A DNA stretch of 54,109 bases from Chiloscyllium plagiosum. Lineage: Eukaryota. Location: assembly GCF_004010195.1 (NCBI RefSeq), contig NC_057718.1, forward strand, positions 93,908,341 to 93,962,449, written 5' to 3'. Positions 1 through 54,109 of this stretch are shown piece by piece. The notes under the pieces are model-generated. The model was given only the letters and a program-made list of their open reading frames with translations, was not told the DNA's origin and ran no database searches. The position numbers and the translations under genes were made by a program. The first letter of the stretch is position 1, and each line of letters begins with the position of its first letter.

Positions 1-288
1 CAGGTAGTCACGGAGGGAACGGTCTTTGCAGAAGGCAGAAAGGGGTGGGGAGGGAAATATATCCCTGGTGGTGGGGTCCGTTTGGAGGTGGCGGAAATGT
101 CAGTGGATGATTTGGTTTATGCGAAGGTTGATAGGTTGGAAGGTGAGCACCAGGGGCATTCTGTCCTTGTTACGGTTGGAGGGATGGGGTCTGAGGGCGG
201 AGGTGCGGGATGTGGACGAGATGCATTGGAGGGCATCTTTAACCACGTGGAAAGGGAAATTGCGGTCTCTAAAGAAGGAGGCCATCCG
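1..288 (-). mobile_element. Penelope-like retroelement ORF fragment (region C-terminal of RT)
   Basis: Minus frame reads MASFFRDRNFPFHVVKDALQCISSTSRTSALRPHPSNRNKDRMPLVLTFQP, resembling vertebrate PLE ORFs; runs off window start. Confidence 0.75.
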
Positions 289-399
289 GTGTTGCTGTAT
301 ATGGACACAAACTGTTTCAGTATCTGAGGACCCGCGAATATACTGTAAACCAAGCAATTGTCAATGAACCTTCCGTGTTAGTGATGGAGGGAGTGGGTG

Positions 400-1010
400 C
401 TTATGGATGCAAATCAAGTGGGCTGCTTTGTCCTGGATGGTATCCAACTTCCTGAGTGTTGTTAGGATACACTCATCCAGGCAAGTGGGGAGTATTCCAT
501 CACATTCCTGACTTGCCTTGTAGATGGTGGACAAGCTTTAGGGAGTCAGGAGATGTGTTACTCACCACAGTATTCCACCTCTGACCTGCTCTTGTGGCCA
601 TTATGTTTAGGTAGTGAGTCCAGTTGAGTTTCTGGTCGATGATAACCCCCCCAGGATGTTGATAGTGGGGGATTCAGTGATGGTAACACCACTGAATGTC
701 AACGCATGGTGGTTAGATTGTCTCTTCTGGGTGATGGTCATTGCCTGGCACTTGTGTGGTGTGAATGTTATTTGCCACTTCTCAGTCCAAGCCTGGATAT
801 TGTCCAGATCTTTAAAAAAACTGAAAGAACTGTGGATGCTGAAAATCAGAAGCACAAGCAGAAATTGCTGGAAAAGGTCAGCAGGTCTGACAGCATCTGT
901 GGAGAGAAATCAGAATTAACATTTCGGGTTGAGTGACACTCCCTCTGTTTTTGTTTTATTGTCCAGATCTTTTTGCATTTGAACATGGACTGCTTCGGTA
1001 TCTGGGAAGT
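400..1010 (-). mobile_element. Degenerate CR1/L2-group LINE RT C-terminal fragment, interrupted by an insert at 814-956
   Basis: DLDNIQAWTEKWQITFTPHKCQAMTI...ITESPTINILG is a LINE RT thumb-region motif. Confidence 0.7.
814..956 (-). mobile_element. Short Penelope-pLTR-like insert with 16-bp TSD
   Basis: TATTGTCCAGATCTTT at 798-813 and 957-972; body similar to 7045-7190 and 11875-11990. Confidence 0.7.
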
Positions 1011-1281
1011 CTTTATGACCTTATAATGGAAGGGCTGGGGTGGACATAGTTAAAAACCACTCAACACGAGGTTACAATCCAACAGGTTTATTTGGAAGCA
1101 TTAGCTTTTGGAGTGCTGCTCCCTCATCAGGTAGCCAGTGGGGCAAGATTGTAGGACAGAATTTATAGCAAACGATCACAGTGTCATGCTACTGATACAA
1201 TATATTGAACAAACCTAGATTGCTGTTTAGTTTTTCATCTTGTCTTTCACCATGGACATGGCAGGTACTCACGTGACCCGG

Positions 1282-1497
1282 GAGTGTGGTGCTGGAAAAG
1301 CACAGCAGGTCAGGCAGCACCTGAGGACCAGGAGAGTCAACGTTTCAGGCAAAAGCCCTTCATCAGGAAAGCTCTGATGAAGGGCTTTTGTCCAAAACAT
1401 CGACTCTCCTGCTCCTTGGATGCTGCCTGACCTGCTGTGCTTTTCCAGCGCCACACTCTCGACTCCAGTGTCCAGCATCTGCAGTCCTCACTTCCGC
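1282..1497. mobile_element. Fold-back Penelope-derived short insert (family B)
   Basis: Inverted arms centred near 1370; TSD CTCACGTGACCCGG (1268-1281) / CTCATGTGACTCGG (1498-1511). Confidence 0.8.
1336..1369 (-). ncRNA. Minimal hammerhead ribozyme motif (family B)
   Basis: Minus strand CUGAUGA-A-GGGC-UUUU-GCCU-GAAA-CG-UU. Confidence 0.6.
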
Positions 1498-3334
1498 CTC
1501 ATGTGACTCGGCCAACATTGTCTATCTCATACGCTGCAGGCAAAGATGCCCCAAGGTGTGGTACATAGGCAAGACCAAGCAGATGCTGCAACTATGGATG
1601 AGTGGACACCGTGCAACACTTGCTAGACAGGAATGTTCCCTTCAAGTCAGGGAACACTTCAATGGTCAGGGATATTCGGCCTCGAATCTTCAGGTGACCA
1701 TCTTCCAAGATGGATTTTGGAATGCGCAACAACTAGAGTGGCCAAGTAGAGGCTAATAGCCAAGTTTGGTACCCATGGCGATGGCCTCAACCAGGACCTT
1801 GGGTTTGTGTCACACTACAGGTGACCCCACTGTAATATACAAATGCACACACTCTTACATACTCACACACTCACACAGACCCTCTCTCATACACACACTG
1901 TCTCTCAGACACACACACATACACACCCACTCACACATCCTCTCACAGCCTTATACTCCATCACATTCACGCACACACTCTACCAAGCAAGCACATACAC
2001 AAACACACACTCACATACATTCTCACACACACTCACACTCACATGCTCACATGAAGACACTCACAGTCTCTCCCATACATTCTCTCTCTCTGTCTCTCTT
2101 CCCTTCACATGCACGCATACACACACATAAGGCTATGGGGTGAAATTGCATTTGGAGAATTGTAATTGCAGATACATTCTATTTTGTTCAAAAAGCACAC
2201 AATCTGCAGACAGTCAGTGCGGGCAGTCAATCCATGTAATATTTTATACATTCCTACTTTAGAGATAGAACCAGTCTGACTCAAGATTGGGATACAGACA
2301 GACTGTAGCCTCACATCTTTAGTGCATTGTCTGAGCTGAGCTGTCACATTTTTTTAGAAAACCTTAAGTTATCCCGAGAATGTGACTTGAAAGAAGTTCT
2401 GGAATTTGCCTATTAATGAACCGAAACCTGCAACCCAATCTAAAAGATGAAAGACTTAACAGCAATCCAGGTTTGTTCAATATATCCTATCAGTTGCATG
2501 ACACTGTGATTTTTTTGCTATAAATTCTGTGTCTTATGATTCTGCTCCTCAGCTACCTGATGGAGGAGCAGCACTCCAAAAGATAGTGCTTCCAAATAAA
2601 CCTGTTGGACTCTAACCTGGTGTTGCATGATTTTTAACTCTGAGTACACACAAAGCTACCATTGTCTCCCAAGGGGGAATACCTTGTATATGCTCAGTAA
2701 AACAATACAAGCTTCCCTTTGTTCAGGAACAATCAATTTACCCAGGCTTATTGTCAGGCAGACTTCAGAAAAGGCCATATAACCCCCTCATTTTACCTTG
2801 ATTTTAAAGATACCATCCCCAAAAATAAACTTGTAAACCTCATAATCGTCATGTTCTGCCCACGTTTCCTGTTTGCCACAGCAATTGCTGCTTTCTGTTT
2901 CCAATAATAAACAGAATGGAGCCTGCAGCTCTTCTGGGAATTTAGACACAGGCATCACCTCGGCAAACATATTCCACAATCCCGACAGAGAAATGTGCGA
3001 AAGGCCCTTTGTTTAGTGCGTCTGGGGCATCCGTTTACCTTCTGCCAGTGTATGGATTTTTCTTTTTCCTGTTTGTATATATTTATTTCGAATACACTCA
3101 GGCAAGTTCATCAGCTTCAAGCTCAGAACATTGACTTTGAACAATATTATCACTGAGGTTATTGTTAAGAGAAGGTGCATTTGACCCCGTTGCAGATTTG
3201 AATTGAATTCCTTTCTCATTGCATTGCCTGACATAAACTATCATTTCTTGTTCCTCAGCCACAACCAGATATACAGTTTTAAATTATTTCTGAACTCTTA
3301 ACATCTTGAAGCATCCCCATTCTGTTCAGTTCTT

Positions 3335-3567
3335 CAAGGATGTTGCCAGGGTTGGTGGATTTGAGCTTACGAAGAGGCTGAACAGGCTGGGGCTGTTTTC
3401 TCTGGAGTGTCAGAGGCTGAGGGGTGACCTTACAGAGGTTTACCAAATTATGAGGGGCATGGATAGGATAAATAGGCAAAGTCTTTTCCCTGGGTTCGGG
3501 GAGTCTAGACTTAGAGGGCAAAGGTTTAGGGTGAGAGGGGAAAGATATAAAAGAGACCTAAGGGGAA
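3335..3567 (+). mobile_element. CR1 LINE 3' fragment
   Basis: RLNRLGLFSLECQRLRGDLTEVYQIMRGMDR, CR1 ORF2 C-terminus. Confidence 0.9.
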
Positions 3568-3887
3568 NNNNNNNNNNNNNNNNNNNNNNNNNNNNNNNNN
3601 NNNNNNNNNNNNNNNNNNNNNNNNNNNNNNNNNNNNNNNNNNNNNNNNNNNNNNNNNNNNNNNNNNNNNNNNNNNNNNNNNNNNNNNNNNNNNNNNNNNN
3701 NNNNNNNNNNNNNNNNNNNNNNNNNNNNNNNNNNNNNNNNNNNNNNNNNNNNNNNNNNNNNNNNNNNNNNNNNNNNNNNNNNNNNNNNNNNNNNNNNNNN
3801 NNNNNNNNNNNNNNNNNNNNNNNNNNNNNNNNNNNNNNNNNNNNNNNNNNNNNNNNNNNNNNNNNNNNNNNNNNNNNNNNNNNNNNN
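3568..3887. other. Assembly gap (N run)
   Basis: N bases. Confidence 1.
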
Positions 3888-4247
3888 ATATCCCTCCAAA
3901 CCCTTCCTATTCATATACCCATCCAAATGCCTCTTAAATGTTGCAATTGTACCAGCCTCCACCACGTCCCCTGGCAGCTCATTCCATACCCGTACCACTC
4001 TCTGCGTGAAAAAGTTTCCCTTTAGGTCTCTTTTATATCTTTTCCCTCTCACCCTAAACCTTTGCCCTCTAAGTCTAGACTCCCCGAACCCAGGGAAAAG
4101 ACTTTGCCTATTTATCCTATCCATGCCCCTCATAATTTGGTAAACCTCTGTAAGGTCACCCCTCAGCCTCTGACACTCCAGAGAAAACAGCCCCAGCCTG
4201 TTCAGCCTCTCCGTAAGCTCAAATCCACCAACCCTGGCAACATCCTT
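3888..4247 (-). mobile_element. CR1 LINE 3' fragment (inverted near-copy of 3335-3567)
   Basis: NFFTQRVVRVWNELPGDVVEAGTIATFKRHLD. Confidence 0.9.
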
Positions 4248-4299
4248 GAAGAACTGAACAGAATGGGGATGCTTCAAGATATTAAGAGTTCAGAAATAA

Positions 4300-4712
4300 T
4301 ACCCATCCAGATGCCTTTTAAATGCTGCAATTGTACCAGCTTCCACCCCATCCTCTAGCAGCTCATTCCATACACGTACCACCCTCTGCAGTGAAAAAAT
4401 TGCCCCAAGGTCTCTTTTATATCTTTCCCCTCTCACACTAAACCTATGCCCTCTACTTCTGGATTCCCCTACCCCAGGGAAACAACTTTGTCTATTTATC
4501 CTATCCATGCCCCACATGGTTTTATAAACCTCTATAAGGTCACCCCTCAGCCTCCGACACTCCAGGGAAAACAGCCTCAGCCTATTCAGTCTCTCCTTAT
4601 AGCTCAAACCCTCCAACCCTGGCAACATCCTTGTAAATCATTTCTGAACCCTTTCGAGTTTCACAACATCCTTCCGATAGGAAGGAGACCAGAACTGCAC
4701 ACAATATTCCAA
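4300..4712 (-). mobile_element. CR1 LINE fragment
   Basis: MLPGLEGLSYKERLNRLRLFSLECRRLRGDLIEVYK. Confidence 0.9.
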
Positions 4713-4814
4713 AAGCACTATCCATGTCAATAAAACTGATGACATTCTCTCTTGACATTCTGAAAGAAGTTGAAATTCCAGTTGTGATTTTTTTTCAACT
4801 TTTCACGGGCTGTA

Positions 4815-5135
4815 TCTGTGAATGTATTTGGACTAGTAATCCCTAAACCCCAGGTTAAAGTTCAACGGACATGGGCTGAATTTCCAAAATGGCAGATAGT
4901 GAAATTTGAATTCAATAAAATGTCAGTCCAATTGTAACCATATCAGCATTACAGATAGTTTTAAAGGCTCATCTCGTTCATTAATGTTGTTTAGGGAGGG
5001 GAATCTGCCATCCTTACCCAGTCTGGCCTACATATGACTCCAGACAGACAGCCATTGGGTTGATTCTGAGCTATTAGGGATGGACAATAAATGCTGACCT
5101 GACCATTGACAGACACAGACCATGAATGAGTTGAA
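4815..5135 (+). mobile_element. SINE-like element (same family as 31947-32310)
   Basis: Shared GAATTCAATAAAA...CCATCCTTACCCAGTCTGGCCTACA...GGGATGGACAATAAATGCTG with 31947-32310. Confidence 0.7.
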
Positions 5136-5559
5136 AGAAGTTTCAACTTCTTTCAGAATGTCAAGGGAGAATGTCATCAGTTATATTAACATTGATATGG
5201 CTTTGTATTTGAGGAAATAAACCTGTGCACTCACTCTCTCTCTCTCTCACTAAAACTATTATGTTAGTTTTTGTTGATCGTGTAAAATGGCTGATGTCAG
5301 CAAAACAAGCCTCACCTGGCTCACCTGGGTTCAATCTGTGAAATGGGCCCAGCCCCAAAATTGGAGACAGTCCCAAATTGACATGGCCCCCTGTTGTCCG
5401 ACTTCTGAATGGACCTCTCAAATTTTAAATTTTGATGTTGAGCTCACTCTATGTGCACCCTCTCTGCAGCTGGAACATTGCATTCTTCGCTCTGTCCTAT
5501 GCAAATTGTATGATATGAATCATACACAAAACAAAACAAAACTTTTCACTGTACCTAAT

Positions 5560-5985
5560 CACAGAATCATACAGGATTGAAACAGACCCTTCGGTCCAAC
5601 CAGTCCATGCCGGACATAATCCCAAACTAAATTAGTTCCACCTGCTTGCTCCTGGCCACTATCCCTCCAAACCTTTCCAATTCATGTATCTATCCAAATA
5701 TCTTTTACACATTGCAACTGTATCCACACCCATCAATTCCTCAGGCAGTTGATTGCACACATGAACCACCCTCTGCATAAGAAATTTGCCTGTCATGTCT
5801 TTTTTAAAGCCTTATCCTCTCGCCTTAAAAAATGTGCCCCTCATCTTGAAATCCCCCATCCTCGGGGAAAGACGACTATCATTAACTCTATCTATCCAGC
5901 TCATTATTTTATACCCTTCTGTAAGGTTGCCTCTCAATCCTCCAGTGAAAAAGACCTCAGCCTATCCAGACTTTCTTTATAACTC
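5560..5985 (-). mobile_element. CR1 LINE 3' end
   Basis: Reverse-complement similarity to other CR1 3' ends in the window. Confidence 0.8.
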
Positions 5986-6079
5986 ACATTATAATTCAAA
6001 ATTTCAGCCCCATGTTTTGAAATGTGCCGCTCCCTGCCTCTATCAGGAGCTGGTCATTTCAGACAGTTGACCTCTGAAA

Positions 6080-6252
6080 TACAATACAACTTTGTTTATC
6101 CGAACATCGATTATCTGAATTTCGGATTATCCGAACAAGATCTCAAGGTCCCAATGCTTGGGTAAACTGTGTTGTCTGAACATTCGATTATCCGAACATT
6201 CAATTGTCCGAACAAAATACTGCCCGCCCGTGTCATTCAGACAAAGAGGATG
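6080..6252. mobile_element. Degenerate Tc1/pogo (Tigger-like) MITE
   Basis: Several TTATCCGAAC sub-repeats, one TTCGGAT inverse copy, decayed inverted ends. Confidence 0.5.
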
Positions 6253-7278
6253 GCAGAATAGAAACCATGCACATAAAATCCTTACAGCAGCACATAAGGG
6301 GCACTGAAGGAAGAAAATTAGAAGGAGAACTTGCACCGCATTTAGCAATTGCTTGTCTTTTCATAAAAAAAAAATAAGCTTCTCATTTCTTTGCTGCTCC
6401 AGCATTGAAATGGGATTGCAATCTCGTGGACTGCTCTGTGTTTTCTTTTGCAGATCATTTACCCTTTGGGTGAGTGACAGTTATAGAGCAAAATCCACTA
6501 TCGATCTCCTTAGCACCAGATGAAATAGCCATGACATTTTGCAGCAAAATTTGTGAACCACAAATATGAGAGTGATAGATGCCGCATGACAGCACATAAA
6601 TCAATACAAAATACCCAGATTCCTTAATGCCATGAGCTTCTTGGTGGATCTTTGAATTATCAGGAGCTATGCAGAGGTCCCCCGCTCGCTTTGGTATTGA
6701 CTGAATCGTCAGGAGACACAGGACTAATAACAATCAGACTGCCAATTCCAAATCTCTTCACTGAAACTAAATTCCAGTCTCTTAAAGGGACTCAGAAGCT
6801 GAAGAGCTTCCTTAAATCCTGGGCAGATACTGTAAAGGGCAAAGAATGCTCAAACGTGACCAGATATAAGTCAAGAGCGTTTACTGCGTTACTGGGTGTG
6901 AAGCCAACTGATTTACCAAAATGAAATACTCCAGGGCACCTTATCTTCTCACACATCAAAGATATTCTGTAGTTAGACGTTTTTATCTTTGATTTTTGGA
7001 GGACTCGGGTGGTAATTATTTCGAAGAGGAGTGATGTGACTTAGCAACAGAAATGCAAAGAACTGCGAATGCTGTAAATCAGAAATGAAAACAGAAATTG
7101 CTGGAGAAACTCAGCACGTCTGGTGCCATCAGTTCTGAGCAAGGGTCACTTGACCCGCAATGTTAACTCTTGCTTTCTCTCCATGAATGTTACCCCAAAA
7201 GCAGTCTGCTTGTAAAGTTAAAACAGGATGTAAAGGTGTTGCAAAGATGTTTGGACTCCTGTGTATCATTGCAGCTTC

Positions 7279-8470
7279 TACACACACACACTCTCACTCA
7301 CTCACACACACTCTCTCACTCACTGACACACACTCACAACCATACTCTCACACACACACACAATCNNNNNNNNNNNNNNNNNNNNNNNNNNNNNNNNNNN
7401 NNNNNNNNNNNNNNNNNNNNNNNNNNNNNNNNNNNNNNNNNNNNNNNNNNNNNNNNNNNNNNNNNNNNNNNNNNNNNNNNNNNNNNNNNNNNNNNNNNNN
7501 NNNNNNNNNNNNNNNNNNNNNNNNNNNNNNNNNNNNNNNNNNNNNNNNNNNNNNNNNNNNNNNNNNNNNNNNNNNNNNNNNNNNNNNNNNNNNNNNNNNN
7601 NNNNNNNNNNNNNNNNNNNNNNNNNNNNNNNNNNNNNNNNNNNNNNNNNNNNNNNNNNNNNNNNNNNNNNNNNNNNNNNNNNNNNNNNNNNNNNNNNNNN
7701 NNNNNNNNNNNNNNNNNNNNNNNNNNNNNNNNNNNNNNNNNNNNNNNNNNNNNNNNCCTCCCACACACAAACACTCACAACCACACACACAATCACACAC
7801 ATACACACACACACAATCTCTCTCTTTCACACACTCACAATCACACCCACACATACACACATACACTTTCTCTCACATGAACACACATACACTCACAAAC
7901 ACATCGATGCGCGCGTGCATGCACACACACACACACCCGCATGCACACAGACACGCACATATAAGTTTGTGGGGTGAATTTGTAGTTGCAGAATTACATT
8001 TTATTTTGCTCAAAAACTGCATGAATCCATGTTCGATTCTGTAAATGCCCTTTTTTTTAGATTAGAATCAGTCTGAACATTGGAACGCAACAGCCTCACG
8101 CAGGGCACAGGGCACCGCATTATCTGGGCTGACAAGGCACCTATTGTTAAAGTTCATTTGAGAATGTAACATTAAGAAAATTCTGGGATTTACATATGAA
8201 AGAACTGAAACCAACATGGTCATTCTAAAAGATGAGAGACTTAACAAACAATCCAGGTCTTTTTCAATACAGTATATAATTTCAGTTACATCACACTGTA
8301 AATTTTTGCTATAAATTCTGTGTCCTACAACCTTATACTTCACAACCACCTGATGAAGGAGCCGTACTTCAAAAGCTAGTGCTTCCAAATAAACCTGTTG
8401 GACTATAACCTGGTGTTGTGTGATTTTTTAACTTTGTACACTCAGTCCAACACCGGCATCTCCAAATCCT
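7279..8470 (+). mobile_element. Penelope-like element 3' part (CA-rich tract, 3' UTR, pLTR), spans N gap 7366-7755
   Basis: 7950-8470 aligns with 2125-2640 and 48955-49460. Confidence 0.8.
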
Positions 8471-8473
8471 GAC

Positions 8474-8559
8474 TTTCTCACTCTCTCACACACACACGCG
8501 CGCGTGCACACTCTCTCTCTCTCTCTCTCTCTCTCTCATTCTCTCTCTCTCTCTCTCAT

Positions 8560-8592
<33 letters not shown>

Positions 8593-8600
8593 AACACACA
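8474..8600. repeat. Compound (CA)n/(CT)n microsatellite
   Basis: Direct inspection. Confidence 0.95.
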
Positions 8601-8983
8601 TGTTCCTAAATGTCGAGCCGGAGGATTTTAAACAGCAGGCTTGTGAGGGAGCAGTGAGGCAGCATGGGAGAGAACAGCTGACTGAAAATATACGATCTGA
8701 AGGGGACTTGACAGTGTGAATTATGGTAGGATGCTTCCCCTTGTGGGGAAGTCGAGAACTAGGGGGCACAGTTTAAAAGTTAGGGGTTTCCCATTTAATA
8801 TCAAAATGATGAGGTTTCAGTTCTGTTCTCCTAGGGTCATATTCCTGTGGAATTCTCTCCTCCAGAGAGTTTTGTAGGCTGCAAAAATGAATGTATTCAT
8901 GGCTGAGTGAGAGAGATTTTTGTTTGACCTGAAGCGGGGAGAAGTAAAGAAAGTGGTGTAGAGTTCACTGTCAGCTCAGCCAT

Positions 8984-9270
8984 GGGTGGCATGGTGGCTC
9001 AGTGGTTAGCACTACTGCCTCACAGCGCCAGGGAGCTGGCTTCGATTCCACCCTTGGGAACTGTCTGTGTGGAATTTGCACATTCTCCCCATGTCTGCGT
9101 GGGTTTGCTTTGGGTGCTCTGGTCTCCTCTCACAGTCTGAAGATACGCAGGTTAGCTGAATTAGCCATGGGAAATACAGGGCAGGGGCGAGGGGGTCTGA
9201 GAGGGATGCTGTTTAGAGGGTCAACGTTGACTGAATGGCTTGCTTGCATACTGTTGGGATTCTATGACAT
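8984..9270 (+). mobile_element. HE1-type tRNA-derived SINE
   Basis: TGGCTCAGTGG A box, TTCGATTCC B-box-like motif, body shared with other copies. Confidence 0.85.
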
Positions 9271-9539
9271 GATTGAATGGCCTCCCATTCCTCCTTAATT
9301 CTGAGGTTCACTCGCTTATAGAGCCCTTCAGTGAAGTGATGTATGCATGAGGACCTATGAAATATCTGAGTCCAGCAACCGCTCTTCTCAAGCTCAACAA
9401 TTGATTTTTTAAGGTATGTATTTTCATTCACAGAATGTGGGGTTTACTGGCCACTAATTCCCCATTCCTAATTGGGTTCAATTATTTCCTATTCCTAATT
9501 GAGAGGTCCACTGATAAATGCGATGTTGGTGAGCATGGG

Positions 9540-11770
9540 GAGATCGGGCCCAACACAGAGGAGGTTAATCCCCAATCACGGAAGAGATTGAACCCAGCAC
9601 GGAGGAGATTGAGCCCCAATGCGGAGGAGATTGAGCCCCAGTGCAGAGGAGATTGAGCCCAGCACGGAGGAGATTGAGCCCCAGTGTGGAGGAAATTGAG
9701 CCCAGCACGGAGGAGATTGAACCCCAATGCGGAGGAGATTGAGCCCCAGTGCAGAGGAGATTGAGCCCAGCACGGAGGAGATTGAGCCCCAATGCGGAGG
9801 AGATTGAGCCCCAGTGTGGAGGAAATTGAGCCCAGCACAGAAGAGATTGAGCCCCAGTGCGGAGGAGATTGAGGTTCAATTATTTCCTATTCCTAATTGA
9901 GAGGTCCACTGATAAATGCGATGTTGGTGAGCATGGGGAGATCGGGCCCAACACAGAGGAGGTTAATCCCCAACCACGGAAGAGATTGAACCCAGCACGG
10001 AGGAGATTGAGCCCCAATGCGGAGGAGATTGAGCCTCAGTGCAGAGGAGATTGAGCCCAGCACGGAGGAGATTGAGCCCCAATGCGGAGGAGATTGAGCC
10101 CAGCACAGAGGAGATTGAGCCCCAATGCGGAGGAGATTGAGCCCCAGTGTGGAGGAAATTGAGCCCAGCACAGAGGAGATTGAGCCCCAATGCGGAGGAG
10201 ATTGAGCCAAATGCGGAGGAGATTCAGCCCCAGTGCGGAGGAGATTGAGCCCAGCACAGAGGAGATTGAGCCCAGCACAGAGGAGATTGAGCCCCAATGC
10301 GGAGGAGATTGAGCGCAGCACAGAGGAGATTGAGCCCAATGCAGAGGAGATGGAGTGTAACATGGAAGAAATTGCACTCCAACGTAGAGGAGGTTGAGGC
10401 CCAGTGCGGAGGAAATTGAGCCCAACACGGAGGAGATTGACCGCAATGTGGAGGAGATTGAGCCCCAACACGGAGGAGATAGAACCCAACGCGGAGGAGA
10501 TTGAACCCCAGTGTGGAGAAGAATGAGACCCAACATGGAGGAGATTGAGCCCTAATGCAGAGGAGATTGAGCCCCAGCACAGAGGGGATTGAGTGCAACA
10601 TGGCCCAATGCGGAGGAGATTGAGCCCCAGTGTGGAGGAAATTGAGCCCAGCACAGAGGAGATTGAGCCCCAGTGCGGAGGAGATTGAGCCCAATGCGGA
10701 GGAGATGGAGTGTAACATGTAGGAAATTGCACTCCAACGTAGAGGAGGTTGAGGCCCAGTGCAAAAGAAATTGAGCCCAACACGGAGGAGATTGACCGCA
10801 ATGTGGAGGAGATTGAGCCCCAACACAGAGGAGATAGAACCCAACGCGGAGGAGATTGAACCCCAGTGCAGAGGAGAATGAGACCCAACATGGAGGAGAT
10901 TGAGCCCTAATGCAAAGGAGATTGAGCCCCAGCACAAAGAAGACTGAACCCCAGAGCAGAGGAGATTGAGCCCCAATGCAGAGGAGATTGAGCCCCAGCA
11001 CAGAGGGGATTGAGTGCAACATGAAGGAAATTGCACTCCAACATGGAGGAGGTTGAGGTCCAGTGCGGAGGAAATTGAGCCCAACGCGGAGGAGATTGAG
11101 CCCAACATGGAGGAGAATGAGCCCCAACGTGGAGGAGATTGAGCCCCAATGCAGAGAAGATTGAGTGCAACATGGAGGAAATTGCACTCCAACATGGAGG
11201 AGGTTGAGGCCCAGTGCAGAGGAAATTGAGCCCAATGCGGAGGAGATTGAGCCCCAAAGCGGAGGAGGTTGAGCGCAACATGGAGGAGATTGACCCAACA
11301 CGGAAGAGATTGAACCCCAGTGTGGAAGAATTGAGCCCCAACACGAAGGAGATTGAGTGCAAGGTGGAGGAGATTGAGCCCAATGCGGAGGAGATTGAGC
11401 CCCAGTGCAGAGGAGAATGAGACCCAACGTGGAGGACATTGAACCCCAATGCAGAGGAGATTGGGCCCCAGTGTGGAAGAAATTGGGACCAGCACAGAGG
11501 AGATTGGAACCTAACATGGAGGAGCTTGAACCCAACGTGGGAGAGATTGAATCCAACATGGAGGAGATTGAGCCCAACATGGAGGAGAGTGAGCCCCAAC
11601 GTGGAGGAGATTGAGCCCAACATGGAGGAGAGTGAGCCCCAACGTGGAGGAGATTGAGTCCCAACGTGGAGGAGATTGAGTCCCAGTGCGGAAGAGATTG
11701 AGCCCCAGTGCGGAGGAGATTAAGTCTCAGTGCGGAGGAGATTGAGCCTCATTGCGGAGGAGATTAAGCC
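9540..11770 (+). repeat. Minisatellite, 21-22 bp unit approx. GGAGGAGATTGAGCCC(C)ARYRY, about 100 units
   Basis: Direct tandem periodicity with internal higher-order duplications. Confidence 0.95.
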
Positions 11771-12156
11771 GTTGTGGGGAGTGCAAGCTCAGCATGGTTA
11801 AGCACTGAAGAAGGACAGCAATGTTGAACTTTTAACTGTATTTATTTATTTTAAACTGAGGAGGACATTAATGTTAAACAAAAACAGAAGTTGCTGGAAT
11901 AATGCAGCAGGTCTGGCAACATCTGTGAAGAGAAATCAAAGTTAACCTAGGTACATGACCCTTGACCCATAACCCTTCCTCAGAACTGGACTTGAACAGT
12001 GAACCTTTAACTATATTTCCATATTTTTCTACTTTGCAACCAAGAGTTTGTGCCTTAGTTCCTTTGTACCTAAGGTGGTGTTGGGATTGGCAACATTGTC
12101 CACTTTCACTGCACTCCTGTACCCCTGTACCTGAGTACACGTGACAATAAAATCAA
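11770..12156 (+). mobile_element. 3' part of a non-autonomous retroelement with Rex1-like tail (contains pLTR-like insert about 11875-11990)
   Basis: Ends TTTCACTGCACT...GTACACGTGACAATAAA, matching the tail of the LINE at 13000-13490. Confidence 0.6.
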
Positions 12157-12570
12157 AGTTAAAAATCACACAACACCAGGTTATAGTCCAACAGGTTTAA
12201 TTAGAAGTACTAGCTTTCAGAGTCACTCTCCTTCATCAGGTGATTGTGGAGGACACAATTGTAAGGCACAGAATTTATAGCAAAAGTTTACAGTGTGATG
12301 TAACTGAAATGATACATTTAAAAATACCTCGATTGTTTGTTGAAAGAATCAACAAACAATCGAGGTATTTTTAAATGTATCATTTCAGTTACATCACACT
12401 GTAAACTTTTGCTATAAATTCTGTGCCTTACAATTGTGTCCTCCACAATCACCTGATGAAGGAGCGTCGCTCCAAAAGCTAGTGCTTCCAATTAAACCTG
12501 TCGGACTATAACCTGGTGTTGAATGATTTTTAACTTTGTACACCCCAGTCCAACACCGGCATCTCCAAAT
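12157..12570. mobile_element. Fold-back Penelope pLTR insertion (family A), about 190-bp inverted arms
   Basis: Near-perfect palindrome centred near 12346; TSD CAATAAAATCAA at 12145-12156 and 12571-12582. Confidence 0.9.
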
Positions 12571-12999
12571 CAATAAAATCAAGTTCTAATTCTTTACCCA
12601 TCCCCACAACCTCGGCCTTATCATCACAAGGCCTAGGCCTTTCAGCACAGTTGGCCGATTCTCATCTACTTATGATACCTATTATTAAGTTTTCTCCTTT
12701 CCTGGCTTAACATTATCCATCCCTTTGTTTGCCTATCTTCCTTTCTCTCCCTCTGAGTTCTGACGCCACCTAACATTTCACTCCCTTACGCCACCATGTT
12801 CTGTCTTCAATGGAGACATCACCTTTTCCTTTCCACTGCAGTACTAGTTCTAATGAAGGGTTGCTGGACCTGAAATGTTAACTCTGCTTTCTGTCCACAG
12901 AAGCCACTCGGTGAACTCTGCCACCCCCAGCTGTCTCTGGGCTCCATCACAGAGAGTGGGGAAGTGGAGGGCACTTGTTAAAAAGTGAAAAAGATCGAT

Positions 13000-13490
13000 T
13001 GATTGATTTGATTGTCACGTGTACCGAAGTACAGTGAAAAGCTTTGTTTATGAGCAATACAGGCAGATCATAGTAAGCAAGGATGTACAGATCAGAGAGA
13101 CTTAGACAGAGGCACGTAACTTACATTGTTTATTGAGGCTAGACAGTCCATTCATCACTCTAATAATGGCTGGGAAGAAGCTGTTCCTGAACCTGCTGGT
13201 GCTTGAGTTCAAGCTTCTGTATCTTCTGCCTGATGGTGGAGATTGTAGGAGATCGTTACTGGGGTGTGATAGGTCTTTCATGATGTTGGCAAGCTTTCTG
13301 CAGAAGCGAGTTGTGTAACTGGAGTCCATGGGTGGAAAGTTGGCTTGCATGATGGTCTGGACTGTGCACACCACCTTCTGTCATTCCTTTCGGTGCCGGG
13401 CACAGCAGTTGTCGTACCAGGCTGTTATGTTCTCAATGGTGCACCTGTAGAATTTGTGAGGGCCCTTATGGACATGGCCGACCAAGATAG
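13000..13490 (-). mobile_element. Rex1/Babar-like LINE 3' fragment
   Basis: FYRCTIENITAWYDNC...KDLSHPSNDLLQSPPSGRRYRSLNSSTSRFRNSFFP plus GTACACGTGACAATCAA tail. Confidence 0.8.
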
Positions 13491-14479
13491 TGGCATGGAC
13501 CCAGAGAGCCACTGCAGCGAGGCTGAGTGAATGATGAAGGAGGAGCCACCCGTCGGCAATGCTAGCGTGATGCAAAAACGGCTCCACTTCAGACCGGGGT
13601 CACTCGTTGAGTGAGGAGCTGCTCCCAGGCTGAATCTCCCAGCCAGGCCACACAGGCTGAACTGAGGCTCCAGGCATGCAACTAGACCTGGGTTCCTGAA
13701 CAAGTGGTAGTCTGTTAGATTTTACCATGACTGATTACTCTATCCATAACGGGATTAAACAGGTCATTTTCTTGGGTCTGTGTCCAGATGCATTGGATTA
13801 TTGTGAACATTGAGAAATCAGATAGTTTGGCATACATACCATAAATGAAACAAATTTAATGTAAGAAAAATTGGGCAGGGCCCTTTATGAGGGATTCTGT
13901 TCCACTGCACTCAGAAGTAGCATCTCCCTATGTCATGGCTTGGAAGCTCTTGACTTGCATAATGCATCATTAAAGGATCAATCTGAAAAGTCTTCCATCA
14001 TGAACTGCTAGCTGAGGAGATTGCCTTCACAATAAAAAAAAAGTTTCAAAAACCTGAGTTTCCTGTCATGTCCTTCTTAATGCATTAATCAGAAGCAGAA
14101 ACAAACAGTTCAGTTTCCAAAATAGTAAGGGATTTTAGTTGATATGATTTTTAAGAAAAGCAGTAACACCTTTCACAATCCTGCAATGTGAGCAGATGTG
14201 CCGGATCAAGGCAGTGTTTGAGAATAGGTCATTGCACATTTGCAGCCAAAAATCAATGGTAAAGACCTTTGTGCTGGCTGGCACTTTTGTGTGTGTGTGT
14301 GTTAGGGTCACAGTTTTGTCCAAGTCAATGTTGCAACTGTTTCAGTGATTGCTTCCGGAAGCTGTAGAACAATGCACAACGGTAACAGAGAGCAATTGCA
14401 TTTCAAGTGAAAACACAAGTTGACCAAATCTCTCTTGGGCAAGTGTGCAGGTAATCAATCTAATAATGTAATGCTTCTG

Positions 14480-17400
14480 TTAGGCCTGGTCTTTCTCTCG
14501 TTGTGTTTCCTGCGATGGTTTTGCCCCAGGTCCAGTTCCTCTGGTTCGGACTCTGTCACAGGCAGCGTGTACCAGACCGTGGCCCACTTCTTGTGTCCAG
14601 ACCATCTCAGGAGGCTGCATCCATCTCAGATGCTGAGGCTTCCTCGACACTGAACAGAGGGGGAGAACCCACAGTTTCGGCCGGGCCTTCTGGCTGTTCT
14701 GAGGGGTAAAAAATTGTGGCGCTGGAAAAGCACAGGGCTTATGCATGAAACATCGACTCTCCTGCTCCTCGGTTGCTGCCTGACCTGGCATGCTTTTCCA
14801 GCACCACACTTCTCGACTCTGACTCTCCAGAATCTGTAGTCCTTACTTTCTCCTGTTCTGAGGGGCCAGGCATGTTTTGCTCCTGCCCCATTTGTGAGAT
14901 AACAGCTTTCAGCACGTGTTTATTCAGGACTATATCACCGACCCGAATTTTGTAAGGCACGGGACTGACCTCATGTCAACCTCACCTGATACCCATACAG
15001 GGCCATTTCCATGGTCTGTTACCAAATTTTGTCCCCTGAATTAAATTGTCTGTCTCACTTTGAGGAGCCTTATGGCCAGAATTGATGTTCCTGTTGCCAT
15101 TGTATTGATCCCCCCTCAGGTCGAGGAGTATAGGTTTAACCTGGTGCAGAGTCTTCTCCCCATCATCAACTCTGCTGGAGGTATCCCTGTTATTGCGTGT
15201 GGGCTGTTCCTACAGTCGAACAGGAACCAGGGCAGTTTCATATCAATGGACACTATAGGCTACTTCTTTAAGGCTGCCTTCAATGTTTGGACCACTCTTC
15301 CAGCCAGACCATTGGGTAACAGATAGTATGGAGCTGTCGTTACATGCTGGATGCCATTGGACTTTAGAAAATACTCAAACTCCCTGCTGGTAAATGATGT
15401 CCCATTGTCCGTGACCAATACTTCCAGGAGTCCGTGTATCATGAGCAATGCTCACAGCTTTTCTATCATCATCCCTGAGTTTGCTGAACAAACTTTATGC
15501 ACATCTAACCACTTTGAATGGACATCCTCAATGACTATGAAAGAACCAGCATTGTTGACATGTAACTGAGTCCAGTGTTTACCCGACCATTCCCACAAAT
15601 GTTGGGGTGCTGCTGCTTGTAATTCTTGTCCTTGTTGGCACTCTGGGCACTGCCCCACCAACGCAGCAATGTCGACATCCAACCCTGGCCACCAGACATA
15701 GCTTCTTGCCAGCATCTACATCTTGGAAATGCTTGGGTGACCCTGATGGGGGTCAGTACCTGGTAGTGACCTTCACTCAGGAGGTATCACCCTCACTCCC
15801 CATGGTGATATGCCATCCTCCACAGTCATCTGGTCTCACTGGATCCAGAAATATTTCAATCCTGTTTGTGATGGCCTTTCTGTTTCCCCCATTACCACCA
15901 GCTGTTTTAGTTTCTCTAGGATTGGATCATTTTATGTCCACAGTCGGGTATTGTCCGCTGTGACTAGAAGGGTGTTCAGGACTAGAACAGATTCTTCCAG
16001 GGGAGGCACTGCCATTGGAGTATCGCCAGTGGGAAGTGGCTCAAGGCATCCGCATTAGCCACTTGGCTTCCTGGACCGTCTTCCAACTTGTACTGGCATG
16101 CACTGGGAAGAAGGGCCCAACGCTGAATTCTATCAGAAGCTATGGATGACACCACCTTGTCTTCCTTCATTAGCCCTAGCAGGGGTTTGATATCCATTAC
16201 TATGACAAATTCCCATCTGTAAAGGTATTGGTGGAACTTCCTTACACCAAAGATGACCGCCAAACCTTCCTTCTCTATCTGGGCATATTTGCGTTCAGCA
16301 TCAGCCAAAGTCCAGGAAGCATATGCTATTGGGTGTTCCTCTCTAATGGGTTACTGGTGAGCCAACACTATCCCGATACTCTCTGGGGAGCCATCGCATG
16401 TCAGCACTACCTCTCGCTTCAGATCGCAGTGGGCCAACACTTTAGATGATGATCATTGCTTTTTCACTTCCCTAAAGGCTACTTCTTGGCTACATGACCA
16501 TTTCCAAGGCTGACCCTTTGTCAATAGCCAAGGTGGAGGCCAGATTATGTATGAGTTTTCCATAACAGTACACTAACCCAAGGAAAGACCTGAGCTCCTG
16601 TACAGACGTGGGAGCTGGGGGACCCTTTGATCACCCTCACTTTCTGTTCCAACGGGTATAACCCCGTTTTGTCAACTCTGTAACCAAGTAGGTCACTTGG
16701 GGGCACCTGAAACACACACTTTTCCCTTCTAAGACGTACACCTGCCTAGGAGAAATGTTTAAGCACTTCAAGTGCCCTTTATTGCTCTTCCCTTTTATTA
16801 ACATGTCATCCAGATAAATGGCAACCAGGGGTAGCCCTTATAAAATGTTCTCCATGGTCTGCTGGAAAAAGAGTGCAGGCTAACGATATCCCAAATGGCA
16901 GCCTTGTATATTGATATAAACCCTTATAGTTATTAATTGTAATGTCCTTCTGGGACTCCTCATCTAGTTACAATTGCAGGTAGGTGTGGCTCATGCCCAG
17001 CTTTGTAAAGGACAGCACCCCCCTGCCAACTTTGCGTATAAGTCCTCTATGCAAGGGATCGGGTATTTATCCAGCTGCAAAAAGCAGTTTACCCTTTACC
17101 TAAAATCCCCACAAAGGTGAACCGAGCCACCAGGCATCACAATCAGTATGATCGGTATTGTCCTTTCTGCAAACTGAATTGGGTTTGATGATTCCTCCGC
17201 TCTCCAGTCTCCTGATTTCTGACACCAGACAGGGTGTGCAAAACCTCAGAATCGTTTCCTTGTCAGCTTGTCAAGTGGCTTTGCTAGTCCCAAGCCCTTC
17301 CTGAAATACTCCCAGGTATTTCACTAGGACTTCACTGAGGTAGCCATTTTCCAATCGAAAAATATTGAGCTATTCTACGTGAATCTTTCTCAATGAATTC

Positions 17401-17490
17401 CACCCCAATAGGTTTGGGCCAAGCATCTTACTGCCTCCAGTGGTAACGGCACCAGCTGCTTCTCATTGGAGACCAGAACTGAAGTCATTT
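14480..17490 (-). mobile_element. Decayed Ty3/Gypsy pol (RT-RNaseH-integrase), many stops and frameshifts
   Basis: RT RLPFG...YLDD near 16800-16910; RNaseH ERKYAQIEKEGLAVIFGVRKFHQYL; integrase ARSYVWWPGLD...CPECQ and VTDNGTSFTSREF. Confidence 0.9.
14707..14852 (+). mobile_element. Penelope-derived short insert (family B) inside the Gypsy element
   Basis: 13-bp TSD CTGTTCTGAGGGG at 14694-14706 and 14853-14865. Confidence 0.85.
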
Positions 17491-17575
17491 ACTAGTACAC
17501 AGTATATTGGCTGTGATCAGCCAGCTTGGAGTCCGTCCCCTGAACTGAGGAGATTCTAAATCCACTGTTTATATT

Positions 17576-17725
17576 TTTTTTTTACAGCAGCAGTGGTGGA
17601 GGTCCTGGGAGGGGCCCCAAGGCAAGTCCCAGGCAGCAGCAGTGAGGCAGGCCCCAAGCAGCAATAGCTGAGGCAGGTCCGGGCGGGGTCCCAGAGACCA
17701 ACAGTGGGAGTGGGCCCCAGGTCAG
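17576..17725 (-). mobile_element. GC-rich poly(A)-tailed retro-insert with 19-bp TSD at the LTR TATA box
   Basis: TAAATCCACTGTTTATATT at 17557-17575 and 17726-17744; T-run at left end. Confidence 0.85.
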
Positions 17726-17811
17726 TAAATCCACTGTTTATATTAGTCAGCCAGAACTTTCCTGATTGGCCCAGAACACCACCATTGAAGGATATCATAG
17801 TCAATGAGTTT

Positions 17812-18152
17812 GGGACAGCATGGTGGCTCAGTGGTTAGCACTGCTGCCTCACAACACTAGGGACCTGAGTTCAATTCCCATCTTGGGTGACTGTCTGTGT
17901 GAAGTTTGCATGTTCTCCCCATGTCTGTGTGGATTTCCTCTGGGTGCTCTGGTTTCCTCCCAAGATGTGCAGAATAGGTAAATTGTCCATGCTAAGTTGT
18001 CCATAGTGTTCAGGGATGTGTTGATTAGGTGCATTAGTCTGGAATAAATTTAGAATAGTTGGAGAATGGGTCTGGGTGGGTTACTCTTCGGAGGGCCAGT
18101 GTGTACTTGTTGGGCCAAAGGGCCTGTTGCAACACTGGAGGGATTCTGTGAT
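17812..18152 (+). mobile_element. HE1-type SINE
   Basis: TGGCTCAGTGGTTAGCACTGCTGCCTCAC head; GTTCAATTCC B box. Confidence 0.9.
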
Positions 18153-18477
18153 TTACCTGGTTCCAATCACTGCAAAAGTATTCCAAAAGTGGCCTCACCA
18201 ACTTCTTGAACAACCGCAACTTGATCTCCCCATTCCTAGTCTTTAGGAACATTGTCTAAAATGGTAAGTATGATTAACTCTATGCAATTTTGGAATGGGC
18301 TTCTTCCTTTTTGAAAATAGCTGCAAACAAAAATAGCTTCATGTTAACACATAGTAAAGAGCCTAACGATAGTTTAGGCAAATTTTGACCGAATGTGAAA
18401 ATTAGAATGAAAATAGGAGCGCGCAGAAAATGATGTTGGAATAGCTTAGGTCATTCTCCCTTTATGATATGCAAAGC

Positions 18478-19100
18478 CCATGGATATCGAGTATAAGAAC
18501 GGGCAGGGCATGTTAAAATTGTACAAGACTTTGGTTCGGCCACATTTGGAATACTGCATACAGTTCTGGTCGCCACATTACCAAAAGGATATGGACGCTT
18601 TGGAGAGGGTGCAGAAAAGGATGTTGCCTGGTATGGAAGGTGCTAGCTATGAAGAGAGGTTGAGTAGGTTAGGATTGTTTACATTAAAAAAAAGGAGATT
18701 GAGGAGAGACCTGACTGAGGTCTACAAAATCATGAAGGGAATAGACAGAGTGGATAGAGATAAGCGTTTTCCCAGGGTGAGGGATTCAATAACAAGAGGT
18801 CACGCATTCAAGGTGAGAGGAGAAAGGTTTAAAGGGGGTACACTTGGAAGGAACTTTACACAGAGGGCGGTAGGAGCCTGGAACGTGTTGCCAGCAGGGG
18901 TAGTAGAGGCAGGTACAGTAGATTCATTTAAGGTGCATCTGGACAGATGCATGAGTAGATGGGGAGCAGAGTGATACAGATGCTTTGGAATTGGGCAATA
19001 GATTTAGACAGTGGATTTGGATCAGCACAGGCTTGAAGGGCTGAAGGGCCTGTTGCTGGGCTGTAAATTTTCTTTGTTCTTTGTCCTCTTTGTTCTTTAT
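18478..19100 (+). mobile_element. CR1 LINE 3' fragment
   Basis: LYKTLVRPHLEYCIQFWSPHYQKDMDALERVQ...RRLRRDLTEVYKIM; (TCTTTGT)-like tail. Confidence 0.92.
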
Positions 19101-19249
19101 TTAAAAGAACAGTTTATAAATCCCTAAAGTGTATGAAGTTGAAAGCTGCACGTTCACTCAATGCCTCAGTGAATTGACTCACGCCATGTGCATCATTTAA
19201 TCCAGTCGTCATCTTTGTAAAACAATAGACCTTTGATGAGAATTAACAG

Positions 19250-19555
19250 AAAAGGCAAAGTTGCCATAGTCTTAGCAGACCATATGTCTGCTCTCTCATT
19301 ACAGATCAATGGCTGGTGGTGGTTTAACCTGAGGGTCACCGTGTCTCAGACGAGGGGAGAGGTTGAGAAAGAGAGGCGTTCATGCTAACCTCAGGCAGGG
19401 TGGGAATTGGACCCAGCTCTGATGAAGAGTCATCTTGACTTGAAACATAAGCCTGTTCTCTCTCTGTGGATGCTGCCTGACCCACTGTGATCTCCAAAGT
19501 TTTTTTGTTTCCAATCGGAAATTGGCATTACTGAAACTACCCACCCAGCCAACTT
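19250..19555 (-). mobile_element. tRNA-derived SINE (second family) with nested pLTR-like insert about 19415-19515
   Basis: GGTGGTTTAACCTGAGGGTCACC...GGGAATTG shared with 44545-44700 and 46405-46580. Confidence 0.65.
19416..19452 (+). ncRNA. Minimal hammerhead ribozyme motif (family C)
   Basis: GCU-CUGAUGA-A-GAGUCA-UCU-UGACUU-GAAA-CA-UA-AGC; stem I GCU/AGC. Confidence 0.55.
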
Positions 19556-20059
19556 TTTTAGTGACTTGCTAGTGACACAATAAATTCAGGAGGGGGGATG
19601 TTTCATCGACCTACTCTTCTTTATCTGTTAATCTCTGTGAATGAAAGACGAACACTGCAAACAGTTCCTTCAAAACTTCAGCGTGATTGCATGTACAAAC
19701 ACAGATGTGAATGTGGCCACTAAATGAAAGCCTCCAATCAGGACAGACGCCTCGATGGAAAAACCAAACAATATTAAATTCAGCGAGTCAACAACTGCCA
19801 CACTTCTTCCAAGGACCTCCAAATAGACAGAATGACTTTGTACACTCATTAACATATACAACCTCAGCTGACAGATATAGTTGCTGCTAACTTGTATCCA
19901 AGCTGATCGGAGTGTTTAATGAACCAAGCCACTTTCAGATCAGTTTATGCTTTTAACCACCATCACAAAAGGTCAAACTATGGAGCAGGTTCATTTCTAA
20001 TTAGTAGAAATTCAGAGAATTAATCAGTTGCATCCTCCACTACAAGTGAGCTGAATTGA

Positions 20060-20665
20060 ATTCGATTGGCTTCACTGTCACATGCAGGTACAGATTCTAC
20101 TGTACAAGTTCTTAGGGGGAAAAAAAATTAGAAAATTAAATTTTAAAACATCCAGCATTACAAGTTGTAGGAATAAATTAGAAAAATAGAGAAATATTCA
20201 GAACAGTTCAGAACAACTGTCCTTCCATCCCAGCTCATGATGTGGAGGAGCTGGTATTGGACTGGGGTGTACAAAGTTAAAAAATCACACAACACCAGGT
20301 TACAGTCCAACAGGTTTAATTGGAAGCACTAGCTTTCGAAGCACTGCTCCCACAACCACCTGATGAAGGAGCAGTGCTCCGAATTAAACCTGTTGGACCA
20401 ATACCTGGTGTTGTGTGATTTTTAACCTGATGAAGGAGCAACTCGCTGAAAGCTAGTGCTTCCAAATAAATCTTTGTACAACCCAGTTCACACTGGTACC
20501 TAGCCTCCAGTCTGTATCCAGCCTTGATTCCTGAACATGCTGGGCGTCAGTTTGAGACCAGGAGACCGCTCTGAAATTGCCTGGGAAGTCCACGCTGGGC
20601 TGAAAGACCACCGAAAGACCAACGGACCGAGAGACTGCCATGTGATCCACGAGAGTGGATCATGT
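20060..20665 (-). mobile_element. Non-autonomous element related to 11770-12156, interrupted by a pLTR insert
   Basis: Minus strand GAAGGACAG...TGAACT and CATGTGACAGTGAA tail resemble 11810-12150. Confidence 0.45.
20239..20480. mobile_element. Rearranged fold-back Penelope pLTR insert (family A)
   Basis: Inverted AAAAATCACACAACACCAGG / CCTGGTGTTGTGTGATTTTT; two CTGATGAAGGAGC motifs; approximate TSD CCCAGYTCA. Confidence 0.8.
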
Positions 20666-21039
20666 AAATTCCTTCAAGCATGTTAAATCCCATTGTGGTT
20701 TCAACCCAGAAATTGATGTAAATTTCAGCCTGTGGAAAAGCATTTGCAGAAAATTTGCACATGAAAGTGGGGAAGTGGTTATTTTTTGATCCTTTCTGCT
20801 TCTAGTCAATTACCCATGTTGATTAGTACATTTTAATATTGAGATGGAAGGGAATGAAAAGAATGCATGTTGGTCCTCATTGTTCAGAAATCAGTCAACA
20901 AATCGAAACTGGTTTGGTATGAGGTAAGAATATGACAACAAGAATGACCCTTTGAATCATCAAACTTCTAGCTTATCTAGACCAACAAACTACCACCATC
21001 CAATCAATTTTGAAAAATGATTCCAAAGCAAAAGAGCGC

Positions 21040-21282
21040 CCCTGCTCCCATTCTACCGCTCTGCATTTTCCATGGCTAATCCACAAAGCCAGCACACCCC
21101 TGACATTATAGGCCAGTTTAGCATGGCTAATCCACCTAACCTGCAGATCTTTGAACCATGGGAGGAAACCCACGCAGATACAGGGAGGATGTGCAAACTC
21201 CACATAGACAGTCACATGAGGGTAGAATCAAACCCAGGTCCCTGGCGCTGTAGGGCAACAGTGCAGACCACTGAGCCACCAT
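21040..21282 (-). mobile_element. HE1-type SINE
   Basis: CCACTGAGCCACCA reverse head. Confidence 0.85.
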
Positions 21283-21649
21283 ATCGAGCAGCTCAATGAT
21301 CAGAGGGGCCCAAAGCCCCTGATGGCTCTACTGTAGTTCCAAGGCTATTGAGGAATTGTTGAAAAATGAGGGATTCCTACAGGAGTAATATGGTGAACGT
21401 AGCTATGTAAGGGATTGATGGTTTTTAATTTGCCTGTTGACAACTAGGATGAAATGCTTCATGCAGCGAAAAGCTCCTGTGCTGCCTGGTCAAGGGGGAG
21501 GGCTGCAGCAAACATAGTCTGTAACGTGTGCTGTTGGGACATTCACCAGTTTGTTTATATTTCTCTGAGAAATGCACAGATGTTACTAGTTTCTGTGTGT
21601 GCAAATGGTTTATTTGCAAGAGTTTTTAAATAACTCGCAATCACACAAT

Positions 21650-22510
21650 ACCTGCACCATGCATATTGATGGGCTGGATGGGCTAAGTAGTGATTGGTGC
21701 CAGGGGGATCTCATTGACTATGAGATCTGTAATTGGGGCTGTTAACCTTGCCCAATCAAGGAGCCCTGGCTGACATCTATAAATTGAAGATTGGTCTCGT
21801 TACCTGAAAGACTCTTAGAAGTCTTGTTTCTTGAACTGGTGCCTAAATATAGAAGAGATTTGAAAGGTAGTAGTGTCAGAAATTCCCTGTAACTTCTAAT
21901 AAACTTTGAATCTAACTAATTTGGATCTGATTCTCATTGATTTTTCTGTTGATGGTATTGTATTTAAGTATAATGTGAGAGCTTCTGTCTTTGTATATAT
22001 TAAAATAAATGAGATCTAAGCATATATAAAAAATAAACTGAAGATTGTCTTCCTGGTGGTGGAAATTGAATAAAGATTTGTACACCTTGTGTCTTTCACT
22101 GTGTCTCACACCTGCACACACACAACATGAGTGTGGGGGAATAAATAAGCACTCCACAGTTAGGTGGGTGGTAATTAAAAAAATAATAAACCAGAGTCTT
22201 AAAATAAAAGAAAAAAGATAAACACAAGTGTCAGAGGCTATGTTTCACTCTGAGACTTGGCACTGAGAAAGCATGATCAGTGTCGAGGACTCTCCACATG
22301 TAAAAAAAACAATAACCTGAAGATTTTCTTCCTGGTGGTGGAAATTGAATAACGATTTGTACACCTTGTGTCTCACACCTGCACACAAAAAAATAAACAG
22401 GTGTGTCAGAGTGTCTGTCCACTCTGAAAAGAAAATAAATTGAAGATTTAGAATCTCCTCAGTATAGGGACTGACTCTGTGCTGGCTGGGCCACAGTCAG
22501 TGTATTACTG
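21650..22510 (+). mobile_element. Gypsy-type LTR remnant split at its TATA box by stacked inserts (21793-22435)
   Basis: CCCAATCAAGGAGCCCTGGCTGACATCTATAAATTGAAGATT ... TAAATTGAAGATTTAGAATCTCCTCAG; homologous to 17490-18175. Confidence 0.7.
21793..22435 (+). mobile_element. Stack of A-tailed retro-inserts (non-LTR 3' ends plus transduced LTR-like pieces)
   Basis: 13-bp TAAnnTGAAGATT at 21780, 22034, 22313, 22436; each module ends in an A-run. Confidence 0.7.
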
Positions 22511-23189
22511 CTTGTTTTTTGGGGAAAGCCTGATTCCTGAACTGATTGGTTTACAAAGCCAGTTTTGTTAATTGGTATTCCTTTTTTTATTGAGGACTGA
22601 TTTCTAAACTGCCTGATTTACCCAGTCAATGTGTTTCAGGTGTAATTCAGCCCTCTTTAGGGAACTATTGATTTACTGGCTGTGTACAGTCTGTGAGTTA
22701 CTCTTTTATTTTGAGAAAATGTCTATGCTGATTTTGTCACAGGGCTGAGTCCTTGCACTTTCATTTTCTTTTTTTTCAACATGTTTTCACTTTTTTTGGT
22801 GTTTGGACTGAGCCCTTGTGAGAAAATGTACCTTTCCAGATAAATTGGTCCTGTGTGTAGGCCTGGCCCTTTGTTGGTGAATTAGGGCTCTGTAAAGACT
22901 GAACACTAGTATGTGCTGGGAGGTGAGCATTTGCTGCATCCTGACCTTTGGGAGTGGACCAAACCCCTGTGAGTTAACTGCACTTTTTACAATGTACTGT
23001 GTTCCTGAGAGTGGACCTGGTTCTCTTTTGGATGGGCCAGGTCTCTATGGAGGCTGAACATCTGTGTGTGTGCTGTGGGGTGTGTATTTGCTGCCTTTGG
23101 GCATGGACTCTGCCTTGGTACTGGAAACTCTATTAGGATTTTGTTAAAATATGTGGATTTTGTAATTAATAGTGTTTGAATGCAGGCCA

Positions 23190-24165
23190 GAGTGGGCTAG
23201 TCAATATGTGGGGTGGCCGGGAGCTGGAGGGTCAAAGACTGGCCTGGGGGAAAGTGGGCTGGGCTGGGTTGGGGTGGGGGTGTCTGTTAGTATACAGGAT
23301 GGCTGGGGGCTAGGCAGCTGACAGCATGCCTGTAGGAAAGCTGGTTGGGGGGGAGACAGTCAGTACGTGGGCTGGCTGAGGGCTGGAAGGTTGATGACCG
23401 GCCTGGAGGAAAGTGGGCTGGGAGGAGCCTGTCAGTATGTGGAGTGGGAGGACCCAGGCAACTGAACGTCCCTGCAGGAAAGCTGGTATGGGCTAGGCCG
23501 GTCTGTACGCAGGGAGGCTAAGCCAAGTGGCTGATGGCAGCCCAGAGGAAGGCTGACTGGGGGAGGACCGGTCAGTATGCAGGGAGGCTGTGAGCTGGAC
23601 AGCCAATGGCCAGTCTGTAGGAACACTGGCCAGGAGAAAGGGTGAGTCAGTGGGACAGCCAGGTGCTGGAAGGCCGACAGCCCGACTGTAGGAAAGCAGG
23701 TTGGGGATGGTTTGGTGAGTACACGGAGTGACCGGGAGCCGGTGGCTGACGTCCGTCCCAGCGGAAAGTGGGCTGGGGAGGGTCAGTCAATAGGCGAACA
23801 TGAGGACTGCAGATGCTGGAGATTAGATTCGAGGGTGTGGTGCAGGAATGAAGGGCTTTTGCCTGAAATGTCAATTTTCCTGCTCCTCGAATGCTACCTG
23901 ACCTGTGTTTTTCCAGCATTACACTAGGGTCAGTCAATACGCAGGCTGCCAAAGACTGGAAGGCCAACAACCAGCTTGTTGGCAAGTGGTCTGGGGTAGT
24001 CCAGTCAGTATGCCAGGCTACTGGGGGCTGGCTGGTCGATGCCCAGCCTGAAGGAAAACAGGCCTCGAGAGGGTCAGTCAGTGCGCGGGGTGGCCAGAGA
24101 CAGGAAGGCTGACGACTGTCCTGTAGGAAGGCTAGCCAAGGACGGTCTGATCAGTATGTGGTGTG
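23190..24165 (+). repeat. Degenerate ~71-bp G-rich tandem array (about 12 units)
   Basis: GTCAGTA-like anchors at about 23200, 23286, 23359, 23431, 23501, 23571, 23642, 23715, 23786/23933, 24004, 24077, 24150. Confidence 0.8.
23793..23925. mobile_element. Penelope-derived short insert (family B)
   Basis: 14-bp TSD AGGGTCAGTCAATA at 23779-23792 and 23926-23939. Confidence 0.85.
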
Positions 24166-24459
24166 GACAGTGTCAGGTGTCTTTTTTTATATACAGCTAC
24201 ATTGGGTCTGTGTTCTATACACTGTTTCTGATTTGATTGCACTGTCTTGTCTGTGTTTGTTACTGTTATCTTTTGTGATGAACAGAAGTGGGATTTGAGG
24301 TTTGTCCTCCTCTCCCTGAAAACTGGTTGAACGGTGGGGTTTGTGGTTTGGCTTTGCTACCCTTTTCCCCTGTATATAGTGGGACTTTCTTTTTGTCAAC
24401 TGCTGTTTTCTGTTTATTGTCAATGTGTTTTGCACTATTTAATAAAATATTTTTAAAAA

Positions 24460-24590
24460 TGGAGATTCAGAAGGTCCCCTTAGTCTAGGGACTGGCTGGG
24501 AGCTAGCTGTTCAAAGCCCATGTACTCTACACATATAAATAAAGACAGACTTGGTGATGGGATACTGGCTGCTGTATAGCTTTTTTTTCA
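24460..24590 (+). mobile_element. Post-TATA half of a Gypsy-type LTR (AATAAA, ends ...TTTCA)
   Basis: GGAGATTCAGAAGGTCCCCTTAGTCTAGGGACTGG aligns with GAAGATTTAGAATCTCCTCAGTATAGGGACTGA at 22442. Confidence 0.6.
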
Positions 24591-26044
24591 GCCTGCTCCC
24601 ACACTGTAGGGATTCTATGAAATGTAGTAGCAGCTAATGAGGACCAACCATATACAGGTATATTAGTTGGATGGACAGGAAAAAGTTGCTGAGTTTAACT
24701 CTGACAATATCCATTTAATCCCCAAAATCCAAATCACTCCTGTCTATTACAGTCTTCAAGTTCTGGTGCAATTGTCCAAATTCAAATGGCTTGGACATTT
24801 ATAAAGCTTCTGTACTACTTGTGGCTGCTTTAAGCTACTATATGCAAATCTGAAATCACAGTATGCTAAAGCCTTTTGGTTTGTATTATTTCATTGGCTA
24901 TGCTCATAGCTCTTTCAAATGCCCATCTGGACGCTTAGCATTCTATTCCAGAAATTTTTGGTGAGGGATGATATTGGAGACAGTTTTACATCTATTTTCA
25001 GGATAAAATAATAAAAACAGACTTCCTATCTGAACCACACTCTTTTTGTCTGTTTGCATGTGCTCCGGTGAATCCCTAATAATTACCCACCACCTACATA
25101 GAATTTAAACCCAATCAGCGCACAATTCGTGCTTCAGTTCTATTTATGCCAGTATTGTCAAGCTGAGCAATTATGACATTCTGGGTCTGCCCTCTGGTGA
25201 CAAAAGATTTCCTTACTTTTCAAACTGTCTGATAAGAATCAATCTCAAAGTTGAGTCAATCTCCGCTATCCAAGATTGTGAAACAGTGGAGCTAGGCCTT
25301 CGTGTGGCTTTCGAAATCTCTCGCTGAGCAGCTGGATTCAGAAAACATGGCAATCAAGCCACTTGTTCATTGCTTGCCGGGAGTGAAATTGGACAATAGT
25401 ACAGATGCTCACTACTCAGGTAGCTTTTTGCCTGATGTGATTTCAATGCGGTACATACAAGGAAACCCAAATTTAGCCTTCAGACAAGATCTGTGCTTTT
25501 CACTACAGAAAGGGGTGGGGGTTTAATACCTACTTCTAAAGATAGAAAATACATTAACTTTTAATCCCCTCAAGGTCTAGGATGGAGAACCATTGTAGAA
25601 GACTCAGGAGAGCACAGATTGGGAACAAAACCTGATGGAACCTGTTCCAAAGAAAACACATCAGGAATTCCCACTATCAAAAGATGGGAGTTCAATCCCC
25701 CACCATTGAACCGGACACAATGCTAAAGTTGACGCCTGAGCCATGCTATATTGTTACATCCTTGCTCTTATATGTTACGGCTTTATAGAGCACACAGGCT
25801 TGTATGTGCATTTTTAACCACTTTCTCAGCTTGACCTTGTCTTTGACTGATTTGTGTTCACTTACTCCCAGACCTTTCTGTTCCTATGCCCACTGAGGAA
25901 TCGAACCCTCCATTTTGTTTCACCTCCTTTCATTCTTCCAACCAAACTGTATCACCTCACATATTCACTGCAGTAAATTTCATTTGCTTATGTTTGTTAC
26001 CATTTCACCAGCTAGTCTGTGTTCTCTTCAAGTCTTTTGTTCCC

Positions 26045-26330
26045 CTTTATTCTTTTACAGGATGTCAGTCGCTGGCAAGATTAGCATTTGATGTCCATCC
26101 CTAAACGCCTTTGAACTGAGTGGTTTGTTCAGTCGTTTCAGAACAGTAAAGAAACAACTATTTTACCGTAGGTCTGGAGTCACATGTAATCCAGCCCGAG
26201 ATAAGGATGGTAGATTTCTTTCCTTACATGAGTAAACAAGATGGTTTTCTGTCAATTATAGTTTTGTGGTCACCTTTACTGACACTAAGTTCCAATTCCA
26301 GATTTTATAAAGTGAATTATATTTTACTAG
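26045..26330 (-). mobile_element. SINE-like remnant (family of 4815-5135)
   Basis: GCATTTGATGTCCATCCCTAA...GGTCTGGAGTCACATGTA. Confidence 0.6.
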
Positions 26331-26392
26331 CTGCTGTAGAATGTGTGGACCCATCTCCCCATCCATCCCTTTGCTCCTCACAATTCACAATT

Positions 26393-26620
26393 GGGAGAAA
26401 GTGAGGATTGCAGATGCTTGAGATCAGAATTGTGTGGTGCTGGAAAAGCATAGCAGGCCAGGTAGCATCTGAGAAGCAGAAGAATCGATGTTTCGGGCTA
26501 AAGCCCTTCATCAGGAATTAGGCTTGTGGGCCAAGGGGGTAGAGAGAGAAACGGGAGGGGGAGGGGGCTGGGGCTTGGGGGGAAGGTAGCTGGGAATAGG
26601 TAGATGAAAGTGATAGTTTG
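26393..26620 (-). mobile_element. Penelope pLTR fragment (family B) with hammerhead motif at 26484-26517
   Basis: Minus strand CUGAUGAAGGGCUUUAGCCCGAAACAUC. Confidence 0.75.
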
Positions 26621-26789
26621 GGATATGCAGACGTGGTAGGTTTGCCATGGGAAATGTGGGATTAAAGTGGGGGGGGGTTGGATCTAGGTGGAATGCTCTT
26701 CGGAGGGTCAGTTGGGCTGAATGGCCTGCTTCCACACTGTAGGGATTCTATGATCTATCAGCTATTAACGAAACCATAAGGAACTTTTT

Positions 26790-27560
26790 TTGATTTTTGT
26801 AAATAGAGGCTGAATACAAAAGTTATTCTCAATCTTCAAAAAAATTCATTCAGCCTTAACTTTAAATATTGTGCTTTATTCTGGATGCAACATTGTAGGA
26901 AGGGCACAAATACTTTGATCATGGTTCCAAAGCAATTAACTAGAATGGTTCCAGCAATGGTACAGTTTCATGATTGACTGAAGAAGCTGCAATTGTTCTC
27001 CTTTTTAAGCAAAAATGGTTCAGTAGAGATTTGATTGAGATGTTTAGAATCATAGTCAAAAAGTGTGGTGCTGGAAAAGCACAGCTGGTCAGGTAGCACC
27101 CAAGGAGACAGATAGTTGATGTTTTAAGCATAAGCTCTTCATCAGGAATGTTTGATCTCCTGCTCCTCAGATGCTGCCTGACCTGCTGTGCTTTTCCAGC
27201 GCCACACTTTCTGACTCTGATCTCCAGCATCTGCAGTCCTCACTTTCTCCATGTTTAGAATCATGAAGGGTTTAGACAAAGCAAATGACATTTCGATAAC
27301 CAGAGGACACAAATTTAACATGATTTCACAGCATGTGGAATCATATTTGGAGTACAGTGAGCAGGAGAAACAGATTTAATTGTCACATTCAAAAAGAAAT
27401 TGGATGGGAAATAGTTGAAAGGTAAAGAATTGCAGGGTATGGGGAGAGAGCTATGCAGTGGGATGAACTGGCTAGCTCTTCAAAAGAGTTGGCACAGAAC
27501 CAATGAGCCAAGAGATCATCTTCTGTACTATACTGTTTTATTTTGTTTCTATGGGCATCT
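26790..27560 (+). mobile_element. Old CR1 3' fragment with nested fold-back insert 27054-27250
   Basis: Degenerate CR1 motifs; TSD ATGTTTAGAATCAT at 27040-27053 and 27251-27264. Confidence 0.7.
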
Positions 27561-28694
27561 AGAATGGTTCTGGTCATCGCAGAGTATAGAACATAGGCAA
27601 TGGTGCTACCAAATGGGACAGTTGATAAACATCCTGAGAAGAATAATTTGAATGCTTTTTTTAAATGTGAAATACAACTGACAGGCAGGGAAGAGAAGCA
27701 CTGCTTTGATAGTATCTCACATAGCAGCAAAAAGAAATCTGAGCACTGCACCTCTTCCCATGAATTACACCAGGTGTCTTGATCCTCACTGATCCAGTAC
27801 TTGACCCACAGGAGGCAATAACTCTACCATTGACCCTTTCACAGAATGTGGGGTGACTGGCCAGTAGCTTATTCCCAGGCACCTAAGTCAACCCCATGAT
27901 GTTAAACACACTCTTGTGCCCAACTGCCATCTACATTATTCTTTTTTCCCCCCCCCAGCTCCAATTCACACCTGTCACCACTCTTGCTCATCAGATACTA
28001 TTTCCATTCACTGTTTGCCCACTTCCCAATGGGATCCCCCTTCTTTGAGGATCTGGGCAGCTTTACTGATCTTATCAGAGTTCTCTGGCCTGGAATCTCT
28101 GGCAGCATCTACATTTTGATCTCTTGGATGTCACTCATGCCTTGGTTGACAAGGTATACCCACTGCTCGACATAAACTGGATCCCTAATGCGGTCAAGGC
28201 AAAAGGAACTGAATTTCTTCATGCTGATAGAATTGTAAAGGCCTGTTGGAGGTTGTATTCTGACTTGGCCGTATGTGAAACCCCCGGTTTGATTAGAATT
28301 TGCCTTCTTTGCGTCCTAGCCCATTCCTTTGCCATCCTACGTGACTCCTGGTTACAAATAGAATGAGCAAGTAATTTAATATCCTTTTTGAAGTCTTGCA
28401 AAGTCAGACACTCAGTCATTGATATGCCTTGTGAAAACTGCTATGAAAAGGGAAGTACCAGTCATTCTAACTCCACTTTGGGTGACTATATCAGGTGTGT
28501 TGGACTGGAATGGTTATGATCTCACCTTAAAGTGTTCCTTTGATCGTTATTTTCAATGAAGTGGTCAAACATGTCCTAAAAAGGCATGAGACATATCAAT
28601 GGGGAGTAATTCTCCGAAAGAGATTCTCTCTCTTTTTGATCATAGCATAGAGCTGTCAACTCTGAATGTATTCTTGAAGAGTTGATCACTTGAC

Positions 28695-29530
28695 GTAGAG
28701 CCATAGAGATGGACACCACAGAAACAGAGTCTTTGGTCTGATTTATCCATGCCTACCAGATATTTTAAATTAGTCCAGTCCTGTTTGTCAACATTTGGCC
28801 TATATTCCTCTTAAACCCTTCCTATTTGTATACCCATCCAGGTGCTTTTTAAATGTTGTATCGGCCGCCTCCTCCTCCCCGTGTCTGTGTGGGTTTCCTC
28901 CCAGAGTCCAAAGATGTTCAGGTCAGGTGGATTGGCCATGCTAAATTGTCCGTAGTGTTAGGTGCATTAGTCAGAGGGAAATGGGTCTGGGTGGGTTACT
29001 CTTCGGAGGGTCGGTGTGGGCTTGTTTCCACACTGTAGGGAATCTAATCTAATCTAAACCACCTCTGGCAACTCATTCCAGACACATCCCACCCTCTGCA
29101 TGAAAATGTTGCCCCTTAGGTCCCTTTTAAATCTTTCCCCTCTCACCTTAAATCTATACCCTCCAGTTTTGGGCTCTTCTACCCCAGGGAAAAGACCTTG
29201 ACTGTTTATCCTATCCATGCCCCTCATGATTTTATGAACCTGTAAGGTCACCCCTCAGCCTTCAACGCTCCAGGGAAAACAGCCCCAGCCTATTCAGTCT
29301 CTACCTATAGCTCAAACCTTCAACCCTGGCAGCATTCTTGTAAATCTTTTCTGAACCCTTTCCAGTTTCACAACATCATTCCTATAGCAGGGAGTCAAGA
29401 ATTGAACAGTATTCCAAGAGCAGCCCAACCAATGTCCTATACAACTGCAGCCAGACCTCCTAATTCTTATACTCGCTGCATTGACCAATGAAGGCAAGCG
29501 TACCTTCACGATCCTGTCTACCTGCGACTT
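28695..29530 (-). mobile_element. CR1 3' fragment with nested HE1-type SINE piece (about 28870-29055, +)
   Basis: KLERVQKRFTRMLPGL; KIMRGMDRINSQGLFP. Confidence 0.85.
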
Positions 29531-30564
29531 GTCTCAGAGGCAGCTTTGGTTGCTCAGCACATACAACTTGTGATGCACTCCTATCTGCATCAAATTAGGA
29601 AGGAAAGACTCAATTAATAAAGGTCAGCCCAATAGGCAATTTTCCCATTTTTCAATATTTTTATTGTCTTGGTCTAAGTGGAACATTCAAAGAAAATGAC
29701 AAAGAAATCGATTGTCTTAAATGTTGCACATTTTTCTCCAGAGTTGCACACTGCAGCGTCCTGGACCATGAGTCTTCAATCCTTAGCGACACGAGGCCAT
29801 GCTTGGAGGAGTTGGGAACCCTATCATAGCAACCGAGGCAATTGTTTTCCCCTCGGTTTTTAAAAAAAAATGTCAAAATAAGCTGCTGGAATTTTTGCAG
29901 CTTAAACAATTGAAATAAAACAATGTCGCTAATAATTGATTCCCAATATACCACAAGGATAGCACAAATTTTAGCATCATTGGTACTCATTTTGATGTGA
30001 TTGTGTAAGAATCTTAAAAAAACATGCTTGGGCATTTAACCTTTAGATTTAAACCCATCACTGCTGATAAATAATACTGCTGCAATAAAATGCTCATGCC
30101 ATCCTGAGTCCAAGGCCATCTTTAGACAAGGTTCTTTCTAATCATTGTTCTTGTCAGTCAACAAATGGCTCATTCAGTTAATCTGTCACTTCGGAATGAG
30201 TGCTCTCCCCAGAATTAACCTGGAAGAGAAGTATTGTTTATCCCAATATATCAGCCATCAGGTGACCAATGTGAGGTCAAACTAACCTTTTGATCCCCAG
30301 GGCCTAACATTCCCAAATTAATTGTTGTCCAGCAGCTGACCTGTGACTCAGAATGATCTGGGTTTCCTCTTATGTTCTCTGCCCTGATTTTAACATGGGT
30401 TTGCATCTGCAACAGGAGCTGAATGGGTCAAGGGAAATCTATCAACTCCTTCAACATTATTAGAAAACCTGGCTCAAAGCTTAAATGTCAGTTTCACATC
30501 TCAGTCAGTGACCCACTCTCCTCTGAAATCCAAGGTTCCCAGTTTGACTCCTGTGTTAGATCTG

Positions 30565-30795
30565 TGCAGTGGCTCAGTGGTTAGCACTGCTGTCTTTCAG
30601 TGCCCAGCGATCTGAGTTTGATTCCATTCTTGGGTGACTGTCTGTCTGTGTGGAGTTTGCATGTTCTATCAGTGTTTCCTCCCCCAGCCCAAAGATGGGT
30701 AGGTTAGTTGGATTGGTCATGGGAAATGCAGGGTGATTCAGTGGGATGCTCTTCAACGGGTCAAATGGCCTACTTCCACAGTATAGGGGTTCTTT
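30565..30795 (+). mobile_element. HE1-type SINE
   Basis: GTGGCTCAGTGGTTAGCACTGCTG head. Confidence 0.85.
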
Positions 30796-31315
30796 GATTT
30801 TTATCTTGAGGGCAACAAACTTGGGCTGAGGCACCAGTGTTGTGAAACAAGAGGTGCCATCCTTTAGATTTAGGTATCCAGCACTTCAACTGATGGATTT
30901 ATTATTGTCACATGTACCTAAGTACAGTGAAAGGTTTTGTTTTGCATTCAGTACAGGCAGCTCATACCATACAAAGTGCATTAGGATTAGACCAGAGCAA
31001 ACTATCTGTTCGGATGCTAAAGATCCCAAGTTATTGTTTCAAAGAAGAGCAGCAAGTTATCCCCTGTGTTGTATCTAATGCCTATTCCTTAATCCGCATC
31101 ATAGGAAACAGATTACTTGACCATTGTATGTGAGCATTTGCTAAGTCCAACTAGCTGCTGAGCTAACTTGAATTAGTTAGACCACTGTTACAACCTAGCC
31201 AGGGGGAGTGAATATTTCCTCCTTTTCCCCACAATTTTCTCTTTCATCCAAAGGGCAACATTTTCATACAGAGGGTGGTGCCTGTATGGCATGAGCTGCC
31301 AGAGGAAGTGGTGGA

Positions 31316-31525
31316 TTAGCTTCCCCACCGTTTGAAAACAGGCCTTTCGGCCCAAGACGTCCAAACCGATCCTCCAGAGTATCCCACCCAGACTCATTCC
31401 CCTATCCTATGTTTTCCCCTGACTAATGCACCTAACGCTATGGGCAATTTAGCATGGCCAATTCACCTGGCCTGCACATCTTTGGATTGTGGGAGGAAGC
31501 TTGTGCAGACACTGGGAGAATGTGC
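31316..31525 (-). mobile_element. HE1-type SINE 3' part
   Basis: GGCAATTTAGCATGGCCAATTCACC reverse body. Confidence 0.8.
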
Positions 31526-31946
31526 CTGTCCAATATTTCACAACTTGAACTGCAGAGGTCAAAACTAAACCCAGGGCAATATGGATTGAGTGGGTGTGCG
31601 GGCTTGCAAATTTAGAAAGAGATATGACTTCTCCTTGAAGACATTTTTCCAGAAAATTTCAACACTTTACATTATCTAGCAGTTTGCAGTTTATTATAAT
31701 TTTGCCTTTCTGATGTTAATTATCTCATATAAAATGCAAACATTTGTGTGGGCATTGTGAGTTTGCTGGAACCAGTTTTTTCCATTGGCAATTTTAATGG
31801 TATATTGAGTTGTGAAGTTTAAAACAACAGCATACCAAGACCAGTGATGTGGGTCTGAAAAGGTTAATACAGAGGATAGCCATAAACTCCACCTGCAAAT
31901 ACTGTTATATGTACTCCTAGAGAGAGAGCATCTTTGGATTGTTAAG

Positions 31947-32310
31947 GGGGAGACAATGACCTAGTGGTATTATCACTGGACTGTTAAGCCAGGGACTCGG
32001 GTAATGCTCTGGGGACATGGGATTGAATCCTGCTCTGGGAAATGGTGGAATTTGAATTCAATAAAAAAACTGGAATTAAGAGTCTAACGATGTCCATTGT
32101 TGATTTGTTGGAAAAGCCCCATCTGGCTCACTAAAGCCCCTTTTAGAGGAAGAAACAGCCATCTTTACCTGGTCTGGCCTACATGATTCCTGATCCATAG
32201 CAATTGGATGACTCTTAACTACCCTCTGGGGCAATTAAGGATGGGCAATAAATGCTGGCCCAGCTTGCCATACCCTCACCACCCCCCCCCCTTCCCCATG
32301 AATGAAAGAG
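31947..32310 (+). mobile_element. tRNA-derived SINE-like element
   Basis: CTAGTGGTATTATCACTGGACT head; similar to 4815-5135. Confidence 0.7.
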
Positions 32311-32614
32311 TGAGAGCTAACTTCTGGTCATTCTCAAAGTCTCTGTCACAATGTCCGTTCATATCAACGTAACCTGTACCAAGTTACCAACATGTAATCA
32401 ACTGAATCACCGAATTATTACGAGACAGAAGGAGGCCATTCAGCCCATTGTGTCTGCACTGATTCTAAATAATGTGAATCAGCCTGATCAGAGTGGTATG
32501 AGCTACCTCTGGAGCAGTTGGGACTTGAACTCAGATTTTCTAGCCCAGAGGTAGGGACTCCACCCTTTTCCTACTTTTCCCATATCCCTGCACATCACTT
32601 CTATTCAAACTGTA

Positions 32615-32937
32615 TTATAGAATCCCTACAGAGTGGAAGCAGGCCATTCGGACCATTGCATCCATACCATCCCTCTGAAGAGCATCCTACTCTGAACCAC
32701 CCCCCCTACCCGATACCTGTAACCCTGGCTAACTCCCCTAGCCTGTACATCTCTGGGCATTATGGGCAACTTAGCATGGTCAAACCACCTAACCCCACAT
32801 CTTTGGACTGTGGGAAGAAACCAGAGCACCGAGCAAACCCACTCAGACAATGTCCAAATTCCACATAGCCACCAGAGGGTGGAATCCTACCTGGTGCTGG
32901 GAGGCAGCAGTGCTAACCACTGAGCCACTGTGCTGCC
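32615..32937 (-). mobile_element. HE1-type SINE
   Basis: GGCAGCAGTGCTAACCACTGAGCCAC reverse head. Confidence 0.88.
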
Positions 32938-33699
32938 TGTGAGCTAGAAGAGCCTCTTCTAGTTAGACCAGGAAGTGGTTTTCCTCTATCAGCAGTCTCT
33001 GTTTCCTACACTTCAACTGGACGGTGACAGCAACAGTCATTATGAGCAATAGTTCTCACAGCATAGTGAGTCTGCATGTCTGTTCAACCGGAGGCTTGCA
33101 ATATTGGCTGCTTGATTGCAATCCCACCGCTGACTCCAAGGGTCCAGGAAGGTCTCTGATCCCAGAATCTAAGGAACTGTAACCACAGAAGGGATCAGCT
33201 GAGCAGAGAGACCCAGAGCTGCGACCAAGAGAAATGAGGATAATTTAGTTGCTCAATTGGCACCAGTGGCTCCCAGAGTATTGAAAAAAATTGTGCACTC
33301 AGCAAACTCTACAGATATTGGTTACCATTGCAATTAATTTTCTCAGCTGATGGTAATAACCTCTTCGTAAGAGGGGGCAATGCTGCAACTATTCCAGCTT
33401 TTTTTTTTGGAACAATTTTCCAATGCCAGTTGCGTTCGCACTTGTAGTTGTTTTTCTCTTTTTTATTTGACAGCTGCAGAAATTCACCTGCCTCATGACA
33501 AATTCTCCCATAGCAACCTTGCTGCAGTCAATAAAACAGACAGCCCGAAATAATTGATTCAAATGATCTTTTGTCACAGACTTAACAAAACGGAGCCAAC
33601 TACTTAATTTCCACTTTTCCAAAGCTTGGATGTTGTTCATGATCAGGTTAGCAAAGGAAATCAATACAAGGTTAGAGACACAGAATGTCACTAAAGAAG

Positions 33700-34270
33700 C
33701 ATTGAGTATAGGGGCTGGGGGGCCATGTTGTGGCTGTACAGGACATGGGTAAGGCCACTTTTGGAATACGGGTGTTCAATTCTGGTCTACCTGCTTTAGG
33801 ACAGATGTTGTGAAACTTTAAAAGGGTTCAGAACAGATTTACAAGGACGTTGCCTGGTTTGGAGGGTCTGAGCTACACAGGAAGGCCTTATAGGATGGGG
33901 CTACTTTGCTGGATTGAGAGGCTACCTTATCGAAATTTATAAAATCATGAGGGACATGGATACAGTGAATAGCTAAGATCTTTTCCCCAGGATAGGGGAG
34001 ATCAAAACTAAAGGGCATAGTTTTAAAGTGAGAAGGGAAAGATTTAAAAGGGACAACGTCTTCCTGTGGAGGGTGGTGCGTGTATGGTATGAGCTGCCAG
34101 AGGAAGTGGTGGAGGTTGGTACAATGACAATATTTAAAAAGCATCCGAATGGGTATATGAACAGGAAAGGTTGAGGGATACAGGTAAAATGCTGGCAAAT
34201 AGGACTCGATTAATTTAGGATATCTGGTTGGCATAGACATGTTGGAGTGAAGGGTATGTTTCCATGCTGC
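33700..34270 (+). mobile_element. CR1 3' fragment
   Basis: Similarity to other CR1 copies (GAGCTGCCAGAGGAAGTGGTGGAGG). Confidence 0.85.
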
Positions 34271-34429
34271 CCTTCTAGCATCAGTTAATGGGAACAGCTT
34301 TTGTTTATCTACCTGATAACAATCCATCATAATTTTGCACACTTAATTGCTTTTCATACATGATGATGAAGCTTTTCATCTTGCAGTCTTTACGCAAGTA
34401 ACCAAACTTGGAAAGGTAACACTAATTAA

Positions 34430-34780
34430 TCAGGGGCATGGATAGGGTAAATAGACAAAGTCTTTTCCCTGGGGTGAGGGAGTCCAGAACTAGAGGGAAT
34501 AGGTTTAGGGTGAGGGGAAAAATTTGAAAGGGACCTAAGGAGCAACTTTTTCATGCAGGTGGTAGTGCATGTATGGAATGAGCTGCCCGAGGAAGTGGTG
34601 GAGGCTGATACAATTAGAACATTTTAAAACACATCTGGATGGATACATGAATAGGAAGGATTTAAAAAGATGTGGGCCACTTTCTGGAAAATAGGACTAG
34701 ATTAGGTTAGGAAATCTTATCAGCATGGATGAGTTGGACTGAAGATTCTATTTCCATGCTGTACATTTCTGACTCTGAGG
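34430..34780 (+). mobile_element. CR1 3' fragment
   Basis: GGAATGAGCTGCCCGAGGAAGTGGTGGAGG. Confidence 0.85.
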
Positions 34781-34884
34781 TTACTGAATTATTTAGTGCA
34801 ATCAGAATTATTCAATGAGTGCTCTGTGCTTTACAAGCCCAAGCTGCCTGTTATGAACATACAAACGAATATAATATTTGATGT

Positions 34885-34980
34885 GAGTCGAGAGTGGGGT
34901 GCTGGAAAAGCACAGGAGGTCAGGCAGCATCCGAGGGGCAAGAGAATCGATGTTTCGGGCACAAGTCCTTCATCAAGAAT
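34885..34980 (-). mobile_element. Penelope pLTR fragment (family B)
   Basis: GCTGGAAAAGCACAG...GTTTCGGGCACAAGTCCTTCATCA. Confidence 0.75.
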
Positions 34981-35487
34981 TCTCATTGGACAACATTTGC
35001 TGAATAATTTTATCTGAAGAATTACATTTGCAAATCAATTTTAGATTATCGGAACTTCTCATGCCAGAGGCTACATACATAGTACAGGAAGCTGTGTGTC
35101 AATATTGGTGAAAGGAACTTGTCCATGCATTGCACAGGTTTCATTCAGAATGGGCTTGGGGAGACTACCAGTCCTTGTTTCATTCCCTTGGAAACACTCT
35201 GACCAATCAGTATCTACTGGCCTGGTCTGGGTTGATTGATCGTTATAACATCCCTTTGGAACTCCATACCAGCCATGGACCAACCCTCTTCCCAAACTGT
35301 TTAAATTTACTTTCCAAGTTTGGTTTTTGTGTCAGTTCTGATGCGAGCAAGCCAGAAAGCTTTGTGTCTCTTTCCAGAAATGTTTAGATTTTGTTCACAA
35401 CCATCAAATCTGCCCTCAATCTCCTTCTCCAAGCAAGCCACATTCTCTAATTACTGTTGACTCTTGCTGAAGCAATGGGTCACCTAT

Positions 35488-35595
35488 GAATGCTGGAGTC
35501 TAGATTAGAGTGGTGCTGGAAAAGCACAGCAGTTCATGCAGCATCCGAGGAGCAGTAAAATCGAAGTTTTGGGCAAAAGCCCTTCATCAGGAATA
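35488..35595 (-). mobile_element. Penelope pLTR fragment (family B)
   Basis: GGGCAAAAGCCCTTCATCAGG. Confidence 0.75.
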
Positions 35596-35629
35596 CAGAG
35601 TCTACCATAACAATGACACGGAATCGTAG

Positions 35630-36172
35630 ACAGATAGGATAGTGAAGAAGGCGTTTGGTATGTGCCTTTATTGGTGAGTGCATTGACAATAGAACTTTTG
35701 GATACTGTTTAATTCTTGTCTCCTCACTAAAAGTGGCTATGAAATTTTGAAGGGGTTCAGAAAGGATTTACGAGGATTTAGCTCTATAGGGAGAGGCTGA
35801 ATAGGCTGGGGCTATTTTCCTTTGAGCGTCAGAAGCTGAGGGGTGATCTTAGAGATTTATAAAATCATGAGAGGCAAGAATAGGATAAATAGACAATGGA
35901 TTTTCCTTGGGGTGGGGGAGCCTAGAACTAGAAAGCATAAGTTTAGGGTGAGAGGGGAAAGATTTAAAAGGGGCAACCTTTTCATGAAGATGGTGGTGCA
36001 TGTATGGAATGAGCTGCTGGAGGAAGTGATGGGGATTGGTACAATTGCAGCATTTAAAAGGCATCTGGATGGGTACGTGAATAGGAAGGGTTTAAAGGGA
36101 TATGGGCCAAATGCTGGCAAATGGGACTAGATTAATTTAGGATATCGGGTTGGCATGGATGGGGTTGGAACA
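35630..36172 (+). mobile_element. CR1 3' fragment
   Basis: EIYKIMRG...VWNELLEEVMGIGTIAAFKRHLDGY. Confidence 0.88.
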
Positions 36173-36952
36173 AAGCTGAAAATCACTGACTCAATAACTC
36201 CGCCACACGCTCATAACTTCAGTCCTCTTGTAGTTAAGATGTATACATAGTAGCCATTATTTATGCCCTATTTCATTGAAGTGTCACAAAATGGACCAGA
36301 CTTTAATTGTCTGTGGGATATGGGCGTCACTGGCTGGTCCAGTATTTATTACCCATCCCTAGTTGCTCTTGAGAAAATGCTGGTGAGCTGCCTTCTTGAA
36401 CCCAAAAAACAGGCTTAACATAATGCCATTTTTACCGTTATAGGAGACCCAGGAAAAATCATGGCCGACAAAGCTAAAAAGGATGTGTGGCACCGTGGTG
36501 TGGAATTCTCGTTAATTTATTTCTAAGATTTACTGGTTAGGAAATTAACTACATGGGCTTACTTGTTTTGGCTAGGGTTTTCAGGATGATCTGAATTCAG
36601 TTTTAATGCAGTTTTTGATTGAGGTAATTGAAAGAAGTAAACACTTCTGATTTAAAAATAAGGGGAGAATGGTGCTATGCCATTCCTGTCTTTGCACCTC
36701 CTAGTGGTCATCCTAAAGATTACCTTCAAACAAGTCTCATGGCTGCTCGTTTTGATTGGACATATATGGTAAGACAGGAATGTAAAAAGAAGTAATGGAG
36801 ATTCATTTAAAATGAGGGGATTGTTCTTGGAAAGGTGGGAGCAATACGTTCCATCCAAATAAAATGCTGCTGCAAGTACAGAAGGTTAACTTTTTTTTAT
36901 TCAGATTTGATTGCTCAATGGGGATAGGGTGACTCAGCCATTACACTGAGCA

Positions 36953-37153
36953 ACACAGCAGGTCAGTCAGCATCCAAGGAGCAGCAAAATCGACGTTTCA
37001 GGCATAAGCCCTTTATCAGGATTAAGGGCCCTGATGAAGAGCTTATGCCTGAAACATCAACTCTCCCGCTCCTCGGATGCGGCCTGACCTGCTGTGCTTT
37101 TCCAGCACCACACTCTCGACTCTGTCCTCCAGCACCTGCAGTCCTCACTTTCT
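36953..37153. mobile_element. Fold-back Penelope-derived insert (family B)
   Basis: TSD CCATTAYACTGAGCA at 36938-36952 and 37154-37168; back-to-back hammerhead-like cores. Confidence 0.85.
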
Positions 37154-37589
37154 CCATTATACTGAGCACCAAGGAATATGTAGGGTTTATCTTGTTTGAA
37201 GGTGAAAAGCTATGAATCATTTTGTGCAATATGGCATCAAACTATTTAATTGTGGTTTTCCGCACAGTTTGGGCAGTATGTGAATGATTTAAGAAAAGTT
37301 AGCTGAACAGTTTTTTTCACAAAGTGAAGAGTTCAGCCAAAAGTGAAAATTTTATTAATTTTTTTCAGTGATCCACTTAGTCATTGAGCATTAGACTTAA
37401 ACATCTAAAACAATCTCTTTCACAAAGTATGGAAGTTTAAAACAATATAAATCTCCTACAAGCTGTGTCTATATTTCCAGCACCGAGATCCAGGATCAAG
37501 ACTGATTCAAACTGTTTACAGTTTCCGATGTCAATTCCTTGGTAGCAAGTCCATTTTCTTGTTCGTTAAGCTGAATTGGTAAAATCCTT

Positions 37590-37985
37590 TACTTTCAGTT
37601 CTGGACACCATCCTTTAGGAAGGATGTAAATGCGTTAGGGTGTTGAAGGGTGGTTCCAGGAATGAGAGAGATCAGTTGTGAGGATAGACTGGCAAAGTAG
37701 GAACTGTTATCATTGGAGAACAGAAAGCTAAGAGGAGATTGAGGTTTTCAAAGTCATGACAGGCCTGGATGGAATAGATAGAACATAGAACATAGATGAG
37801 AAGAAACTGTTCCCACTCAAGAAAAGATCAAGAACTAGGGGACACCAGTTTAGTGTGTTGCAAAAGAAGCAAATGTGATTTGAGAGAAAAGGGCATTTTC
37901 AGACGGTGAGTACTTAGTGTAAAGTGCCCTTCCTGGAAGTGTGGTGAAAGCCGGTTCAATTGTGACATTCAAGAGAACGTCAGAT
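37590..37985 (+). mobile_element. Old CR1 fragment
   Basis: CAGTTCTGG...GCTAAGAGGAGATTTGAGGTTTTCAAAGTCATG. Confidence 0.65.
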
Positions 37986-40810
37986 AAAAAGGCATAGGAG
38001 CAGAATTAACCCATCAACTCTGCTCCGCCATTCAATCGTGACTGGTCTGTTTCTCAATTCCATTCTCCTGCTTTTTCTCAGTAGCCATTGATCCCCTCAC
38101 TAAGCAGGAACCTATCTATCTCTGTCTTAATGACACTCAATGACTTGGCCTCTGCAGCAATGAGTTCCACAGATACACCACCTTTTCTGGCCGAAGAAAG
38201 TCCTCCTCCTCTTGGTTCTGAAGAGTTGTTGTTTCACTCTGATGCAATGCTTTCGGGACCTAATCTCTCCTTATGGAAATATCTTCAGCAGGTGCATTCT
38301 CTCCAGGCCTCTCAGGATTCTGTAAGTTTCAGTCAGATCCCTCCTCAATCGTCTAAATTCCATCAGGATACACCCAGAGTCTTCAACCGCTTTTATGACA
38401 AGCCCTTCATACCTGGGATCATTCTTGTAAATGCTCTCTGGACCCCCTTCAATGCCAGCACATCCTTCCTTAGATAAAGGGCCCAAAACTGCACGTAATA
38501 TTCCAAATGCAGTCTGACCAGAGCTTTTTACAACCTCAGCAATACATCTGCGCTCTTGTATTCTAGCCCCCTTGAAGTGAATTGCAACATAGTATTTGCC
38601 TTCCTAACTGCCAACTGACCTGCATATTAATTGAAAGGGAATCCTGAACTGTGACTCCCAAGTCCCTTTATGCTTCAGGTTTCTGAAATCTTTCCCCATT
38701 TAGAAAACAGTCCATAGTATGTCTCTATTCTTCCAACCAAAGTGCATATCCACACACTTTCCTAAATATCTGCATTTCTTTGCCTGTTCCCTGAGCCTGT
38801 CCAAGACCATCTGAAGCCTCCCACTCCTTCAATACTATCTCCACCTATCTGTGTGTTATCTGCACTCAACAATGTCAATAATACCCTCCGTTCCTTTCTC
38901 CAGACCATTTATGTGTAATATGGATAGTGTGTTTCCAACACAGACCTGTGCAGAGCTCCACTAGTCTCCAGCTGCCATTCTGACAAAGATGCCTTTATCC
39001 CTACACTCTGCCTTCTGCCAGTCAGCCAATCCTCTATCCTTGCCAGCACCTTTCCCCAACACCATGGGCTCTTCTCCTTGTCAAAGGCCCTCTGAGAATC
39101 TAAATTGATCACATCCACTGGTTCTCCTTTGTCTATCTTGCTCATTACCTCCTCAAAGAATTCTATCAGGTTTGTCAGTCGTGACGCCCCTTTGACAAGG
39201 TCATGCTGACTCAGCCCTATTTTTCCATGCACTTCCAAGTACTCTGCAATCTCATCCTTAATAATGGACTTTAAAATCTTAGCAACGACCAACATCAGGC
39301 TAACTAGCCTACAGTTTCCTGTCTTCTGCCTCCCTCTCTTCTTAAATTGGAGTGTTACATTACCTGTTTTCTGGTCCACTGGGGCGCTGCCTGACTCCAA
39401 TGAGTCCTGAATGATCACCACCAATGTCTCTACAATCTGCTTCAGAACTCGAGGGTGCAATCCATCTGGTCTGGGTGATTGATCCATCTTCAGACCCTTC
39501 AGCTTCCCCAGTACCACCACCTTGGTGATGGCCACTAGACTCACCTGTGCTTCCTGATTCTCTTGAAGTTCTGGTATGCTACTGGTGTTTTCTAATGTGA
39601 AGACTGATATAAAGTTCCTATTCAGTTCCTCTGCCATTTCTTTGTTCCCCATTACTACTTCTCCAGCCCCGTTTTCCAGCTGTGCAACATCCACTCTTGC
39701 CTCTCTCTTGAGCTCCATATTTTTTTTCTAAAACCTCTTGCAATCGTCTTTTAATATTACTGGCTAGCTTACGCTTGCATTTCATCTGTTTCCTTGTTAT
39801 TGCTTTTTAGTTATCCTCTGCTGGTTTTAAAAGGCTTCCCACTAACCTTCACCACATGATATGCATTTTCTTTTGTGTTAATGCTGTCCTTGACTTCTCT
39901 TGTCAACCATGATTGCCTTAGCTTCCCCTGAATATGTTTCTTCTTGTTTAGGATGAATTTCTGCTGCACCTCCCAAATTACCCCCGAAGATTCTTGCCAT
40001 TGCTTCTCCACCTGCTCCAGTGGAGGTGGAGAAGCAATGGCACTGCACCCTCACCGTGCCAGGGACCCGGGTTTGATTTCAGCCTCAGGCGACTGTGTGT
40101 CTGTGTGGAGTTCACACATTTGCCCCATGTCTGCTTGAGTTTCCTCTGGGTGCTCTGGTTTCCTCCCACAGTGATGTGCAGACTAGGTGGATTGGCCATG
40201 CTAAATTGCCCATAGTATCCAGGGGTGTGTAAGCTAGGTGGATTAGCCATGGGAAACGCAGGGTTACAAGGATAAGAAGGGGCAGTGGGTTTAGGTGGCG
40301 TGCCCTTGGGAGGGTCGGTATGGACTTGATGGGTCAAATGGCCTACTTCCACACTGTATTCTATTGTTCTACAAGGCTCTCCTTCCAATCAACTCTGGCC
40401 AGCTTTTCTCTGGCCAGTCTTTGTCATTACCTTTACTCAAATGTAATACTATTACATCTGATTCCAGCGTCTCCCACTCAAACTGCAGGGTGAATATTAT
40501 GGTCACCGTCCCCTTGGGGTTCCTTCACCTTAAACTCCCTAATCGAATCTACCTCATTACACATCACCAAATCCAGAATTGCCTGTTCCCCAGTGATATA
40601 TATTGCGAGCCACTCAGAAAAACCATCTTGTAGACATTCCATGGATTCCTTCTTTTGAGATTAGGACAGACCTTATTTCCCCATCTGTATATTGAAGACC
40701 CTCGTTTATTGTAATCGTGCTTTTCTTAGAGAAGACATCTATCTTCTGATTTATTTTCTTCCCAGATCCTGACTACTGCTTGGATGCCTGTAGGCAATTC
40801 CCGATAGGAT
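37985..40810 (-). mobile_element. Long decayed CR1 LINE ORF2 (RT) with 3' end; nested SINE about 40030-40365
   Basis: EMAEELNRNFISVFT...SPRPDGLHPRVLK...NCRLVSL...LTNLIEFFEEV...LDSQRAFDK. Confidence 0.92.
40030..40365 (+). mobile_element. HE1-type SINE nested in CR1
   Basis: GCCAGGGACCCGGGTTTGATTTC; GGATTGGCCATGCTAAATTGCC. Confidence 0.85.
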
Positions 40811-41700
40811 CTAGTTATATGTCAGTCTGTTTATGAAAGTCCATGTGTTAATTTCGTTGTCTCAACGATGTGATGCTCCAGGTAAGTGAACCTGTGACCT
40901 TCACATTTAACTCCAGAGCAGCTTTCAACTTGTAATTAAACCATGTTTGGTGACGTTTTCTGGTTTGACAGGCAGAACTACTTGCTAGTTCCCTTCAAGT
41001 ATCTGACGGTCCTGCCTGTTGCTACAAAAGATAATCCTGTGGAAACGTTTTGAACAAGTTGATTAAATATTCTGCTTCTGAAGTGAACATATCTATCTTA
41101 CCTGAATGGCTACATACACTATGAATCATGAAAATTAGGGCCCAGCTGTGAGAAATGTGGAAGCTCAAACACAATTAAGTAAATTAATATTGTGGAATGA
41201 TGTGCTGTCTTGACTATTTTTATCCATCCGCACATTAATGGAGTTGTGGGAGGCAACAGGAAATTATTTTCCAAACTATATTTATTTAGTCCTTAATGCA
41301 TTTCCTTCCAATGTGTTAAATGCACGAGTCATTCGTGATATTTACATGAAGCTATCACAGTTCAGAATTGCCTCTACTTAGGAAGGTTTATTTTCAATCA
41401 AAAGGTCTAAGTAGATTTGTTAACACCAGTTGGGTTATCCAGCTTTGAAAGTTAGCCTTCCACCGCGACAGTGTTGCTGTATAGTCCTGTGATCTGTTAC
41501 CTCTCTGACCCAATCTCAGTTTATTCACTAAATTCAACAGGTAAAACGAAGACCTTGATTCGGGTGAACTCTGAAATCTCCTCCATTTGGAATTGTGTGG
41601 GCATGGGACCATAAAATCACCAGCTTATTGTCACAAACCACAAGCTCAGGTATTCCAGCCAAACTGAGGGGACCTTGCAAAACTAATATCCACTCTTGGT

Positions 41701-41920
41701 GTGGAGGTGCCAATGTTGGACTAGGGTGGGCAAAGTTTAAAAATCACATGACACCAGGTAATAGTCAAATGGGTTTATTTGGAAGCACTAGCTTTTGGAG
41801 CGCTGCTCCTTTGTCACCTTGCGAGCTGGCTACCTGACAAAGGAGCAGCACCCTGAAAGCTTGTACTTCCAAGTAAACCTGTTGGACTATAACCTGGTAT
41901 CGTGTGACTTCTAACTTTGC
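41701..41920. mobile_element. Fold-back Penelope pLTR insert (family A)
   Basis: Inverted arms centred near 41825; approximate TSD CAYTCTTGGT. Confidence 0.75.
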
Positions 41921-42065
41921 ACATTCTTGGTACAGAGATGTAAAAGTCATCAAGCCGGGAGATAATGAAGGTGCTGTACACTATTCCCCAGTTTCCAACT
42001 TCCCGTTCTAAATGCCACCATGCACTGGGTTCAATAAGCTATCCTAGCAAGGCATGATGGGATTT

Positions 42066-42370
42066 GGGTGGCACAGTGGTTAGCACTGCTGCCTCACCGT
42101 GCCAGAGACCCAGGTTCAATTCCCACCTCAGGCAACTGTCTGTGTGGAGTTTGTACATTTCTCCCCGTGTCTGCGTGGGTGTGCTCTGGTTTCCTCCCTC
42201 AGCCCAAAAATGTGCAGGTTAGGTGAATTGGCCATGCTAAATTGCCAGTAGTGTTAGGTGAAGGGGCAAATGTAGGGGAATGGGTCTGGGTGGGTTGCTC
42301 TTCGGAGGGTCAGTATGGACTTGTTGGGCCAAAGGGCCTGTTTCCACACTAAGTAATCTAATCTAATCAA
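42066..42370 (+). mobile_element. HE1-type SINE
   Basis: Head with GGTTCAATTCC B box; (AATCT)n tail. Confidence 0.9.
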
Positions 42371-42569
42371 ATTGTTATAGTAAAGCTGCTGAAGATTAAA
42401 TTGAGTATTCAAACATTGTGTTACTACCAAGCAACAAACTGCTACTGTATGACAGAAAGCCACCTTGGTGAAGAGTGATGCTGGAGCCAATCTTTATTCA
42501 GTCTCATAGTTATTTAGAGTGAAAGATTACACGCTTATACCTCCTAACTCAAACACATCAGTTTTGTCT

Positions 42570-42940
42570 AGGATTTAGAAGGTTAGGGAGTTATCTGATC
42601 AAAGTCTTCAAGCTAATAACAGAAAAGGATAGGATTGGTGGTCTTTTTTTTTTCTTGGGATTGGAGAATCCAAAAGTAGATGGAATAGGTTTAAAGTGAG
42701 AGAAAAAAGATTTAAAAGGGACTTGAGGGTGTAGTATGCATGCAATGAGCTGCCAGAGGAAGTGGTGGAGGTTGGTGCAATTGTAACATTTAAAAGGCCC
42801 CTGAATGGGTATATGAATAGGAAGGGTTTAGAGGGATATGGGGCCAAGTGCTGGAAAATGTGCCTAGATTAGTTGAGGATATCTGGTCAGCATGAACGGG
42901 TCGGACCGAAAGGTCTGTTTTTAAAGCTGTGTAACTCTGA
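42570..42940 (+). mobile_element. CR1 3' fragment
   Basis: GAGCTGCCAGAGGAAGTGGTGGAGG. Confidence 0.8.
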
Positions 42941-43147
42941 TTGTATGATTCGGACAGATGAATCAGACAGGAACAACTGCTTGCAGAATTATTTTGCTCC
43001 AGAGCGTTGTGACCTACAGCCCTCGATTAGCGCAGGCCCCAGATGTGAGGCCTACATTTACGAGAACCACAAAGGCTTTCATTCCCTAAACATGCTGTGC
43101 CTTTGTAATAGAGGTATAGCTTCCTGCATGTGACATCAGGATATCAT

Positions 43148-43374
43148 AGCTGAAAAATGTGTTGCTGGAAAAGTGCAGCAGGTCAGGCAGCATCCAAGGA
43201 GCAGGAAAATCGACGTTTCGGGCATAAGCCCTTCTTCAGGAATCATTCCTGAAGAAGGGCTTATGCCCAAAACGTCGATTCTCCTGCTCCTTGGATGCTG
43301 CCTGACCTGCTGTGCTTTTCCAGCAACACATTTTTCAGCTCTGACCTCCAGCATCTGCAGTCCTCACTTTCTCC
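43148..43374. mobile_element. Young fold-back Penelope-derived insert (family B)
   Basis: About 95-bp near-perfect inverted arms; perfect 15-bp TSD ACATCAGGATATCAT at 43133-43147 and 43375-43389. Confidence 0.92.
43209..43242 (-). ncRNA. Minimal hammerhead ribozyme motif (family B), intact core
   Basis: Minus strand CUGAAGA-A-GGGC-UUAU-GCCC-GAAA-CG-UC; GUC cleavage triplet. Confidence 0.7.
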
Positions 43375-44534
43375 ACATCAGGATATCATGTCAATAGCTG
43401 GGATGAGGATGGCTGCCAGGCAGCAGAGCATATCCACGTCTCCCATGATTCCTGCCTTTCTGCAGGGAAAGGCAACAATGAAAGAAAAGATAGAAAATGA
43501 ACAATGTATCGGGATTCTTAATGGAGAATTCAGCTTCAAGACTGGTTCAGGGCTGTGCCACAACATGTACCAAGACTGTTTGGCGAAGCATGTTTGTGAG
43601 CTTTCTCCTCTTTTTCTCTCACGGGGAGTCAGTGTCACTGACAAAGGAGAGATTCTACATGGTGCAGGGGTAGATGGTTATAATACTGTTGAATCTGGCC
43701 CAGTACAGTTTGTTCTGCTACAATGCATGTTTCTTCAATGCGAATTGGCTTTAAAGCAACTAAAGAATTTTGACCGTCGTTTGTGGAAGATGAACTTTCC
43801 TTATCTGTGTTGGCTATAATGCGATTCTGACCCCATTAGTTTAAATGATGCAGCCATTGCACGATTTTCTTAGAACTCAGATGGCATGAGAACAGAACCA
43901 TCGCTTAATCTGAGAGCTGACTGTATCTCCTGCTCCCAGTCAGCCGAAATCTCCATTAATTTGGGTCTCTGTTGAAGACCGTTCTGAAGTCTTGACTCAT
44001 CAAAGCTTTACCTCCTTTCAGCAATCTCCAAATGTCTTCACCCTCTCCACCAATGTTCTACTGTCCTCGACTACTATAAATTGCAGAGGGGATGCATTGC
44101 AGTGAGCATTTGCTCCAGTCTCTAGATCTGCAATGACATTTCAATACCAGGCATTGTTATTATCAATGATTTTCTATGTCAGTTGGAGTTTTTTCTTACA
44201 CTGAAGCATGTTCTTTAGTGGGCAGCTTGTCTCAGTTCGTTTTGGATATTGTCCAAGTTCAAAACAGACACAGGACTTGAGAAAATACTGACGATATAAG
44301 CTACCTTAAACATATTTGGAATCAAATTCCTTTTGTCTGTATATAGCATGAAAGAATACCGACGCATCTTTAACTCTACTGCCTCATTAAGGAATCAGAT
44401 TGTACCCCAAAATATTATTTACAGATGACCAGACAATGAGTTCAGTGGTGATTTAAGTAACTCCCTGAAATGCAACATTATGTAGGCTTAGGACCGCAAC
44501 GCTTTAGTCTCACCAATGTCTTGCAAACCAAAGG

Positions 44535-44826
44535 GCTGCTCTCTCATTACAGAAAGAGAAGAGACAATTGGTGGTAAATTTTAACCTGAAGATTACCACC
44601 CTACTTTAGGACAGGGGGCACTGACTTCATGATCACTTCAGTTGCTGTGGAAATTGAACCTGTGCTGTTGGCATCATTCTGTATGGCCAACCAGGCATTC
44701 CAGCTTTTGCCCGAAATGTCGATTTTACTGCTACTCGGATGCTGCCTGAACTGCTGTGCTTTTCCAGCACCACTAATCCAGAATCTGGTTTCCAGCATCT
44801 GCAGTCCTTGTTTTAACCAGGCATTC
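44535..44826 (-). mobile_element. tRNA-derived SINE remnant with nested family B insert (44701-44814)
   Basis: TSD AACCAGGCATTC at 44689-44700 and 44815-44826. Confidence 0.65.
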
Positions 44827-46404
44827 GGCAAATAATGAGGTGAATCAACTGCTCACCTGTTGTTTGAAGGAGGAATTTGCAAGAAGAACTGTCTGCTTGG
44901 TCAAATTGCATGGTTAGATCTTTTATACTGAACAGAGCTATGAAATGTTAAGGAAAGATGCATCTTCAGCACAGCTGAAGTTATACATTTGAAAGCTGGT
45001 GCCTGGTTTCATCTATAAGAATAGCTCAAGCAGAACCTCCCAACAGTTTTGAGTTAGACCAAACCAGTTAAGCTTTATTTCTTCCATAAGGGCTGTAAGG
45101 GGGCTGTTCCTGTGCTGTATCGTTCTTTATTCTACATCCTATATCGTCAGTAAGCAATATTAAGACAGCTTTACACAACAGAGGCCTGGAACCATATGGT
45201 GTCACTTTGGTAATGGCCTGTTATGGGAAACAGTGCTCCTGCACATCTACACACTGCCAGCCTTTCCTCCAAAGGCATCACAACCATTGGCCTATTGCCA
45301 ATGAGCCAAGCATTTAAAATGTACTTTTTAAGATCAGCCTTTCTTTTCTGTCAGGCTGGTTTTTTTTTGATCAACAATCTGGGCATTTAACATTAGTCAC
45401 TGTGTGACCCTTCTCTCTTGTGCACTTGGTCACTAGTAATAGTAAAACGGTGGATAGTTAATATTCATCTGTTGGTACTTAAATCTATAATGCAGCTTTA
45501 GGACGCCATCCCAACAGCTCCCTATTAGTAGCAGCAGAGGTATTAATGGTTGCAATGAAAGCATAATCTAACATAAATAACTCCATCTATCCTTTAATGA
45601 ATGAGATGATTTTTCTTGGAGCTATCATTTTTAGCTATGGTCATGTTCCCTGAGTGTGTGTGTGTCAGTCTCCAATCTGTGCATATGTGTCTCTACTCTA
45701 TTCCTATATATTCAAATGTTACTCATTTTTTGTGTTGACTAACAATTGCTAGGAGAGTTAGCTGTAAAAATTTAAAGGTGACTTTTTTTAGCATTTGCTA
45801 CAAAGTGGTCTGAATGCTGTGGAAGTTAGCAGAAAGATCATTCAGTATAAATCTCCATCTTCAAGGTAGGTTCACATTTTTTTTTCCCAGGATTCAGTGG
45901 AAAGACATGAGCAGTTTGGTTAAATGTGAGAATGGGACTGTGCATGTAGCTAGTGAAGGGATGCCGAAAGAATTTTGAGGGATATACTTAGAAACAGTGA
46001 AGTGATTGCTTCCTGGGAAATAAGTGGTACTTGATGTTCTTACTAATTGCTTTAGCTGGTGATTTTGTTGGGGTCTGGCTTAGCTCTTCCATTCCTACGA
46101 AACATTATAAGCCAGTTTCTAGGGGCACTGTCTTATCTCTCAAGCCCAGAGAACAGGAACAGGCCCTTCAGCACAACATCGTGGGCTGAACACGACACCA
46201 AATGAAACTAATCCCTTCTTCTTTCTATATCCCTCCATACCTTTCATATTCATGTGCTTATCTAAAAGTTCTTTAAACACTCCTAGCAGCACGTTCCAGA
46301 CCCTTACCACTCTCTTTTATATAATAATCTTTGTCCCCACATCTCCTTTGAACTCTCTCTCACCCCTCTTATTTCCCCCCCGCCCCTTCAAACTCTTCAG
46401 CCTA

Positions 46405-46580
46405 TAATGGCTGGTGGTGAGTTTAACCCAAGGATTGCCATGCATTAGGTGAGGGGGGGGGGGGAAGGTTAAGAAGGAGAGTCCTCATTGTAACCAAAGC
46501 TGGTGTGGGAATTGAACCCATGCAGTTGGTGTCATCACTCTACATTAGAGACCAGTCATCTAGGCAACTGAGCTAACCAA
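46405..46580 (-). mobile_element. tRNA-derived SINE (second family)
   Basis: Minus strand TAGCTCAGTTG A box and GGGTTCAATTCCC B box. Confidence 0.75.
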
Positions 46581-46619
46581 ACGCCTCTGTAACCTATGAA
46601 GAATTCCTAACTAAAGATA

Positions 46620-46812
46620 TGATTTGGAGATGCCAGTTTTGGACTGGGGTGTACAAAGTTAAAAATCTCAACACCAGGTTATAGTCCAACAAGTTTAATT
46701 GGAAGCACACTAGCTTTCAGAGCGCCGCTCCTTCATCAAGTGGTTGTCGGCGCTCCGAAATCTAGTGCTTCGAATTAAACCTGTTGGACTATAACCTGGT
46801 GTTGTTTGATTT
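46620..46812. mobile_element. Fold-back Penelope pLTR insert (family A)
   Basis: 13-bp TSD CTAACTAAAGATA at 46607-46619 and 46813-46825. Confidence 0.88.
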
Positions 46813-48116
46813 CTAACTAAAGATAGTACTTTTTTAATGTATAACAAGGAAATGAGAAGAGATGGGTTGGATGTCTACGCGCAGATAAATCCCTTTAAGA
46901 TTTGCAACAGGGCTGTGATACAATCTTGTCGGAAAGTTTAAATTGACACTTACAGGCTCACATTACCAGTACTTGGAGGTTTTCCTTGTATTAAAATGAT
47001 ATCCCACCTAAACATATATAAACAAGAAGACAAATCAATTGAACTGTTTGTTACCAATGTAATTCACAGCATAGTGTAAATTATTGTGCAAATTTACTAT
47101 TCAATGCCAGTATCTCTGAGGGGATTATAAAAGAAAATAGTCAAATATTGATGTTCAGTAACTTCAAATATTTGGATTGTGTTTTGTGGCTTCAGTACTT
47201 CAAATGAGACCAAGGAATAAAAAGAGAGGGTGAACAGTAAACAAAAAATAAATATTGACAGTGAGATGCCTATCATGTCTGCCATCACTGTCTGCTAGTT
47301 TAACCAAAGTAGAAGATCTAGCCTGTGAGAGCTCTTGAAGTAATGACACTCCGAATTAATCATTTGGCTTATTCTTTTTTTTAAAATATTTAAATCTAGG
47401 TTATCATTCAATGGGATATTGTGACAGCTTTAAGTCAATGTGAGCCACACATCATTGCATTTAAGCTTAGATTGTTTGATTCATGGGAATGATTAATATC
47501 CTATTTATAAATTAACACCACACCCTGGGAAACAGCATCAATGTAGCAGCTCCTGATACTCTTTCTCAGCAGATGGTTAAGGTGGTTAACCCCATTTGCA
47601 AATTCAAACCCCATTTGATGCAATGTTCTATTGCGTTCGCTGAGTGACTCCAGTCCGAGCAATGTCTCGATTGTTTGAAAAAAGTGAAAAAGAAATTTAC
47701 AATGTTCTGAGCCTCACCCCTCCCTGTCTCTGTAACCTCATCCAGCCTGCAACACTCAAATCTCAGCATTACTCCGTCTTATAAGCCTCCATTGTTCGCA
47801 AACTAGGAACTGAAACCTGGAATTCCCTCCCTCAAACCGCCCTCCTGGCTTTCCTCCTCAGAAAAACTCCTTAAAACCTATGTCTTTACCCTGATTATGG
47901 GTTAGCTATCCTCTCTCTGGCTCAGTATTAAGTGCCTTGGGGTGTTTTACCATTTCAAAGGTGCTACATAAATGCAAATTGAGATTGTTGAACTCCTAGC
48001 CTATCTGGTTAATTTTGATATTGTCACCCAGTGTAGAAGTTCCCCGAAATAAGGCAAGTCTGGACTGATTGGGCAAATGGTATTCCCCTACTTTATGACA
48101 AACAGGATTTATAGAC

Positions 48117-49461
48117 TTGGAGATGCTGGTGTTGGACTAAGCTGCACAAAGTTAAAAATCACACAACACCAGGCTATAGTCCAACAGGTTTATTTGGAAG
48201 CACTAGCTTTCAGAGCACTGCTCCTTCTGGTGGTTGTCGAGTATAAGATTGTAAGACAGAGTTTATAGCAAAGGTTTACAGTGTGATGTAACTGAAATTA
48301 TATATAGAAAAAAGACCTGCATTGTTTAAGTCTTATCTTGTAGAATGACCACCTTGTACATGGCAGGTACTCATGTGACTCAGCCAACGTTGTCTATCTT
48401 ATACGTTGCAGGCAAGGATGCCCTGAGGCATGGTACATTGGGGAAACCGAGCAAAGGCTACGGCAACGGATGAAAGGGCACCACACAACAATCAACAGAC
48501 AGGAGTGTTCTCTCCCAGTTGGGGAACACTTCAGTGGTCCAGGACATTCGACCTCGGACCTTGGGGTGACCATCCTCCAAGGTGGACTTCGGGACAGGCA
48601 GCAGTGAAAAGTGGCCGAGCAGAGGCTGATAGCTAAGTTTGGTACCCATAGGGAGGGCCTCAACTGGGACCTTGGGTTCATGTCACACTACAAGTTACCC
48701 CATTGCACTACATACACACACGCACGCGGACATGCGCACTCACGGACACCCACCCACTCACGGACACCCACTCCCACACTCTCTCACAGACACTCTCAAC
48801 CCCCCACCCCAGACACTCACATACACTCTCACATGCATCCCCTCACAGACTTAAGACACTCTACACTCCCTACACACATATACACTCTCTCACTCTCACA
48901 ACCCCCAACCCAGACAGACCGACACACACAGACAAAGACTCACACGTGCGCACACATTTTGTGGGATGAATTTGTACTTGTAGAGTTACATTGTACTCTG
49001 CTCAAAAACTGCATGGATTTGTGTAAAACTCTGTTATCTCACTTTTTAGATTAGAATCAACCTTAGCCCCATGTGTTCTCTGTCTATGCCATGATGCTAA
49101 CACCTTCAACATATTGTCTAGCTAACACCCATTGTTACAGCTAACCTGAGAATGCAACCTTTTTTATATAAAAAAGTTTTGTAATTTACACATGAAAGAA
49201 GTGAAACTATCATGGTATTCGAACAGATGAAAGACTCAGCAGACAATCAAGGTATTTTTCAATGTATAATTTCAGTTACATTACACTGTAAATTTTTGCT
49301 ATAAATTCTGTGCCTTAGAATTTGTCCTTCACTATCACCTGATGAAGGAGCGTCGCTACGAAAGCTAGTGAGCTTCCAACTAAACCTGTCGGACTATAAC
49401 CTGGTGTTGTGATTTTTTTAACTTTGTACACTGCAGTCCAACACCAGCAAATCCAAATCAT
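48117..49461 (+). mobile_element. Penelope-like element remnant: inverted pLTR + GIY-YIG pseudo-ORF + CA-rich tract + 3' pLTR
   Basis: ANVVYLIRCRQGCPEAWYIGETEQRLRQRMKGH...PVGEHF...(stop)...EQRLIAKFGTHREGLNWD at about 48383-48695; 48117-48350 inverted relative to about 49210-49460. Confidence 0.9.
49336..49370 (+). ncRNA. Minimal hammerhead ribozyme motif (family A)
   Basis: CAC-CUGAUGA-AGGAGCGUCGCUAC-GAAA-GC-UA-GUG. Confidence 0.6.
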
Positions 49462-50728
49462 GTAGGTTTCAGTTCTTTCAGATGTAAATCGCAAAATGTT
49501 TTTTTAAGAAAAGGATTTATAGTTTGAGCATTTTAATCCATCTACCATTTGTAGTGATGTAGAGGACTGATAAAATTGATGAGACTGTCTAAATCTTTGA
49601 CCCTTTCTTTGTGTCAGTATCAGACAGGAGAGACATGTCAGTGTTCCCCATTTGGATACACTAATGTCGACGCTGGGCAATGAGTTAAAGGTGTACAAAG
49701 GTCTTGCTTCATTTCGGACTGGAAAGAGAACCAGGCATTTGCACAAACACAGACTTGCCTCATTCTCTTTTCAAGAAAACAAGCCCGTTGATCTGCTTTC
49801 TAACAGCGTGCAGATATGTCAACCCTGGCTTCTGGTGGAATCCCGTCAGACAGTTCACTGCAGATACCCCTCCTCCCCACCCCACCCACCCGACAACGCT
49901 AAATACAGCAGTCACTCGGTCACAGCCTCATTCCGATTTAGTGGCCCCACGGCTGCTTTGTTAAGAACCCTGAGTGAGTGTGGCTGCCTTTTGAGAGCAA
50001 ACACGCATTCCTTTCAAGGTGCACGTCTTGCTAAAGCACCGTTTTGAAAGATGTGCTCAGCTTTTCAGGCAGCTCACTGCTGTCGCAGGTCTCTCTCTGG
50101 GTTAAACACTCTAAACGTCACCCTCTCAAGTCAGTTCTGGAATTTTATGCATCCACAATAACATCTGGAGCCTCTTTCCTGTTTCTCCATTTTTATTTGC
50201 CAGATAGATTTAAAACAAATTTGAACAAGGTCAAACATCGATCAGTGAATCGATGACACCAGTGTAAATGGTGACTCGGATTCTGAAGTTGATGGATGCA
50301 AGGAATTGGAAATTGACCTGTCACTGTGGTGCGGGCGTTTTGCCTTCAGCAGAGTATTTGTTCTTGATGGGGCAAGTCCTTAGCTGTTCCTGTAACATAG
50401 GACTGGTAATAAATGCTGTCCCAGCCAGTGCCTCCTCTATCCCATAAGCGAATCAAAAATGTCACAGGTATTTCAATATCCGGGCTAATACTAAGCTGTC
50501 TGGTTTTAAACAGCAACATGCTCATCTCAGCATATCTCACTTCAAGTGGCCACAGTTAAGTTGTTGACTGAGATTTTAAGACCTTCAGGTCTATGATATG
50601 GGGTGATATCATGTGCGTGTCTCTTATACCACCTTCTAACTGTGAGGCATAACACTAAATATTCAGCAGATCACGCAGCACCTATGGAGAGAGAAATTGA
50701 GTTTTTTCAAGATTACAATAAAAGTCTG

Positions 50729-50941
50729 TTTGTACACCCCAGTCCAACACCGGCATCTCCAATTCATAAATACAAAGTTAAAAATCACACAACACCAGGT
50801 TATAGTCCAACAGGTTTATTTGGAAGCAATAGCTTTTGGAGCGCTGACAATCACCTGATGAAGGAGCAGCACTCCGAAAGCTAGTGCTTCCAATTAAACC
50901 GGTTGGACAATAACCTGGTGTTGTGTGATTTTTAACTTTGA
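50729..50941. mobile_element. Fold-back Penelope pLTR insert (family A)
   Basis: CAAAGTTAAAAATCACACAACACCAGG ... CCTGGTGTTGTGTGATTTTTAACTTTG. Confidence 0.85.
50852..50886 (+). ncRNA. Minimal hammerhead ribozyme motif (family A), intact core
   Basis: CAC-CUGAUGA-A-GGAG-CAGCA-CUCC-GAAA-GC-UA-GUG; stem I CAC/GUG, palindromic AGCU in place of helix III. Confidence 0.7.
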
Positions 50942-51039
50942 ATGTCTTATTTCAAAATACAAACTCAGAAGGTACGCAATAGATAAAAATGTCCTTAAAT
51001 CAAATAAAATTATTTGAGGAGATTTTCAGCAGGGTTATC

Positions 51040-51680
51040 AAACAATATTTGATGACGAGCTGCATAAGGAAATATTTGGACCATTTTCAGTTCAGCCTTC
51101 ACATCCACGATCTCAGTGTGAGAGTAAAAACCCAAGTATACCGAGAGGTGATTGTCTCTGTACTCCTGAACTGCAATGACACCCCAACATGGCACACACA
51201 GAAGGGCATTTTAAATGCTCTGCCTCTTTTTCTGGATTCAATGGGAAGCCTATCAAACAAATGCTCTTGTCCTGCTCAAAGCAGCTTCATGAACGATCAG
51301 GCAAAACTCCCCAAGAATCAACTTTGAACCAGATGCTGCACCCATGCGCCAGGGAACCTTCTTCAGAGGTAAGTTGCCTTCTCCCAACCCTCAAAACACC
51401 CATGATCTTGGAGGACAAAGAAAAATCTTCAAGGATTGGAAGCCGTACAGCATTGGCGTTCATGACTGAGAGGAGCTTGCTATCACTTGTTCTGAAAGGA
51501 GACAACTTCATGTTCTGAGAGGCAGAGTGTGGACAGAGATGGGAAGGAAAAGGAGTAAAACCTGTTTCCCAGATCCCATGCTATCATGGGATATGGTCCT
51601 GCATGTTGACCAAACGTCACATGAAGGTTACAGCAGAACCTGGTGACCCTGAGTAGATGTCATCCTCTGATGGAGGGACA
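51040..51680 (+). mobile_element. Highly decayed RTE-like LINE 3' fragment
   Basis: DLSVRVKTQVYREVIVSVLLNCNDTPTW resembles the RTE KVYRAVVLSTLLYGSETW motif. Confidence 0.5.
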
Positions 51681-51720
51681 GCAAATGTTGAGGGCAAGTG
51701 AGGTGGAGGCATCTAAAATA

Positions 51721-52110
51721 TTTTTTATTTCAAAATTATACCTTATTCGCCAGAATATCTTTATATTTATACATGGTCACACATGCAGTTTGGCTTTGCA
51801 CAGTAGTACATGAAGAAAAACAAACTTTAGAGTTTGACTCTATTCAACAAGCAAACCAAAGGCATCTCTCATTTCTGTAAGATTATATTTACAGGTAATT
51901 GATGCACAGGAGGTTCCAATAACTGAATAGACCCCTGTTTTACTTCAGCAGAATGACCTCAGACAATGGTCGAACTGAGATAATAGTCTTTCCTTAGACA
52001 GTGGTCTTTCCCCACTGTGCTTTAGCAACAGCTATCCCAAGTTTTAGAGCATCCCTCAGCACGTAGCCCTGGACCTTTGAATGTGCCAGTCTGCAACACT
52101 TAGGATCAAC
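51721..52110 (-). mobile_element. Tx1/L1-clade LINE 3' end
   Basis: CCRLAHSKVQGYVLRDALKLGIAVAKAQWGKTTV-stop, then UTR and A-rich tail. Confidence 0.7.
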
Positions 52111-52270
52111 TCCTTGTCCAGGAAGATAGGAACATCTGGAAGAAGATAGAGCAACACTGAGATTAAGCAAGTGCATCCTAACACTCATGGCTTTAACAGT
52201 TGAAAGCATGGCTCCATAGTGGATGTGATTAAAAAATAACAGTGTGATGCTTACTTCTTTTGGTAAGCAT

Positions 52271-52917
52271 TGTTATAGACCAGGCCCCACCTCCGCAAAA
52301 CACTTCAAGAAGGTAGCCCATACCCTAGCTTTGCTATTTGATTTAAGCAGGTCTACAGTGGATATTCCAGGAGAGAATCAGCTGGTCAAACCACTTAGTT
52401 TAAACAAAACAGAATTTATTTACAGGATTACTGAATGAAACACAGAACAGAATACTGAATAACTTTTCCTAGCCGCAAACCCAACAGACTATCCCAACTT
52501 AATGATGCTGTTCCAAAATATGTACAACAATCCCCATAAATACCTCTTGGCACAACAGGAGAAATCAAACAAGTTCTTAAAGGAAACAAGTCAGAGGGGG
52601 AGAGAGAGTCCAGCAGCCTTTCTCCAATGCGCCCCGCCCCCCACCACCATCACACATGCGCGCGTGCGCACACACACACAGCTGCATTAAAACCCAAACC
52701 AAAGAAAAACTGAGCTGCGAAAACAGGCCACTCCCTTTTCACTGTATGAGTTTTTGAAACTTGAAAGCCTTCTGCCTGAGGCAATATCTGTTAGCTATAA
52801 ACAAATTGCCCCTAAAATCCATCCAAACTGAGACTTTTCAGAATCCATGTCATTTACAACCACCCTGGAAAAAAACTAAAGACAGTCAAACCTTGTTAAA
52901 GGAACTGCTTCAATGCA
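52271..52917 (-). mobile_element. Probable 3' LTR of a Gypsy element
   Basis: TG...CA termini, minus-strand AATAAA near 52416-52421, adjacent to RNaseH end. Confidence 0.55.
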
Positions 52918-52974
52918 CCTCCATGCAAACATGCACCACTACGTTTCAATTTCGGTCTGTTGTCCTCTTGCCAC

Positions 52975-53745
52975 CGAACGCCTCTGTTTCGCATTCGAGT
53001 TCCATAACGCGTCGGCAATCACGTTTTCTCGTCCTGCCACATGCACAATTTTCAAATTGAATGGCTGTAACAAGCTCCATCTAAACAGTCTGGCATTTTT
53101 ATCCTTACATTTCTCCACAGATTTCAATGGGTTATGATCAATGTATATCATTACCTCCGATGCGTTACTGGTAACATAAACACTGAAATAAATACCAACA
53201 CCAAGCTCAAAGTCTCCTTCTCAACCACCGACTATTTCTGCTGATGAATGTTCAACTTCCTGGAGAAACAACCGATAAGTCTTTTTATCCATCTTGTTGT
53301 CTCCTTGCAAGAGCACAGCACTGACACCCACATCACTTGCATTGATCGCAACTCTGAATGGCTTTGCATAGTTAGAGGTGGCGAAAACTGGGGCAGAGCT
53401 AACTCAGCTTTCAGGCTGTCAAATGCCTTCTGACTGTCCACTGAAATTTCTTGCCTTTCTTTAACAATTCAATAAGTAGAGCAGCCACACTGCCAAAATT
53501 TGGTACAAACTTTTGATAAAATCCACTCAATCCCAGGAATCACAGTACTGCTCTTTTTTTCGATTGGTATGGAAAACTCCCCAGTTGCCTGTTTTTGCAA
53601 CCTGTGGGGCCATTTGTCCATGTCCAATAACATGACCCAGGAATGTGAAACAGGCTTTGGCAAATTCACTTTTAGCCTGATTTATCACCAAGCCTGTCTT
53701 CCAAAGTCGATAAAACAAGCCTGATAAATGTTACAACTGTTCCTT
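52975..53745 (-). mobile_element. Decayed Gypsy pol RT-RNaseH (Gmr1-like arrangement)
   Basis: GLVINQAKSEFAKACFTFLGHVIG; IYIDHNPL...NARLFRWSLLQPFNLKIVHVAGRENVIADAL. Confidence 0.85.
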
Positions 53746-53747
53746 CA

Positions 53748-54070
53748 ATGTTGTGATTCTGTTCGCCGAGCTGGAAGTTTTTGTTGCAAACGTTTCGTCC
53801 CCTGGCTAGGCGACATCATCAGTGCTTGGGAGCCTCCTGCGAAGCGCTTCTTTGATGTTTCCTCCGGTGTTTATAGTGGTCTGTCCCTGCCGCTTCCGGT
53901 TGTCAGTTTCAGCTGTCCGCTGTAGTGGTTGGTATATTGGGTCCAGGTCAATGTGTTTGTTGATGGAGTTTGTGGATGAATGCCATGCCTCTAGGAATTC
54001 CCTGGCTGTTCTCTGTCTGGCTTGCCCTACGATAGTAGTGTTGTCCCAGTCGAATTCATATTGCTTGTTC
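53748..54070 (-). mobile_element. Penelope-like element 3' end (GIY-YIG C-terminus + pLTR) inserted in Gypsy
   Basis: Minus frame EFDWDNTTIVGQARQRTAREFLEAWHSSTNSINKHIDLDPIYQPL. Confidence 0.8.
53786..53825 (-). ncRNA. Minimal hammerhead ribozyme motif (family D)
   Basis: Minus strand GCA-CUGAUGA-U-GUCGCCU-AGCC-AGGGGAC-GAAA-CG-UU-UGC; stem I GCA/UGC. Confidence 0.7.
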
Positions 54071-54109
54071 CCAACACCAAGGAGAGGGAAGCACTGAAAT
54101 CACTAAGAA

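Follow-up and report, generated by a model that had tools for sequence, protein, structure and literature searches.

Three A-tailed inserts at the TATA-like box of a Gypsy-type LTR are probably the product of successive insertions by a putative target-preferring LINE enzyme of the L1/Tx1 type. The locus lies in a stretch of 54,109 nt, the whole of which was analysed and is called the window here. A word search of the window shows three A-tailed modules framed by four 13-nt words (T1 to T4), all on the + strand (Table 1); the start of T4 lies 656 bases from that of T1, and the A-rich runs closing modules 1, 2, and 3 occupy 22024-22033, 22302-22312, and 22427-22435, respectively. The initial annotation had placed the four words at these positions. 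Their clustering exceeds chance: three further matches to the word fall inside the 656 bases, a number reached by none of 3000 first-order resamples (two matches were reached by 2). Counted over the whole window at up to two mismatches, the word has six matches against 3.08 expected, which is not beyond chance (11 of 100 shuffles reach six). A TGAAG variant is common to all four words and absent from LTR copies B and C and from the module tails; T2 and T3, unlike T1 and T4, have C at position 5. The inserts have the 3' A-rich tail, the short target duplication, and the 5' truncation of non-LTR insertion by TPRT.

Table 1 Features of the stacked inserts, of the LTR copies, and of the decayed element in the window. 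Positions are those of the window.
Feature	Position	Strand	Basis
Decayed (broken) Gypsy-order pol, below LTR copy B	14985..17450	-	Pfam
Integrase core	15263-15451	-	Pfam
Integrase zinc finger	15455-15715	-	Pfam
RNase H	15982-16350	-	Pfam
LTR copy B, above decayed Gypsy-order pol	17490..17808	-	alignment, repeat scan
LTR copy A, 5' half; CCAAT 21752-21756, TATAAA 21778-21783	21686..21792	+	74% to copy B; depth jump
Target word T1, 13 nt	21780..21792	+	word search
Module 1, 5'-truncated copy of a low-copy transcript; AATAAA 22004-22009; decayed A-tail 22024-22033	21793..22033	+	mapped reads/contigs
Target word T2, one mismatch	22034..22046	+	word search
Module 2a, 3' end of an element that is very abundant, transcribed, and A-tailed; A-run at 22177-22186	22047..22186	+	mapped reads/contigs
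13-nt word starting TAAAC and second A-rich run	22187..22218	+	repeat scan, alignment
Module 2b, sister-subfamily LTR from TATA to the position of the LTR AATAAA, then A-run	22219..22312	+	alignment, mapped contigs
Target word T3, two mismatches	22313..22325	+	word search
Module 3a, shorter 3' end of same element as 2a; 12-nt gap; A-run 22387-22393	22326..22393	+	alignment
Module 3b, 33 nt of sister-subfamily LTR from below TATA, then A-rich run	22394..22435	+	alignment, mapped contigs
Target word T4, identical to T1	22436..22448	+	word search
LTR resuming below target; stops ~10 nt before LTR AATAAA, then segment X	22449..22510	+	alignment, mapped contigs
LTR copy C, 3' half from TATA position to TTCA end	24454..24590	+	alignment, 72% to copy A downstream part

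That an LTR is interrupted here and resumes about 656 bp further on, as had been proposed, is borne out by both flanks, which match LTR paralogs, and by other copies that join the flanks without an insert: contigs of sets X1 and X10 connect 21775 to 22444 and 22445. When reads and contigs were mapped to the locus, X1 depth rose from 9 to 9,000-84,000 at 21683-21805. Copy A is identical to copy B at 74% of positions above the site and 78% below it, and its 5' half is a candidate promoter by the motifs CCAAT and TATAAA. The features listed for the RNA reads, from a 3'-biased library, include no pile-up of transcription starts. The Pfam scan of the pol region below copy B matched 3 of 13 frames; RT had no match in the short frames of this region, and gag was not seen. 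The order of RNase H before integrase on the LTR strand points to a host repeat of the Ty3/Gypsy, or conceivably the BEL/Pao, type. Copy C closes with TTCA and copy A opens with AG-TAGTG; flanking 5-mers agree at 3 of 5 positions by eye; no partner LTR for copy B was found in the window. In the decayed element (14500-17500, minus strand) the LTR runs directly into pol, and a SINE-like insert lies at ~14730-14857. Copy C is preceded by an AATAAA (24441) and by the A-rich run of the preceding segment, segment X. A single long duplication as the source of both the downstream part of copy A and copy C was rejected; the two are 72% alike, below the 78% between A and B.

Modules 2 and 3 begin with the 3' end of one very abundant element, with a summed depth of ~1e6 in X1, where the unique flank has 9. 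The element is transcribed from the strand of the module, by 718 against 13 in a raw RNA run (X21) from a 3'-biased library whose strand was calibrated via A-runs in loose ends. In 114 X1 contigs and 500 RNA reads it extends further upstream, beyond 22048; its coding part was not found in the window, and no recognisable ORF2 remnant was present among 33 frames of 45 or more residues at 21793-24460, read by eye. Folding of five sequences gave small hairpins in tails 2b and 3b (z -2.4 and -3.2) and none in the element end (z 0.7). Alignment of the shared stretch (75 and 63 nt; 60 identities, 3 mismatches of which two are boundary columns, one 12-nt gap) confirms that the two modules start at the same base; this stretch, which had been described as their common end, is their start, and in each module it is followed by an A-run, LTR-derived sequence, and the next 13-mer.

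Behind their A-runs both modules go on with TAAACA. In module 2, the 13-nt word that opens with TAAAC resembles the following word at 9 of 13 positions by eye, and with some likelihood may be a target duplication inherited from a donor locus. Module 2b aligns collinearly with copy C as far as the AATAAA (61 identities, 27 mismatches; 0 of 2000 shuffles), and its match to the downstream halves of copies A and B is not above chance (967 and 1111 of 2000 shuffles). In one contig 21775 is joined to 22219, and three X9 contigs continue past 22308 with sequence resembling the end of copy C. Position 21775 in the LTR 5' half is an exit point for contigs in all three sets (206 in X1, 178 in X10, 11 in X9), and the majority sequence beyond it resembles the start of modules 2b and 3b (agreement 0.53-0.64, compared by eye). 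The element end is joined to LTR-downstream sequence in at least five X1 joints (22109, 22125, 22152, and 22153 twice), with one contig each. For mapped contigs, the listings comprised 15 of 122 joints, 12 of 62 rows with letters, and 24 of 1053 loose ends; joints link only places inside the mapped stretch, so that their share is biased, and most have fewer than 30 letters on the short side. Modules 2 and 3 thus carry LTR sequence from below the TATA of other copies; modules 2b and 3b are likely 3' transductions, from donors that sat at the same TATA site in other LTRs.

Module 1 is of another kind. Its summed depth (36-75 in X1, where the unique flank has 9; 13-21 in X10) is near that of the flank and not at repeat level; two X10 contigs follow it to 22023, 14 nt below its AATAAA, and then diverge, and one X9 contig starts at 21793, the first base past T1. 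The RNA reads on it (depth 10-15) are of a single strand, sense, and at six listed places differ from it in all 10-13 reads, with the letters of the other copies; the divergence is ~3-4%. By its low depth, the exit at 22023, and one-strand RNA with fixed differences, in one RNA run and three contig sets, module 1 is a 5'-truncated copy of a low-copy expressed transcript. It has the features of a processed pseudogene: a low-copy expressed parent, identity up to a cleavage site below AATAAA, an A-tail, and a target duplication. Its 32-residue frame, a short and weak query that is possibly all untranslated, had no match in PDB, Pfam, the ESM Atlas, or 1.84 billion representatives, and no splice joint was seen in module 1 among the joints listed; it may be a low-copy retroelement instead of a host transcript. 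A contig of organism B runs at ~95% from the unique flank through the LTR and 40 bases into module 1, and the insertion of module 1 therefore predates the split of organisms A and B.

The same word is also filled in copy B. There the whole TATAAA lies within an exact 19-nt direct repeat, whose two copies (17744-17726 and 17575-17557) enclose a GC-rich, A-tailed insert of 150 nt (17576-17725, minus strand) unrelated to modules 1-3; this insert is without AATAAA, contains a 25-nt internal repeat, and has no second copy in the window. Both strands of the 54,109 bases were scanned, by criteria set after the sites had been seen, for exact repeats of 13-25 nt that are spaced 60-1000 apart and whose second copy follows an A-run; two such structures were found, both at the LTR word (copies A and B). 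Both LTR copies with two halves in the window are filled at the TATA (2/2), the 3' half of the third also lies behind an A-run, and in 3/3 copies the insert has the orientation of LTR sense. Another filled LTR is represented by one X1 contig that joins 21774 to 22092 with a target-like word between, the same element being truncated at 22092. Four differing cargoes were found at the site: module 1, the element ends, the copy B insert, and segment X. Segment X (22511-24455) is ~1.9 kb of non-coding sequence with GC-rich units of ~72 nt (23199-24166) and a SINE-like piece (23789-23925); its 5' part is repeated, and its end, an AATAAA followed by an A-run, falls on the TATA position of copy C. Other contigs link LTR-downstream sequence (to 22490-22517) with segment X at several points; segment X may be an LTR-headed family, or may mark a second target ~75 nt below the TATA.

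What had been put forward, namely that poly(A)-tailed insertion with duplication recurs at one LTR site and regenerates its target, thus stands on the two filled copies of two, the donor-LTR tails, and the further filled joint; the part that made all modules the ends of a single non-LTR element is not supported, as module 1 is low-copy and the insert at 17.6 kb in copy B is unrelated to the modules. In the mechanism that we propose, a bottom-strand nick by the endonuclease at TA|TAAA (in copy B, 1-2 nt higher up) would be followed by reverse transcription primed on the A-rich end of the RNA, and a second cut ~13-17 nt on would duplicate the word, so that each event would leave two new targets. 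The RNA would not need to be that of the LINE, module 1 being a low-copy expressed transcript cut ~14 nt below AATAAA; donors at the same site in other LTRs would be read through into LTR sequence and carry it along (2b, 3b). Module 1 would have come before the split of organisms A and B and module 2 last, because T2 and T3 share the C that T1 and T4 lack. The upstream LTR half keeps CCAAT and TATAAA, which would leave the insert just under an intact candidate promoter and the downstream half displaced, and the insert could be transcribed from the promoter motifs of the left half. As these motifs are intact in the left copy, the anatomy of the insert would fit borrowing of the promoter better than its destruction. 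A bolder reading, in which a vertebrate LINE enzyme strict in its target and loose in its choice of RNA places host transcripts, besides its own RNA, in the TATA box of one LTR family and just below an intact promoter, is offered tentatively, with the balance still tilted against it, since it rests on a single module.

The open, A/T-rich LTR TATA could instead be hit by ordinary L1-type machinery that only loosely prefers TT|AAAA-like sites, each tail and word easing the next hit. The target is indeed A/T-rich like a generic L1 target, four unlike cargoes share it, and poly(A) host RNAs are known to be mobilised by L1 (PMC4176376). The element end also exceeds the LTR bin in summed depth 11-fold (X1), 12-fold (X10), and 18-fold (X9), so that many element copies may be located at other places, though depth is no copy number and copy A has diverged from most LTR copies. 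Behind 22133 the loose ends form a mixture (agreement 0.58-0.59) in which no LTR word is clear. Such a hot spot is nevertheless unlikely: both structures in the window are at the LTR word and none at other A/T sites, both element ends bear tails that derive from this site in other LTR copies, and what each repeat duplicates is the LTR word, not part of an A-tail.

Other readings reduce the number of insertions. Local tandem duplication with deletion, by which module 3 would come from module 2 or the reverse after only two insertions, had been raised by the initial annotation, and accords with the common first base, the 1/61 inner mismatches, and the C at position 5 of T2 and T3. The tails, however, differ at 7/34 positions against 1/61 in the element parts (Fisher p 0.003; 0.03 if the boundary columns are kept), a contrast that favours two donors. 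Duplication would also require two further deletions, and short forms of the element that end near the same A-run exist elsewhere (joints 22109 and 22125 to 22387-8, and 75 RNA reads with an A-run behind 22124). The element reads CCTT just above the break, and the resulting T microhomology to the end of the target could determine where truncation falls. Local duplication is given little chance. Smaller still is the chance that the whole stack came from another filled LTR as a single read-through RNA, so that only T1 and T4 would be a duplication made here. It would suit the identity of T1 and T4, whereas T2 and T3 share another variant; yet TGAAG in all four words, and not in B, C, or the tails, indicates one local LTR copy, module 1 is low-copy and its X10 copies exit at 22023 and not into module 2, and the donor would still need targeting.

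The other repeats of the window resemble those of a cartilaginous fish. Elsewhere in the window, abundant repeats form near-perfect head-to-head inverted pairs at 12154-12538 and 43139-43349 (190 nt at 95% and 105 nt at 93%, arms 5 and 1 nt apart, respectively); a further inverted pair of 285 nt (99%) surrounds an N gap at 3568-3887 and is possibly an assembly artefact; a long minisatellite of 21/22 bases with higher-order repeats occupies 9475-11800. Rfam gave nothing at 17300-24800 at E up to 1. Pattern scans gave three chance matches of 21-22 nt in viral contigs and none in metagenome and prokaryote contigs.

Stacking, LTR preference, and trans-mobilisation are already published for crocodilian Tx1 families (PMC4494074), and the surprise is limited accordingly. 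Tx1-8_Crp and Tx1-4_AMi prefer LTR retrotransposons [Kojima 2015, PMC4494074], as is proposed here, in another lineage, for an element of putative L1/Tx1 type; the main text of that paper names no TATA site (0 occurrences), and its supplementary figures S3-S4 may show it. SINEU-3 in Mariner-N4_AMi shows tandem, sequential insertions sandwiching a 16-nt TSD, and poly(A)-tailed SINEU is moved in trans by Tx1-Mar to the target of the LINE (PMC4494074). The present stack is similar in its probable sequential insertion around a TSD and its poly(A)-tailed cargo, presumably moved in trans, but there the target is a DNA transposon, and in place of a low-copy transcript the cargo is a repeat family derived from an snRNA. 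In Xenopus, Tx1L inserts in Tx1D [as cited in PMC4494074], likewise transposon-in-transposon targeting; its target is a piggyBac-type DNA transposon, here it is an LTR. 3' transduction is reported for the site-specific R7Ag and R1Bm (PMC7265360), and the choice of RNA by L1 is relaxed and based on poly(A) (PMC4176376, PMC3747384). Processed pseudogenes and 3' transductions of mammalian L1 are comparable in poly(A)-dependent copying of host RNA, read-through tails, and short TSD (PMC4176376, PMC3747384, PMC7265360); mammalian L1 is without a fixed target, whereas here the cargo lies at one recurrent word. Neither mRNA retrocopies at a Tx1 target nor a shark case was found in the literature searched, most subscription papers and Repbase entries being outside its scope.

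The list of LINEs that target other transposons is short, and the locus is a clear addition to it; with donor sites recorded inside the stack, a single locus is enough to read the targeting. Were module 1 a host transcript placed by the same enzyme, a fixed landing site would be coupled with free choice of RNA, which, if true, would bear on promoter gain by retrogenes and on site-specific, RNA-templated gene insertion. Should the bolder reading hold, LTRs would be collecting points for retrocopies, with a ready-made promoter.
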